Below, one piece after another: positions 1 to 64,000 of a DNA stretch of 64,000 bases. The stretch is from contig CAWIEK010000050.1 in the NCBI GenBank assembly GCA_963835065.1, positions 32,001-96,000 on the forward strand. The letters are read 5' to 3'. Each line of letters starts with the position of its first letter. The first letter of the stretch is position 1. The translations under genes were made by a program, and so were the position numbers. The notes below the pieces were generated by a model that made no database searches, had not been told where the DNA came from, and was given only the letters and a program-made list of their open reading frames with translations. This stretch comes from an uncultured Chthonomonadaceae bacterium. Lineage in GTDB: Bacteria; Armatimonadota; Chthonomonadetes; Chthonomonadales; Chthonomonadaceae.

Positions 1-84
1 AGGGCGCTTGTCTGGGGTTTGTAAATCTATCACTTCCCGTGACGCGGGCATGATGAATCACGCCCCTACGCATGTTTCAGGAAC

Positions 85-354
85 TTGTTCTTTTACAGAC
101 CCTTAATGTGCTATAACAAGGACAGACAGATAGGACCTGTTTCCAAACAGGAACGCGCAAAAGCAGTTAATCGCTTCACGCTGGAGTTTCTAAACGAGTT
201 TGCGGACGTAAACGGCGGAATTGATTGGGAGAAGCTGCTGCGCTTCAATAGTGGCAAGGAAACATACGCCCGTGCTGCCAAGCCAGCGACCGAGCGAGTG
301 AGCAAGCGTAAAGCCAAAGGCAAGGAGAATACGCCTGGGCTTGAACCCTCCTAA
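85..354 (+). pseudogene. C-terminal fragment resembling a type II restriction endonuclease (PmeII/EcoO109I-like)
   Basis: The stretch AKAVNRFTLEFLNEFADVNGGIDWEKLLRFNSG resembles the C-terminus of this family as I recall it. There is no credible N-terminus. Confidence 0.35.
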
Positions 355-3024
355 TGAGCGGCTTCAACACCTACCGGCAGGAAGTTCCGTATAAATTGAA
401 AGAAAAAGTTTTGTATATTTTACAGATTACCTCGTTCTCCGAAATCCGCGCAAATTCAAGGGCTACCCGCCGGTTATGGGTGGCAGTCGGCTGCCTGGCA
501 ACTCCCGCCTTGCTGCTGGGCTATCTGTCGGCGGTATCCGCCAGCCTTGCCGCCCCGCCACCGCCATCCGAGTACGAGAAGGTGGTGAAGCCGTTCTTCA
601 CGAAATACTGCGTTTCGTGTCACGGCGCAAGTCTCCAGCGCGGCGGGATTCGCCTGGACACGCTCAGTCACGACTTTTCCACGCCTGTCACCGCGATGCA
701 CTGGGCCGATATTATGGAGCGCATGAACGCGGCGGAAATGCCCCCGAAAGGCTCCTTGCAGCCGAAGCCGAAAGAAGTGGCGAATATCGCCGACTGGATT
801 ACCGCGCAGCTCAAGGAAGCGGATGCCGACCAGAAAGCCGGGTTGGGGGAAAAAGTGGCGTTTCGCAGGCTGACCCGCGAGGAGTACCGCAACACGGTAC
901 GCGACCTGCTTGGCGTTACCGTAGATGTGACCGACCCTGCCGGGCTGCCGGAAGACCCGGACTGGCAGGGGTTCGAGCGTATCGGCTCCGTGCTGACCAT
1001 TTCGCCCGCGCACATCGAAAAATATCTGGCCGTTGCGGAATCCGCCCTGAACGAAGCCCTGCCGCTCGGCCCGCAGCCCCCACGCGACAGCATCCGTTGG
1101 ACGCCCTTCGACCTGCGCGGGTCGTCGGTGAGAAATCAGTTTATTGCCAGAGGAATCGCCGGTAAAACGCGCGCCGACATCGTGCCGAACAATGGCGCGA
1201 ACGGCACACCCGGCGAAAATCAACTGCTCAACATCAAAACTGCCGGGGAGTACAGCGTCCGGTTGAAACTGAGCGGCCTGCGTCCTCCCGGCGGCATCCC
1301 GCCCCGCGTGAGCGTGTATGCGGCAGACCTGGGACGAACGCTGTTCGAGCAGGATGTGGAAGCGCCGGAAGACAAGCCCATCACCATCGAGTTCCGTACG
1401 CATCTTCCCGCCGGGGCGCATCAGATTCGCATTCTCAATGCCGTTCCCGGCCCGAACCCGGAAGCGAGTTCTTCCCGCCCGGATGGCGCGCATCCCTTTA
1501 CCGATCTGCGCCGCCGCCAGCCCTGGCAGATCAAGCTGACCGATGACGATTTCAAGCCCCTGGTTCCGTCCATCCTGCTCGACTCGGTGGAGTGGGAAGG
1601 TCCGCTGCTCCCGTCCTGGCCGACGCCTGCCTATCGCCAAATCTTCTTTCGCGGGGAAGGCGCGACAAAGGATAGCGCGTACGCCCGGCAAATACTGGCC
1701 CGCTTTGCCGAACGCGCGTATCGGCGTCCCGCGCAGCCGGGGGAAGTGGAACGCCTCGTCAGGCTTTTTGAAAACTCGCAAAAGCTTGGGGACAGCTTCG
1801 AGGCTTCCGTGCGGACGGCATTGCTTGCGGCGCTATGCTCCAAGAGTTTTATCTATCTCGTGGAAGGGCAGGCAAATACGGCCACAGGAACGCCACCGCC
1901 AGACGCGGCGCGAATACAAACCGTAAGCCTCCCGCCCGCTCCTAAAGCAACCGCCAAACCGCTCAAATCTACTGCCATTGCGGCCACCATCCCTGCTGAC
2001 GGATTGGGAGATCGCGTCGCGCCTTTCCTATTTCCTGTGGAGTACGATGCCGGACGCGCGCCTGCTGGAACTTGCGCGGATGGGCAAACTGCATCAGCCG
2101 GCCATTCTGCGCGCGGAAGCGCAGCGGATGCTGGCGGATAAGCGCAGCGCGGCCTTTGCCGATTCCTTTCCGCGCCAATGGCTGCAATTGCGCCGCGTAG
2201 GCATGTTCCCGCCCGACCGGAAACTCTATCCCAACTATGACGACTATCTGGAAAAGAGCATGGTGGACGAAACCACCGCCTTCTTTCGCGAAGTCCTGAC
2301 ACATAATCTGGGCATCGGGCAGTTCCTCGACTCGGATTGGACAATGCTCAATCGGCGGCTGGCGGAACACTACGGCATCGCGGGCGTGGAAGGCGAAGCG
2401 TTTCAGCGCGTGGCCTTGAAACCGGAGTACCATCGCGGCGGTTTGCTCACGCAAGCCTCCATTCTCAGCCTGACTTCGGACGGCACGCGGCATCGCCCCG
2501 TGCATCGCGGCAAATGGATACTGGAGTCCATGCTGGGAAAAGCGCCGCCGCCCCCGCCCGCCAATGTGCCGGCCCTCAAGTCCAGCGCGTCCAACCAGCC
2601 CAAAATGTCGCTGCGGGCCAAGCTGGAAGCGCACCGCCAGGACCCCAACTGCGCCGCTTGCCACCGTAAAATCGATCCGCTCGGCCTGGCCTTCGACAAT
2701 TATGACGCGATTGGACACTGGCGCACAGTGGAGGCCGTGTCCGATGGCGCGGGCGCAAATCCCGCGCTTGACCCCGGCGGCGTTCTGCCCGATGGCCGCA
2801 AATTCGCCGATGCCGCGGGCTTGAAGAAATTGATGCTTGCCGATGAGGACAAGTTCGCCACAGCGTTCACGGAGAAACTCGCCACGTATGCCCTGCGCCG
2901 CGCCATGACCTTCCCGGATCGCGCCAGATTGCAGCGCATCACCGTACAAAGCAAATCGAACGGCTACAAACTCGCGTCCCTGGTTCAAACCCTGGTCACA
3001 AGCGACCTTTTTCAAGGCCGCTAG
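354..3024 (+). CDS. Planctomycete-type cytochrome c / DUF1587-1595-1592-1588-1585 (PSD) domain protein, frameshifted near 1980
   Basis: CVSCHG haem motif and RRLTREEYRNTVRDLLG in ORF 354-2141. The protein continues in ORF 1978-3024 with EIASRLSYFLWSTMPD, RPVHRGKWILE and CAACH. The true start is probably downstream of 354. Confidence 0.85.
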
Positions 3025-3104
3025 TTTACTGCGGCGTAAGTTCATGGGCAGTTTGCCAGTCAGCGAAGTCGAATGGAAAAATCTGTTATCTGAAATCTAG
3101 ATAA

Positions 3105-3113
3105 TGGTATAAT
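3105..3113 (+). promoter_or_regulatory. Extended -10 promoter element (TGnTATAAT), probably a leaderless or very short leader transcript
   Basis: TGGTATAAT lies 6 nt upstream of ATG 3120. Confidence 0.5.
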
Positions 3114-3119
3114 GGAGGC

Positions 3120-3635
3120 ATGGAACTGAACACTATAGATGTCCTTGTCCTTCTTAAGATACAAGCGTTAGAGTCTGAGCAGTGGACGCAAACTTCTCTT
3201 GCTAACGAACTCTGTGTCTCACAATCGCAGGTACACGCCGCGTTAAAACGCGCGGAAGCGGCACGTCTCTTTTCCTCTGTGTCGAAACGCCTCTCCCGGC
3301 AGGCGCTTGCGGAGTTTCTTATTCATGGCGTGAAGTATGCGTTTCCTCCTGAGCGGGGAGGACTGACGCGCGGAATTGTAACAAGTTATGCAGCTTCCCC
3401 TCTCCACGACCTTATTGTGCAGCCGGATACGCCGCCTCCCGTATGGCCTCATGCCGAGGGCACACAAAGAGGATATGAGTTCGAGCCTTTGGATAAGCGC
3501 GCCCCCAGGGCTGCGCTTAAGGATTCAAAACTCTATGAGCTACTGGTACTGGTAGACGCGATCCGAGACGGACGCCCCAGGGAGACAAATCTTGCTGTCG
3601 GTATTTTGAACGAGCGATTAGGACAGGGCGCATGA
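3120..3635 (+). CDS. N-terminal HTH protein, putative antitoxin/regulator partner of the downstream nucleotidyltransferase
   Basis: HTH segment TQTSLANELCVSQSQVHAALKR, plus EFLIHGVKYAFP and LYELLVLVDAIR. Overlaps the next gene (ATGA). Confidence 0.65.
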   Translation: MELNTIDVLVLLKIQALESEQWTQTSLANELCVSQSQVHAALKRAEAARLFSSVSKRLSRQALAEFLIHGVKYAFPPERGGLTRGIVTSYAASPLHDLIVQPDTPPPVWPHAEGTQRGYEFEPLDKRAPRAALKDSKLYELLVLVDAIRDGRPRETNLAVGILNERLGQGA

Positions 3636-4330
3636 CCAACCGGGAAATCGCCAGAGAGAATATCCTGCGCGTTGCGCGTAAGTTGGGCCATTTACGGGAA
3701 CGAGCCGTGTTTTTGGGAGGAGCCGTTACCGCGCTCCTGATCACGGACCCGGCTGCGCCCGATGTTCGTCCCACAAAGGACGTGGACATTGCTGTCCAAA
3801 CCGTCTCGCTTTCTGACACGGTGCGGCTGGATGAAGAATTGAGGGCGCTTGACTTTCAACACTGCATGGACCCGGGGGCGCCAATCTGCCGATGGGTTAT
3901 TGAGGACTGTCTGGTGGATGTAATCCCGGTCGGGACAGGCATCAATGCCTATAAAGATCGCTGGTCTCCGGCTGCTATCGAGCAGGCGCAGCATGTAGAG
4001 TTTGAACCTGGGCTTTGGATTCGCCATGTAACAGCGCCTTACTTCGTCGCCATTAAATTGGAAACCTTTGGCGACCGGGGAGCAGGAAACTATCAGGACA
4101 GCCAGGACATAGATGACATCATTCAATTGATTGATGGCCGTCCAGAACTTATAGCCGAACTCGCGGCTTCAGAACCTGCCCTACGCGCATACGTTGCTTC
4201 AGAATTTCGCGTACTCCTGGAAAGCAGCCGATTCCTGGACGCAATTTCCGCGCACCTTCTTCCAGACGCGGCGAGTCAGGCCAGAGAACTCCTTATTCTT
4301 GAGCGGATGACCCATATCCAAGTTTTATGA
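3632..4330 (+). CDS. Nucleotidyltransferase-fold protein (AbiEii/type IV TA toxin-like)
   Basis: Pol-beta NTase motifs VFLGGA...RPTKDVD and a C-terminal K...RG....SQDIDDI. Confidence 0.7.
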   Translation: MTNREIARENILRVARKLGHLRERAVFLGGAVTALLITDPAAPDVRPTKDVDIAVQTVSLSDTVRLDEELRALDFQHCMDPGAPICRWVIEDCLVDVIPVGTGINAYKDRWSPAAIEQAQHVEFEPGLWIRHVTAPYFVAIKLETFGDRGAGNYQDSQDIDDIIQLIDGRPELIAELAASEPALRAYVASEFRVLLESSRFLDAISAHLLPDAASQARELLILERMTHIQVL

Positions 4331-4348
4331 CCGCAGGAGGAGGTTGCC

Positions 4349-4684
4349 ATGCAATCTTATGCAGAAAAACGACCCGTCTACCCCATCCATCCCGGCGCAA
4401 TCCTGGCGGATGAATTAGCCGAACTCCAAATGTCACCTGCCGAACTGGCCCGCGAATTGCATGTTCCCTCGAATCGCCTGTATCAGCTGATTGCCGGCAA
4501 ACGCGCTATGACCGCCGACACAGCCTTGCGTCTGGAACAATGGCTCGGTGTTGAAGCAGCCTTTTGGATGAACCTGCAAAAAAGCTACGAACTTGACCTT
4601 GCCACCGAGCAAATCGGCGAGGAAATCAAGCGGTTAATCCGCCGCCGCGCCCCGGTTTCCCAGGAGCAGACAATAGCCGCCTGA
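4349..4684 (+). CDS. higA: HigA-family addiction module antitoxin (HTH-XRE)
   Basis: HPGAILADEL...GKRAMTADTALRL...FWMNLQ..Y. Strong RBS AGGAGG. No adjacent higB. Confidence 0.9.
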   Translation: MQSYAEKRPVYPIHPGAILADELAELQMSPAELARELHVPSNRLYQLIAGKRAMTADTALRLEQWLGVEAAFWMNLQKSYELDLATEQIGEEIKRLIRRRAPVSQEQTIAA

Positions 4685-4703
4685 CGTCAAAGGACAACAA
4701 TCT

Positions 4704-6095
4704 GTGAGCAACATTCTTACTCAAAACTGGCTTCTTTCGCGCCGTCACTTTCTGCGCGGGTGCGGGACTGTAATGGCCCTGCCGCTCCTGGACGCGATGA
4801 CGCCCCTGTTTGCCGGGGCAAGCGCGGTTTCCAAGCCGCGCCGCAGCGTCTTTGTGTATATTCCGAACGGCGTGAACGGCATGGCCTGGCAGGTCACGAA
4901 GCCGGGGCGGGGGTATGAACTTTCCCCCTCGTTGAAGCCGCTGGAAAAGCACCGCGACGATTTCACGGTTTTCAGCGGCCTGCACCACCCGAACGGGCTG
5001 GGGCAGGCGCATGTGTGCGCGGATACCTGGCTGACGGGCGCGAAGATTGACGCGCAAAGCGCGCGGCAGTACCACAACACGGTTTCCTGCGACCAGCTTA
5101 TGGCCGAAGTCACCTCCAAGCATACGCGCTTCGCTTCGCTGGAACTGTCCATCAGTTCGGGAACCGGGCAGCCGAACAACTCAACGACGCTTGCTTTTTC
5201 CCGTGACGGCGTGCCGCTCCCCGCCGAAGACAACCCCCGCAACATTTTCGACCGGCTGTTCGGCGCAGAGTCCGGCGGCGTGGCGGCGCAGCGCGCCCGT
5301 TTGAACAAACGCCATTCGGTGCTGGATGCCATACTCGATGACGCGAAATCCCTGCGTCTTGGGCTTGGCGTTAATGACCGCGCGAAACTGGATGAATACC
5401 TGCACTCGGTACGCGATGTCGAGCAGCGCGCGGAACGGCTGGATGCCTGGCTGGATGTGCCCAAACCCAAAGTGGATGGCGCTCCGTTCCAGCGCGAAGT
5501 TTCCAAAGCGCAGGCCGGGGAATACTGGCGCACCATGTTCGATCTGATCGTACTCGCCCTGCGCACCGACATGACCCGCGTGGTCACGTACATGAACGGC
5601 AGCGAGGGCAACGGGCTGGCGATCCCGGAAATCGGCATCACGCAGTCGCGCCATAACCTGTCGCACCACAACGGCGACCCGGAAATCCTTGCCCGCCTCG
5701 CGCACAGCGATGCGTTTATCATGCGGCAGTTCGCGCATTTCCTGGATCGTCTTCAGGCCGAAACCGAGGACGGGGAAACGCTTCTTGACCGCACGATGGT
5801 GCTGTTCGGCAGCGGCATGAGCTATGGGCACAGCCACTCCAACAGCAATCTGCCTATCCTGCTTGCGGGTGGGCGCGGCCTGGGACTGAAGCACGGCCAG
5901 CACATTGATTACAACAAGCCGCACGTTTCCGGCGAGTATACGCTCAGTTATGACGAGTGGCGCGATCTTTGCGGCAAGCCCCGTGACGAAAAGGCGCGTT
6001 TGAGCAATGTCATGCTCACCATGATGCAGAAGATGGAAGTGAACGCGGAGCGCTTCGTGGACAGCCTGGGGCCGGTGTCAGAGGTAATTGGATGA
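4704..6095 (+). CDS. DUF1552 domain protein
   Basis: SRRHFLRG...LPLLDAM, YIPNGV, DEYLHSVRDVE, HNLSHH, NLPILLAGG. Usual partner of DUF1592 proteins. Confidence 0.9.
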   Translation: MSNILTQNWLLSRRHFLRGCGTVMALPLLDAMTPLFAGASAVSKPRRSVFVYIPNGVNGMAWQVTKPGRGYELSPSLKPLEKHRDDFTVFSGLHHPNGLGQAHVCADTWLTGAKIDAQSARQYHNTVSCDQLMAEVTSKHTRFASLELSISSGTGQPNNSTTLAFSRDGVPLPAEDNPRNIFDRLFGAESGGVAAQRARLNKRHSVLDAILDDAKSLRLGLGVNDRAKLDEYLHSVRDVEQRAERLDAWLDVPKPKVDGAPFQREVSKAQAGEYWRTMFDLIVLALRTDMTRVVTYMNGSEGNGLAIPEIGITQSRHNLSHHNGDPEILARLAHSDAFIMRQFAHFLDRLQAETEDGETLLDRTMVLFGSGMSYGHSHSNSNLPILLAGGRGLGLKHGQHIDYNKPHVSGEYTLSYDEWRDLCGKPRDEKARLSNVMLTMMQKMEVNAERFVDSLGPVSEVIG

Positions 6096-8312
6096 GAGCG
6101 TGGCCTGCCCTTATCCTCCCGTTTCTGATCGCGCTTCTTGCGGCACAGGGCGCGAAACCCGCTCTTGTCCCGCAGGCGGCAAAACTCGCGCCTGCCTGTC
6201 AGACGGACGCGAAAGTTCCCGTTCGTGCCGACGCTGCGAACCAAAACCTGCCCGCCTACCGGCTCAAGCCCGGTGAATTTCCGCCCCTTCACTCCGAACA
6301 GCGGGTCGGCGGCGAACTGGTGGAAGCGGATTACATCCATCGCTGCGGCGTGTTCCGCAGGGAGGGCACGGGCGAACGGGTGAATTTCACCCTGCCGCCG
6401 TTCGGTTCCGTGTATTACCTCAACGCCGAGGCCGATCTGCGGGATGTGCCCATCGGAACGTATTTCCAGTTCTTCCTCTACCCGGACGAGAAAGGCGGTT
6501 TTACGCAAGCGGCTACGATGCAGGACGAGTATACCCTGACCGCCGCGCATGGCTTCAGCTATCGGTTGAATGAGGCAAGGCTGGCGGAGGGCAAACTGCT
6601 CATCACCCGGCAGAGCGTACCGAAGAACGAAGCGCAGAACGAATTAACAAATGAAGGGAAGAGCGAGCCGGAGGCCGCGCTGAACGAAATACGGGTAAAT
6701 AACCGTACCCGCGTGTGGAAAGGCGAGAAGCAGGGTACGCTGAACGATCTGGCGGCGGGGGATGAACTGCTTTTCAACTTCACGGGCGGTTGGGGGCAAA
6801 CGCCCCGCCGATGCGCCGACATTTGGGTTGGAGCGGATACCCACAAGTTCGCAACCGAGCAGCAGCGCAAACGACATGCGGCGTTCGTCAAAGAGCGCGG
6901 CGTACCCGCCTGGATAGACCGCGTGGAGGGCGATAAACTCACCGTCACCCTGTTCAGCGGCGATCCCGCCACGCTGCAAGCCCTGTTCAAAGCGGAAAGA
7001 ATTGACCCCGCGCTGTGGGCAAAGGAGCATCGCCGCATTGCCGTCGCCGTCGCCAACGAACACCTGCGCACCTACCTTCCGAACGTGACCAACCGGGGCG
7101 CGACGGTGCAGGAGTTTCAAAGCGTCCCGACAGACGGTTACGGGTGCAGCGGCATACGCTGCGTCATTCAGCCCGAACTGATGCTCGAAGGCTTCCGCAA
7201 AGGCCGCATCGTCCGTCTCTTTCCTCCTTCCTGGCCCATCGAAGCCATGCCGTTTGGCGAGGGGCTGTTTGCCGGAGGACACGATGAGGAACCTGCCGAC
7301 TTCGAAGGAACTCCAGCCCGCAGACTTCCCCTACCGCATGGATTTCGGGAACGAAAACCTGCCCTGGTATCAGCTTCAGCCCGGCGTGTTTCCCCCCGAC
7401 CACTCCGAACACCGTGTCGGCGGCGAACTGGTGAAGGTGGACGCCGCCCACCGCTCCGGCCAATTCCGCATGGATCGCACCGGGGAGTTGGTAAACTTCA
7501 CCCTGCCGCCGTTCGGCTCCGTCCTGTATCTGCAATGCCGATGCCGAATTGGAGGACTTGCCCCTGGGGATGCGCTGCCTCTTCTTTCTCTATCAAGGAC
7601 GAAAAAGGCGCGTTCACCAGAGCCGGCGTCGTCGATGGATGAATACTCTTACCTCGCCGGGAACACGCTGACCTACCGCCTTGAAACAGCGCAACTTGAC
7701 GAGGGCAAGCTGGTCATAGCCCGACACCCCGCGCCCGTGCAGGTGGATTACATACTGGAACCGCGAGTCGCGCCGGACTTTGGCCGTATTGAACTTGAGG
7801 TAGATGCCAAAACCCGCGTCTGGAAAGGCGACCATCAAATCAAACTCAGTGGCCTTGTGGCGGGCGATGAACTGCTCGTCAATCTTGCCGCCCGGACAAC
7901 GACAAGCCGGGGCCGCTGTACCGACATTTGGGTTGGAGCGGATACCCACAAACTCGCCACTGAACAGCAGCGCAAAAAACACGCGGCGTTCGTCAAAGAG
8001 CATGGCGTGCCGGGCTGGATTGACAGCGTGGACGGCAACGAATTCACTGTAACCTTCTTTGCCGGCAATCGAACGGGCTTTGCGGCGCTGTTAGTCCCCG
8101 ACCCTTACGGCAAAAGCGTCCGCGTGGCGCTTGCCGATGAGCAGCGCAATCCCCTGAGCGGCAGAGTGGATCAGATGATCTTCAAGGCCCACCTGCCGGA
8201 CAGGGATACGGCAGGGGTCTACGGGTGCAGTGGCGTATGCTGGGGCTTCGCCTCTGGAAAACTGCCCGAAGGCTACCGCAAAGGCCGTGTCGTCCGCGTC
8301 TACGTTCAGTAA
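6092..8312 (+). CDS. Secreted hypothetical protein with two tandem homologous domains, frameshifted (~7290, ~7540-7630)
   Basis: Signal peptide. NLP.Y.L.PG.FPP.HSE.RVGGELV and DIWVGADTHK.ATEQQRK.HAAFVKE each occur twice (ORFs 6092-7642 and 7254-8312). Confidence 0.65.
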
Positions 8313-8716
8313 CGATCTTCCGAACCGTCTTTCACGCGTTGTGCGCCTTGCAGCCAATGACCGGGCGCAACATACGGAAACAGCAGCGCGCTCCACCGTT
8401 CCTGTAAGGAAGCGAACAATTGTCTTGTTCCGCAGCCGGAATATAGTTTTGCCTCTGTAACCGGTTGTACCCTGCCCTAAACTTTAGAAGTGTTATTTCT
8501 GCCTGTCCTTCTTTCCGCCTCCTGTAAGGCAACTCTGCTCCTCCTTTTTCAGTAAACAAATGACCGGCCACGTCATAATGTCCTCTGAGTCTTGCGTTTC
8601 CATTTCCCTTCGGAACGCAACTGGAGTTCGACATTGCACATCGGGCTATTGTGGCGTTCGCGCGCAAAACGCAAACCGCGAAATGAAGACGCTCATACGA
8701 AAGGAAGGCAATCACA

Positions 8717-9307
8717 ATGTCGCTTGCCGGTTCGCGCCCCGCTCGTGAAAAGGCTTCCCACGCGCCTCTGGCCGATGTCATGGATCGTAATATCGCTACC
8801 CTGATCGCCATGCGCCAGAAAAGCGAACGCGCCAAAGGGATTCAGGAGCGCGCGGCGGACAGTATCACAGGCTTTACGGGCAGCATGATGTTCGTGTACG
8901 CGCATCTCATCTGGTTCGGAGGCTGGGTCATCTACAACCTGATTTGCCGACGGATGTTGGGCGCAGAGCCGTTCGACCCCTATCCCTTCGGCCTGCTGAC
9001 GATGATCGGCTCGCTGGAAGCGATTTTCCTGTCTACGTTCGTGCTGATCAGTCAGAACCGCATGGCGGCGGCGGCAGACCGGCGCGCAGAACTGGATTTG
9101 CAAATCAACCTGCTGGCCGAGCATGAGGTTACGCAGGTGCTGACGCTTGTGGACGCGATGGCAAAGCAGATGGGCATCCGGCAGCAATTCGACCCCGACA
9201 TCGAAGAGTCGAAAATGGATGTGAATCCCGCCGTCGTCATCGAGGAAATCGAACGGCGCGAGGCAAGCGGAAAGGCAGGCGACATAAGCGAAGCGCCTGT
9301 AACCTGA
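8717..9307 (+). CDS. DUF1003 membrane protein
   Basis: FDPYPFGLLTMIGSLEAIFLSTFVLISQNR...DLQINL. Confidence 0.9.
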   Translation: MSLAGSRPAREKASHAPLADVMDRNIATLIAMRQKSERAKGIQERAADSITGFTGSMMFVYAHLIWFGGWVIYNLICRRMLGAEPFDPYPFGLLTMIGSLEAIFLSTFVLISQNRMAAAADRRAELDLQINLLAEHEVTQVLTLVDAMAKQMGIRQQFDPDIEESKMDVNPAVVIEEIERREASGKAGDISEAPVT

Positions 9308-9397
9308 ATCGAATACTTCATTAAACACGAAAGCGCCTTGAATAGTCTTGAACATCCAAGCAGAGTTGACTTCAAGGCAGAAGAAGGAACCACAAGA

Positions 9398-10108
9398 ATG
9401 TCACTGCTAGACACCCGCGACCTGCTGGAATACGACCTGAGCGTGATGATTGCCGCCGAAAAACAAATACTGGAAATGCTGCCCTTACTTGCCAAAGAAA
9501 GCGACGATACGCTCCTGCGCAACGGCTTCACGCACCATGCAACGCAGACGCGCAAACAAATCGAAAATCTGGAGTCCTGCTGCAGCCTGCTCAACTTTCA
9601 GCCCCGGCAAGCCGTCTGCCATGTTACGGCGGGGCTGAAGCAGGATCATGACACGTTTGCGCAGGAAGGGCCGTCCGCCGCCGCGCAAGTCCTGTTCGAT
9701 ATGGGCGCGGCGCTGAAAACCGAGCATTTCGAGATTGCCTGCTATCGCGGCCTGATTACCAAAGCGTCGCTGATGGGCAAGCCGGAAGTGGTAAACCTGC
9801 TGCAGCAAAATCTGGCGCAGGAAGAGGAGATGGCGCGGCAGTTGGAGGAACTTGCGCCCCTGGAAGCGCGCAAAGCAATGGCAAGCGCAAACGGCGCGTC
9901 GGAGGCGGAGGCGGACGAGGATGAGGAAGCCGCCAATAACCATGTCAAACGCGACAGCGGCCTCCGCATCGGGGAAGGCAATCAAACCGGCAACGACATC
10001 GCCCCGCCCACCACGCTCCGGCATCCCACTGAACAGCGTTTGGAAGAAGCGGGCATCAGCCACAGCGCCGCAGAAGTGCAGCGCGAAGAAGCCGGCGACG
10101 AGCGCTGA
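9398..10108 (+). CDS. Ferritin-like DUF892 (YciE/YciF family) protein
   Basis: AEKQILEML, HATQTRKQIENL, KTEHFEIACY, NLAQEE. The ATG at 9398 follows AAGGA. Confidence 0.85.
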   Translation: MSLLDTRDLLEYDLSVMIAAEKQILEMLPLLAKESDDTLLRNGFTHHATQTRKQIENLESCCSLLNFQPRQAVCHVTAGLKQDHDTFAQEGPSAAAQVLFDMGAALKTEHFEIACYRGLITKASLMGKPEVVNLLQQNLAQEEEMARQLEELAPLEARKAMASANGASEAEADEDEEAANNHVKRDSGLRIGEGNQTGNDIAPPTTLRHPTEQRLEEAGISHSAAEVQREEAGDER

Positions 10109-10181
10109 CCCCATCCCTCGGAATAGCTGCCAAAACGAAACCGGCAATGGCGTTCATTTTCCATTGCCGGTTCCCGCTCCT

Positions 10182-10919
10182 TTATTTTGCGGCGTATGCC
10201 GTTCCCTCAATTGCTTCGAGCGCGTCGGCTAACTCGTTGGGCGCTCCCTGCGCGTGGTGTTCCCCGCCCCGGATGCTTTCGTAGCAAAGCGAAGCCGCAA
10301 TCGCGCCAATGGCGGGGCCGACGACATAGACCCAATAAACGGCAAGCGGAGTCGCGCCCCCGAACAGCGCCGGGCCAAGCGAACGCGCCGGGTTCATGGA
10401 GCCGCCCGTAATCGCGCCGCCAATCAGCACGTCGAAGACAACGGTAAGCCCAATCGCCAATCCCGGAACCGCGCCGTTTGCGCGCTTGTCGGTGGCAACG
10501 GCGATGATGACGAGCATGAGAAAGAAGGTAAGCACGGCTTCCACGCCGACTGCGCGCAAAAGCGGACCGCTTGCGGGAATGTGGACGCCATGCCCGCCCC
10601 CGAACAACAGCGCCACGAGGGCAGCCGCCGCAATGCCGCCCAGGAACTCCGCAATCCAGTACGGCAGCACATACTTCCAGGGAAAGCGTTTAGCGACAGC
10701 GAAGCCCAATGTCACCGCCGGGTTGAAATGCGCGGCGGAGATGTGGCCGAGCGCGTAGATCATGGCAAGGACAGCCAATCCCGACACCCACGCAGCCGCC
10801 ATCAGGCTGCTGTCCGCGCCGGGAAAGCGGCCAACCGCCGACAGCGCAACCGGCGGAAAGACAATGCCGAACGTGCCGACAAATTCCGCCACGCAGCGCC
10901 GGAGCATAGCGTTTTCCAA
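10182..10919 (-). CDS. MIP-family aquaporin/aquaglyceroporin (arsenite channel in the ars operon)
   Basis: AEFVGT, AHFNPAVT and SMNPARS (two NPA motifs). Confidence 0.9.
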   Translation of the reverse strand: MENAMLRRCVAEFVGTFGIVFPPVALSAVGRFPGADSSLMAAAWVSGLAVLAMIYALGHISAAHFNPAVTLGFAVAKRFPWKYVLPYWIAEFLGGIAAAALVALLFGGGHGVHIPASGPLLRAVGVEAVLTFFLMLVIIAVATDKRANGAVPGLAIGLTVVFDVLIGGAITGGSMNPARSLGPALFGGATPLAVYWVYVVGPAIGAIAASLCYESIRGGEHHAQGAPNELADALEAIEGTAYAAK

Positions 10920-10922
10920 CGC

Positions 10923-11330
10923 CTACCCTCCCATTTCTGAAAGCAGTGCTTCCACGCGGGCTTTGATTTCGTCGCGTATAGCGCGCACTTTTTCAAGCGG
11001 CTGCCCTTTGGGATCGTCAAGCCCCCAATCTTCGCTCAGGTGAATGCGCGCCGGGCAAGAGTCCGCGTCCACGCCGCAGCCCATCGTCACAACACGGTCC
11101 GCGCTATCGGCCATTGCCTGCGTGAGCTGCTTGGGTGTCTGCGCTTCCATTGAAACTCCCACTTCCCGCATAACCGCAAGCGCAGCCGGGTTTATCTCCT
11201 CCCCGGCGATGGTTCCGGCAGAAAGCGCGCGAACGGCAAGTCCACGTTCTTTTGCCAGGGTATTCGTGAACGCCTCGGCCATTTGCGAACGTCCGGCGTT
11301 GTGAACGCAGACATAAAGAACCGTTTTCAT
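10923..11330 (-). CDS. arsC: Arsenate reductase, LMW-PTP family
   Basis: CVHNAGRSQMAE P-loop, TMGCG and WGLDDPKGQ. Confidence 0.9.
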   Translation of the reverse strand: MKTVLYVCVHNAGRSQMAEAFTNTLAKERGLAVRALSAGTIAGEEINPAALAVMREVGVSMEAQTPKQLTQAMADSADRVVTMGCGVDADSCPARIHLSEDWGLDDPKGQPLEKVRAIRDEIKARVEALLSEMGG

Positions 11331-11353
11331 CAGGTGTTTTCTCCCTCACAGCC

Positions 11354-11914
11354 TCAGCAGCAACCCGACCCGCAGCATCCCGCGCCCGCGCTTCCTTGCG
11401 CCATCGGCAGCGTTGGCAGGCACACGTCTTTTGCCAGGCAGTCCGTATGCTTATAGCCGAGCGTGAGCGTTACCGCCTCCGCTGTGACCATGTAACCCGT
11501 AACCGGGTACTGCGAAATGGTCACATCTTCATATTCGATTTCAATGTCCAGGTCCCGGCCTTCCGGCAGAACTTTTGTCGCGATGTTCAGCACGTCGGCC
11601 ATTTTGCCCGCAAGCAGGCGGTGTTCGGTATCCGTCCATACCCAAGCCTGCAACTGGCAGGTATGCGTCGTATGGAGCCTGCCGCCGCAGTCAATGAACG
11701 TCTTCTGAATATAAGCGACTTCGGTAATGTGGAAGCAAACGGGAACTGCGTTCTTATTCGGAAGGACAAGGTGGAACGGCTTTTCGCGGTGCGCTTCGAG
11801 CAGACCCTTGAACGCGCTGAATTTCATAGTGCCGGTTTCTTCGTTCGCGTCATTTTCTTTCCTGTCGTTTGTCGGTGTGTTGCTTCTTGGTATGAGGGTG
11901 ATGGTTTCTGCCAT
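11354..11914 (-). CDS. DUF6428-like Cys-rich protein (in frame with the ArsM C-terminus)
   Basis: FHITEV...FIDCGG, LQAWV, TDCLAKDVC and a terminal CCGSGCC. Candidate own ATG at 11914. Confidence 0.65.
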   Translation of the reverse strand: MAETITLIPRSNTPTNDRKENDANEETGTMKFSAFKGLLEAHREKPFHLVLPNKNAVPVCFHITEVAYIQKTFIDCGGRLHTTHTCQLQAWVWTDTEHRLLAGKMADVLNIATKVLPEGRDLDIEIEYEDVTISQYPVTGYMVTAEAVTLTLGYKHTDCLAKDVCLPTLPMAQGSAGAGCCGSGCC

Positions 11915-12845
11915 CGTTGTTCTCGCTTCTTTGTCAACTCCGAGAGTCGCTTCCGATTGGCAGCAGTCGGTTCCACAGCAGGGCGCGGGCTTTGTGGCGC
12001 GGATGAACGCGCCCATAACGCGCCCATCGAGCGCGGCCTTTTCTTCGGCAGGCAACGCCGCCACTTCGGGCGAGCAGCATGTTGTCGCTTCCAGATCGCC
12101 AAAGGTATAGCGGCGGGTCGGCTCAATCGAAGCCTCCGTAAAGCCGACGCGAGCAAGGCGGGCTAGGTAGTCACTCTTTTCAAGCGCGCCAGCGACACAG
12201 CCGACATACGCTTCCATGTCGGCGCGTACGGCAGGAGGGAAGTTCACCGTCTACAACCACATCCGAAACCGCGAACCTGCCGCCGGGTTTCAGGACGCGG
12301 AAGGCTTCGCGGATCACGGCGTCTTTGTCGGCGGAAAGGTTAATCACGCAGTTGGAAATGATAACATCCACGGAGTTATCGGGCAGGGGAATCTCCTCGA
12401 TATGCCCTTTCAAAAACCGGACATTTTCCGCGCCCGCTTTCGCCTTGTTCTTTTCGGCAAGCGCCAACATCTCGTCGGTCATGTCCAGCCCATAAGCAAA
12501 GCCTGTCGGCCCGACCCGCTTTGCCGACAGCAGCACATCAATACCGCCCCCGGAACCCAAATCAAGAACGATTTCACCGGGCTTGAGCGCCGCCAGAGCC
12601 GTCGGATTGCCGCAACCGAGCGAGGCCAGCAGGGCGGCTTCCGGGATACTTGCCGCTTCAACATCATCGTAAAGACCGCCCGTAATCGTGTCGCCATCGC
12701 AGCAGGAATCGCTTCCGCCGCCCGTGTTCCCGCCACAACACGCCGCGCCCTGACCGTTGAGAACGGTCAGCGCCGCCGCGCCGTACTTTTCGCGCACAAG
12801 GTTCCGCACATCGTTTCTATCCGTGAGCTTGATTGTTTCCGCCAT
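11915..12845 (-). CDS. arsM: Arsenite S-adenosylmethionine methyltransferase, frameshifted near 12240
   Basis: [28 protein letters not shown]; continues as YVGCVAGAL...FIRATKP. Confidence 0.9.
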
Positions 12846-12865
12846 TGTCGTTCTTTCCTTGTTGT

Positions 12866-13234
12866 TCAGCAGCAGGAGCCGCTTTCGTTCTTGTCTACAA
12901 CGTCGCCACTCAGGTAGGCTGCCAGCGCGGCTACGGCTTCCCGGTTCACGCCGCAGATCATGTTTTTGCCCCGGCGCTCAACCGTAATCAGTCCGGCAAG
13001 GCGCAGTTCTTTCAGATGGTGAGAAATTTTGGAGTTGATCTGCTCCGCGCCCGTGACGTGGCAGCAGACTTCACCCACAGTCGGCCCCACAACCGGGCGC
13101 ACATCGCCGCTTTCCTCAACCGCTACGGGGCAGCAGCACGAGCGCAGAAACGCGAAAATGTGTAAGCGCGTCGGGTCTCCCAACGCTTTGAACATGGCGG
13201 CGGCGTCCAGTCCGTTATCCTCAAGCCTTGTCAT
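12866..13234 (-). CDS. arsR: ArsR/SmtB-family repressor, Cys-rich
   Basis: [10 protein letters not shown]...[14 protein letters not shown], with CCC, CC and a C-terminal CC. Confidence 0.9.
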
Positions 13235-13242
13235 TGTTTTCT

Positions 13243-13294
13243 CATTTCGTGAAATGTTGTAATGAAGATACCCTGACGGCTTTGCGCCTGTCAA
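13243..13294 (-). promoter_or_regulatory. ars promoter and putative ArsR operator
   Basis: Minus-strand TTGACA (13294-13289), 18 nt spacer, TATCTT (13270-13265). Perfect 6-2-6 palindrome CATTTC-GT-GAAATG at 13243-13256. Confidence 0.6.
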
Positions 13295-13441
13295 GGCCGT
13301 TTCAAACTATTTCAAACTTAACACATTCTAAGCCCGGTTTTCTTCCTTCCCCGGTATACTATCCTTACACAACGTTTGCGGTACGCGCCCTTGTGTACGC
13401 GCTCCATTTTCTTCTGAATTTCTTCTGAAAGGGACAATTCC

Positions 13442-13897
13442 ATGAACCTCAACCGCGCTTTGAAGAGGGCTGTTGGCAGCCTCGCTCTCACCGCCCTGTT
13501 TTGCGCCGGAACCATGTCGGTACACGCGGGTCAGACGCCCAAAACGAAAATGTCGTCTTCGCAGGCCGAAGCCGCCGCGCTCAAGAAGTACAAGAGCGGC
13601 AAAATTCAGGGCAAGACCGAACTGGAAAACGAAGACGGCAAGTGGCAATACGCCGTGATGGTGAAAGTCGGCGCCAAGATGCATGAAGTGATGGTCAACG
13701 CCAACACGGGCAAGATCGAATCGGAAGAAACCGTCACGGCTAAAGAAGAAGCGGCGGAAAAGAAGGCCGAAACCGCCAAAAAGAGCGGCAAGATGGGCAA
13801 AACCGGCAAGGCCGCGAAAGCCGCCAAGCCGGAAGCCGGGGAAAAGGGCGAAAAAGGCGAAGCCGGTGAAAAAGGGGAAAAGGGCGAGAAAGAGTAA
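13442..13897 (+). CDS. Secreted PepSY-domain protein with Lys/Glu-rich GEK-repeat tail
   Basis: Signal peptide; ELENEDGKWQYAV...EVMVNANTGKI. Confidence 0.8.
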   Translation: MNLNRALKRAVGSLALTALFCAGTMSVHAGQTPKTKMSSSQAEAAALKKYKSGKIQGKTELENEDGKWQYAVMVKVGAKMHEVMVNANTGKIESEETVTAKEEAAEKKAETAKKSGKMGKTGKAAKAAKPEAGEKGEKGEAGEKGEKGEKE

Positions 13898-13906
13898 CTC
13901 GCGCGA

Positions 13907-13961
13907 ACAAAGGGGCTGTTCCTAATGGCGCTAACATCGCTGACGTGGAACAGCCCTTTGT
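13907..13961 (+). terminator. Intergenic stem-loop
   Basis: ACAAAGGGGCTGTTCC ... GGAACAGCCCTTTGT inverted repeat. Confidence 0.45.
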
Positions 13962-13977
13962 ACGCTGATACAGGCTT

Positions 13978-15249
13978 ATGAACTTATTGGAAGGGTTGCG
14001 GGTGGCTCTGCGGGGGCTTGCCAGCAACAAAATGCGAACCGCCCTCACGATGCTGGGCATGATTATCGGGGTTGGCGTGGTGATTGTCGTTGTGGCTATC
14101 GGCGAGGGCGCGACGCAGCGCGTGACGGAAACGGTCAACTCGCTGGGAACCAACCTGCTTTCCGTTTCCACCAACCGCAACCGCCTGCGCGTCGGCACGG
14201 TGACATCCCGCGCCGCCACGACCACCAACGGCGCGACAGCCAACAGCGTCGCGCCCAACCGCCTGACGCTTGCGGATGCCGACGCGATTGCGAAAAACTT
14301 TCCGCAGTCCGTAGAGCGGGTCGCGCCGCAGATTGATTCGGGCGTTCAGGTTCGATTGGACAGCGTAGACGCGAATACGGACGTGATCGGAACCACCGGC
14401 GACTACCTTTACGTGAAGAATACGGATGTGGCGAGGGGGCGATTTTTCACGCCTGAAGAACAGGAAGGCAGTTTCAAGGTGTGCGTTGCCGGGACAACCA
14501 TCGCGGAACATCTGACCGGGGACGCAAGCACAGACTTGACGGGCAAAATCCTCGCCATCAACCGGCAAAAGTTTCGCGTTGTCGGGATGCTGGCTCCCAA
14601 AGGCGCGACCTCGTGGGGGCAGGATCAGGACGACGTGATACTGGTTCCCGTAACAACGGCCATGCGGCGCGTCCTCAATCGCAACTATCTCAACGACCTG
14701 CTCATACGCTGCACCACGCAGGATATGATGCCGCTGGCGCAGGAGCAAATTTCCAATTATCTGCGCATTCGCCATCGCCTTACGCCGCCGTTCCCCGACA
14801 ACGATGATTTCCGTATCCGCAGCCAGACCGAACTGATGGAGTCGCAGCAAAGCATTACGGGAACCATGACTTCGCTGCTGTCGGCGGTTGCCGTTATTTC
14901 ACTCGTCGTGGGCGGCATCGGCATTATGAACATCATGCTGGTATCGGTGACGGAGCGGACGCGGGAAATCGGCATCCGCAAGGCCATCGGAGCCACGCCC
15001 CGCGATATTCTGATGCAGTTTCTCATTGAGTCGGCGATTATTTCGCTGCTCGGCGGGCTGATCGGAATTGGCCTGGGCATAGGCATTTCGCAAATCCTGG
15101 CGTATGTGGCGGGTTGGAGCGCGATTGTCAACATGACGGCGGTGCTGGCCGCATTAGGCGTTTCCATCAGCATCGGGCTGTTCTTCGGCATTTATCCCGC
15201 CAATAAAGCCTCGCGCCTGCATCCCATCGAAGCCCTCCGCTTTGAGTAA
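13978..15249 (+). CDS. MacB/FtsX-family ABC transporter permease
   Basis: RTALTMLGMIIGV, GGIGIMNIMLVSVTERTREIGIRKAIGA, PIEALRFE. Confidence 0.95.
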   Translation: MNLLEGLRVALRGLASNKMRTALTMLGMIIGVGVVIVVVAIGEGATQRVTETVNSLGTNLLSVSTNRNRLRVGTVTSRAATTTNGATANSVAPNRLTLADADAIAKNFPQSVERVAPQIDSGVQVRLDSVDANTDVIGTTGDYLYVKNTDVARGRFFTPEEQEGSFKVCVAGTTIAEHLTGDASTDLTGKILAINRQKFRVVGMLAPKGATSWGQDQDDVILVPVTTAMRRVLNRNYLNDLLIRCTTQDMMPLAQEQISNYLRIRHRLTPPFPDNDDFRIRSQTELMESQQSITGTMTSLLSAVAVISLVVGGIGIMNIMLVSVTERTREIGIRKAIGATPRDILMQFLIESAIISLLGGLIGIGLGIGISQILAYVAGWSAIVNMTAVLAALGVSISIGLFFGIYPANKASRLHPIEALRFE

Positions 15250-15251
15250 CT

Positions 15252-15971
15252 TTACGGCTTCTGAAGGCGGTTCTGCATGGTTTTGAGGTCTTTGTAGGCT
15301 TCCTGAAACGCATCGGCGTTGGTCTGGTCTATGGCTTCGGGCGCGAGTTCCTCAATCAAGGCCAGACGGTTTTCAATGCGCGGCAGGTCGGTGGCTGTCA
15401 GATTCTTGGGGTCGGCAAACCCTTCTTCGTTGAGGTCTTCGATCAAGTCCTTGCGCTGATTGGCGGGAAGATTCGGGTCGTTGATGGCCGCAATCCAAAC
15501 CGCTTCCGCTTCAGGGTTCGCGCCGACTTCCCGCAATGCGTTACGCGCTTCCTCCGGCGAAATCGTCCGGGCGGGCGCACTGGCATCGGCAGTCGGTGGA
15601 GCCGGGGCAGCATGCATTGCGGCTGTTTCCGGCGTGTTCGGAAAATGGGGAGCCGTATTTGCCGCTGTTTGCTTGTGCCTGCGCGGTATCGCTGACACGG
15701 TATTCGTTTTGCCTGATTTCGTCTGCGGTGTTCCTGCGCCTGTCTGCGATTCCGGTTTACGCGAAGCCGATTTTGAGGCCGTTTGAACGCCGTCTTTAAC
15801 AACAAGCGGGGCGGGCGGCGCAGTCTGCTGCCCTACCGTGTCGTATTCGGATTTCGCGTCTCTGTCAGGGGCGGGTATTGCCGTGTTCCGTGACGTGAGC
15901 GCCCAACAGCAGACGAGGGAAAGGCAAGCGCCTGCCAATCCCGCCAAGACAATATCCTTCCTGTGGTTCAT
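15252..15971 (-). CDS. Hypothetical membrane-anchored protein
   Basis: N-terminal hydrophobic segment, Pro/Ala-rich linker and helical C-terminal domain. Confidence 0.6.
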   Translation of the reverse strand: MNHRKDIVLAGLAGACLSLVCCWALTSRNTAIPAPDRDAKSEYDTVGQQTAPPAPLVVKDGVQTASKSASRKPESQTGAGTPQTKSGKTNTVSAIPRRHKQTAANTAPHFPNTPETAAMHAAPAPPTADASAPARTISPEEARNALREVGANPEAEAVWIAAINDPNLPANQRKDLIEDLNEEGFADPKNLTATDLPRIENRLALIEELAPEAIDQTNADAFQEAYKDLKTMQNRLQKP

Positions 15972-16216
15972 CCCGCTTCTCCTGTTACTGCCCTGCCTGT
16001 CGCTTGCTTTCTCTCTGGATTTCGTATCTCTGATACCGAATTTAGAATAGCACAAAATTTTGGATACTCACTCTGAGACATTTCTAAGCCCTCAGCAACA
16101 TATTCCACGTATAGTTGTTGACGAGGCACGGCAATCATCCCTGCTCAGGCAACCCTGCTCTCGAAACCGCGTAAATAAGTGTAAAATTTTGGTTTTTATT
16201 TGAAGGGGAATGCTAA

Positions 16217-17365
16217 ATGGGGCAGTTTCTGAAGGCGGCGGAGATTGGGGCGCAGGGGGCTATGACGCTGCCGGGGCGTTTCTACACGTCGCCGGAACTC
16301 TTTCAACAGGAGCAGGAAAGCATCTTTTTCCGGCAGTGGATTTGTGTGGGGCGGGAAGAGCGCATCCCACAGCCGGGCGACTACTTCGTTCGCACAATCG
16401 GGACGGAAAGCGTGATTATCGTTCGGGGGCGTGACGGAACTGTTCGCGCCTTCCACAACGTTTGCCGGCATCGGGGCGCGCAATTGTGCGAGGCTGGCGA
16501 AGGCCATTTCAAGAACGCCATTCGCTGCCCGTACCATGCGTGGGCGTACGGATTGGATGGCCGACTCCTTGCCGCGCCCTCAATGGAGGAAGTGATGGGC
16601 TTTGCGGCGGATGATTACCCGCTGCATCCCGTGTCCCTTGCCCGTTGGGAAGGGTTTCTCTTCATTTCGCTTGCCGCCGAACCGGAGCCGTTTGCCGTTG
16701 CGTATGCGCCCCTGCTGGACAAGTTTCGCCCGTACAACCTGCCCCTGTTGCGGATGGCGCGGCGAATTGATTACGATGTACGCGCCAACTGGAAATTGAT
16801 GTTTGAAAACTATTCGGAGTGCTTTCACTGCGCGCCCGTGCATCCCGCGCTGGTGAAACTCTCGCCTGCCGACAGCGGGGCCAACGATCTGGTGTCGGGC
16901 GCGTTTTTAGGCGGCTACATGGAAGTCAAGCCCGACAGTGGCAGCATGACCTTGAGCGGCAATTCTTGCAGCCTGCCCGTAGGCGACTTATGCGCCGAAG
17001 ACCATCATCGCGTCTACTACTATTCGCTGTTTCCAAACATGCTGCTCAGTCTGCATCCCGACTATGTGATGGTGCATACCCTCTGGCCGGAAGCGCCCGA
17101 CCGCACCCGTATTGAGTGCGAGTGGCTGTTCCACCCGGATGCCGCCACGCACCCCGGCTTCCATCCCGATGATGGCGTAGAATTCTGGGATCAGACGAAC
17201 CGCGAAGACTGGCACGTCTGCGAACTCAGTCAACTTGGCATCTCCTCCCGCGCCTACACGCCCGGCCCCTACTCCCCGCGCGAAAGCATTTCCGCCGCCT
17301 TCGACCGCGAGTACCTGCGCGTCCTCGGCTTGCCAACAAACCCTTGCAGCGGGACACAAGGCTAA
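16217..17365 (+). CDS. Rieske non-haem iron oxygenase alpha subunit (choline/glycine betaine oxygenase-like)
   Basis: NVCRHRG...CPYHAW, NWK...ENYSECFHC..VHP, EDWHVCE. Confidence 0.92.
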   Translation: MGQFLKAAEIGAQGAMTLPGRFYTSPELFQQEQESIFFRQWICVGREERIPQPGDYFVRTIGTESVIIVRGRDGTVRAFHNVCRHRGAQLCEAGEGHFKNAIRCPYHAWAYGLDGRLLAAPSMEEVMGFAADDYPLHPVSLARWEGFLFISLAAEPEPFAVAYAPLLDKFRPYNLPLLRMARRIDYDVRANWKLMFENYSECFHCAPVHPALVKLSPADSGANDLVSGAFLGGYMEVKPDSGSMTLSGNSCSLPVGDLCAEDHHRVYYYSLFPNMLLSLHPDYVMVHTLWPEAPDRTRIECEWLFHPDAATHPGFHPDDGVEFWDQTNREDWHVCELSQLGISSRAYTPGPYSPRESISAAFDREYLRVLGLPTNPCSGTQG

Positions 17366-17739
17366 GGAGGCGGGATGCGGCGCAGTGTGAACGTTGCTCC
17401 ATCCAAGACAGGCAACACCAATTCGTAACCGTACATCAGCGACATCCCCACCAGCGAATCGGCTTCCAGTTCGTCTATGCGGATAGTCATCGGCTGACCA
17501 TCCCATAAAACGACGCCCTTGTAGATATTGAACGTGGTTTCACTGCCGTCCGCGAGAATAGCTCGCCCAAACCTGTGCCAGCGTAAGCCGAGTATGGCAA
17601 TCACATCCGGCGGCAGCGTCAAAGTACCATTGTAGCCGGTATCTATAAGCGAGTTGTACGTATGTTCCTGACCATTCGCATCATGTAAGGTGAGGCTCAA
17701 AATAGCCTCGCGCCGTGCCGTAACAACCCCTGTCATCAT
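17362..17739 (-). CDS. Clan AA aspartic protease (AF_0612-like)
   Basis: IDTGYNGTL, LADG, LVGMSL. Confidence 0.85.
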   Translation of the reverse strand: MMTGVVTARREAILSLTLHDANGQEHTYNSLIDTGYNGTLTLPPDVIAILGLRWHRFGRAILADGSETTFNIYKGVVLWDGQPMTIRIDELEADSLVGMSLMYGYELVLPVLDGATFTLRRIPPP

Positions 17740-18011
17740 GCGCTTTGCTCGCTCCGTCCTGCGCCAAACCGACGCACATAGCGTGAGCCAACACGCAGCA
17801 CCATGATCTGCGCGTCAGGCAATCGCGCTTGCAGGCGGTCTGCGGCAATGTCTTCATCAGCATCTATTTCCCACGCGCCGGTATCCAAGTCAACGGCGAC
17901 AATCTCATCGTTGTGCGCCGGTTCCACCTGAGAGCGAATATCGCGGTCGTATATCTCCTCACCGCGCCGCCTAGCTTCCTCTTTACTGTAGCGTGGCTGA
18001 TGTACTATCAT
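17736..18011 (-). CDS. Small DUF5678-like protein paired with the aspartic protease
   Basis: RRGEEIY...IVAVDLDTG...RVG. Overlaps the protease start. Confidence 0.65.
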   Translation of the reverse strand: MIVHQPRYSKEEARRRGEEIYDRDIRSQVEPAHNDEIVAVDLDTGAWEIDADEDIAADRLQARLPDAQIMVLRVGSRYVRRFGAGRSEQSA

Positions 18012-18023
18012 AAATATTCTCCT

Positions 18024-19313
18024 CTATGCCAATTGAGGTTTGCCATATATCTCCATCCGACCGCGCAAAGGACTGTCGTGGTCGAACGAGATGATGACGG
18101 AAAGACTGTGTTTGTCCAATGAGTGATCTATGCTATACATATCCATAAGTTCCGGCCAGCGTTCGGCTAGAAATAGTCCCGCCGCAAACGTACCCTGACC
18201 ATCATGTCCTCCGCACACAAAGTACGGTTTGCCCTTACCGTCGAGCGTCCGCACAATGAGAGCTTGGTCGTACTTGACACCCCTGTCTGGTATCGGCTTA
18301 GCAAAAAAGTCAATGCCGTTGACTTGGAAATTAGCCATCTTGGTTTCTTCGTCAGGCCATACGTCAAAGAAGCCCTCCGGGCACAATCCACGTGCTTTGT
18401 AGGCGGCACCGTTATGTAATCCTATGGCGATGATCCGCTGATTATCGCGTATATGCTCGTAACCATCCCGCTCAACCTGCATATGGATGCCCAGGTTGGC
18501 GCACAATCCGGCGATAGCACTCGCCGCCCGCAAGTCCCAAAATACGGCAGCTTGGTCGGGCCGTTCCTTCTTATCGGGCGTTGATAAGGGAGTAGGATGA
18601 TCATCTGTGTCGTGTATCCGAATGGTAAACGCAGGTGCGTATGTATCTTGAAACACGGCCACAATAGATGGAGCATCATTAAGACCGAAGAACTGGAGGA
18701 ACTTACTACGCATAATCTCCTTACCGGAAACTTCCGGGCTAATCATAGTTACTTCTGCCTTGTAATTTTCGTTGACCTGAGTAATAGTGTCAATTGATGG
18801 ACTTGCGTATATAGTTCGTTCGTACTTTCGACTGTTCAAGACGTAGGAGTGGTTTTTATACGGGGTGAAAAGGCTCTGAAGATGTTCATCCAGTTGTCCG
18901 TAAACTTCTTCTGTAACAGTTACTCGGTTTTCAAGACCGATAACTTTTTCCGATTTTAAGAAGTCATTTACGGCCTTTCCGTACAGATTTTTTAGATCCG
19001 GGTCCCATATAGCCTCTCCTTTATGGCAGGAAACGCGAATATGCAACGGCACTTTCAAAGTATTAAGTGTCTTCAGGGCATTGAAAAGACGCATAGATGC
19101 TTGGATATGAAGCGCGCCCGTAACCATATAGTCAAGTACCTCGTCTTGATCTATCAGAAAGAGATAGGCTCCCCCATCACCATCGAAGTCCAGTTCTTGG
19201 GCACCGTGCGAAGCAAGAATTTCACCAACCTGTCGTTGGAAGTTCTGCCGAGTTACGCTTATGTGCCGGTCAGCTCCTGGCAATAAGCTATGGCCTGCAA
19301 TATCAACTTGCAA
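18024..19313 (-). CDS. Class III nucleotide cyclase-like N-terminal domain plus uncharacterised C-terminal domain
   Basis: VDIAGHS, DGDGG, IRVSCHKG, GKAVN. More AT-rich than its neighbours. Start uncertain. Confidence 0.6.
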   Translation of the reverse strand: MQVDIAGHSLLPGADRHISVTRQNFQRQVGEILASHGAQELDFDGDGGAYLFLIDQDEVLDYMVTGALHIQASMRLFNALKTLNTLKVPLHIRVSCHKGEAIWDPDLKNLYGKAVNDFLKSEKVIGLENRVTVTEEVYGQLDEHLQSLFTPYKNHSYVLNSRKYERTIYASPSIDTITQVNENYKAEVTMISPEVSGKEIMRSKFLQFFGLNDAPSIVAVFQDTYAPAFTIRIHDTDDHPTPLSTPDKKERPDQAAVFWDLRAASAIAGLCANLGIHMQVERDGYEHIRDNQRIIAIGLHNGAAYKARGLCPEGFFDVWPDEETKMANFQVNGIDFFAKPIPDRGVKYDQALIVRTLDGKGKPYFVCGGHDGQGTFAAGLFLAERWPELMDMYSIDHSLDKHSLSVIISFDHDSPLRGRMEIYGKPQLA

Positions 19314-19506
19314 GAAACCAAAAACACGTCTTGTTCCTTTGCTGGAGGGATTTTGCCCACGGCTGTAAAATCATCACTCGACCTTTGCCTTTCAAACTGG
19401 CCTCGCTTCATACTCCGATAAACATAAATGAGCAGTTCACATGCTACCCGACAGATGCAAGCCTAAATCTCTTCACAATGTTTGCAGCCTGTCAGTCTTA
19501 CAGTCT

Positions 19507-19842
19507 TTACGCGACAGCAAAATCGGTGTACTGGCGCAAGTCTGCCGGATGGAACGCGAGTACGATGTTTTGTCTCGGAATGCCTTCCCGCATCAGCATA
19601 TCTGCAAGTCGCAGGTTGGTTCCGTCGCGCTGAATCCAAACCTTGTCTTCCAACACGTCTACATGCAGGTACATATCATCCACGCGGCGCTTGCCTTCCC
19701 ATCCTACCTGCCCTAATTGATAATGCCCGGTCGTTTCATCGCAAATAAGTTCGGTTCGCAGATCAGCTTCCGACGGCATCATTTCTCCAACCTCCTCAAA
19801 AACACGTCGGACAATCCTTTTAAATTCGCAGATTCGATCCAT
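19507..19842 (-). CDS. XisI-family protein
   Basis: DETTGHYQL...GW, LHVDV..DKVWIQRDGT, GIPRQNIVLAFHP, YTDFAVA. Confidence 0.9.
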   Translation of the reverse strand: MDRICEFKRIVRRVFEEVGEMMPSEADLRTELICDETTGHYQLGQVGWEGKRRVDDMYLHVDVLEDKVWIQRDGTNLRLADMLMREGIPRQNIVLAFHPADLRQYTDFAVA

Positions 19843-19883
19843 TCCAATGCCTCTTTCTCCTGCGGGTCCTAATAGAGAAGATG

Positions 19884-20216
19884 TCACGATGCAGGTTGTG
19901 CGGCAATTTTGACAATCTGCCCCGGCGCAAGAGAAGGCAACACAGCCAATACCTGCGGCATTAGCGGAAGCAGAGTTTCGATGGTATTGTCTTGTGCCGT
20001 CAACACGATTAAGGCAAAGGAGCGCCCGCTCATATTCTGCTGATAGCGCATATTGCCATCAATGGTGAGAAACGCATCGAACTTGCCTGCTATCAGCGGC
20101 AACAGTTCGCCATTCTGAATACCGGCCCAGCCCATTTCCGGCACAGTCTTCACATCATGGCCGGACAGACCACCTTTGAGTTTGCGCGGCAGGCACTCGT
20201 CAAGCAACAGGTTCAT
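19884..20216 (-). CDS. DUF5615 PIN-like toxin (VapC45-like)
   Basis: LLLDECLP, GWAGIQNGELL, FLTIDGNMRYQQN. Confidence 0.85.
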   Translation of the reverse strand: MNLLLDECLPRKLKGGLSGHDVKTVPEMGWAGIQNGELLPLIAGKFDAFLTIDGNMRYQQNMSGRSFALIVLTAQDNTIETLLPLMPQVLAVLPSLAPGQIVKIAAQPAS

Positions 20217-20460
20217 ACACCGCCTCGTTGTCAGGTTCCTGCAACCGTTGCTGAACAGCGTCTAAAACTTGCTGCGCGTGTCCGCGCGTGACCGTTGGGA
20301 AATCATCCAGAAAATCGTCCAGAGGATGATTCGCTTTCAAGTAGTCAAACAACGTCTTGACGGGAACGCGCGTACCTGTAAAGACGGCAATACCGCCCAG
20401 GATATTCTCGTTGCAGGTAATTATGTTTTCTGTCATTATCATTTTACTCCCATTCACCAA
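20200..20460 (-). CDS. DUF433 antitoxin (VapB45-like)
   Basis: ILGGIAVFTGTRVPV..LFDYL...FLDDFPTV. Confidence 0.9.
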   Translation of the reverse strand: MVNGSKMIMTENIITCNENILGGIAVFTGTRVPVKTLFDYLKANHPLDDFLDDFPTVTRGHAQQVLDAVQQRLQEPDNEAVYEPVA

Positions 20461-20481
20461 ATACTCTCACTCTCACTCTCA

Positions 20482-21912
20482 CTACTTGTTCAGCCAGGCA
20501 TGACGCTGGCGTATCTTTTGCGCCTGTTCGGGGTTGACCATGTGGAGGAAGGACAGGTAGCCACCGGCGTACAGCAGGGCGTTCTTGCCGATACGCTCCG
20601 ACATGGTTTGCAGCCCTTCGGTTTCGCAGTGGTGCAAAAAGGCGCGGAACTTGCGCAGGTCGCGGCGGGACAGGCGCGGCGTTTCGTTCACCACCACGCC
20701 CGTCACCACCTGCCGATGCTGCGGGCGCATCACGCGGGTTTTGCCCTCATTGATAACATAGCCTTCTTCCGCAATGATGTGCCGCAAGCGGGTGAACAAC
20801 ATGCCGGTCGGGGCTTCCTTATCCGCATGGGAAAAGACAAGATCGTCGGCGTAGCGGGTATACGTGAAGCCGTAGCGTTTGGCGATCCCGGTTAGGCGCG
20901 AATCCAGACGGCGGCACAGGATGTTGGTAATCGCGGGGGATGTGCAGGCTCCCTGCGGCAATTGGCGCTCACCAATCGCAACGTGCCGTTTTTGCCCGTC
21001 CAATGTCAGGGCGACGCGGGGCGATTCGGTGCAAAGCAGGGCCAGAATGGACGCTACGCCCTCGTTGTACCCCAAATGCGTAAACAAGCCCTTCACGCGC
21101 CGAAACTGAATGGACGGAAAAAAGTCTTTCAAGTCCACGCGCACTACCAATTGCTTGCCCGTATGCCGCTGCGCGTTGTGCAGAATGGAACGTTTGGGAC
21201 GGAACGCCATCGCCGCGTCGTGGATGTTGACGCGGTTCAGGATGCTCGTCAGTACCCACGATTGCGCGGTTCGCAGTTGCTTTTTGGGCGCGGAAATCGC
21301 CCGCATCCCGCCGCTCCGCTTGGGAATGGAAAAATGCGCGTAGTGGTCAATCACGGTTGCGCCCCGGTGGTAGGTGAGCCACGCCAGTGTCTTTGTTTCT
21401 ATGCCCATCGCGTTCGCCAGTTCTTCCGCCGAACTCAGCGCAGGCAGGCTTGCGCCCTCTACTTTCGCCGCATCCCCGCCCTCATACCGCAGTCCCGCCG
21501 ACACGCCATGCCCGAGATACGGCAGCGTTCTCGCCCGCCATTCCTTCACCTGCTCCGAACGCGCGGCCTGTTCCGCTTCCTTTTGCTGCTTTTTGGCGAC
21601 CCGCGCCGCCCGAACCCGCTCGATCCGCTTTTTGCGGATGTCCTGTATCAGCGCGGGAATGTTACGGCCTAAATTGATCTCTTTATCCAACTGCTGCAAT
21701 TCCGCCCGCGCGGCCTGCAAGCCCGGATACAATTCTTTCAGTTTGGCTTCCGCATCCGCAATCTGCTGCGTCACTCCGGCCTGCGGCGGCCAGAATCCCA
21801 GCCGCTCCATCTCTTCTTTGATGAACGCTTCCTTGCCGATTTCGCGCATCCGGTCGCGCCAATTGGCCTGCGTCACGGGCTGGTTCGGGGTTACGGTGGT
21901 GTCGGTGGTCAT
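20482..21912 (-). CDS. Retron-type reverse transcriptase with long N-terminal extension (myxobacterial Mx162-like / type XIII-like)
   Basis: IPKRSGGMR, region X NAQRH, DLKDFFPSI, LPQGACTSP, YADD, region Y VTG. No maturase or endonuclease domain. Confidence 0.92.
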   Translation of the reverse strand: MTTDTTVTPNQPVTQANWRDRMREIGKEAFIKEEMERLGFWPPQAGVTQQIADAEAKLKELYPGLQAARAELQQLDKEINLGRNIPALIQDIRKKRIERVRAARVAKKQQKEAEQAARSEQVKEWRARTLPYLGHGVSAGLRYEGGDAAKVEGASLPALSSAEELANAMGIETKTLAWLTYHRGATVIDHYAHFSIPKRSGGMRAISAPKKQLRTAQSWVLTSILNRVNIHDAAMAFRPKRSILHNAQRHTGKQLVVRVDLKDFFPSIQFRRVKGLFTHLGYNEGVASILALLCTESPRVALTLDGQKRHVAIGERQLPQGACTSPAITNILCRRLDSRLTGIAKRYGFTYTRYADDLVFSHADKEAPTGMLFTRLRHIIAEEGYVINEGKTRVMRPQHRQVVTGVVVNETPRLSRRDLRKFRAFLHHCETEGLQTMSERIGKNALLYAGGYLSFLHMVNPEQAQKIRQRHAWLNK

Positions 21913-21924
21913 GGGAAATCCTTG

Positions 21925-22044
21925 AGTAGTCAGTAGTCAGTAGTCAGTAGTCAGTAGCTGTCCTACTCATTACCTTTGCCAACGCACAAGGTTTTGAGTA
22001 AGCAGGGATTTCTACTGACTACTGACTACTGACTACTGACTACT
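21925..22044. repeat. MITE-like palindrome: (AGTAGTC)n - 54 nt core - (GACTACT)n, copy 1
   Basis: Inverted heptamer arrays at 21925-21957 and 22012-22044. Confidence 0.85.
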
Positions 22045-24022
22045 TCTTCATCATCTCTTCAAACTGCCCTTCCGTTAAAACCGCCACGCCCAACTGCTGC
22101 GCTTTGGCGAGTTTGGAGCCGGCTTTGTCGCCGGCGACGAGATAGGTGGTGTTTTTGCTCACGCTGCCGGACGCGGTTCCGCCGTACTGCCGGACAAGGT
22201 CTTCGGCCTGTTCGCGGGTGAACAGGGTTAAGGCTCCGGTGAACACGAAGGTTTTGCCTGCGAACAGCGTGGGGTCAATGCCGCTGCCGGGTTTGGCGTC
22301 CTTGCTTGCCTGCTGCAAAGCGACTTGTTCGGACGCGAGGGCGGCAGCCGCGAGAATGTGGGCGCACGGCCCCTTGCGCAGTTTTTCGCGCTTGAAGAAC
22401 GAACACGAGCATTGCGCATACTGAACGCGCCCGTCCAGGTCAACGTCCAAAATCACGTCCTGCGTTTTGTTGCCCCGCGCATCGTCGCGTACTTCGGCCT
22501 GAACGCGCACCCGGTCTTCCCCGCCATTGGCGGGAGCGCCGAACGTCAGTTTGCTGTCGTCTACCGCATCCGCCCACTTCACGCCTTTCGCCGTTACAAT
22601 GCGCCTCGCCTGCGCCATGCGCTTGTCCTGATCGGTTTCCGGCAGTTTGATGGGAACCGGCAACAATGCCCGCCAGCGATACTGCCCCGTGATATGGTCA
22701 TACATCGCCTGCCCCTGCGCGCAGCACTGCTGCAAGGCGGAAGTTGCGGCATCGCGGGGTATGGACAGTTCCGAAGCAAGGGTTTCCGGCGTCAGGTGCA
22801 GTTTGTCGGACAGGGTTTTTAGGGCTTTTTCTACCACATCGGGCGGAGCCGTATTGGTGGACGCCAGCAAATCGAAACGCGCCGCCTGCGCCCAATCGTT
22901 TTTTGTCCAGCCGGACAAGCCCAGATCGAAACGCTGGTTTTTCTGAAATACGGTCCAGTAGGAAGGCAGGCCGCCGCCGAGCAAGCGCACCTGTACCCAA
23001 TCGGCGTGAGGCAGCAGCGACTCCATCACCAGCAAGCGCCGCCGTCCCCAAATGCGGATTTCGCCCTCATACTCGCCATTATAAACGTGTTCGTGTTCCT
23101 GAACCACGTCGTTCCACGGCTCCACGACAATGGACGGCTTTTGTCCCGGCTTCACGACAAACCGCAGCGAACGCGGCCCGACTTTTTCCCGCTTTCGGCG
23201 CAGAATGGCAAGCACATCGGCAACCGTCGCCGCGCTGAGTTTCAAATCCACCGTGCCGAACGCGGCTGCCGACTGCACCTGCAAAAAGCCGCGTACCCAC
23301 GTCGGCGGCAGGTCTATTTTCTTTTCTACCGACTCGCCCGCGCTGGTCGCAACGGTCACGCCCTCCGCGCCGATCTGCAAAAAGGCGGGGCGATAACTGC
23401 GAATACGCCGGATTTCATCGGCAAGCGGGCGGCTGTAATCAATGTTGGTCGTGCCGTACACGGCCTGCCCGAAAATGTCCAGACTTTCGGTGGGAACCGT
23501 GACGCGCCCGTAACTCAACTCGTCCTGCGAAAACACTTCAAAAATCAGGCAGTCGGGATGAACGCTGACAACCGGATCAAGCACCCACCACGCTTCGCGG
23601 TCATGCTCCAGCAGCCAGCCGAAATAACGGCGCTTGTGCTGATAGTACACGCCCCCGGACGCCAGATTTTCCAGATCCCGCACTTCTTTGTAACGCTTGT
23701 TGACGTCGGCCAGCGCTTCTTTACGCCGCTCCATCAGGGCGGGCAATGTGGCGGCGCGTTCCGTCAGTTCCGCGCCCAACTCTTCCAGATACCGCTGCTG
23801 TACCCACTCCTGATACGCGGTATGGTCTTTGGGCGCGTTGCGCAAGTCCGACGTGACGACCTCGTACAGGGCCAGCATCAGGCGCGCATACGCCAGACTG
23901 TCCTTAACCATCGCGTCCAGATGCACGGGCGGACGCGACTGCTCGGCGGACACATCCAGGTGCATCCCGTCCGAAGCCATATTCCCGCTGCTCGGGCGCG
24001 CATAATGTTGTGTTATTTCCAT
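22040..24022 (-). CDS. SWIM zinc-finger protein with C-terminal BRCT domain (retron accessory)
   Basis: CSC-x11-CAH SWIM motif; [23 protein letters not shown]...[22 protein letters not shown] (LigA-type BRCT); N-terminal [36 protein letters not shown]. Confidence 0.88.
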
Positions 24023-24033
24023 GTTGAACTCCA

Positions 24034-24153
24034 AGTAGTCAGTAGTCAGTAGTCAGTAGTCAGTAGAAATGCCGCACTGCTCAAAGTTTTGCGTAATTGC
24101 AGAAGTAATAAGTAGGACCGCTACTGACTACTGACTACTGACTACTGGCTACT
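24034..24153. repeat. MITE-like palindrome, copy 2 (core inverted relative to copy 1)
   Basis: (AGTAGTC)n at 24034-24066 and the complementary array at 24121-24153. The core is homologous to the reverse complement of the copy 1 core. Confidence 0.85.
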
Positions 24154-27100
24154 TCGACCCCTTCAATCTCCACCCCCGCCACCGCCAGCCTTGCCAGTTG
24201 GCCTAATGCCCATTCCGCGTCGCGGGACGAGCGGCCGCGCGCCAGTTCCAGCAGGAGGGGAATGTCCTGCGAGGTTTCCGCGTCCAGGCGGCGCTTGACC
24301 AGTTCTTTGGCTTTGCGGCCTTGATTGCGGGCGCGCAGTACCTGACGGTCGAAGGCGGGAGCCTGCGCGAATCGTTCCTCGGTTTGTGAGCAGGCGGGAC
24401 GCGAGAAACGCTTCCATTTGCGGGTCGGTGTTTTCCGACAGGCGGTTGAATATCGCCTCGTGGGAAACGGCTTCCCAACGCGCTTCCAGGTATTGCCGGC
24501 CATAAGCGCGAACCGGGGCTTTGGGGCTGTCGCACAGGGCGGTAATGAACTCAATGGCGTGTTCGTCGTTAGTCGGCACGGCCTCAAAGAACGTTTTGCC
24601 CATAGCCACAGCGGGCGGCAGTTCGGACTCCAGCAGGCGCAGGGCGAACGGCATCCTCATGCCCACTTGCGCAACGCGCTCCAGCCCCCAGGCGCGAATG
24701 TCGGGCAGCATATGCGTGGCGATTTGCAGCAGGGCGGGCGAGTCGGCGGTAAACAGCGCGTCATGCGCCTGTACCCATCGGCCTAAAATCGGGCCGTAAA
24801 CCGGGTTGGCGGTGTTCAGAAATTCGGGATCGTCAAGCGTCAGGAAGGTGGCGCTGACGATTTCATCTTCGAGCAGGCGGGAAGATGAGAACCGGGTTGT
24901 TTGCCGTACCTACCTGCTTCCATGCCAGTTGCCAGAACGCGGCGATTTGGCCCGCCTGTTCCAGGCCGTTGACAATGGTTTGCCGCAGTTCGGGCCACTG
25001 CGCGTCCGTTGCCGCTCCCACCAGTCCAAGTATGGAGGCGACGGGCAGAACCCGCACAATGTTTTGCAGTGCGGATTGCGGCAATAGCCTGACCAGAAAC
25101 GGGCGCGTTTCCAGCAAGCCTTGCAGCCGGGTTCCATCCAGCGACAGGCGATTAAACAGGGCAATGGCAGCCGGGGAACCGGTTGCCGAGCGCAGGGCGT
25201 CCGTTTCCGTTGTGGCGGCAAGCAGTTCGTCCCAGACAGGAATTAAGTTGCTGTCGGGCGTCATACTGGCGGCAATCAAGTCCCATCCGGTGCGCCGTAT
25301 CCATTCGGAAGGGGCATTGACCAGTTCCTTCATTTTGGCTGTTGGAATCGGTTTGGAGCGGATACTTTCCGTCAGGGCGCCCAGGGCTTGCGTCCGCAAA
25401 TCATCCGGCAAGTTTTCAAGATTTTGCAGCCACACGTCCAGTTGCGCAATTGACGCCTGCCGCAGCGTGTCCAATCCCCATTGCAGCAATTCCGGCCTGC
25501 GCGTGGCATATAACTGCACGGCAAGCGCGGGAGATACCTGCTTACTCAGCACGGTGGGGAACTGCGCGACAAGGTATGCGAAAGCAATCCCCTGTCGGCG
25601 CGTCAGTTTGCCGTCTTGAGCGTTGTCGCTTGCCAGTTTGTACAGGCGGTACGCGAAAGGATTGATCCATTGGCTGCTCAGATTGGCTTGCCGCGCAATA
25701 TAATCTTTTATGGTCTGGCGCGTTCGGCCACTGCCCTTGAAAAAAACTTCCGCCGCTATATCTGCGGCTACGGTTTCCCCGTTGGCGAGTTTGGAAGCGA
25801 GGGCGCGGGATGCAAGCGTTGCCAGCAGGGGCGAGGGCGACTGCAAAAAGAACAACAGTCCGACATCCGGCACGTTGGGCAAAGGCCGCTTCATGCCGCG
25901 CAGCATTTTGCAGGCCGCTTCATGGGTTTGCCAGGGCAGTTCGGGCGTGACAACGAGGCTTTCCACCTGCTGCGGATAGCGATCCCAAAATTCGGGATGG
26001 CGCTCTTCGCGGGTGCGCAGGCTCAGATGCCTGCCGCGCAGCAGGTACGCGCCCCGTCCGTGCGATGCCTGTTCGTAGCGGCGGGAGTTGCCGTACAGAA
26101 TGTCCATCGAAACCCATTGTACGCGGGTGTCGAGTTCCTGCCGATCCTTGCCCGTTGTCAGCAACATTTGCGTTGCCTGCTGAACATACTGCGCGGGGTC
26201 TTGTTCGGCCAGGCTGCGCAGGGCGCGGCGGACGCGGCGTTTCATGTAGCCGAAGGTTTTGTTGGACGGCAACGCGCCGAGCAGATAGGGACGCTCCGGC
26301 TGGCGAACATCCAGGATTTGCAGGGACGAGGCGTGATGAGGCCGGGTTTGCAGGTCAAAAAAGACATGGTTCGGGTCATCGGCGGAAGCGGCTATCGGCC
26401 CGACAATGCCGCCGATAAACGCGCCCATAAGCCGGGGCTGTGTGGGAACGGCAATGTCAACAACTTTCAGGCCGCTTTGCTTGACATTGTTATAGCCCGG
26501 CCCTTCAAAACTGACGAAGGCGTGATTTTTGCCAAGCGCAAGCGATTTGGCGCTTTCAAATTCCAGCATGGTGGCGGGTGTGAGGGGGATTCCATGTGCA
26601 TCCAGCCGATACACGTTCAGCCCCAATTTTTCCGCAGCCGTCTCATAATAGCTGGCGCGTCCCACAGTGACAAACAGGTGATTATCCTGAATTCTAATGT
26701 CGGTGGCTCCCGGCACATCCAGTGAGTTCGCCTGACGCGGCTGAAAGGGGTTGGACAGATCGTAAGTGACGATTTTCTGGCGGTTGTTGTAGCGTTCGCC
26801 GGACAGAACGTAAATCTTTTGCCCCAAAACGGCAAAATCGATAGGCGCGTCCACTTTGGTCTTGCTGACCGTTACAACAGCAGTGAGGATTGGAAACGTT
26901 CAGAATTGTCAGAAAACACTCGCGGTAGTAGTTGCTGATGACTGCCACACTCATGCCCAGGCGGGCAATACGAACCGGATATTTCAACTCACTGGAAGCA
27001 ATGCTTTGAGGATGGGCCGGATTGGACACGTCCACGATATGCAGCATTCCTGTCTGCCGATTGTAATACCCGCTTTCAAGGACGTAGGCCGTTTTGCCAT

Positions 27101-27599
27101 TCTCCACTATCAAATCTTGTGGATTAGGAATGTTGAGGTAGCCCAAAGGCCGGGGCTGCGCAGGATCGGAAATGTCCAGAATATGCAGGCCGGGGCGATT
27201 GCCTCTGGTCAGCAGATACGCGAGGCTGCCGGATACGAACACCCGCGCAGTGTTGTTGATACCCGCCGACGTGAGGGGCGTCGGCAGCATTTCCGGCGTT
27301 TCGGGCAAGGGCTGAACGTCCAGCCGACACGCAAGCGGCTGCAAAATATCCCAATCCTGCAACGTTTCCGCCGCCTTGTACAAGCGCTTCACCTGCGCCC
27401 AATAGCCATACGCAAACGGCGCGGTCTGCGCCACCTGTTTCCATTCGGCGCGGTTTGCCTCCGTAATGGCAATCGGCGCGGGTGGGGCGCTTGTAGCCGT
27501 TGGCATATCAGCGGCAGTCGGAGCGGCAGCGCCCCCACCGAACAAACGTTTGAACAGGGACGCAATCGCCCCCAATCCTGATGGTTCATCCTGAGCCAT
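24135..27599 (-). CDS. Large (~1150 aa) retron accessory protein: LVIVD-like beta repeats plus ARM/HEAT-like helical region; at least 3 frameshifts (~26870, ~24885, ~24380)
   Basis: Joined from ORFs 26694-27719, 24863-26854, 24163-24711 and 24135-24587. Repeats LHILDISDPAQP, LHIVDVSNPAHP, YDLSNPFQP, LKVVDIAVPTQP, LQILDVRQPERP. Also YWAQVKRLYK, TFGYMKRRVRRALR and ALCDSPKAPVRAYG. Confidence 0.75.
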
Positions 27600-27643
27600 A
27601 ATGGTTTCTTTCAGGTTTAACAAAGAACCCCTGCTTGAGCGGT

Positions 27644-27690
27644 TCCCCTTCTCCCAGGCTTTTTTGGGAGAAGGGGTCAGGGGTTGAGGG
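27644..27690. repeat. REP-like palindrome
   Basis: CCCCTTCTCCCA...TGGGAGAAGGGG-TCAGGGGTTGAGGGC. A related element lies at 63893-63938. Confidence 0.6.
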
Positions 27691-27704
27691 CACGTTGGTA
27701 CAAC

Positions 27705-27926
27705 CGCGAACACAGCCACTAATCACGTAAAGAACCGGCGGCAATCACTGTAGGCCGGGGATTAAATGCAAATTTTCATGTCTCGCATGAACCTGTTACC
27801 ACAGCGTCAAAAACATGAAATTTGTATTTTATCCCCGGCTGAGTAGAATTGCTGCCCGGTGATGGATGGCAGGCGAACCAACAGCCATGGCGAAGCGCCA
27901 CAGGCTCAATGCTGGCAATGTTCGCG
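27705..27926 (-). ncRNA. Putative retron msr-msd ncRNA, unit 1 (gene-proximal)
   Basis: Terminal IR CGCGAACACAGCCA (27705-27718) / TGGCAATGTTCGCG (27913-27926). Candidate branching G at 27912 (-). Long hairpin 27734-27860. Confidence 0.85.
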
Positions 27927-27970
27927 CAAACGACGGCAATACCAAACCACTGCAAACAAGCGAGATGAAA

Positions 27971-28196
27971 GCGGAAAGTCTCTGCCACTGATCTTGTAAG
28001 CAACCGGCGGCGATCACTGTAGGCGTCCGGGGACCCTGCCTTTACTCGCTAGCGTGATTTTATATCTCTCAGCGCCGAATCGAGTAAAGGCAGGGTCCCC
28101 CGGACGCTGAGTAGAATCGCTGTCCGGTGACGGATGACGGGCAATACAGCAGCCACGGCGAAACGCCGCAGACGGAATGCTGACAGAAAACTCCGC
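27971..28196 (-). ncRNA. Putative retron msr-msd ncRNA, unit 2
   Basis: Terminal IR GCGGAAAGTCTCTGCCA (27971-27987) / TGACAGAAAACTCCGC (28181-28196). Candidate branching G at 28180 (-). 26-bp stem 28023-28048 / 28081-28107. Confidence 0.85.
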
Positions 28197-28209
28197 GGAG
28201 AATTCAGGA

Positions 28210-28281
28210 CAAAAGGCAAAAGGAGAAAGGAAAAAGTAACATGGCCGATCACTTTCTCCTTTTTCCTTTCTCCTTTCTCCT
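28210..28281. repeat. Purine/pyrimidine heptamer palindrome between ncRNA units 2 and 3
   Basis: AAAAGGC-AAAAGGA-GAAAGGA-AAAAG ... CTTTCTC-CTTTTTC-CTTTCTC-CTTTCTC. Confidence 0.7.
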
Positions 28282-28293
28282 GTAACTGCATGT

Positions 28294-28513
28294 GCCGAAA
28301 AAGCTACTAATCCTGTTGGGAACCGGCGGCGATCACTGTAGGCGGCAGGGTGCTAGTTGTCGCCGGGACGAGCATGGGCGCGTCTTCTCAGCGTCGAAGT
28401 TGCGGCGACAACTAGCACCCTGCCGCTGAGTAGAATCGCTGTCCGGTGTTGGATGGCAGGCGATACAGCAGCCATGGCGAAACGCCACAGACGGAATGCT
28501 AACCTGTTTCGGC
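28294..28513 (-). ncRNA. Putative retron msr-msd ncRNA, unit 3 (5'-most)
   Basis: Terminal IR GCCGAAAAAGCTA (28294-28306) / TAACCTGTTTCGGC (28500-28513). Candidate branching G at 28499 (-). Perfect 24-bp stem 28342-28365 / 28403-28426. Confidence 0.85.
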
Positions 28514-28710
28514 TCTGGTGTTCAGTTACAGGGCTTTCACTGTCGGACGATGCGCCGAACCGGAAAGCCGTTCTTGGAAATACGTTGGTTGGTCTGGAAA
28601 ATTCCTGCGAACGCGCTTTTTGTTGCTTGAAAACGGCGTCACCCTCACGGCTGCGCATTGATTGGGCGCAGAAGGTTTTCCTGCCGACTTGTAGCGCTGG
28701 GGCAAAGGAA

Positions 28711-29541
28711 TTACGGCTGCGCGCCGTGTTGGATTAGAAAGGGGATGAGCCGCGTATTGTTCTGTTCGCGGGCAATCGTCAGGGCGGTTTTGTGGTACTT
28801 GTTGCGTTGGTTGATGTCGGCGTGGTACTGAAGCAGCAGAGCGGCAATGTCTACCACGTCGCCATCCGGGGAGGTGGCAAGGTTCATCAGGGGCGTGTAG
28901 CCATAGTTGTCCCAGACGTTGGGATTGGCGCGGGCTTGCAGCAGCAATCGCGTTGCGGCAAGTTGATGCCCGTAAATGGCGTGGTGCAGGGGCGTCGCGC
29001 CCGAAGTGTCTCGAATGTTGATGTGCGGATGGCGCAGCAGCAAAGCCGCGATTATTTTCGGGTCGCCGCGTTTCGCCGCCAGCATCAGCAGAGTGGTATG
29101 CTGATCCGATTCAGGATCGTCCTCCACATCCACGTCGGCCCCATGCCGCAGCAGCGCCTCGAAGACCGGCCAGCACTCATATGATGCCGCCCTCGCAATA
29201 ACGGGAGGTCCACCATGCCTGTGATACATGCTGAACGTCTCCTGTAAGGTGGAGCGAAAATACCAGGGACGGAATATGTCCCGGCTGAACCAGCGGCCCA
29301 AAACACCGGTTGAGGAACTTTGCTCATAAGCATAGAGGCGTACATTCGGGTCCGCGCCCTGCTGAAGCAAACTTTCCACCTCGACGGCGTGTTCTGATTC
29401 TGCCGCTTTCAGCAGGGCGATGTTGAGCGTTTTGCGATGCGCGGCGTGGCAGACCCAAAGGGCAAACACGCCGCAAACCAGCAGCCCGCTCACGAAATAA
29501 CGCCGGAGCAGGCGAAGGAGACGGAGAAAGCGATTTTTCAC
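28711..29541 (-). CDS. Membrane-anchored ankyrin repeat protein
   Basis: GATPLHHA, GYTPLM, LLQQGADPN, N-terminal TM segment. Confidence 0.9.
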   Translation of the reverse strand: MKNRFLRLLRLLRRYFVSGLLVCGVFALWVCHAAHRKTLNIALLKAAESEHAVEVESLLQQGADPNVRLYAYEQSSSTGVLGRWFSRDIFRPWYFRSTLQETFSMYHRHGGPPVIARAASYECWPVFEALLRHGADVDVEDDPESDQHTTLLMLAAKRGDPKIIAALLLRHPHINIRDTSGATPLHHAIYGHQLAATRLLLQARANPNVWDNYGYTPLMNLATSPDGDVVDIAALLLQYHADINQRNKYHKTALTIAREQNNTRLIPFLIQHGAQP

Positions 29542-29627
29542 AGCAGTTCCCTCCTTTCCCTACCGCAATTTCTCAATGCCCGGCCAAAGGTGAACAAGCA
29601 TCTGATTCATCCTTCATCCTTCATCCT

Positions 29628-31469
29628 TCATCCTTGCATCTCCGGCCATTGCGTATGCCAGTTTGTGGCGCGTTCGTATGCCAAGCCCAGGCGCAAAATC
29701 GCCGCTTCCTGATACAGATTGCCGACGAACTCGATGGACTGCGGTACGCCTTCCACCAGGCCGCAGCGCGTAATCAGCGTGGGATGCCCGGTCAGATTGG
29801 TGTAAACGAGGGTAGGGCCGTGAAAAGGAACGGTCACGTAACAGTCAATATCGGCGAACGTTTGCGCCATTTCCTGCTGCAAGCGCGTTCGCAGGCGCAT
29901 GGCCTGCAAATAATCGGACGCGGGAATGGTGCTGCCGATGCGGAAGGTATTGGGCCAACTGCCGTCTTCCTGCTGCGCCAGTTCGTCCAGTTTGCCGCTT
30001 GCCGACAGTTTATCGAATGCCGCCGCGCCCTCCGCGTCAATGGTCAGCCAGGCAATCGGCTGGTACATGGCCGCGTTTTTAGGGAGTTTAATGGGAACGG
30101 GCGTGACGCCCAGTTTGTGCAAAACTGCCAGCGCATCCGCATACGTTTGCGCCCGCTTGGTTTCCTTGCCGACCGCATCGAACGCGGCCTGGTCTATCCC
30201 GACGCGCAGTTTTTTCAGGGGCAGGTTGGGGTTCCAGCGAAACGGCACATCCGCTACAGTGGTGTCGCGTCCGTCCGGCCCGTAAATGGCGTTCAGGACA
30301 AGGGCGCAGTCTTCCACGCTCCGGCACATCGGCCCGATTTTGTCCATCGTCCATGACAGGGGCATGGCTCCATAACGCGAAACGCGCCCAAACGTGGGAC
30401 GCAGACCCGTCACGCCATTGCGCACGGACGGGCTGACGATGCTTCCCAACGTTTCCGTGCCGATGCTAAAACCAAGCAGTCCTGCCGCCGTCGCGCTGCC
30501 CGGTCCCGCTGAGGAACCGCTCGAACCCTGCTTGGTGTTCCACGGGTTGCGGGTCATGCCGCCAAACCACACATCGCCCATCGCCAGTTCGCCCATCGTC
30601 AGTTTGGCGACAAGCACCGCGCCCGCCGCTTCCAATCGCTCCACAACCGTCGCGTCGTAATCGAAAATCTGATGCTCATACGGCTTTGCGCCCCAGGTCG
30701 TGGGAATGTGGCGCGTGGCGAGCAGGTCTTTCGCGCCCCAGGGGATGCCGTGCAGCGCGCCCCGGTATTTCCCCGCCGCCATTTCCCGATCCGCGCGCTC
30801 CGCCTGCGACAAAGCCAGCTCTTCGGTCAGGTTCACGACATTGAGCAGGCGCGGGCCGTAACGCTTCAGCCGTTCCAAATACATGCGCGTCAACTGCATG
30901 GACGTGATCTTGCCGGCGCGTATCAGGCTGGACAGTTCCCCCACGCTTGCAAACGCGAGGCTTTCCGCATTGCCGTCATAAGCGGGCAAAGGAACGCGGC
31001 TCTGGCGAAAAGAACCTTTCCCTGTGGGAAACTTCATACCCGGCAATTGCGGGTCGAAACGGACGGCGGGCGCAAGCAGGGGATCGGTATCGCCCTTGCG
31101 CAGCGCCTGCATGTTCTGCCGAATGTCGGTCAGCGAACGCGCCATCTGTTCGCGCTGCTTGTCCGTATAAGCGCGTCCCGCCAATTTGTCGGCAGCCGCA
31201 ATGTCGGCAGGCGTGATTGCATCAGCAGGAGCGGCGGGCGTTGGCGTTTCCTGCGTTTCTTCCCCGCCGGCGGTGGCAGCCGTTCCCGCCAACCCCGCCG
31301 CCACAAGCCCCTTCACAAAATCCCGACGGCCTACTTTCTTACCATCACCGGTTTTGGCGCGGCTTTTCGCAGTGGGAACTGTGGCTTCCGGCGCGTCGGC
31401 AACGTTTTCCCCGGCAGAGTTTACTGTCGCAGAGTTGTTTGCATCAAGCGTGGTATGTTTCTTCGGCAA
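29628..31469 (-). CDS. Amidase signature family protein (GatA-like) with Tat-like signal
   Basis: GALHGIPWGAKD, GSSGSSAG, GTETLGSIVSPS; RRDFVKG. Confidence 0.93.
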   Translation of the reverse strand: MPKKHTTLDANNSATVNSAGENVADAPEATVPTAKSRAKTGDGKKVGRRDFVKGLVAAGLAGTAATAGGEETQETPTPAAPADAITPADIAAADKLAGRAYTDKQREQMARSLTDIRQNMQALRKGDTDPLLAPAVRFDPQLPGMKFPTGKGSFRQSRVPLPAYDGNAESLAFASVGELSSLIRAGKITSMQLTRMYLERLKRYGPRLLNVVNLTEELALSQAERADREMAAGKYRGALHGIPWGAKDLLATRHIPTTWGAKPYEHQIFDYDATVVERLEAAGAVLVAKLTMGELAMGDVWFGGMTRNPWNTKQGSSGSSAGPGSATAAGLLGFSIGTETLGSIVSPSVRNGVTGLRPTFGRVSRYGAMPLSWTMDKIGPMCRSVEDCALVLNAIYGPDGRDTTVADVPFRWNPNLPLKKLRVGIDQAAFDAVGKETKRAQTYADALAVLHKLGVTPVPIKLPKNAAMYQPIAWLTIDAEGAAAFDKLSASGKLDELAQQEDGSWPNTFRIGSTIPASDYLQAMRLRTRLQQEMAQTFADIDCYVTVPFHGPTLVYTNLTGHPTLITRCGLVEGVPQSIEFVGNLYQEAAILRLGLAYERATNWHTQWPEMQG

Positions 31470-31511
31470 TGTTCTTCCTCACAAGATCAAAAATAGAGTT
31501 GATTTTCAATA

Positions 31512-32444
31512 TCACCGCCGCTTGGGAACCGCTAATCCCTGCGCGGCTTCCTGCGGGTCGAGTTGAAAACTGTCGGTAAGCAGGCGCTTTGTTTCTTCGG
31601 AAGGCGCGGCTCCGTGTTTTTCCAGCAGGCTGACCAGTGTTTGCAGGGGCTTCAACTGCCTTCCAAACTGGCGCGTAACCATTTGCGGCGTCGGGCTTGC
31701 GGCCCGGAAGGGAGCGCCCGGCGCGGTCGGCAGCGCCGCAGGATGCGCGGATTTTGGCGCGGCAATTGCGGTCATATAAGCCGCCAGCCATTGGCGATGA
31801 ACATCGGCGGCGAGAACAGCAAGCGCGTCCAGCGGCGTTTGTCCCTCCCCGTTGGCAAGGTTGGGATTTGCGCCATGCTCCAGCAGCAGAGCGCAACTCA
31901 CAGGATTCTTCTGGTTTACGGCAAGATACAGCGCGGTGTTACCCGGCTGGTTCTGGTGGTTGACATCGGCATGGGCGTTGAGCAGGTCAATCAGAATATC
32001 GCGCTCGTTGTGTTCAACGGCGTACATTAAGGGCGTACTGCCCACGCCGTCCGCCGCTTCCACATTCGCGCCACGCGCCAGCAGTTCTTCGGTCAGCGCC
32101 TTGCGGCTGTACGCGACGGCAAGCGCCAGCAGGGGAACGCTGTTCGCCGGGGCTTCAGGTGTTTTGCCGTGCAGCCGCGCGCTGATTCTGGATGCGACAC
32201 CGGCAGGCAACGGCTTGCGCGTTTGAATATCGAAGCGCAGGTTGGCGTCAGCCCCCTGTTTCAGCAGCGTAATGGCTTGCGCTTCCTGTCCATTATACGT
32301 GGCGTCAATCAAGCCCGTATGCAGGCGTTCCCGGCGCGGCAGGGCGACGGTCAGATACAGCAGCGCGGCAATGATGAGCGCGAGAAAAGCAGTCAGTATC
32401 ATTCGCAGGCGAAGAGGTCGTTTCATGTCAAAATTGTACACCAT
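31512..32444 (-). CDS. Membrane-anchored ankyrin repeat protein
   Basis: GSTPLMYAV, GNTALYLAV, LLEHGANPN, GQTPL. Confidence 0.9.
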   Translation of the reverse strand: MVYNFDMKRPLRLRMILTAFLALIIAALLYLTVALPRRERLHTGLIDATYNGQEAQAITLLKQGADANLRFDIQTRKPLPAGVASRISARLHGKTPEAPANSVPLLALAVAYSRKALTEELLARGANVEAADGVGSTPLMYAVEHNERDILIDLLNAHADVNHQNQPGNTALYLAVNQKNPVSCALLLEHGANPNLANGEGQTPLDALAVLAADVHRQWLAAYMTAIAAPKSAHPAALPTAPGAPFRAASPTPQMVTRQFGRQLKPLQTLVSLLEKHGAAPSEETKRLLTDSFQLDPQEAAQGLAVPKRR

Positions 32445-32726
32445 TTTCCGCCGGATGTCTCGTCTTCAAACGTGCCGTTCAGAGCCGGCGCATCAAAAAC
32501 GTTCAACACCTCTCTTATTGTAGGTCATTCGCCCCCGGTTTGCGCCTGCTCCCTCCTCCGGGACAACCAACCCAAAAAGAACGCGCATAAAAGTAGAAAA
32601 ATATCTACATAAACAGCACAAATAACGAACCTTTTCTGTCTCTGTCTCGTCTAAATACATACGCACGTCTACATAATAGAGACTGCTAACTAGCCAGGTG
32701 GCGGGACGTTGAAAGATCATAGTTCC

Positions 32727-32757
32727 TATCAACTATCAACTATCAACTATCAACTAA
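32727..32757 (+). repeat. (TCAACTA)n heptamer array
   Basis: Four copies. The reverse-complement array is at 44296-44323. Confidence 0.8.
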
Positions 32758-33050
32758 CCCGGAAGGGAGGTGCTGGAAGATGCCTGTACACTCTCCCCGT
32801 TCGCCCTGACGCTTACGAGGTCGCGACGCCTCTCTCCTACAACCTGACACAACGAGACAGCGGGCTGGAAGCGCTGCATTGCCAAGATTTCGACGCTGCC
32901 TCTACATACTCTTTTTCTTTTTCCGTTTCAAGGTCCCCGCCCTGACGTGCCGTTACCTGCGAACCTGCGAATTTAAGGCAGGAATTGGCAGGCCACAACG
33001 TGAAACATACTTCGTCGGCGGAAGGAAGTTGGCGGAGGGAACAAGGGAAT

Positions 33051-34121
33051 ATGAACATTACGATAAAGCGATTTGCTGTGACCAAGCGTTATCCGCTGAC
33101 CATCAGCCGGGGAACCAGTACCGGCTCGGAAAATCTGCTCGTGACGGTGGAGCAGGAGGGCATTACGGGCATCGGGGAAATGGCTCCCACGTCCGGCGGC
33201 GCGATACCGGAAACAGCGGACACGGCGCAAGCCTGTCTGCAACGCTGGCGTCCGTTGCTGGAAAGCGTTTCTCCCTGGGAGATGCAGCGCGTCGAAACCT
33301 TGCTCAACGTTCAGGAGGGGGAACGGGCGGCGTTTTGCGGATTGGATTGCGCCCTGCACGACTGGCAGGGCAAGCGGCTGCAACTGCCCGTCTGGAAACT
33401 GCTCGGACTGGATGTTTCCACCCTGCCGCCCACATCGCTCACCATCGGCATCAATCCGCCCGATGTGATCCGCGTCCGCGTTCCCGAACTGCTGGCGCGT
33501 ACCGGGGCGAAGTTTCTGAAAGTCAAATTAGGCAACCCGCAGGGGATCGCGGCGGACAAGGCCAGTGTGGAAGCGGCGCAGGAAGCGGCGCAGGCGTTTG
33601 CGCAGGAAACAGGGCATCCCCCTGTCGGCTGGCGCATAGACGCCAACGGCGGCTGGACGGTGCGGGAAGCGCAGCACATGCTTGCCTGGCTTGCCGAACG
33701 GGGCGTATTGTTTGTGGAGCAGCCCCTGCCTCGCGGGCGCGAAGCGGATTTGAAAACCCTGCACAAGAACGCGCCCTTGCCCCTCTATGTAGATGAAAGC
33801 GTTCGCACGTGCCGCGATATTCCGCCACTGGCAAAGTATGTGGACGGCGTGAATTTGAAACTGATGAAGTGCGGCGGCCTGCGCGAAGCCCTGCGCATCA
33901 TCCACACCGCCCGCGCCCACGACTTGAAACTGATGATCGGCTGCATGTCGGAAACCTCGCTGGCAATCACGGCTGCCGCGCAATTGGGTTCACTCGTGGA
34001 CGAACTCGATCTCGACAGCCATCTCAACCTCAACCCCGATCCGTTTACAGGCGCGGCCTACGCTGAGGGAATTATAACGCCTACAAACGCGCCCGGTTTA
34101 GGCGTTGAGCCTGCACTATGA
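33051..34121 (+). CDS. Dipeptide epimerase (L-Ala-D/L-Glu epimerase, enolase superfamily)
   Basis: LTISRG, KVKLG, DANGGW, EQP, DES, KLMKCGG, GCMSE, DLD. Confidence 0.9.
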   Translation: MNITIKRFAVTKRYPLTISRGTSTGSENLLVTVEQEGITGIGEMAPTSGGAIPETADTAQACLQRWRPLLESVSPWEMQRVETLLNVQEGERAAFCGLDCALHDWQGKRLQLPVWKLLGLDVSTLPPTSLTIGINPPDVIRVRVPELLARTGAKFLKVKLGNPQGIAADKASVEAAQEAAQAFAQETGHPPVGWRIDANGGWTVREAQHMLAWLAERGVLFVEQPLPRGREADLKTLHKNAPLPLYVDESVRTCRDIPPLAKYVDGVNLKLMKCGGLREALRIIHTARAHDLKLMIGCMSETSLAITAAAQLGSLVDELDLDSHLNLNPDPFTGAAYAEGIITPTNAPGLGVEPAL

Positions 34122-34167
34122 ACAACCCAACACCTAATCAATCCTTAACTACGAACGTAATTCTTCA

Positions 34168-34303
34168 CCACCAAGGCGCTAAGAACACCAAGAAGAACGC
34201 GAAAAAGGACGTTGTGAAATTGTAGGCGAGAACGCAAACGTCTCCGGTTCGGTGCCTTTTTAGTTGCCTGTTTTCTCTTGGTGTTCTTGGCGTCTTGGTG
34301 GTG
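34168..34303. repeat. Intergenic palindromic repeat element
   Basis: CACCACCAAGGCGCTAAGAACACCAAG ... CTTGGTGTTCTTGGCGTCTTGGTGGTG. Confidence 0.75.
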
Positions 34304-34336
34304 AAGAGTTATCTATCAACCAAAACGGAGTTTTCC

Positions 34337-35368
34337 ATGACCATACAATGGGGCATTATCGGGTGCGGCGATGTGTGCGAGGTGAAAAGCGGGCCGGCGT
34401 TTCAGAATGTGGAGGGCAGCGCGCTTGTAGCCGTGATGCGGCGGGACGGGGCCAAAGCGAAAGATTTCGCCGAACGGCACGGCGTCGGCTTCTGGTCGGA
34501 CAAAGCGGAAGCTATTATTGCTAATCCACAGGTCAACGCCGTGTATATCGCCACGCCGCCCGGTTCGCACCTGGAATACGCGCTCCAGTCCTGCGCCGCG
34601 GGAAAGCCCGCGTATATCGAAAAGCCGATGGCGCGGAGCGCGGGGGAGTGCCGGGAAATGACTGCCGCCTTCGATAAAGCCGGCCTGCCGCTGTTTGTCG
34701 CCTATTATCGCCGCGCCCTGCCACGCTTTATCAAGGCAAAGGAACTGATTGAAAGCGGGCGTATCGGGCAGGTGACGGGGGTTTCCTACCGATTTTCGTC
34801 GCCTATGCACCGGGACATGAACCCCGCGCATTTGCCCTGGCGCGTGGCTGCGGAAGAATCAGGAGGAGGCGTGTTTCTCGACCTGGGCTGCCATACGCTC
34901 GACATTCTGGGTTTCATGCTCGGCCCGCTGCAAGACGCGCGGGGCAATGCGGTCAATCTTGCCAGTCCGTACGCTGTGGAAGACAGCGTTGCCATGCAGT
35001 TTCGCACAACAAACGGCGCGTTGGGCGTGGCGCAGTGGAATTTTGCCGGCCACGTCCGCGAAGATGTCATAGAAATATCCGGCACGGACGGGCGCCTATC
35101 GCTGTCTACATTCAGCAATGAGCCGGTGCAGGTGCAGTCGCAGTCCGGTGACGAGGCGTTAGACCTGCCCAACCCGCGCCACATACAGCAGCCCCTCATC
35201 CAAACCATCGTCAATCAACTCAACGGGCAAGGGGAATGTCCAAGCACGGGGCATACGGCAACCCGCACATCGGAAATAATAGACACGGTGCTGTCCGACT
35301 ATTACAACGGACGCGACGACGCCTTCTGGGCGCGCCCGCAAACCTGGAAACGGAACAGCCGTGAGTAA
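34337..35368 (+). CDS. Gfo/Idh/MocA oxidoreductase
   Basis: WGIIGCG, VYIATPP..H, EKPMA, GGVFLDLGCHTLD. Confidence 0.93.
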   Translation: MTIQWGIIGCGDVCEVKSGPAFQNVEGSALVAVMRRDGAKAKDFAERHGVGFWSDKAEAIIANPQVNAVYIATPPGSHLEYALQSCAAGKPAYIEKPMARSAGECREMTAAFDKAGLPLFVAYYRRALPRFIKAKELIESGRIGQVTGVSYRFSSPMHRDMNPAHLPWRVAAEESGGGVFLDLGCHTLDILGFMLGPLQDARGNAVNLASPYAVEDSVAMQFRTTNGALGVAQWNFAGHVREDVIEISGTDGRLSLSTFSNEPVQVQSQSGDEALDLPNPRHIQQPLIQTIVNQLNGQGECPSTGHTATRTSEIIDTVLSDYYNGRDDAFWARPQTWKRNSRE

Positions 35369-35593
35369 CTTGTGCCCTTGTCTTGAACCATGATTTTCAG
35401 GATTAACGGATTACCATGATTGAGGAGGCGCATCATGGTAATCTTCTAATTCTGTTTTTCGTTTATTTCGCATGTTTAGCGGTTCCCCTCTCATCTTCTT
35501 CTCTTCTTTATCTTCTTCTTTTCTCTGTGACCCCTCTGTGTCTCTGTGTCTCTGTGGTGAACTTGCATCCGCGTTCATTATCCGGTAGGCAGG

Positions 35594-38026
35594 TCAGGCC
35601 GCTTGTGGAAGGTCGCTTGGCTCTTCTTGGCTTGCTTTCCGAGGGCTGCCGGTGTCTTCGGAAGCGGCTATTGTCCATTGCGGCTGTTGTAGGAGGGCAT
35701 CGAACGCAAGTCCGGGGATTGGTTTGGCGAAGAGATACCCCTGCCCGAAATCACAGCCCAGGGCCTGCAATTGCGCAAGTTGCTCGGAACTTTCGATGCC
35801 CTCGCCCGTGACGTTGAGGTTCATGGCGCGGCACAGCGTAATGATGGCTTCCACAATGGCACAGGGCTGCGCGCCCCGGCCCATGACACTTACAAAGGCG
35901 CGATCAATTTTTACATTGTCAACGGGCAGCCGCTGCAAATACGACAGCGACGAGTACCCCGTGCCGAAATCATCTACGGAAAGTAGGACGCCTAACGCTT
36001 TGAGCGCGTTCAGGCGGACAATGGCGGCGTCTATATCTTCCATCATCACGCTTTCGGTGATTTCGAGTTTCAAACTGGACGGGGGCAGGCCGGATTCGCG
36101 CAGCGTTTCCGCCACGACGCGGCATAAATCCTCGTTTTGCAGCTGCCGCCCCGAAATGTTGACGCTTATCATAAAGGCTTGGCTTGCGGGATGGTGTTCC
36201 TGCCATATTTTCGCCTGTTGACAGGCTTGTGAGAGCACCCACGCGCCGAGGGGAACAATCAACCCGGTTTCTTCCGCAATGGGAATGAATTTGGCGGGCG
36301 ACACAAGCCCGCGCGTGGGATGCTGCCAGCGGGCGAGAGCTTCGGCTCCGTTGATGACGCCGTTATCCAGGTCTATGATGGGCTGGTAGTAGACGCGAAA
36401 CTCTTCGTTTTCCAGCGCGTGACGGAGGTCGGCTTCTATCTCCACGCGCTCGACAACGCGCTCATTCATGGCGCTGTCAAAAACGGCGTAACTGCCCTTG
36501 CCGTTGAGTTTGGCCTGGTACATGGCCGTGTCCGCGTCGCGCAGAACGGTTTCCGTCCACGCGCATTCCCAATGGCTGACGGCGATGCCGATGCTGCCGG
36601 TAATGAAAACCTCGCGGGACGCAAGCGGAATAGGAACGCGCAGACGCTCCAGAATAGCCTCGGCAATGGGCGTTACTTCTTCCGCGCCGGTAACATTTTC
36701 CAGCAGAATCGTGAACTCGTCCCCGCCCATGCGCGCAACCGTGTCTCCCGAACGCGCGCACTCCTGCAAACATTGGGCGACACTGACCAGCAGTTCGTCG
36801 CCGGCTTCATGGCCGAGGCTGTCATTGATAAACTTGAAATTGTCCAGGTCTATGAACATGATGGCGACGGAACTCTGCAACTGTCGGGCGCGGGCGAGGG
36901 CTTGTTCGAGGCGGTCGTTGAACAGGGCGCGATTGGGCAGGCCGCAAAGTCCGTCGTAGTACGCCTGATGGGTGATTTGCTCTTCCAGTTGCTTGCGCTC
37001 GGAAATGTCTTTCATGAAGCAGTAGTTGCCCTCATACGCGCCCGCCGCATCATAAATCGGGTACAAGACAACGTGTTTGTGAAAGACAAAGCCGTCTTCG
37101 CGCAGCCCCTGGGCTTCGACTTCGATCTTGCCCTGCCGCCGCATCTCGCGGAAGGCTTGTTCCATCTTGGACACATCGCCGTACCAGACGCTGCGCTTCC
37201 AGTTCATGCCGATGAGGGCTTCCGGCGCGCAGCCGAGCATTTCGGCATAAGCCGCGTTGACAGAAAGATAACATCCCTGCGCATCTAACTGCGCAATGCC
37301 GTCCACAACATTTTCCAGAATGGAATTTGTCGCGCGCAGGGAAGCCGTTCGCGCTTCCACAAGGCTTTCCAGATCAAGCTTCTGCCGCTCCATACGCGCG
37401 TCCCGTTCGCAAACGTCCGCCATTTCTTTGTGGCTCGACAGGCAGGAGAGGACGAGAAAAATGTCTTCAAAGACAACCCAACCCGCGTGTTCCAGCCAGC
37501 GCCAGTGTTCGGGCGCGGCGATGCCGTAAATGGACTGCGGCCACCACAGGCCGCGCAAAATATGATCCAGGGCGGTGACAACCGTTCCCGTCAGGATCAC
37601 GCGCCAATCGCGGTAAAAAGCGAGAAACGCCAGCGAGCCGAAAACGTGAAAGTGAGTTTCGATGCGCCCGCCGCACAGATGAATGAGCAGCGCGGACATC
37701 AGCAGTTGTCCCACCGCGACAACGTGGCGAGTCAGCGCCGCGCCGGAATGAAACAAGCACAGGCATACCGGCGGCAGGGTAATAAGACCGCCCAGGAGAA
37801 TGGCAGCCCAGACATGAAGATGGGTTTGGCTGGTGGTTCCGCTCCACGTCCGCGGCGACAGCCAGAAAGCGGCGCAAATGCCGGCAAGCCATTGAAATAG
37901 CATCAAGCCGGCAAACACGCGGTCAATACGGCGGTAGAGTTGAAGTTCGTGTTTCTGGAGCAGCGTCGCGGCGTGCCGGATAACATCGGGGAACGGTTCG
38001 CTCCCGGCAAACGCATGGGTTGTCAT
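35594..38026 (-). CDS. Membrane sensor-PAS-GGDEF-EAL diguanylate cyclase/phosphodiesterase
   Basis: TM region with GGRIETHFH, PAS domain, GGDEF, EAL, DDFGTGYSSL. Confidence 0.95.
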   Translation of the reverse strand: MTTHAFAGSEPFPDVIRHAATLLQKHELQLYRRIDRVFAGLMLFQWLAGICAAFWLSPRTWSGTTSQTHLHVWAAILLGGLITLPPVCLCLFHSGAALTRHVVAVGQLLMSALLIHLCGGRIETHFHVFGSLAFLAFYRDWRVILTGTVVTALDHILRGLWWPQSIYGIAAPEHWRWLEHAGWVVFEDIFLVLSCLSSHKEMADVCERDARMERQKLDLESLVEARTASLRATNSILENVVDGIAQLDAQGCYLSVNAAYAEMLGCAPEALIGMNWKRSVWYGDVSKMEQAFREMRRQGKIEVEAQGLREDGFVFHKHVVLYPIYDAAGAYEGNYCFMKDISERKQLEEQITHQAYYDGLCGLPNRALFNDRLEQALARARQLQSSVAIMFIDLDNFKFINDSLGHEAGDELLVSVAQCLQECARSGDTVARMGGDEFTILLENVTGAEEVTPIAEAILERLRVPIPLASREVFITGSIGIAVSHWECAWTETVLRDADTAMYQAKLNGKGSYAVFDSAMNERVVERVEIEADLRHALENEEFRVYYQPIIDLDNGVINGAEALARWQHPTRGLVSPAKFIPIAEETGLIVPLGAWVLSQACQQAKIWQEHHPASQAFMISVNISGRQLQNEDLCRVVAETLRESGLPPSSLKLEITESVMMEDIDAAIVRLNALKALGVLLSVDDFGTGYSSLSYLQRLPVDNVKIDRAFVSVMGRGAQPCAIVEAIITLCRAMNLNVTGEGIESSEQLAQLQALGCDFGQGYLFAKPIPGLAFDALLQQPQWTIAASEDTGSPRKASQEEPSDLPQAA

Positions 38027-38269
38027 CAGCAATTTCTCAGAGAGTTTCTTTGGAGATTAAGCGAACACCGGCAGGAAGGCCGCAGCCAATCAGCAGTGTC
38101 ACTTCATAATGAATTATCGGCATGAGAAGCGCTTCCCTTCATGCCTCCAACAGACTTAAACAAGGAAATATTTATTAAAATCGGAGGAAAGATGCTTGTG
38201 TCAAGAAAAAGCCATGAACGCATTGAGGAAAGACGTTCGTGCTATACTAATTCAGGAGGGAGTGTACCA

Positions 38270-39668
38270 ATGATTACTTCACTGCGAATAGCAAACTTCA
38301 AAGCATGGAAAGATACCGGCGAGTTTCGCCTTGCCCCGATTACGGGCTTTTTCGGCACGAACAGTTCCGGCAAAACCAGTATTCTGCAGTTTCTTCTCAT
38401 GCTAAAGCAAACTGTTGAGTCTCCTGACAGACAGGAAGTTCTTAACTTTGGAAACTATCAGGAACCGCTTGTTTCGTTAGGAAGCTTTAAAAATGTGGTC
38501 TTTCGGACAGCCAACGGTGATACAGCGCAACCTACTATTACCGAGCAGCCACTCAAACGCGAATTGCTTGACATCGAATGGAGTTTGTCGTGGGAATTGG
38601 GCGGTACACAGGTACTGGATGAAAATACAGAAATTGATGCGCTTCGTTTTGGGGCTTCTGTTGGCGAGTTGAGGCAGAGTATCGGTATGGAAGTAGGCGC
38701 GAAAAAATTTGAGTACCAATACTGCAACCTTGAAATCCGGCAGCAGCGAAAGCGTAGGTATGCAATACATGGATGATTCCAAGTACCAGTTGATTGTCAA
38801 TGATCAGCCCATCAGGGATAATCAGGCTAATAATACAAGATTTCGTCGGCCCGTGAAATGCTATGGTTTCCCGCCGCAAGTCGCTGCTGACAACCAACAA
38901 ATTTCATACCTTGATACTCTGGAACTGTACTTTACGCTATTGTTTAACGATATGTATTATCTGGGGCCATTGCGGGATGCGCCTCAGCGCGAGTACCGGC
39001 GGACGGGTACAACCGTTTCAGACGTAGGCAAGCGCGGGGAAAGAACAATAGACGCTTTGCTGGCTTCAGAAGGAACCGGCTCACAACATCGAACCGCGCG
39101 AACACTGGAAGGGCAAGTTGCTTACTGGCTGCGCCAACTGGGGCTGATTGAAGATTTTCGGGTAAAGCCAATCTCCCAATCAAGCGGCTTGTATGGTGTT
39201 GAAGTACGTAAGACAGCAGACTCTCCGTATGTCTTTCTCCCGGATGTAGGCTTCGGCGTCTCGCAGGTGCTGCCTGTAATCGCTTTGTGCTACTATGCGC
39301 CGATGGGTTCTATCCTCCTTCTCGAACAACCCGAACTGCATTTGCATCCCGCCGTGCAATCGGGCCTTGCAGACATGTTGATTGCAGCCGCGAAAGAACG
39401 GCATCTGCAAATCATTCTGGAGAGTCACAGCGAACATTTGCTGGCGCGACTGCAGCGCCGCGTCGCTGAAGAAGCCATCCCGCGTGACGACGTACAACTC
39501 TACTTTTGTAAACGCGAGGCGGCTGCGGCACATTTGGAGCCATTACAGATGAACAACTTCGGCTTCATTACGAACTGGCCTAAAAACTTTTTTGGCGATG
39601 AATTGGAGGAAAGGTCGGCAATGATGCTTGCCGCTCTTGCTCGCCGCGAAAAAGGAGAGGCCGAGTGA
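38270..39668 (+). CDS. AAA_21/ABC-type ATPase with DUF3696, frameshifted near 38720
   Basis: NFKAW, Walker A GTNSSGKT, DVGFGVSQVLP, LEQPELHLHP, ESHSEH, WPKNFF. Confidence 0.88.
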
Positions 39669-40174
39669 CAGGAACCGGAGTTGTTACAGATACCAACGTG
39701 CTTCTTACGGCCAACGGAAACAACGAGAAGGCTGCTCTGAGTTGCGTTCGAATTTGTGTCCTGACACTTCTACAAATACAATCCGGCAGCATGGGGTTTG
39801 TAGTAGTTGACAATGGATTTCGTATTGTCAGTGAGTACAACAACAAACTGACTCCCTATACCGGGCAATTGCCCGGTGACGTGTTTCTAACATGGTTGTT
39901 GACCAACTTGTACGACCCTACTGTTTGTGAGAGGGTAGAGATAGTACAGAATCATCAGAGCAATGATCCCAATGACTTCATAGAGTTTCCTGCCGATCCC
40001 GCGCTGGCAAAATTTGACGCTTCCGATAGAAAATTCATTGCCGTTGCGCTCACCAGTCAATACAAACCGGATATTTTGAACGCAACCGATAGCGACTGGC
40101 GTAATTTTCTTGAAGCGTTGCAGGCAAATGGCATAACCGTAAGATTTCTATGCCCGGAAAGCATGCCAACGTAA
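39665..40174 (+). CDS. PIN-like domain protein coupled to the ATPase
   Basis: VVTDTNVL, SEY, DASDRKFIAVA, ATDSDW. Overlaps the ATPase stop (GTGA). Confidence 0.7.
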   Translation: MTGTGVVTDTNVLLTANGNNEKAALSCVRICVLTLLQIQSGSMGFVVVDNGFRIVSEYNNKLTPYTGQLPGDVFLTWLLTNLYDPTVCERVEIVQNHQSNDPNDFIEFPADPALAKFDASDRKFIAVALTSQYKPDILNATDSDWRNFLEALQANGITVRFLCPESMPT

Positions 40175-40199
40175 GAATCAGTCACAATCGGAATAATGT

Positions 40200-41299
40200 T
40201 TACTTCGCTCGGAGGGCTTCGCGGGCATAGTCGGCAAGTTCATGGGCGCGGTGGGCGGCGGTGTGATGGGCGAGTACGCGCTGGCGGGCGCGTTCCGCAA
40301 TCGCAGCGCGTTCGGGTTCGGGCAGATTGCGGAGGAAGCGCAGGGTCTCTTCGGGGGAGCGCGAAACGAGTATTTCCAGGTTGGGAACGAAAAACGTGTC
40401 CAGCCCTTCCCAATAGTCGCTGAGGATGGGAACGCCGCAGGCGGCAGCCTCGAAAAGACGGACGCTTGGCGAGTACCCGGCGCGTATCATGTCGGCGCGG
40501 GTGATGTTGAGCGTAAACCGCTGCGAAGTGTAGAATGCCCGATGTTCGGCAGGCGGCAGGTGTTCAATGCGCGCGACATTCGCCGGCCAGGCAATGGAAG
40601 CGGGATATTGCGGCCCGGCAACCACGAAACGGCCTTCCGACCATGCGCGCGCCGGTTCAAGGAGCAATTTTTCGAGCGGCGGCTGACGGTCATCGCTGTA
40701 CGTTCCCATGTAGCCCAAATCATAATCATAAGCGCTGCGGTTCGCGTCCGGGAAGTACAAATCGGGGTCAACCGAGCAATACAACGGGCGGGCGGCAGGA
40801 GAACCGTACTGCTGTTCCAATCGCGTCAGTGTTGGCCCGCCCGAAAACGACAGATAGACATTGTAGCGGGGAATCAGTTGCGGGCGTAAGGTACTCGTAA
40901 TCGCCCCGTTCCAATTTGGACAGCGTAACGGGCGTATCAATGTCGTAAAAAGCCGTCGCTGTATGCGCCGTTTGCGTGACCCATTCGCCCACCAAAACGC
41001 CTTCGGGCACATACGAGCCGACAATGACAAAATCCGCGTCTGCGGACGGCGTCGGTAAAGCGGTCGCGCAGTTCTTCGAGGGAGCCATACAGTTCCGTAC
41101 GTCCGAACGGAGGCGCGGGCATATCGCGATTGGAAGCGTACCAGGGCACATCCCGCTCCAAAAACAACACGTCATGCCCCTGCGCGCACAGTTCGCGCGC
41201 AAGCCCGCGATACGTGGTCGCGTGTCCATTCCCCCACGAACTGGTAATGGACAGGCCAAGAATGACGATATTCAGGCGGTCAGGGGTTGCCAACGTCAT
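40200..41299 (-). CDS. CgeB-family glycosyltransferase, frameshifted (~41040, ~40880)
   Basis: SSWGNGHATTYRGL, GYMGTYSDDRQ, SPSVRLFEAAACG, HTAAHRA. Confidence 0.85.
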
Positions 41300-42487
41300 G
41301 CGCTCCCTCCTGCCTCAAATGCGGCATTTCCTTCTGAACTCGCTTCAGCATTTGCTTCGGCGCCTGTTTCCAAATCGGGTTTTCGGCTGGATTGTCCGGG
41401 TGCAGACATGAAATGCGCGTCAAGCAAACTTTCCAACTGAACGACGCGCTGCGCGTAGGTATGCTGCGCCAGCGCGCGCCGATACGCCGCCTGCCCGATT
41501 TCCTGCGCGCGCTCCGGCGTTAAGTCTGCCAGATGCCGCGCCACTTCCTCGCCCCCCTGCGCCACCAGTATCTCTTTTCCCGGCTCGAAAAATTCTTCGA
41601 TGCCCTGCCAGTAATCCGTAATCAGACACGCGCCCGCGCCCGCCGCCTCAAAAACGCGCGTGGCGGGCGAAAACCCGTAACGCGCCATGCTGTCGCGGCT
41701 GATGTTCAGCACGGCGCGGGGCGTACAGTTGAAAGAATTGTGGTCGGGCGTATAAACGTGTCCGGCATAGCGGACATTCGGCGGCATGGCCTTGTCGCCC
41801 CACCCACTGCCGCCAAGCAGAAACTGTTTATCGGGCAGCAAATGCGCGGCGTGAAGGAAGAACTGCTCCACGCGGGCTTCCCTGTCCGGCAGGCGATTGC
41901 CCAAAAATCCCAAATCGGCGGCAAAGCGCGGGTCGGGCGCAACGGGATGGTGCGTATCCGGGTCAAGCGCGTTATAAATGGGAACGCACTGCCGCGCGCC
42001 CAATTCTTCATAAGCGCGAACAACCGGATTTCCGCCGCCATACGTCAATATCAAATCATAGCGGGGAATCAAAGCGCGAAACGCATCGGATGGATTGGAA
42101 TGAACCCGCTCCAATGTGGCGGGCGCGTCCACATCCCAAAAGGCGACGATGGACTCCCGCCTTCTTCACGTCCAGCACCCGCGCTTCCAGCAGTTCATCG
42201 AACACGCCCACGCCGCTCGCTTTGACAATCAAATCGGCATCGCGCGCCTGCTCCAACGCCCTATTTACGCCGTCTTCTCCTTCGCCCGCGTACACGACAA
42301 CTCGCGCCCAATCCGGGTCTTCCATATCGCGGTGCTGCTGCCGCTCGTAAGCGTCGGGTTCGTAAAACGTGACGCTATGCCCGCGCCCGTGCAGCGCGCG
42401 TATAATGCCCCGATAGTAGGTTGCGGCTCCATTCCAGTACGCCGACACCAGGCTGGAACCGAAAAAAGCGATGTTCAAACCGTTCAC
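41296..42487 (-). CDS. CgeB-family glycosyltransferase, frameshifted near 42155
   Basis: SAYWNGAATYYRG, GNRLPDREARV, SPATRVFEAAGAG. Confidence 0.88.
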
Positions 42488-42519
42488 AGGCTTCCTCTTA
42501 AACGCGCGAATACGATCTC

Positions 42520-42650
42520 ACCACAGAGGCACAGAGACACAGAGGGGTCACAGAGGGGGATAGAACAATGAGAGATAGAGCTATCTTATGTGTGTTGGCT
42601 TATGGTTATTCGCGTTTATTCGCGTTTATTGGCGTTCATTCGCGGCTATC
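42520..42650. repeat. Short tandem repeats (CACAGAGR octamers; TTATTCGCGT decamers)
   Basis: Read directly from the sequence. Complementary octamers also occur at 35523-35560. Confidence 0.7.
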
Positions 42651-42662
42651 CTCAAGTTTTGT

Positions 42663-45302
42663 TCAGGCGATTTCCTCGTATATATTGAGTAACTCGTCTA
42701 CTCTGTGGGCGCAGGTGTGGCGGGACAGGATGGTTTGCAGGCCATGCCGCGCCAGGGCGTCTGCTTTGTCCGGGTTTTCAAGCAGGGTTTGCAGGTGGCG
42801 CTGCATTTCCTGTCCATTCTGCGCGACAAGATAATCCTCGCCCGGCGTGAATAGATGCTCCGCATCGTTCCAGGGCGAGCAAACGAGAGGAATCCCACAC
42901 GCCAATGCCTCGAACACCCGAATTGTCGGGATACCCGGCAGGAAACGCACATACGGCCCGCGCGGAATATGGACCGTGACGCGATATTGGGCGAACACGT
43001 CCGGGGCTTCGTGGTTGGGCAATCCGCCCCCGTATTCAATGCCCGCTTCCGCCAGCGCGCGAAACGCATGTTCCGGGTAGCGCACCCCGTAAACCCGCGC
43101 CCGCACTCCCAACGCCTTCACCGGCTCCAAGAGAAACTCATGCAGTTCCGCTGTCCGCTCCTCATCGCCCCAATTGCCGATCCAGACCAAATCCCCACTC
43201 AGGGAGCAGGGAACAGGGAACAGGGAACAGGAGGCTATTGGCTGTGCTGAACTTGCTTGAGAAAAAGAAGTATTTGTATTCTGTTCCCTGTTCCCTGTTC
43301 CCTGCTCCCTTGCCGGCTTGAACACCCGCGCGTCCGCCGCCTCGTGCCAGGTCCAGGCGCGGCGCGTCCAGCCTTCCGTCAGATACAAGTCGCGGATGAT
43401 GCTGCCGAAGGCGAGAACGCCGTCGTAGCCGCTCAGGTCGTAGGAGGCCATGCCCGCGCGATCCGTAACCGAGCGGTGGTGCGTGTCGTGGAACAGCAGG
43501 CGGTAGTGCGGGTTTGCCTGCCGGTGCTGTCCCAGGCGTTTCACAAGCGCGTGGTCGTTCCATTCATGCACGATTACCAGGCTTGCGTTTGCCAATACTT
43601 TATCAAGACGCAACAGGGCAGGCTCGTAGAAGATACTGTCTAAAGTCGGATAGGCGCGGTAAAAATCTTCCACGCCACTCGCGCCGCGATCCGCCAGCAG
43701 GTTTTGCAGGCTCCAGTTCTGGCACGGCTCATAAACAACGACATCCAGGCCGCGCGCCTGCAATTCCGTCACAATGCCGCGCAGGAAATGGGCGTTGCCG
43801 TGATTCCAATCCGAGAGCAGGGAATGGCAGAAGATAACGATTTGTCCGGGAACACTCACGGCAGCGATTCCTCCGGTTCGGGCGGAAAGGACAGGGCCGC
43901 GCTGTAGTGGGGAACCGCGGGCATGGGTGGTCAGCAGTTGCCCGTAAATATCCAGATAGCCGTCCGTCATGGCATCCAGCGTGTACAACTGTGCCCGTTC
44001 CCACGCCCGATTCGCCATTTCCTGCCGCAAATCAGGCTCGGCAATCAATTTCGACAAAGCGCGCCGCAAAGCGTCGGCATCATTGGGCGCAACGAACAGC
44101 GCTGCTTCGCCCCACACTTCCCGCAGACTGCCAATATCTCCCAATACCAGCGCGCAACCCGACAGCGCGGCTTCCAGCGCCGACAACCCGAACGGCTCAT
44201 ACCGCGCCGGAAGCGCATAAATCGCCGCCCGCGCATACCAGCCTGATAAGGCTTCGGGCGACAGCGCGCCGAGAAAGGATAAGGATGAAGGACCAGTTGA
44301 TAGTTGATAGTTGATAGTTGATAGGGCATCCGTTGGTTCTGTCTTCTGTCTTCTGTCTTCTGTCTTCTCTCCTCCTGTTCCCTGTTCCCTGTTCCCTGTT
44401 CCCTTCTCCGCCGGATGCTGCGGACTGCCGGCGACATAGACGGGCCAGGTGAGATGGGGGGCGGCTTGTTCCAGCAGGACGATGTTTTTGGCTTCATCCC
44501 AGGCGCGGCCTGCCGTGAGGATAAACGGTTCCTTTTCCGCGCTGTAGTATAGGGAATGTTGCCTGCCGTTCGGGATTACTTTCGCCTCGCAGAAAGACGG
44601 AGAAAGCAGAAAGGAGGAGTCCTCCTGCCCTTTGCCTTTTGCCTTTTGCCTTTTGCCTTCCTCAAGGCTGTAATGGTAGTCAAGCGCGCGCAGCATGGCG
44701 GAGGTGGGCGCGATTACGCAGTCGGCGGAGTGCAGGCCGATGGTAATATGTTCGCGGTATTGGTTCCATTCCGGGGGCGCGGGTTCGCCCTTCACGGCCT
44801 GCCACCAGGAGAGAACGTCGGAGTGGGCGACAACAACCACAGGCGCGGCCCAGGGCAGAGCGGCATGGGCATAGCCGTTGAGGTGAACGATGTCCGGCGC
44901 ATACTGTTCTTCCAATGCCAGCAGCCATTCGCCTGCCCGCGCCACATCCGCCCAACACTCGTGCATCCATTCCAGTTTGGCATTGCTGGAACACAGCGTC
45001 AGGCCGGGAATTTGCCGCGCCTGCATGGATTGCTGCGGGGAAGGCAAATCGCCCATTGTCGCCAGAACAACCTCAACGTCATGGGCGGACAAACCGCGCG
45101 CCAGGTCAAGCGCATACGTCCACACGCCGCCCACGCAGTCCGCCGTCATCAGGATACGACGAGGGTGGATATGCGCCCGTTCGCTGACCAGGCTGTGCGG
45201 CTGAACGCGGCGTTGGAGCGCGCGCCCGGTGCGGCCTGTGGGTGTGCCGTTGGCTCCGGCTTCGGGCAGATGCTGCCGGGTTCGGGAGAAAGAGTGTCTC
45301 AC
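42663..45302 (-). CDS. GT4 glycosyltransferase fused in frame to a CgeB-family glycosyltransferase, with three in-frame repeat insertions
   Basis: GGVWTYALDL, EPFGLSALEAALSG; then SDWNHGNAHFLRG, PTIRVFEALACG, HTCAHR. Confidence 0.85.
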   Translation of the reverse strand: MRHSFSRTRQHLPEAGANGTPTGRTGRALQRRVQPHSLVSERAHIHPRRILMTADCVGGVWTYALDLARGLSAHDVEVVLATMGDLPSPQQSMQARQIPGLTLCSSNAKLEWMHECWADVARAGEWLLALEEQYAPDIVHLNGYAHAALPWAAPVVVVAHSDVLSWWQAVKGEPAPPEWNQYREHITIGLHSADCVIAPTSAMLRALDYHYSLEEGKRQKAKGKGQEDSSFLLSPSFCEAKVIPNGRQHSLYYSAEKEPFILTAGRAWDEAKNIVLLEQAAPHLTWPVYVAGSPQHPAEKGTGNREQGTGGEKTEDRRQKTEPTDALSTINYQLSTGPSSLSFLGALSPEALSGWYARAAIYALPARYEPFGLSALEAALSGCALVLGDIGSLREVWGEAALFVAPNDADALRRALSKLIAEPDLRQEMANRAWERAQLYTLDAMTDGYLDIYGQLLTTHARGSPLQRGPVLSARTGGIAAVSVPGQIVIFCHSLLSDWNHGNAHFLRGIVTELQARGLDVVVYEPCQNWSLQNLLADRGASGVEDFYRAYPTLDSIFYEPALLRLDKVLANASLVIVHEWNDHALVKRLGQHRQANPHYRLLFHDTHHRSVTDRAGMASYDLSGYDGVLAFGSIIRDLYLTEGWTRRAWTWHEAADARVFKPAREQGTGNREQNTNTSFSQASSAQPIASCSLFPVPCSLSGDLVWIGNWGDEERTAELHEFLLEPVKALGVRARVYGVRYPEHAFRALAEAGIEYGGGLPNHEAPDVFAQYRVTVHIPRGPYVRFLPGIPTIRVFEALACGIPLVCSPWNDAEHLFTPGEDYLVAQNGQEMQRHLQTLLENPDKADALARHGLQTILSRHTCAHRVDELLNIYEEIA

Positions 45303-46315
45303 ATTCGCACCAGCGCTTTCATAAACCCGTCGGGCCGGTCGCGCGTCGCGTTCAGCGCGTCGCCGAGTTGTTCGAGAGGAAAAACGTTCGTATACAGCGC
45401 AAAGGGATCAAGCGTACCTTCCGCCACACGCTTCGCGGCTTCGCGGATGCCGTCTATGTAAATACGCTGTTCCCGCTCGTGCGCGTTGATAACATCCAGG
45501 CCGCGCCAGTTCCACAACTGCATATTGACTTGCCGCAGCCCGTCCTGATGATACCCCGCAATGAGAAGCCGCCCCCGTTCGCAGGCCAGTTCCGCCGCCA
45601 AATCCAGCGGCCACTGCTTGCCCACCGCTTCAATCACAACGTCGCACAACCGGCCTTCCGTCCACTGTTTTACCTGCTCGATAATCTGCCAGTGGTCTTC
45701 CAAAGGAAACGTTTCCATCGCGCCCATTTGCTTTGCCACATCCAGCGCATACGGGCGGCGTCCAATGGCAATCACCCGCGCCCCTGCCTTCGCCGCAAGC
45801 CGGGTCAGCAGCGCGCCCAAAAAGCCGATGCCCACAATAGCGACCGTCTGGCCGGGGCGAATGTCGCTGCGGGCAAAGATGTTGAGGGCGCAGCCAAGCG
45901 GTTCACCCGGAAACGGCTTGCCATTCAGCGCGTCCGGCAGGGCAACGACGGCATGGCGATGGGCAAGATCGTATTCTGCGTAAGCGTTTTGCGATAGGGC
46001 CGCAACGCGATCCCCTGTTTGCCATTCCGTCACATCCGCGCCAACCGCGTCAATGCCCCCCCAGCCCTCATGTCCCAACGCGCCCGGAGCGAACGGATAC
46101 GTAAACCAGGGCTGCCCCTGCCAGGGCGGCAGGTTGGACGCGCATACCCCGCAGCCTTCCAATTTAATGCGTACTTCATCGGGGCCGGGAACCGGTATCG
46201 GCACATTATCAATGCGTATCTGCCCCGGCTCCACAACAACAGCGGCGCGCATAAGATGGGTGTTGGACGTCGTTTCTGAGTTCAGCCGCCCGTATGCTGC
46301 TGTCAGGCGAGACAT
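45299..46315 (-). CDS. Zinc-binding (MDR) dehydrogenase
   Basis: CGVCASN, GHEGWG, EPLGC, GIGFLG. Confidence 0.9.
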   Translation of the reverse strand: MSRLTAAYGRLNSETTSNTHLMRAAVVVEPGQIRIDNVPIPVPGPDEVRIKLEGCGVCASNLPPWQGQPWFTYPFAPGALGHEGWGGIDAVGADVTEWQTGDRVAALSQNAYAEYDLAHRHAVVALPDALNGKPFPGEPLGCALNIFARSDIRPGQTVAIVGIGFLGALLTRLAAKAGARVIAIGRRPYALDVAKQMGAMETFPLEDHWQIIEQVKQWTEGRLCDVVIEAVGKQWPLDLAAELACERGRLLIAGYHQDGLRQVNMQLWNWRGLDVINAHEREQRIYIDGIREAAKRVAEGTLDPFALYTNVFPLEQLGDALNATRDRPDGFMKALVRM

Positions 46316-46348
46316 GTTCAAGTTTTGTTGCAACATTGGAACTTGTTG

Positions 46349-47467
46349 TCATACCGTCAAGCCTCGTTTTGCCAGTTCCGCGTGGGCTTCGGCGATGCGG
46401 TCATGGGCGACTTGCCCTTGCAGCCATTCAGCCAACTCCTTCATGCCGTCTTCCAGCGTGACGCGGGGTTCGTAGCCCAAAATCTGCCGCGCATGGCTGA
46501 TGTCGGCAAAGCAGTGCCGAATATCCCCGGCGCGGTACTGCTTGGTGATTTCCGGCGCGAGATGTTCGCAATTCAATGCGCCCGCCATCCGCTCCGCAAC
46601 TTCGGCAATGGCATACGGACGCCCGCTGCCGACGTTGAAGACATGCCCCGCCGCGCCGGGCGTTTCCATTGCCAGCCGACACGCGAGTGCAATGTCGTAC
46701 ACGCTGACAAAATCCCGGCGCTGGCAGCCATCTTCAAAAATCATGGGCGCGCGGTTGTTCAGGAAGCGGGACGCGAAAATCGCCAGGACGCCCGTATAGG
46801 GGTTGGAAAGCGCCTGCCGCGTTCCGAACACGTTGAAAAAGCGCATGGCGACGGTGGGAATTTTATATGCCCGCCCCGTAATCAGGCAAAGCCGCTCCTG
46901 ATCGTACTTGGAAAGCGCGTAGACGGACGACAGGCAGGGCGTTTTGGATTCGGGAGTGGGGAGGGGAGAAAGCGCGTCGCCGTTCGCGTCCCGCGCTTCC
47001 CAATCGTGCCGCTTCAACTGCTCCACGCTGCGTTCCTGCCCCTGCACGAGCCGGCCATCCGGCGCGCGGTACAAGCCTTCGCCGTACAAACTCATACTGG
47101 ACGCCACAACCAGCCTTTCCACAGGCGTTTCCACTAAGGCTTCCAGCAGAACCGCCGTGCCCCGATTATTCACGTCGGTGTACTCATTGATCTGGTACAT
47201 GCTTTGCCCGACGCCCACAAGCGCGGCAAAGTGGTACACGGCATCTACGCCCTTCAAGGCCGCCCGCACTTTCGCCGGGTCGCGTACATCGCCGACAACA
47301 AGTTCCACATCAGGATGCAGGTAAGCGGGACGCGCCGCATTGGAACCATGTACTTGCGGAAGCAGATTATCCAGAGCGCGCACTTTATAGCCGTGTCGCA
47401 GCAATTCGTCCGCTAGATGTGAGCCAATGAAACCGGCCCCACCCGTAATCAACACACATTTTCGCAT
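46349..47467 (-). CDS. NAD-dependent nucleotide-sugar epimerase/dehydratase
   Basis: TGGAGFIGS, YALSK, RDFVSV. Confidence 0.95.
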   Translation of the reverse strand: MRKCVLITGGAGFIGSHLADELLRHGYKVRALDNLLPQVHGSNAARPAYLHPDVELVVGDVRDPAKVRAALKGVDAVYHFAALVGVGQSMYQINEYTDVNNRGTAVLLEALVETPVERLVVASSMSLYGEGLYRAPDGRLVQGQERSVEQLKRHDWEARDANGDALSPLPTPESKTPCLSSVYALSKYDQERLCLITGRAYKIPTVAMRFFNVFGTRQALSNPYTGVLAIFASRFLNNRAPMIFEDGCQRRDFVSVYDIALACRLAMETPGAAGHVFNVGSGRPYAIAEVAERMAGALNCEHLAPEITKQYRAGDIRHCFADISHARQILGYEPRVTLEDGMKELAEWLQGQVAHDRIAEAHAELAKRGLTV

Positions 47468-47788
47468 CAGGTCTCTCCCGGTTGGTTGGTTTGGGATGGT
47501 TCGGTGAAGCAGCGTCGGAGGTGCAAACGCAGCGCAAGCAGTAACATCTTCTACTTGTTCATCTTCTGCAAGGAAGACGGACGAACAAAGATGCTAGTTC
47601 CGGGAAATAAGTATATGGCTGCAAAATATATCTTTTGGCAGACGTGCAGGTAGATAAAACTTTGTGGAGTGGCGTAAACAAGCATGAGGAACGGCAGAAT
47701 TCATTCTCTATTCAGTCTCTATAGTGTTGTAAAGCGTTGGCAAGCCTTGCAGCCTAAAGGAAGGCTTGCCGACGACGTGAGCCTGAAA

Positions 47789-47962
47789 TCAGGGGATGGA
47801 GTTGCCGTCCCAGACGTGTTCCGGGTCGGGGTAGAAGGTCACGGTGCTGCTGCTGACCGTGCCGGTCGTGTGCAGGAGGACGAACCAGCCGCCAGGCACT
47901 TTGGCGCGATAGACCTCACACAGATACGGATGATTCTTGAGATGTTGCCACTCGATAGACAT
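47789..47962 (-). CDS. Small 57-aa hypothetical protein, absent from the ORF track
   Basis: MSIEWQHLKNHPYLCEVYRAKVPGGWFVLLHTTGTVSSSTVTFYPDPEHVWDGNSIP*. RBS GAAAGGA upstream. Confidence 0.75.
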   Translation of the reverse strand: MSIEWQHLKNHPYLCEVYRAKVPGGWFVLLHTTGTVSSSTVTFYPDPEHVWDGNSIP

Positions 47963-48165
47963 TGCCTGTTCCTTTCCGCATTGACCGGGGCATTCATGCG
48001 CAAACGGACTGCCGCATGAAAATGTCCAAACACCTGTTATCGAACATCGGAATACCGCGTATTTTCAACTATTCTACCTCTCACTCCCCCTTTTTAATAG
48101 ATTGGCCGTAATTTTCGTTTTGGTTCGTGTCTTTCGCGGTTCTTTCTCTTCTTATTTTTTCCTCT

Positions 48166-51100
48166 TTACGCCTGACGGCGATGGCGGCGGATTACGCAGC
48201 CCGCGCCGCACAGCAGCAGGCCGAACGTGACGACGGTTCCGGCTTCGGGGATGGGCGCGTCCTCAACGTGAAGTGTGCCGATGCCTGCTGCGTCGTTGTA
48301 GGTGACGGTGTAGGTATAGCCGTTGTTGAGGGACATGATGTTGTCGAACGCGCCGACGCGGTTCTGATAAGTGAGGAAATCGAACGTTTCGCCGACGACG
48401 GGGTTGAAACTGTTGAGCAACTGCACGTCAAGTGTGCCTTGCAGCGCGGCGGTGTTGGACACACTGAACAGATCGTAACTGCTGCCCTGCCCCGTTCCTC
48501 CCAATTTCACCAGTTCTGCCCCGCCCGCGCCCTGCGTGTAATTACCGATGAGCGACAAATGCCCGGCAGTGGTGTCACTTCCCGCCGTAACGGTTCCGCC
48601 CGTATTGTTGATATTGCCGGTAATGGTTCCGTTCCCCTCCACCGCGCCGCCCTGCACCGTAAAGATGTTGGCGTTCGTAACCGCGCCGTTGACAATGGTT
48701 TTGGAACCGCTGCCGGTCTGCTGGAAGATGTTGCTGTTGACCGTAGCCGCAGAGCCGGAAGCAACTGTCAGCGTACCGCCTGCGGCATTGGTGAAGGTGG
48801 GGGCGTTGACAGTCAGGGCGTTGCCATTGGAAGCCGTAATGCTGCCGGTGTTGTTGAAGGTGGCGACAAAAGCGCCATTGCCGCCTAACGTGGTAGTGTT
48901 GCCACTAACATTAGCATTGATGGTAGCCGCCGTGTTGAGCGTGCTGGCCGTGCTATTGAGGTTGGCACTGTTGCCGAGGCCGCCGATCCTGCCGGAGAGT
49001 GTCACGCCACTGCCCAGGGTGTAAAACGCCGTTGTACCACTCACGCCCTCAAAGTTGATGTTGCTTGCAGTTGTATTTGTTCCCGTATTGCCGAAGAGGA
49101 TGTTGCTGCTGTTGAGGTTGGTTGCGCCTCGGATACTGAGAGTGGAACCGTTGTTGAGGCCGAAACTGGTGGAACTGAGATTGACTCCGTTAAGGTACAG
49201 CAAGTCGCCGGTGATGCTCGCTCCGTTGGCTGTTGTGAGACCGCTGCCTGCCAATGTGCCGCTGCCACTGGTCAGATGGCTGATAGTGGCGGTTCCATTG
49301 TTGGTGAGCGTCTGCCCGCTGAGGTTGAGAATGCTGGTGTCGGTGACGTTGAGGGTGGCTCCGAGCGTTGAGCAGGTCGTGGTGTTGAGGAGCAGCGTTC
49401 CGCCGCCACTCGGTGATGTACGCCGCCGGCTGCGCGTTGGTGAAGTTGGCGAGCATTGAGGTTGAGATTATTACCATGAACTCGCCGTAATGCTGCCGGT
49501 GTTGTTGAGAGTGGTGACATAGTTGCTGCCGCCTGCGCCAAGCACCGTTGTATTGCCGCTGACACGTTGGCGTTGATGGTTGCCGCAGTGTTGAGTGATG
49601 CTTTGACCATGCTGTTGAGATTGGCGCTGTTGCCGATGCCCCCAATCCTGCCGGAGAGAGTGACTCCTGAACCGAGCGAGTAGACGGCAGTGGAGTTGCT
49701 CACGCCCTCAAAGTAAACAGATACTGGCAGTGGTATTGTTGCCCGTGTTGCTGAAGGATAATGGATGCTTCTGTTGAGGTTGGTTGCGCCGCGAATGCTG
49801 AGAATGGAACCGTTGTTGAGGTTGAAACTGCCGCGTATTGAGGAGGGAACGCCATTAAGGTACAGCAGTGTCGCTGTTCAGCGTGGCGGTGTTGATAGAG
49901 TAGGCGCTGCTGCCGGCCAGTGTGCCGCTGCCACTGGTGAGAGTTGCTGATAGTTGGCATGTTGCCGTTGTTGGTAAGCGTGCTGACCGTTGAGAGGTCT
50001 AGAGGACTGCTGGTGTCGGTGACATTCAGCGTGGCTCCTGCAGCGTTGAGCAGCGTTGGTATTGAGGCGCAGCGTTCCGCCGCCGCTTCGGTGTTTACTG
50101 CCACCACTGCGGCGTTGGTGAAGTTGAGAAGCATTGAGGTTGAGGTTATTACCTTGCATCGCCGTAATGCTGCCGGTGTTGTTGAGGGTGGTGACATAGT
50201 TGCTGCCGCTTGCCGCCAAGCGTGGTTGTATTGCCGCTGACGTTGGCGTTGATAGTGGCGGCAGTGTTGAGGATGCTGACCGTACTGTTGAGATTGGCGC
50301 TGTTGCCGATGCCGCCAATGCTGCCGGAGAGAGTAACCCCGGAACCGAGCGTGTACGACGGCAGTGGCGTTGCTCACGCCCTCAAAGTAAATAGAACTGG
50401 CAGTCGTGTTCGTTGCCCGTGTTGCCGAAGATAAGGCTGCTGTTGTTGAGATTGGTGGTGCCGCGTATGCTGAGAGTGGAACCGTTGTTGAGGTTGAAGG
50501 CTGGTGCGAATTGACGATTGGCTCCGTTGAGGTACAGCAAGTCGCCGGTGATGCTCGCTGCCGTTGGCTGGAGTAGAGGCCGCTGCCGGTAAGTGTGCCG
50601 CTGCTGCTGGTCAGGTTGCTGATAGTGGCGGTGCCATTGTTGGTGAGCGTGCTGCCCGTGCAGGTTGAGAATGCTGGTGTCGGTGACATTGAGCGTCGCG
50701 CCGACTGGCGTTGACAGCGCTGGTGTTTAGAAGCAACGTACCGCCGCCGCCTTCGGTCAGTACGCCGCCTGCGGCATTGGTGAAGTTGGCGGCGTTGACA
50801 GTCAGGGCGTTGCCGTTGCTGGCGGTAATTGTCCGGTGTTGTTGAAGGTGGCGACAGCAGTGCCATTGCCGCCTATAGTAGTGGTATTGCCGGACACATT
50901 CGCGTTGATAGTGGCGGCGCTGTTGAGTGTACTGGCCGTGCTGTTGATGCTGGCGCTGCTGCCAATGCCGCCGATGCGTCCGCTCAACGTCGTGCCACTT
51001 CCAAGCGCGTAGACGGCAGTGGAACCGCTTACGCCCTCAAAGTTGATGTTGCTTGCGGTTGTATTTATGCCTGTGTTGCCGAAGAGGATGTTGCTGCTGT

Positions 51101-52724
51101 TGAGGTTAGTTGCGCCGCGGATGCTGAGAGTGGAACCGTTGTTGAGGTTAAGGCTTGCCGCATTGACGCTGGCTCCGTTGAAGTAAAGTGAATTGCCGCT
51201 GAGATTGACGCTGCTGATGGTAGTAAGAGACCGCTGCCCGTCAGTGTGCCACTGTCACTGCTCAAGTTGCTGATGGTGGCGGTTCCATTGTTGGTGAGCG
51301 TGCTGCCCGCTGAGGTTGAGAATGCTGGTGTCGGTGATGTTGAGGGTGGCTCCGGCAGCATTGGTGGCGCTGGTGTTTAGAAGCAACGTACCGCCGCCGC
51401 CTTCGGTCAGTGTGCCGCCTGCGGCATTGGTGAAGTTGGCGGCATTGAGGTTGAGATTGTTGCCATTAGAAGCCGTGATGCTGCCGGTGTTGTTGAACGT
51501 CGTAACGGCAATGCCATTGCCGCCCAGCGTGGTGGTGTTACCGCTGACGTTGGCGTTGATGGTGGCAGCAGTGTTGAGCGTGCTGGGAGTGCTGTTGATG
51601 TTGGCGCTGCTGCCGATGTTGCCGATCCTGCCGGAGAGTGTCACGCCACTGCCCAAGCGTGTAGACGGCAGTGGAACCACTCACGCCCTCAAAGTTGATG
51701 TTACTGGCGCTCGTGTTCGCGCCCGTGTTGCCGAAGAGGATGTTGCTGCTGTTGAGGTTGGTTTGCCCCGGATGCTGAGAGTGGAGCCATTGTTGAGGTT
51801 AAGGCTTGCCGCATTGACGCTGGCTCCGTTGAAGTAAAGTGAATTGCCGCTGAGATTGACGCTGCTGATGGTATAAAAACCGCTGCCCGTCAGTGTGCCA
51901 CTGTCACTGCTCAAGTTGCTGATGGTGGCGGTTCCATTGTTGGTGAGTATGTTGCCGCTGAGGTTGAGGATGCCGTTGCCGTCTACGGTGAGTGTGCCCG
52001 TATTCGCGTTGACAGTGCCACTGGTGTTCAAGAGCAGTGTGCCATCGGTGACGCGCAGGGTTCCGCTGTTGGTGAAGTTGGCGGCATTGAGGTTGAGATT
52101 GTTGCCATTAGAAGCCGTGATGCTGCCGGTGTTGTTGAACGTCGTAACGGCAATGCCATTGCCGCCCAGCGTGGTGGTGTTACCGCTGACGTTGGCGTTG
52201 ATGGTGGCAGCAGTGTTGAGCGTGCTGGGAGTGCTGTTGATGTTGGCGCTGTTGCCGAGGCCGCCAATGCGTCCGCTCAACGTCGTGCCACTGCCCAATG
52301 TGTAAACCGTTGCTGTGCCGCTCGCGCCTTCAAAGTAAATGTTGCTGGCGCTCGTATTCGCGCCCGTATTGCCGAAAAGGATACTGGCGACGTTGAGGGT
52401 CGGGCTGTTTTGCAGGTCGAGAACGGAACCGTTGTTGAGGTCAATCACGTCCGGGTTGATGGTGATGCCGTTGACCAGCACGGTAGCGGCGTTGATGAAA
52501 GCGGTATCGCCCGCCGTCGGTACGCGGTTCGCAGACCAGTTCGCGGCTACGTTGAAAAGATTATTGACACTGCCCAGCCAGTTGATTGTGTCCGTACGCG
52601 CCTGATGCGCGGCCAGACTGCCCGCAAGCAACAGCGATACGGTTCCGACGCGCTTTACTGCCACAAGACGGCAACCTCGACGGCGCAGGCGCGGCTTCCG
52701 CCACGCGGCAAAGTTTGCAAACAT
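48166..52724 (-). CDS. Large Asn/Thr/Gly-rich beta-helix repeat surface protein with PEP-CTERM sorting signal; multiple frameshifts
   Basis: Signal peptide, about six ~650-nt repeats (FEG.SG....YTLGSG.TLSGRIG), and C-terminal PIPEAGTVVTFGLLLCGAGCVIRRHRRQA. Confidence 0.8.
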
Positions 52725-53144
52725 CGTAAATCTGACCCTTCCGAGAATAATTACAACATAAGAAGTACAACCAAGCGCAGAGAGTTGAGAACCAACGCGA
52801 ACACGCCGTACCAATAGCGGATGGCTGCAATACGCCGCCTGCAAAATATACGGCAATACGCGCCTGATTTCCTGCAAGATTTACAGTGTTTTACGTATTT
52901 TTCGATAAATTTATTTTCTGCCGCATTAATGTGTCTATTGTCTTGATTAAAGCGGCCTTTTAATGCGGATGCGCGTTGTCGCAACTTTGCGGGCAGTTCC
53001 CTTTATCCGCAGACAGAAAGACTTTCTGCAAAGCGTACGTCTTAAATGTGTTGACATGCAGCGCAGAAGGAATGTCGCTCACGTATGGCGAATAGTTGCA
53101 TACTTTCTGGCGCTTGCCGAGAAACCGGGAAACGAAAGACCGCC

Positions 53145-54419
53145 GTGATTTTGCCTTACAGTGACAATTTGACCCTGCGCCGCCCGCTTGCCACGCTGGG
53201 ATTGCTGGCGGCAACCTTTGCGCTGTCGCTGTGGCTGCTGCTTTGCGGCTGGCAGGGAGGCGCAGGCGAGGCCGCGCCATTGCCCGCGCTTGTCGGCCTT
53301 GTTCCCGATCACTTCCGGTTCCTGAACCTGCTTACCTATCCCCTGTTCCATGACAGCCTGGGACATCTGCTTGTGAACGCCTTTTTCCTGTGGGTGTTCG
53401 GCGCGGGGATCGAGGCGGCGGTGGGCAGCCGACGCTTTCTGCTGCTGTACTTTTTGGGCGGGCTGGTGGGCGGGGCGCTGCAATGTATTGTCACCGCAAC
53501 CCTCTTGCCGCCGGAGTATCAGGCGATCCCGATTGTGGGCGCGTCTGCGGCGTGCGCGGGACTGATCGGCCTGTACGCCGTACGCTACTACCGCGCTTCC
53601 ATCAACTTTGTCGGCCTGCCGTTTCGCGCCCATGTGGTCGTGGTTGTCACGCTGTACCTGATTTTGGAAATCGGCGGCGGGCTGTGGAATCTGCTGGCAG
53701 GCAACAATGGGGATGGCGTGGCGCATTGGGCGCACATCGGCGGCTTTGTGTTCGGATTGGGCTGCGCGTATCTGCTCCGGCTGGTGGATCATGGCGAACG
53801 GGCGTACCTGTCGCTGGACGCTTTGCAGGCCATGAGCAAGAGCGTGCCCGGCGCGGCCATTAAGAAGTGGGAAACCCTGCTCATGCGCGCCCCCGGCAAT
53901 ATCGAAGCCCGCGTGGAACTGGCCCGCGCCTGGCTGATGCTGGGGGATAAGGAACACGCGCAGGGCAATTACGCGCTGGCCCTGGTTTCTTATCTGGAAC
54001 AGCAGGGGAGCGTGGCGGCGGCCCTGCTGGTTGTGGAAATGCGCGAAGCCGAACTATCCGTTACCCATATCACGCCCGCGCAGCGACTTGGCATCGGGCT
54101 TGCCCTCGACGAAATGCAGCAGTACACTCAAGCCGCCGAACTGCTGCAAAATCTGGGAATGGAACACAGCGAAGCGCCCGAAGCGGAAACCGCCCTGCTG
54201 AAAACCGCCCTGCTGTACGCGCAGCGCTTGAGTAGGCGTGACGACGCCCTGATTTTCCTGCGCCTGTTCGTGGAGCGTTACCCCAACAGCCCGCAGCGCA
54301 AACAGGCCGAGGAATGGCAGCGCGCCGTCACGTCCCTTTCCGCAAGCCCGAAGCCGTTGCCTGTTTCAATTGAATCTTCTGTCCCGCCTGTGGATAACTC
54401 ACAACTTCCAATAGATTGA
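53145..54419 (+). CDS. Rhomboid intramembrane serine protease with C-terminal TPR-like region
   Basis: H..LGHLLVN, GASA, VAHWAHIGG. Start uncertain. Confidence 0.88.
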   Translation: MILPYSDNLTLRRPLATLGLLAATFALSLWLLLCGWQGGAGEAAPLPALVGLVPDHFRFLNLLTYPLFHDSLGHLLVNAFFLWVFGAGIEAAVGSRRFLLLYFLGGLVGGALQCIVTATLLPPEYQAIPIVGASAACAGLIGLYAVRYYRASINFVGLPFRAHVVVVVTLYLILEIGGGLWNLLAGNNGDGVAHWAHIGGFVFGLGCAYLLRLVDHGERAYLSLDALQAMSKSVPGAAIKKWETLLMRAPGNIEARVELARAWLMLGDKEHAQGNYALALVSYLEQQGSVAAALLVVEMREAELSVTHITPAQRLGIGLALDEMQQYTQAAELLQNLGMEHSEAPEAETALLKTALLYAQRLSRRDDALIFLRLFVERYPNSPQRKQAEEWQRAVTSLSASPKPLPVSIESSVPPVDNSQLPID

Positions 54420-54431
54420 GGATAATAAGCT

Positions 54432-55727
54432 ATGCGCGTAACAATGGATTATGGTAAAACCGGGCTGGCAGTGGAACTGCCCGACGCCAATGTAATCGGC
54501 GTTTTGGGATTGACGCCCGCGCCCGCCCTTGCCGATCCCGCCCGCGCCATTGAACAGGCGTTGCGGCAGCCGATTGGAACGCGCCCACTGGCCGAACTCG
54601 CACAGGGGCGCGACACGGCCTGCATCGTGATCTGCGATATTACGCGCCCTGTGCCCAACAAAATCCTGCTGCCGCCCATGCTGCACACATTGGAACAGGC
54701 GGGGATTGCGCGCGATGCCATTACCATTTTAATCGCAACGGGTACGCACCGTCCGAATTGGGGCGCGGAACTGGAAACGCTTATCGGCGCGGATTTGGCG
54801 GCGCAATACCGCGTCGTCAATCACGCCTGCAAGGAATTGGACACGCACCGCTATCTTGGCGAATCCCCGAACGGCGTTCCTATCTGGCTGGACAAAACCT
54901 ATTGCGAGGCCGATTTGCGCCTGACCGTCGGACTGATTGAGCCGCATTTTATGGCGGGCTATTCGGGCGGGCGCAAATTGGTCATGCCCGGTGTTGCGGC
55001 AATGGAAACCACGCAAAACTGGCATTGTCCCCGTTTCCTTGAATCGCCGCTTGCCACGATGGGCGTTGTGGACGGCAACCCGGTTCACGAGGAAGCGCTG
55101 GCGATTGCCGGCGTTTTGCGCCCCGACATGATCGTGGACGTGACGCTGGACGAGGCCAACCAAATTACGGGCGTGTACGCGGGCGATCTGGAACAGGCGT
55201 GGAAGGCAGGGGTTGCGTTTGCCGCGCAGCACGTTCGCGCCCGCGCCCCGCAAGCCGCCGATGTGGTTGTGACTTCCTGCGCCGGATACCCACTTGATAC
55301 GACGTTTTATCAGGCCGTGAAGGGCATGGTGGGCGCGTTGCCTGTCGTGAAACCCGGCGGAACCATTGTAATCGCGTCGCAATGCGCAGAAGGCGTAGGC
55401 AGTCCCGATTTTGCCAACGCCCTGCTTGCCGCTTCCGACCTGGAAGAATTTGTCGCGCACATTTCGCAGCCCGGCGTTTTTATCCCGGAAGAATGGGAAA
55501 TCGAGGAACTCGCCCGCGCCGTTCGCCACGCCAACGTGATCTGTATCGCGGACGGCATTGCGGATGAAACCCTGTCGCAATGCTTCGTGACGCCCGCCGC
55601 TTCGGTAGAAGAGGGCGTTCGCATGGCTTTGGAACGGCACGGCGCGAATTCAACCCTGATCGCCATTCCGCGCGGTCCGTATGTGATTCCCTACCTCGAT
55701 GCCGACGCCACAATTTCCACCGCGTAG
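54432..55727 (+). CDS. larA: Nickel-dependent lactate racemase (LarA family)
   Basis: DITRP, ATGTHR, EPHFMAGYSGGRK, YPLDTTFYQAVKG. Confidence 0.9.
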   Translation: MRVTMDYGKTGLAVELPDANVIGVLGLTPAPALADPARAIEQALRQPIGTRPLAELAQGRDTACIVICDITRPVPNKILLPPMLHTLEQAGIARDAITILIATGTHRPNWGAELETLIGADLAAQYRVVNHACKELDTHRYLGESPNGVPIWLDKTYCEADLRLTVGLIEPHFMAGYSGGRKLVMPGVAAMETTQNWHCPRFLESPLATMGVVDGNPVHEEALAIAGVLRPDMIVDVTLDEANQITGVYAGDLEQAWKAGVAFAAQHVRARAPQAADVVVTSCAGYPLDTTFYQAVKGMVGALPVVKPGGTIVIASQCAEGVGSPDFANALLAASDLEEFVAHISQPGVFIPEEWEIEELARAVRHANVICIADGIADETLSQCFVTPAASVEEGVRMALERHGANSTLIAIPRGPYVIPYLDADATISTA

Positions 55728-55931
55728 ACCGCTGTAAACCTTTATCCTGCAGCCGACGCAGGCAATTTCTATACATCTGCCCTAATCCGGCAATCTACGG
55801 CTTGATTTTCCGTTGGGAACGTGCTATACTTGCGCGAAAGGGAAGTGGCAGTCTCCATTGTTGTTTATAAGGCGCAGCCAATCTTCCATTCTACTTCCGC
55901 CTTCGTACCTCCCGTGAGGAGAAGCATATTG

Positions 55932-56294
55932 ATGGTCAGTCAGGGCAACAGTCAACTGGATCGTGGCATTGCGTTTAAGGTGGAAGGCCGCTACGAGGAG
56001 GCCGTCACCGAACTGCGCGAGTTTTTGGAGCAGGACCCCAATTCCGGTGACGGGCATCATCAACTGGGGCTTGTCTACGGCTTCATCGGCCTGTTCGATG
56101 AATCCATTGAGGAACTCCAAAAGGCCGTACTGCTCACGCCCGCCCGCGTAGACCCGCGCGTGGATTTGGCGCTGACATTTTCCATGCTCGGCGAGTACGA
56201 GCAGGCCAAATCGGAGTTTGAGGAGGTATTGCGCCGCGACCCGACCAACAAGCGCGCGCTCGACAGCCTGCAATTCTTCTCCGATCCCGTGTAA
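55932..56294 (+). CDS. Small TPR protein
   Basis: Three TPR-like helical repeats (GRYEEAV, LGLVYG...DESIEEL, LGEYEQAK). Confidence 0.85.
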   Translation: MVSQGNSQLDRGIAFKVEGRYEEAVTELREFLEQDPNSGDGHHQLGLVYGFIGLFDESIEELQKAVLLTPARVDPRVDLALTFSMLGEYEQAKSEFEEVLRRDPTNKRALDSLQFFSDPV

Positions 56295-56377
56295 GTTTCA
56301 GCCGTTTTCAACACCTGGAACAAATCTGTCCGGCGGTAAAATCTTTTCCCGTTTTAATCCTTCCCTGCGATAATCCT

Positions 56378-59095
56378 TTGCGAACCCGGACTTTTCACAA
56401 TCTGCCGTTCTGGTTTCCGCCCCTGTTTTTTCTGCTGCTTGCCGCCTTGTTTTTGTGGCGTTCCACGTTTGCCGGCGATGTGTTTCTGCCCGCCAACCTG
56501 CTCGGACACATTGCGCCCTGGACTTCCGCCATTGCGCATGACAACCTGCCGCCCTGGAATCCCCTGCGCTGGGACGGCATCGCGCAATTCTATCCCTGGC
56601 GCAATTTCGCGCATGATACTCTGCGCAACGGCGTGGTTCCCCTCTGGAACCCCTATCAATTCTGCGGTACGCCGTTCGTCGCCAACAGCCAATCCGCCGT
56701 TTTTTATCCGCCCAATCTCCTGTTTACCCTGCTGCCCACCGCCCGCGCGTTCGGCGTCAGCGCCCTGCTGCATCTCACGCTGTGCGGCTGGTTTACGTAT
56801 CTGTTCCTCCGTCGCCTGGGCTGCGGCGAAGTCGGCGCGCTCCTTGCGGGCGTCGCCTACGCTTTCTCCAACTGGCAGGTACAATGGCTCCAACTGCCCA
56901 CCTTCCTCGCCACCTCCTGCTGGTTCCCCCTGCTGCTGCGGCAAATCTACGCATTAGGGAACAGGGAGCAGGGAACAGGGAACAGGAGAAGGAAAGGAGA
57001 AGGGAACAGGGAACAGGGAACAGGGAACAGGGAAGGACCCCCAACCCTCAACCCTCAACCCTCAACTACTGTCCCCTGTTCCCTGTTCCCTGTTCCCTGC
57101 GTGACGGGCCTGATGCTGCTGGCCGGGCATTTGCAGATCGCGTTTTATGGGCTGCTGGCGGGGAGTTTGTGGGGAATAGCGTTGTTGGCGGCGCGGGCGC
57201 GGGAAGCAGGGGCGGCGTTTGCGTTGGGGCGGCTTGGGCTGCTGATGGGTGGGCTGGTTTTGGGCGTGATGCTGGCTTTGCCGCAGATACTTCCTGCGCT
57301 GGAGTTGTCGCGCATGTCGCACCGGGCGGGCAAGCCGACTGCGGCAGGCTACGCGCTGTATGCCGAATATGCTCTCCCGCCTGCCGATCTTGCTCTGCTC
57401 ACGCTGCCCAATTTTTTCGGCAACGATTACGACCCCGGCAATGGTTATTACGGCTTTTACGTGAAACGCGCCGGGGAAACGGATTTCGCCGTGCGCCACA
57501 ATGCGGCGGAAACAGCGGTTTATGTCGGCATACTCCCCCTTCTGCTTGCGCTCTTCGCGGTGGCGCGAACTATAGCCAACCTGGAAGGCAAAAGCAAAGG
57601 CAGCAAAGGTGTTGCTGACCGGCGCGTATTGTTTTTTGCCATTCTTGCCGTTTTTGCCTTGCTGCTTGCGTTGGGAACGCCCCTCAATGCTTTATTTTAT
57701 TTTTTCGTTCCGGGTTTTGCGCAGTCCGGCTCCCCGGCGCGGTGTCTGGTTTTGTGGGCGTTGGCAATCGCTGTTCTTGCGGGCATGGGATTGGACAGCC
57801 TGCTGCGACAGCCGCCGACCAAGCGTGAAGCCGGAGTTGTTATGGGCGCGTTCGGGTTTGTGTTCGCCATTGGCCTGAGTTCGGCTTCGCAGGCCCTCCG
57901 CGCCAATTTGCCCAACATGGACAAACTCAAAGTGCCTGTTCTTGGCGAAGTGCTTTCGCGTATTGGCGCGGATTGGGTACAGTTTCTCGTTTTCACGGCG
58001 GCGGGTGTCGCGCTGCTGTTATGGAAAGTAAAGCCAACGTCCGCTACTTCTAAGCCAACTGCCACTTCTAAGCCAACGTCCGCCACTTCTGACTCGGTTT
58101 CGTCCGCTTCTGACTCGCTTGCGCTGCCTGCGGAGTCGGTTGCACCCACTGCTGAGGCGGCTGCGTCCACTGCTGAACAGGAACCCGGCGCGGCAAGCGC
58201 GGCGGCTTTTTCCCTGCCTGCCCTTGCCTGTATCGCGCTTGTCATTGCCGATGTATTTCTTGTCGGTATCCGTATCAATCCTACCGCGCCTGCATCCGCC
58301 GTCTACCCCGTGACGTCCGGTATAAAGTTCGTGCAGGAAACCATCGGGCATGACCACATTTTCACGGTCAACAAGTTTTGGAACCTGAATGTGCCGCCGC
58401 CCGCTGTTTTGCCGCCTAACGCCGCATTGGTGTACGGCCTGCGCGACGTGCAGGGTTATGATTCGCTGCTGACGGGGCAGTACAAAGCCTTTGCGGACCA
58501 GTTCGCCCGCCCGGATAGGAACGGCGACAAAAACGCCAGTCCTGTCGAAGTGGGTAACATGGTTTTCTTTCAAGACCCTACGTTTTCCGGTGTTCCCGCG
58601 CTTGGCGCGGCGTATGCCATTACCCTGCCGCCCTCGGCCCCCCTGTTTCACACCACCCTGACGCCGCCGACCAACGCGGCTTACGACGCCGACAACGAAA
58701 TGGCCGTTTATCCCCTGCCGAACGCCATGCGCCGCGCCCGCCTGCTCGGAATGGATGGCCTGCCGCTTCCCGCGCCCGCTTCCGTTTCCTTCCAGCAGGA
58801 TGATTCCACGCGAGTTACTTTGAACGTTTCCACTCCCGCGCCCGCAACGCTCGTCCTTGCCGACCAATACTATCCCGGCTGGCGCGTAACCATAGACGGC
58901 AAACCCGCCAATCTGCAACGCTCCCCGGAAAACGTTTTCCGCGCCGCAGCCGTTCCTGCGGGCGCGCATACCATTGCGTTCACGTACCAACCGGCCAGTT
59001 ACCAAACCGGGCTGTTTCTGCAATGCCTCGCCTGCGCCCTGCTCGCCATCCCCGGCGGCATAGCCCTGACACGTCCAAAACAAATCCGTTCCTAA
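56378..59095 (+). CDS. YfhO-family (GT-C) membrane protein with an in-frame repeat insertion
   Basis: QFYPWR, PLWNPY..CGTPF, LAGHLQ, GYD, YYPGWRVTIDG, VPAGAH. Confidence 0.88.
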   Translation: MRTRTFHNLPFWFPPLFFLLLAALFLWRSTFAGDVFLPANLLGHIAPWTSAIAHDNLPPWNPLRWDGIAQFYPWRNFAHDTLRNGVVPLWNPYQFCGTPFVANSQSAVFYPPNLLFTLLPTARAFGVSALLHLTLCGWFTYLFLRRLGCGEVGALLAGVAYAFSNWQVQWLQLPTFLATSCWFPLLLRQIYALGNREQGTGNRRRKGEGNREQGTGNREGPPTLNPQPSTTVPCSLFPVPCVTGLMLLAGHLQIAFYGLLAGSLWGIALLAARAREAGAAFALGRLGLLMGGLVLGVMLALPQILPALELSRMSHRAGKPTAAGYALYAEYALPPADLALLTLPNFFGNDYDPGNGYYGFYVKRAGETDFAVRHNAAETAVYVGILPLLLALFAVARTIANLEGKSKGSKGVADRRVLFFAILAVFALLLALGTPLNALFYFFVPGFAQSGSPARCLVLWALAIAVLAGMGLDSLLRQPPTKREAGVVMGAFGFVFAIGLSSASQALRANLPNMDKLKVPVLGEVLSRIGADWVQFLVFTAAGVALLLWKVKPTSATSKPTATSKPTSATSDSVSSASDSLALPAESVAPTAEAAASTAEQEPGAASAAAFSLPALACIALVIADVFLVGIRINPTAPASAVYPVTSGIKFVQETIGHDHIFTVNKFWNLNVPPPAVLPPNAALVYGLRDVQGYDSLLTGQYKAFADQFARPDRNGDKNASPVEVGNMVFFQDPTFSGVPALGAAYAITLPPSAPLFHTTLTPPTNAAYDADNEMAVYPLPNAMRRARLLGMDGLPLPAPASVSFQQDDSTRVTLNVSTPAPATLVLADQYYPGWRVTIDGKPANLQRSPENVFRAAAVPAGAHTIAFTYQPASYQTGLFLQCLACALLAIPGGIALTRPKQIRS
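56956..57100. repeat. (GGGAACA)n ... (TGTTCCC)n palindromic element inside the YfhO gene
   Basis: Translates as GNREQGTGNR...PCSLFPVPC. The same family occurs at 43201-43310 and 44375-44403. Confidence 0.85.
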
Positions 59096-59192
59096 CCCGC
59101 TAAAACGCGCCCGAAACCCTCCTCATCTACCAGCCCAACACCCGAACACCTGAACACCCAACACCGACCCAAAAATAATCCAAAAGTAGCCC

Positions 59193-59220
59193 TTGACATT
59201 TGCCGTATTTGCGATACAAT
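59193..59220 (+). promoter_or_regulatory. Sigma70-type promoter
   Basis: TTGACA, 16 nt spacer, TACAAT. Confidence 0.6.
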
Positions 59221-59422
59221 TTATACAACATGGTGAGAACGCAGGAACATTTCTGCGCCTAGCCACGTCCGCATCCTATATCCGCCCTTATCATCTCCCT
59301 GCTTTCTGACGATATAATTTTAGAAAGCGCCATGCGTTCTGCCGCGCATGTCTTGCACTACCGCTGTCCCATGATGGGCACAGCACTACTGCTCCCATAC
59401 GCGCCCGGCGCGTATCTATTTT

Positions 59423-59674
59423 TTGGCCCCTGGCGGCCGTTTTTGTTGGGAGTATCTTCACATGCAATCCTGTCGAACGTCCCTCGACGCGCTGAAAAAA
59501 CTGCTGCGCGCGATGTCGGCTACCGATGCCGCCATGACCGCAGACCTGCAGCGCAAAATCAACGCGGACGCCGAAGCCTCCGGCGTTCCCCTGTCCGCAT
59601 CCAGCACGTCTATGGCGCTGATGCAGCTTGGGCTGATTGACGGCAGGGAAACCGGCAACGATATCAGCGTCTAA
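59423..59674 (+). CDS. Small hypothetical protein (start uncertain, possibly frameshifted)
   Basis: Plausible coding bias. Lies between the promoter and a terminator. Confidence 0.45.
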   Translation: MAPGGRFCWEYLHMQSCRTSLDALKKLLRAMSATDAAMTADLQRKINADAEASGVPLSASSTSMALMQLGLIDGRETGNDISV

Positions 59675-59718
59675 ACCGCTAATTATCAACACCTCAACGC
59701 CCCTGCCGGAAGGAAAAT

Positions 59719-59768
59719 AGCCTGCGCGCGTCGTACATGGTAACGACGCGCGCAGGCTTATTCTTTTT
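59719..59768 (+). terminator. Rho-independent terminator
   Basis: AGCCTGCGCGCGTCGT...ACGACGCGCGCAGGCT followed by TATTCTTTTT. Confidence 0.75.
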
Positions 59769-59786
59769 AGCGGGGGGCAGTTTTCC

Positions 59787-61648
59787 ATGAACGATAATGA
59801 CGCGGATGCACAATTCAATGTCATGCCGGACACGCAGACCAACATCGCCCATGCGCGTCAACTCTCCTCACCAACTGACGCCTCTACTATATGCGCACAC
59901 TGGCGCTTGCCTGTATGAGCGCAACATCGGCGCTGGCTGCAAGCGAGCGCCGACAAATTTCCCAACGCAAATTGGCTTACTTACTACGATGAAAATGGGC
60001 GCGCGGGAGCCTATTCCCACGAGCAGTTTGTCAAGATGCCGCAAGATTTCTGGCCGATTGGATGCAGAGGACGGAGATTAATCCGGTGTTCGGATCGCTA
60101 CCCTGATGGTGAATGACCCGCGCGCGGTGCTTACTTACTTCGCCGCGTGGACACTGGGCGCAACTATCGTGCCCATCAATCCCGCCGAAGACGAAGAGCG
60201 TATTCGCTACATCCTCCACCATTCCCGCGCAAAGGCCTGCTCGTACCCGAAGAAAATCAGGAGAAATGGAGCCAATTGGCGCAGGCATCGCCCACATCCG
60301 AGAACACGAACGATCCATTTCCCCACAATCTGCCCGCTTTCTGCGGCTCTGTGCGACTATGACAGCGCGGAGGTTTCTACCCCTGTTGCCACGAGCCTCC
60401 TTACGCGACTTTCCCGATTTCCCCATCCCGAGGACGCCGAATGTCTGATCGTATACACGTCGGGCACGACCGGGCCCGCCCAAAGGTGTTGTACTGGAAC
60501 ACGGCAATTTGATGCCCGATGCGTTTTCAATAGCCCACTGGATGGGGTTCGACTATCCCAGTCAGCGTGTGTACCATGTGGACGGGGATACTTTTTCAAT
60601 ATCTCATGGAATGAGTGAAGCCCATCTTCCCATGAGACAGGCTTCGAACCCACAGACCGCGCCATGAACGTGCTTCCCCTTCATCATGTAAACGGTATTG
60701 TAGTTACACTGATGACGCCGCTCGTCAGTGGCGGCAGCGTCGTTGATCAATCGCAAGTTCAGCGCAGGTTCGTTCTGGAAAACGCTGGAAGCGGAACGCT
60801 GTACGTGGGTCAGCGTGGTTCCCACCATTCTCGCTTTTCTGACGGAGCGCGGTGAGGATATTACGCAGTACGATTTGTCCCGCTTCAAGCGCATTTTGTG
60901 CGGCGCAGGCCCGCTTACCGTCGAAGTCGCCCGACGCTTCCATGACAAATTCGGACTGCGTATCACGCACGGTTACGGCCTGAGCGAAACGACGTGCTAT
61001 TCCTGCTTCCTGCCCGCAGAGCAAACGGACGCGGAATACAACTACTGGATGCACGAGTGCGGCTTCCCCTCCATCGGCTGCCCCCTTCCCGTCAACGAAA
61101 TGCAGATACACGACGCGAACGGCAATTCGCTGCCGCCCGAAACACGGGGCGAAATCGTCATACGCGGCGTCAACGTTATGCGGTACTATTTTGGGCGTCC
61201 CGACGCGAACCGCGATGCCTTTGCGCATGGCTGGTTCCGGTCGGGCGATGAAGGCTTTTACCGCATGGGCGCGGACGGCCTGCCCTACTTCTTCATCACC
61301 GGACGCTTAAAAGAACTTATCATTCGAGGCGGTATCAACCTGTCGCCGTTCGACGTAGATGAAGTGTTGAATGCCATTCCCGGCGTCCGGGCGGCAATGG
61401 CGGTCGGCTTTGAAAACAACTTTTATGGCGAAGAAGTAGGCGCGTATGTGCAGCGCGAGGCAGGACATAGCGTTACCGAAGACGAAATCCTCCGCGCCTG
61501 CCGCGCCAAACTATCCTTCGCCAAATCGCCCAAAGTGGTCGTCTTCGGCGACACCTTTCCCGTCACGTCCACCGGCAAATACCAGCGCAATAAGCTGCGC
61601 CCGCTGTTTGCCGCGTGGAAAGATACGCAATTTAGAGAAACGAAATAA
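59787..61648 (+). CDS. Acyl-CoA synthetase / AMP-binding enzyme, multiply frameshifted in the 5' half
   Basis: YTSGTTG, LPLHHVNG, HGYGLSE, GWFRSGD, GRLKELIIRGG, TGK. Confidence 0.85.
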
Positions 61649-61650
61649 AG

Positions 61651-61741
61651 GGTGTTGGGTGTTGGGTGTTAGGAATCGTTCCTGTTAGAAGCCAATGTTA
61701 TGCTGCGGCATTGTCCCAACACCCAATACCCAACACCCCAT
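61651..61741. repeat. (GGGTGTT)n ... (AACACCC)n palindromic element
   Basis: Inverted heptamer arrays. A related array is at 59135-59165. Confidence 0.75.
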
Positions 61742-61756
61742 TCATGGAGGCTTTTT

Positions 61757-62974
61757 GTGAAAATCACCGGCTACCGTACATTCGTCGTATCCACGCCCTG
61801 GCGCAATTTGACGTACCTGATTCTGGAAACGGAGGATGGGCTGACGGGCGTGGGGGAAGCGCGTATTTTGGGCAAGACCCATACCGTGCTGGAATATCTG
61901 AAGGACGCAAGGCGGCATTTCATCGGGCATGACGTGTACGACATTGAAGCCCTGTACCGCCGCTTTACCCTGCTGGATTTCGGCTCACCCGGGGAAGTGG
62001 TCATGTCCGCGCTGGCTCTGGTGGAAATGGCAAGTTGGGACATCATCGGCAAGAAGGCCAATCTGCCCGTGTATAAACTCATCGGCGGCAGGGTGCATGA
62101 CCGCATCCCCGCGTATGCGAACGGCTGGTACAAGGGCGAGCGAACCCCGGAAGCGTTTGCCGAAGCCGCGCAGAAAGTCGTCGAGCGGGGTTATTTGGGC
62201 TTGAAGTTCGATCCGTTCGGCAACGGCAATCTGGAACTGTCGCGCAAGGAGTTCCACAAGTCCATTGAACTCATCGAAGCGGTTCATTCCGTAACGGGCG
62301 ACCATGTGCAGATATTTGTCGAAATGCACGGACGGTTCGCGCCGCATCAGGCCGTCGAGATTGCCCGCGCCATCGAACACCTTAACCCCGGCTGGATCGA
62401 GGAACCGTGCCGCCCGGAAGACGTGCCCGCCCTGCGCTACGTGATGGAGCATACGAGCATCCCGATTGCCACCGGGGAACGTCTGTACCACGCGCAGCAG
62501 TACCGCGACCTCTTGGGAAACCGCCTCGCGCACATCATACAGCCGGACTTGAACCAGTGCGGCGGATTACTGGAAACCAAGAAAATCTGCTCCACTGCCG
62601 AATCGTATTCCATCATGGCCGCGCCGCATAACGTCGGCGGCGTGATTACCACTGTCGCCACGCTGCACATGCTGTTCGGCCTGCGCAACGCCAAAATCCT
62701 GGAACACTTCAACGACTTCGCGGATTCGCAGATCAAGCAGGTGGCAAGCCCCTACCCGGAAGTCATTGCCGGCCACTTTGAACTGCCGCAGGGGCCGGGC
62801 TGGGGCGTCACGCTCAACGAGGAGTATCTGAACAGTTGTGAGCCGCGCAAGGAAGACGGCATCATCTGTGATCCCGGCCTGAACATGTTCGAGCGCGCCG
62901 AATGGAACCGCCGCGACACCCTTCTCGCCCTGGAACGCGAAGCGCGGCTTGAAGATGTGCCATCCAACCTGTGA
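61757..62974 (+). CDS. Mandelate racemase/galactonate dehydratase-like enolase superfamily enzyme
   Basis: YANGWY, KFDPF, EMHGR, WIEEP, ATGER, QPD, APHN. Confidence 0.9.
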   Translation: MKITGYRTFVVSTPWRNLTYLILETEDGLTGVGEARILGKTHTVLEYLKDARRHFIGHDVYDIEALYRRFTLLDFGSPGEVVMSALALVEMASWDIIGKKANLPVYKLIGGRVHDRIPAYANGWYKGERTPEAFAEAAQKVVERGYLGLKFDPFGNGNLELSRKEFHKSIELIEAVHSVTGDHVQIFVEMHGRFAPHQAVEIARAIEHLNPGWIEEPCRPEDVPALRYVMEHTSIPIATGERLYHAQQYRDLLGNRLAHIIQPDLNQCGGLLETKKICSTAESYSIMAAPHNVGGVITTVATLHMLFGLRNAKILEHFNDFADSQIKQVASPYPEVIAGHFELPQGPGWGVTLNEEYLNSCEPRKEDGIICDPGLNMFERAEWNRRDTLLALEREARLEDVPSNL

Positions 62975-63886
62975 CGAACAGCCCGTTTGCGCGTATTTCC
63001 GGCAGAACTGACCGCGCACCGAGAAGCAAAAGTACCATGCTGCGTCCTCCCGCCAATCCGCCCTACCAATCGAAAGCCGAAGAGCTTATTGAGGCTCTTC
63101 GGCGGCGAAAGGACGACTGGCCCGCCGAACCGGGCCTTCAAAACATCGGCCCGCGCACAACAGACGAGCTGCTGGACATCATTCGTTACGAGAAAAGCAG
63201 AGCAGGTCAGGAACTATGCGTCGTATTGCTGCTCTTTATGTTGCTGCCTATGATTCTGCGGGTGTATTGCGCTCTATCATCACAATCCGGCTCCTGTTGT
63301 TCCTCTGGTGTGCTTATGCCTCTGATGATAGTCAAGCCAAACGTCAGGCTGCGTTATGCCGTATACGCGCTGTCACAAACCAACGATCTGCGCGTCCTCC
63401 AAACTCTGATTTTGGCAACGCGCTCTTCCTGGGGCTGCCATCCGCAAGTGATAGCCGCGATTGAGCGCTTGCTGAAACAGGTGACAACCGAACATGCCGG
63501 ACTGCTGAACAGCGATGCCCAATACAGACTGAGGGCATTGGCTCTTCCTCCACTCGACCATATATCCTACTATAACGAACCTCTGGCGATGCGAACCTTA
63601 CACGCCTGACCGCTATCGGCAATCGTGATACGCTCATCTGGATACAGGAACTTACGTGCCAACTGGCGAAGCGAACGCGCATAGACGTATTATCGCAGTC
63701 GCGCAGGAACTTCTTCCCCTCATGGAAACGCGCTTGAAACAACAGGAGGTTCCCGATACCCTGCTGCGCGCGGCAGATACGCCTGCATCTCAACTCGAAA
63801 CCCTGCTGCGCCCCGCTCTCGTCGTTACGCCCGTACCGCCGGAACAACTGCTGCGCGCGAGTACGGGGGAGGAACGGGAGGCGTAA
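62971..63886 (+). CDS. Hypothetical membrane/helical-repeat protein, frameshifted near 63590-63660
   Basis: ORFs 62971-63609 and 63656-63886. TM segment and C-terminal TLLRA..P..LLRP..QLLRAS. Confidence 0.5.
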
Positions 63887-63892
63887 GTTTCT

Positions 63893-63938
63893 ACCCTCAT
63901 CCGACCTCCGGCCACCTTCTCCCTGCAAGGGAGAAGGC
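63893..63938. repeat. REP-like palindrome
   Basis: CCCTCATCCGACCTCCGGCCACCTTCTCCCT-GCA-AGGGAGAAGG. Confidence 0.6.
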
Positions 63939-64000
63939 TAATTGTAAGCGTTGCGCATCGTATGAAGCTATCACGCGGCGCACCCATTGAACACATTGGC

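Follow-up and report, generated by a model that had tools for sequence, protein, structure and literature searches.

The window, a stretch of 64,000 nucleotides from an uncultured Chthonomonadaceae bacterium, carries at positions 20482..28513 a block which, judged by its sequence, is a type XIII (Mx162-family) retron with three complete msr-msd units and a partner protein, whose N-terminal ~340 residues are predicted by modeling to form a two-domain PCNA fold. Relative to the literature searched, which was mostly open-access, the type XIII array of three templates and the clamp-fold partner appear to be new, the family itself being known. The locus is chromosomal and bacterial, and its four components, i.e. 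the ncRNA units, an LVIVD/ARM gene, a SWIM-BRCT gene and the reverse transcriptase (RT) gene, are all located on the minus strand (Table 1), as the original prediction had stated together with the multiplication of the ncRNA. Indeed, the end of the nearest unit and the RT start are 5,794 nt apart with both accessory genes in between, in line with the ~5.8 kb given there, and the order ncRNA–ARM–SWIM–RT is repeated across Armatimonadota type XIII loci and thereby kept in other genomes. The BRCT domain and the β-propeller, which had been put forward as new domain content, are present, but both are common in Armatimonadota type XIII systems and not peculiar to this locus.

Table 1. Features of the type XIII retron locus (positions refer to the window).
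Feature	Position	Strand	Details and basis
msr-msd unit 1	28294..28513	(-)	a2 arm, priming G 28499 (TAGC), msr hairpin, 24-bp msd stem 28426..28342 with conserved loop, a1 from 28306
msr-msd unit 2	27971..28196	(-)	priming G 28180 (CAGC), 26-bp stem 28107..28023, a1 from 27987
msr-msd unit 3	27705..27926	(-)	priming G 27912 (CAGC), AT-rich 27-bp stem 27839..27754, a1 from 27718
ARM/HEAT-solenoid gene	27599→24135	(-)	about 1,150 aa in relatives; PADLOC WGR_XIII and HEAT-ARM_XIII
LVIVD β-propeller in N-terminal part of ARM protein	26280..27310	(-)	approximate limits, mapped from G002 orthologue; Pfam LVIVD
SWIM-BRCT protein, 660 aa	24022→22040	(-)	predicted PCNA-fold domain with coiled-coil insert, winged-helix-like region, SWIM finger, BRCT; SWIM_XIII E 7e-169, Pfam, AF2
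Predicted sliding-clamp (PCNA) fold, residues 33–373	22904..23926	(-)	VIA, Foldseek on AF2 model
BRCT of NAD-ligase/RFC1 type	22052..22273	(-)	sequence and structural matches
Retron RT, type XIII, with N-terminal extension	21912→20482	(-)	476 aa; HMM match, motifs

The proposed type XIII affiliation is borne out by the profile matches. The RT matched the RT_XIII model with 540.7 bits over residues 8–475, whereas the next model reached 313.9 bits, and SWIM_XIII and WGR/HEAT-ARM_XIII were matched as well; the assignment to RT clade 10 is by HMM match. The retron hallmarks that had been proposed were all found, i.e. NAQRH (region X, NAXXH) at residue 246, YADD at 354 and VTG (region Y) at 403. 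Since Pfam RVT_1 begins at residue 196 and the alignment to the solved Ec86 RT at residue 151, the N-terminal extension, previously estimated at ~180 residues, comprises about 150–190 residues. The best PDB matches were the Ec86 and Ec67 RTs. An assignment of the RT to group II intron, DGR or UG enzymes was not supported, as the group II intron model TIGR04416 scored 67 bits and the DRT models Drt2/3a/4 scored 20–36 bits, in comparison to 224–231 bits for retron models.

Mx162 was the first msDNA to be found (1984) and is a member of type XIII. The literature searched (mostly open-access) contained no function for Mx162, no anti-phage experiment on type XIII, no natural type XIII array and no link between a retron and a clamp. 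The locus is closest to the type XIII retrons of RT clade 10 (Retron-Mxa1/Mx162, Mxa2/Mx65, Sau1/Sa163 and Nex2/Ne144), as described in the sections of PMC7736814 (Mestre et al. 2020) covered here. In common with these, the window locus has an RT with an extended N-terminus, an upstream HEAT/ARM (WGR-like) gene, msr-msd units with a priming G and a cluster-114 protein that combines acidic residues in DEDE spacing with a winged helix and SWIM. It differs from the systems in these sections by three template genes, by the distance of 5.8 kb between ncRNAs and RT, by the C-terminal BRCT and by the β-propeller insert. Moreover, the N-terminal domain of the cluster-114 protein, for which the same sections suggest a transposase origin, has a predicted PCNA fold in our model.

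The three msr-msd units share a common scaffold, while each has its own a1/a2 arms, its own priming G and a different msd stem of 24–27 bp, and they were the only strong matches to the ncRNA unit in the 8-Mb genome. As in other retrons, the a1/a2 inverted repeat ends at the priming G. Of 44 aligned units, 42 contain this G, the remaining two being one truncated and one misaligned unit, and it resides in the context TAGC or CAGC, both of which are retron priming G contexts (PMC6868368). Pairing amounts to 87–98% in the a1/a2 arms, the msr hairpin and the two helices of the scaffold, and is accompanied by compensatory changes. The units are not a product of chance, because the predicted cDNAs fold at z-scores of −9.8, −8.9 and −6.4 and none of 200 shuffles was as stable for any unit. 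Unit 1 is the positional orthologue of unit 1 in the genomes G002 and G001 (a2 arm 100% and 94% identical, respectively). Unit 3 shares its a2 arm (100%) and msd 3' box (97%) with unit 3 of G002, while the stems differ at 11 of 22 positions. By its sequence, unit 2 looks like a mosaic with an msr 95% identical to unit 2 of G001 and an msd 3' box 94% identical to unit 2 of G002. Rfam returned sub-threshold microRNA matches only, and a scan of positions 27550–28800 for promoters found no sigma-70 site. As there are three different template-RNA genes, one RT therefore likely makes three small hairpin DNAs.

In the SWIM-BRCT protein, Pfam located SWIM at residues 536–560 and BRCT at residues 584–657, and a winged-helix-like region with the succession helix-helix-helix-strand-strand is present at residues 394–450 of the AF2 model. 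The clamp fold, on which the original prediction was silent, derives from one AF2 model (34 sequences, pLDDT 73, pTM 0.58). Comparison of this domain with 3aix_A yielded a VIA Z-score of 18.5 with an rmsd of 2.9 Å over 232 of the 245 residues of 3aix_A, and a Foldseek search gave an E-value of 1.6e-8. The likeness to PCNA, 9-1-1 and β sliding clamps extends from the predicted two-domain fold to basic helices and an acidic remainder: four clamp-helix segments, picked by analogy with clamps and without coordinates, are net basic in 125/125 homologues (median +6), while for the domain outside these segments the median is −7. Unlike sliding clamps, to which it is ~10% identical, the domain contains an 85-aa coiled-coil insert and is fused to winged helix, SWIM and BRCT. 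A profile search of the PDB yielded no clamp among 23 matches at E ≤ 10, and an Atlas search with the clamp region returned unnamed or SWIM clusters only. Residues D149, D157, E162, D195 and E233 are invariant in 34 sequences. The best sequence matches of the BRCT were LigA (E 8e-21) and RFC1 (E 5e-14), and the best structural match was the RFC p140 BRCT–dsDNA model 2k7f (Z 11.8). One homologue (L021) carries an inserted WGR domain and has no BRCT.

The ARM protein is predicted to be a propeller-plus-solenoid scaffold. In the AF2 model of its G002 orthologue (pLDDT 87.5), propeller matches reached Z-scores of 27–29 and filled the fold-search list, so that the solenoid was barely probed. The propeller insert comprises 15, about 130 or about 330 residues, always at one and the same position, and in 7 of 8 pairs it is less conserved than any other segment; by sequence comparison the β-propeller is swappable and fast-evolving.

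The msd stems are held to pairing and length rather than to sequence. In the stem cores of 63 units, 1468 of 1483 pairs (99%, counted per sequence) are Watson–Crick. The mismatches include 12 A·C, corresponding to G·T in the cDNA, versus 1 G·U, which is the reverse of the a1/a2 arms with 35 G·U versus 8 A·C. This bias would favour pairing in the DNA copy and provides indirect support for production of branched msDNA. The stems have a mean pairwise identity of 0.30, in comparison to 0.68–0.70 in the scaffold. Their median length is 29 bp (n = 46 units), and a single clade without BRCT has 6 units with stems of 44–47 bp. The stems are TA-rich and TC-poor (z +7.7 for TA, +9.9 for GTA/TAC and −6.0 for GA/TC in 38 non-redundant arms), with a bias in the same direction in the long-stem clade. 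No such bias was found in the a2 arms or in 128 other hairpins of the genome; mutational bias could be its source. The GTA/TAC motif occurs in 12 of 19 array units versus 29 of 35 single units (P 0.18) and thus lends no support to a specialisation of array copies. Three further properties were considered for the stems. As CRISPR-like spacers they gave chance-level matches only, and 50,697 phage records, in which the host's phages are probably poorly sampled, yielded best E-values of 0.9, none and 3. Cruciforms from self-complementary stem arms were rejected, as the mean z was −0.66 with 4 of 30 at p < 0.05 and there was no enrichment of palindromes. Likewise rejected was a pairing between the loop CGCTGAG and the stem-base CTCAGCG, which is perfect in unit 1 of the window but does not covary in distant units. 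A pattern scan of viral contigs revealed no ncRNA unit in viral loci among the matches listed, and a viral-contig search with the SWIM protein gave one match of 23 residues.

Taken together, we tentatively propose that the locus is a type XIII retron whose msDNA rods are held by the clamp-fold SWIM-BRCT protein, likely as a bait-and-guard anti-phage system over a toxic activity, a reading that we consider plausible but do not yet hold to be probable. In this model, the RT would prime at the G of each unit, and the single RT likely copies the three tandem template RNAs into three different branched msDNAs, each predicted to be a ~25-bp double-stranded rod gripped by the predicted PCNA-fold protein. 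The clamp-fold domain would bind the rod chiefly through recognition of its shape, with a loose preference for TA/GTA, while BRCT, winged helix and SWIM would bind the junction or the ends. The ARM protein would scaffold the complex, and its fast-evolving propeller may help in sensing. Disturbance of the msDNA by phage proteins with cutting, melting or binding activity on duplex DNA, or by those directed against clamps, would release the toxic activity, which may be clamp-mimic replication poisoning or a catalytic activity of the conserved acidic cluster D149/D157/E162/D167/E168/D195/E233. Additional units would increase the amount of msDNA and diversify the sequences of the baits.

Alternatively, the locus might be a domesticated DNA-maintenance or replication-stress module with no phage role, in which the clamp-fold BRCT/WGR protein would sit on msDNA rods until DNA damage causes its release or titration; we consider this rather unlikely. 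Such a housekeeping role fits, because the system is common within some families (18/27, 15/23 and 12/29 genomes) and type XIII shows vertical inheritance and correlation with the host 16S in the covered sections of PMC7736814. It would also agree with a BRCT nearest to LigA and RFC1 and with the retron site being common to the genus, since an amidase gene lies upstream of the locus in both the window genome and G001. However, the distribution of the system within the family of the window is patchy (4 of 24), it was not found in many families searched, and toxin-antitoxin-type and XisI genes are located directly downstream of the locus. Conflict systems are usually swappable and fast-evolving, and so is the propeller.

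Type XIII arrays are present in 8 of 43 loci, while 35 contain a single unit, and at least 4 changes on the RT tree show that arrays expanded independently. Since most loci have a single unit and single-unit stems are as variable as array stems, arrays are not required. The array could thus represent a tandem duplication for dose or drift with a near-neutral stem, whose fast compensated change comes from arm-to-arm copying, the retron otherwise acting as bait-guard or in DNA maintenance; this explanation appears doubtful to us. Stem change tracks divergence at 4-fold sites of the same operon (5/22 vs 0.18, 7/22 vs 0.34 and 17/44 vs 0.45), i.e. stems diverge at about the rate of synonymous sites and yet keep their pairing. 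Within arrays the units are mostly most alike each other or close kin in their scaffold, and stems lack phage matches beyond chance, which also agrees with dose or drift. On the other hand, the composition bias argues that stems are not free, and arrays persist across species with positional orthologues.

The ARM gene of the window is split by three single-base (+1) insertions near 26886, 24887 and 24390, while its orthologues are intact (1163 aa in G002, 1148 aa in G001 and 1139 aa in G020). That the gene is truly frameshifted in a decaying retron, inactive in the window genome, is very improbable: three insertions outside homopolymers in one gene do exceed the about 0.44 expected from the rate across the genome (19 simple events counted over 50,206 aa; P(≥3) about 0.01), but the assembly is prone to frameshifts (a change of frame in 18 of 116 orthologues that are intact in G002), the extra bases are absent from close strains (at each of the three sites in sequencing runs X1 and X3 and at a single site in X2 and X4), the homologous ARM frame is free of stops between the breaks, and RT and SWIM are intact and 90–92% identical to G002. 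The insertions are probably assembly errors. A CTCA context is common to the three sites, but it was not supported as a systematic cause of frameshifts, as it occurs at 1 of 15 other coding frameshifts versus a background of 5%.

Extending the bait-and-guard proposal to the family, type XIII retrons may be clamp-on-rod immune sensors, in which a PCNA-like ring would be locked onto duplex baits that the RT makes at a fixed length. The bait sequence would turn over by arm-to-arm copying and would be biased to host-avoided words (TA, TAG, CTAG), and arrays would form an expandable, recombining bait library, which widens the range of detected phage DNA-binding, clamp-binding or nuclease proteins. 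We put this forward with considerable doubt. A comparable arrangement exists in UG27, where an RT and two accessory proteins are combined with an array of ncRNAs with conserved scaffold and variable hairpin; each hairpin is copied into cDNA, and target complementarity was not found (bioRxiv 10.64898/2026.09.22.753630). The window locus shares this composition, but UG27 systems have an RT of the class 2 Unknown Group, occur mostly in phages and have units of about 150 nt, whereas the former lies on a chromosome and belongs to the clade-10 retrons, with a classical a1/a2 and a priming G. Engineered retron arrays likewise combine one RT with several msr-msd units, but are reported as a synthetic editing tool (bioRxiv 10.1101/2023.07.17.549397), in contrast to the natural array described here. 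A natural retron with three templates breaks the picture of one RT with one ncRNA and parallels the UG27 arrays of 2026. The locus may also provide a natural scaffold for multiplexed ssDNA production, in which the stem would be freely changeable. With a predicted clamp-fold partner and msDNA that appears to be held to length and pairing, but not to sequence, the question of type XIII function becomes directly testable, and the three-unit array would by itself allow one to ask whether specificity depends on the msDNA sequence.

The original prediction had placed a type XIII-like retron operon in the window, and its four components were indeed found at the described positions, all in the same orientation, with an RT containing the NAQRH, YADD and VTG motifs. 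The RT, whose clade was assigned by HMM, scored 541 bits with the PADLOC model RT_XIII as compared to 314 bits with the next model, upholding the family assignment. It is not a group II intron or DRT enzyme, as NCBIfam retron models reached 224–231 bits versus 20–67 bits for group II intron and DRT models; its closest solved structures are the Ec86 and Ec67 RTs. The partner gene matched PADLOC SWIM_XIII (E 7e-169) and the third gene WGR/HEAT-ARM_XIII. In the portion of Mestre et al. 2020 (PMC7736814) used here, type XIII comprises a clade-10 RT, a DEDE/winged-helix/SWIM protein and a HEAT/ARM protein, while excerpts of Simon et al. 2019 (PMC6868368) give an extended N-terminus and a TAGC/CAGC priming context. 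The window locus therefore belongs to the type XIII family.

Positions of the retron components and neighboring features (window coordinates unless a locus is named)
Feature	Position	Strand	Remark
Priming G, ncRNA unit 1	28499	-	faces a G
Priming G, ncRNA unit 2	28180	-	faces a G
Priming G, ncRNA unit 3	27912	-	faces a G
LVIVD/ARM gene	27599→24135	-	three +1 insertions
(AGTAGTC)n element	24034-24146		inverted; between ARM and SWIM genes
SWIM-BRCT gene	24022→22040	-	660 aa
(AGTAGTC)n element	21925-22044		inverted; between SWIM and RT genes
RT gene	21912→20482	-	
DUF433 + DUF5615/PIN pair, XisI	19507-20460	-	directly downstream of RT; pair toxin-antitoxin-like
429-aa gene	18024-19313	-	in low-GC stretch (47–49%)
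Clan AA aspartic protease-like gene	17362-18011		with small partner
SWIM gene, Chloroflexia homologue	L021:8061-10022		WGR domain inserted, BRCT absent
Sequence before second ncRNA unit, G001	L007:6900-7650		resembles promoter-like region of first unit

The N-terminus of the 429-aa gene product resembles a class III nucleotidyl cyclase (Atlas score 0.84, a lead only), and searches of Pfam, PADLOC and NCBIfam gave no match; it is possibly a signalling or defence gene.

Of 401 genomes from the phylum, 55 contain an RT match with E ≤ 1e-90; they are clustered in a few families, named carriers belonging to Armatimonadota and Abditibacteria. The order ncRNA–ARM–SWIM–RT proved to be conserved in every locus on a sufficiently long contig. 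Locus L031 has RT and SWIM genes, and searches for ARM and ncRNA matched neither there nor in the distant forms L273 and L274. A second type XIII subtype was seen in Abditibacteria-like genomes (L041, L045, L047, L049, L050, L051), in which BRCT is absent, the ARM protein is distinct (~1,270 aa), stems measure 44–47 bp and the ncRNA lies farther upstream. Both subtypes co-occur in three genomes (G118, G129, G163).

Multiplication of the ncRNA was likewise borne out, each of the three units having its own a1/a2 arms and priming G. Every unit contains a conserved msr hairpin and loop motif, and conserved boxes lie on either side of the msd stem. Across 37 units, pairing in four scaffold helices amounts to 87–98% and is accompanied by compensatory changes; these units include kin and hence are non-independent. 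In a first survey, 33 of 41 distinct loci carried a full unit (6 had none, 2 a truncated one), seven of them two or three; ten of 20 further loci had a full unit, one of these two. Arrays thus occur in 8/43 loci with a full unit; G043 also has two units in tandem, known from ncRNA matches alone. Three single-unit loci have less than 500 bp of upstream sequence, so additional units could be missed there. All 9 true units among the 64 metagenome pattern matches listed were single. Mapped on an RT tree of 35 rows, possession of several units requires at least four changes. For units 1 and 3, the relative G002 carries orthologues at corresponding positions, and unit 2 looks like a mosaic by sequence; in relative G001, the promoter-like resemblance suggests that the units may be transcribed separately. 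That the array is neutral or serves dosage is an alternative which we consider unlikely.

Stem arms show a mean identity of 30% versus 68–70% for the scaffold. Stem length is constrained: the median is 29 bp (46 units), and one clade of six members that lacks BRCT has stems of 44–47 bp. Stem cores (63 units) are almost entirely Watson–Crick, at 1468 of 1483 pairs; the small remainder comprises 12 A·C, one G·U and two others, whereas in a1/a2 G·U (35) outnumbers A·C (8). As A·C in RNA corresponds to G·T in cDNA, pairing is of the DNA type in the stem and of the RNA type in a1/a2. Base composition can create biases of this kind; the counts compared here are of opposed pair types, and their numbers are low. 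Stems diverge about as much as 4-fold sites of the same operon (0.05–0.55 versus 0.18–0.48, 14 pairs), and changes are nearly always compensated. This turnover is faster than two-step compensation should permit, which suggests that one arm may be copied onto the other.

The stem sequence is non-random. Among 38 non-redundant arms, TA is enriched (z 7.7), as is GTA/TAC (z 9.9; 30 arms versus 11.8 expected), while GA/TC is under-represented (z −6.0). In the genome itself, TA (0.64) and CTAG (0.06) are avoided. The long-stem clade trends in the same direction, and the bias is absent from a2 arms and from 128 other genome hairpins compared. The window stems gave no match to known phages. The (AGTAGTC)n elements look like REP-type repeats, because 147 such arrays occur genome-wide; the GTAG/TAGT words they share with those enriched in stems are probably coincidental.

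The SWIM protein was modeled with AF2 (pLDDT 73, pTM 0.58). Residues 33–373 in the N-terminal region, predicted to adopt a PCNA fold, match PCNA (Z 18.5, rmsd 2.9 Å, 232/245 residues), ranks 1–24 of the fold search are all clamps and two Foldseek libraries likewise return clamps; a sequence search detected no homology to clamps. Segments equivalent to the DNA-facing helices of clamps are net basic in 125/125 homologues. The DEDE residues, tied to transposases in the consulted part of Mestre et al. (PMC7736814), are invariant in 34 sequences and fall within the first clamp domain of the model. The BRCT domain is of the LigA/RFC1 type and present in nearly all of the closest 120 homologues, distant representatives mostly ending near residue 560. 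The whole locus could also be a housekeeping module for DNA stress, which we consider unlikely.

The ARM gene is uninterrupted in G001, G002 and G020 (1,139–1,163 aa). The extra bases of the window copy are absent from close strains, at all three sites in sequencing runs X1 and X3 and at one in X2 and X4, and of 116 orthologues intact in G002, 18 show a change of frame in the assembly of the window's genome. Assembly error is therefore likelier than true mutation, although three frameshifts within a single gene are more than the average rate predicts (P about 0.01, calculated here); a decaying locus is very improbable. Split genes elsewhere in this assembly call for the same caution. The G002 orthologue was modeled (pLDDT 87.5) as a β-propeller combined with short helices and a helical solenoid of 700 residues. 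The propeller occupies one fixed insertion site, where 25 homologues carry 15, about 130 or about 330 aa; in 7 of 8 pairs no other segment is less conserved (e.g. 38% versus 63–70%). The ARM protein of L021 lacks this insert.

A literature search found neither a natural type XIII array nor a type XIII clamp fold in print; the supplements of PMC7736814 may bear on domain content. 'Array', 'BRCT' and 'LVIVD' do not occur in the accessible text of the 2026 SPIRE survey (PMC13712802), nor 'XIII' in a term search of the retron census (PMC10849725, partial text). The nearest published analogue, going by part of its preprint, is UG27 (bioRxiv 10.64898/2026.09.22.753630).

As the most likely mechanism, we tentatively propose that one RT would make three msDNAs from the array, whose rods the clamp-fold protein would hold on an ARM scaffold. 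A guard logic is known from other retrons. It is this logic, introduced in the abstract of PMC12548924, that is borrowed here by analogy rather than from a type XIII experiment: phage proteins would disturb the complex and thereby release toxicity.
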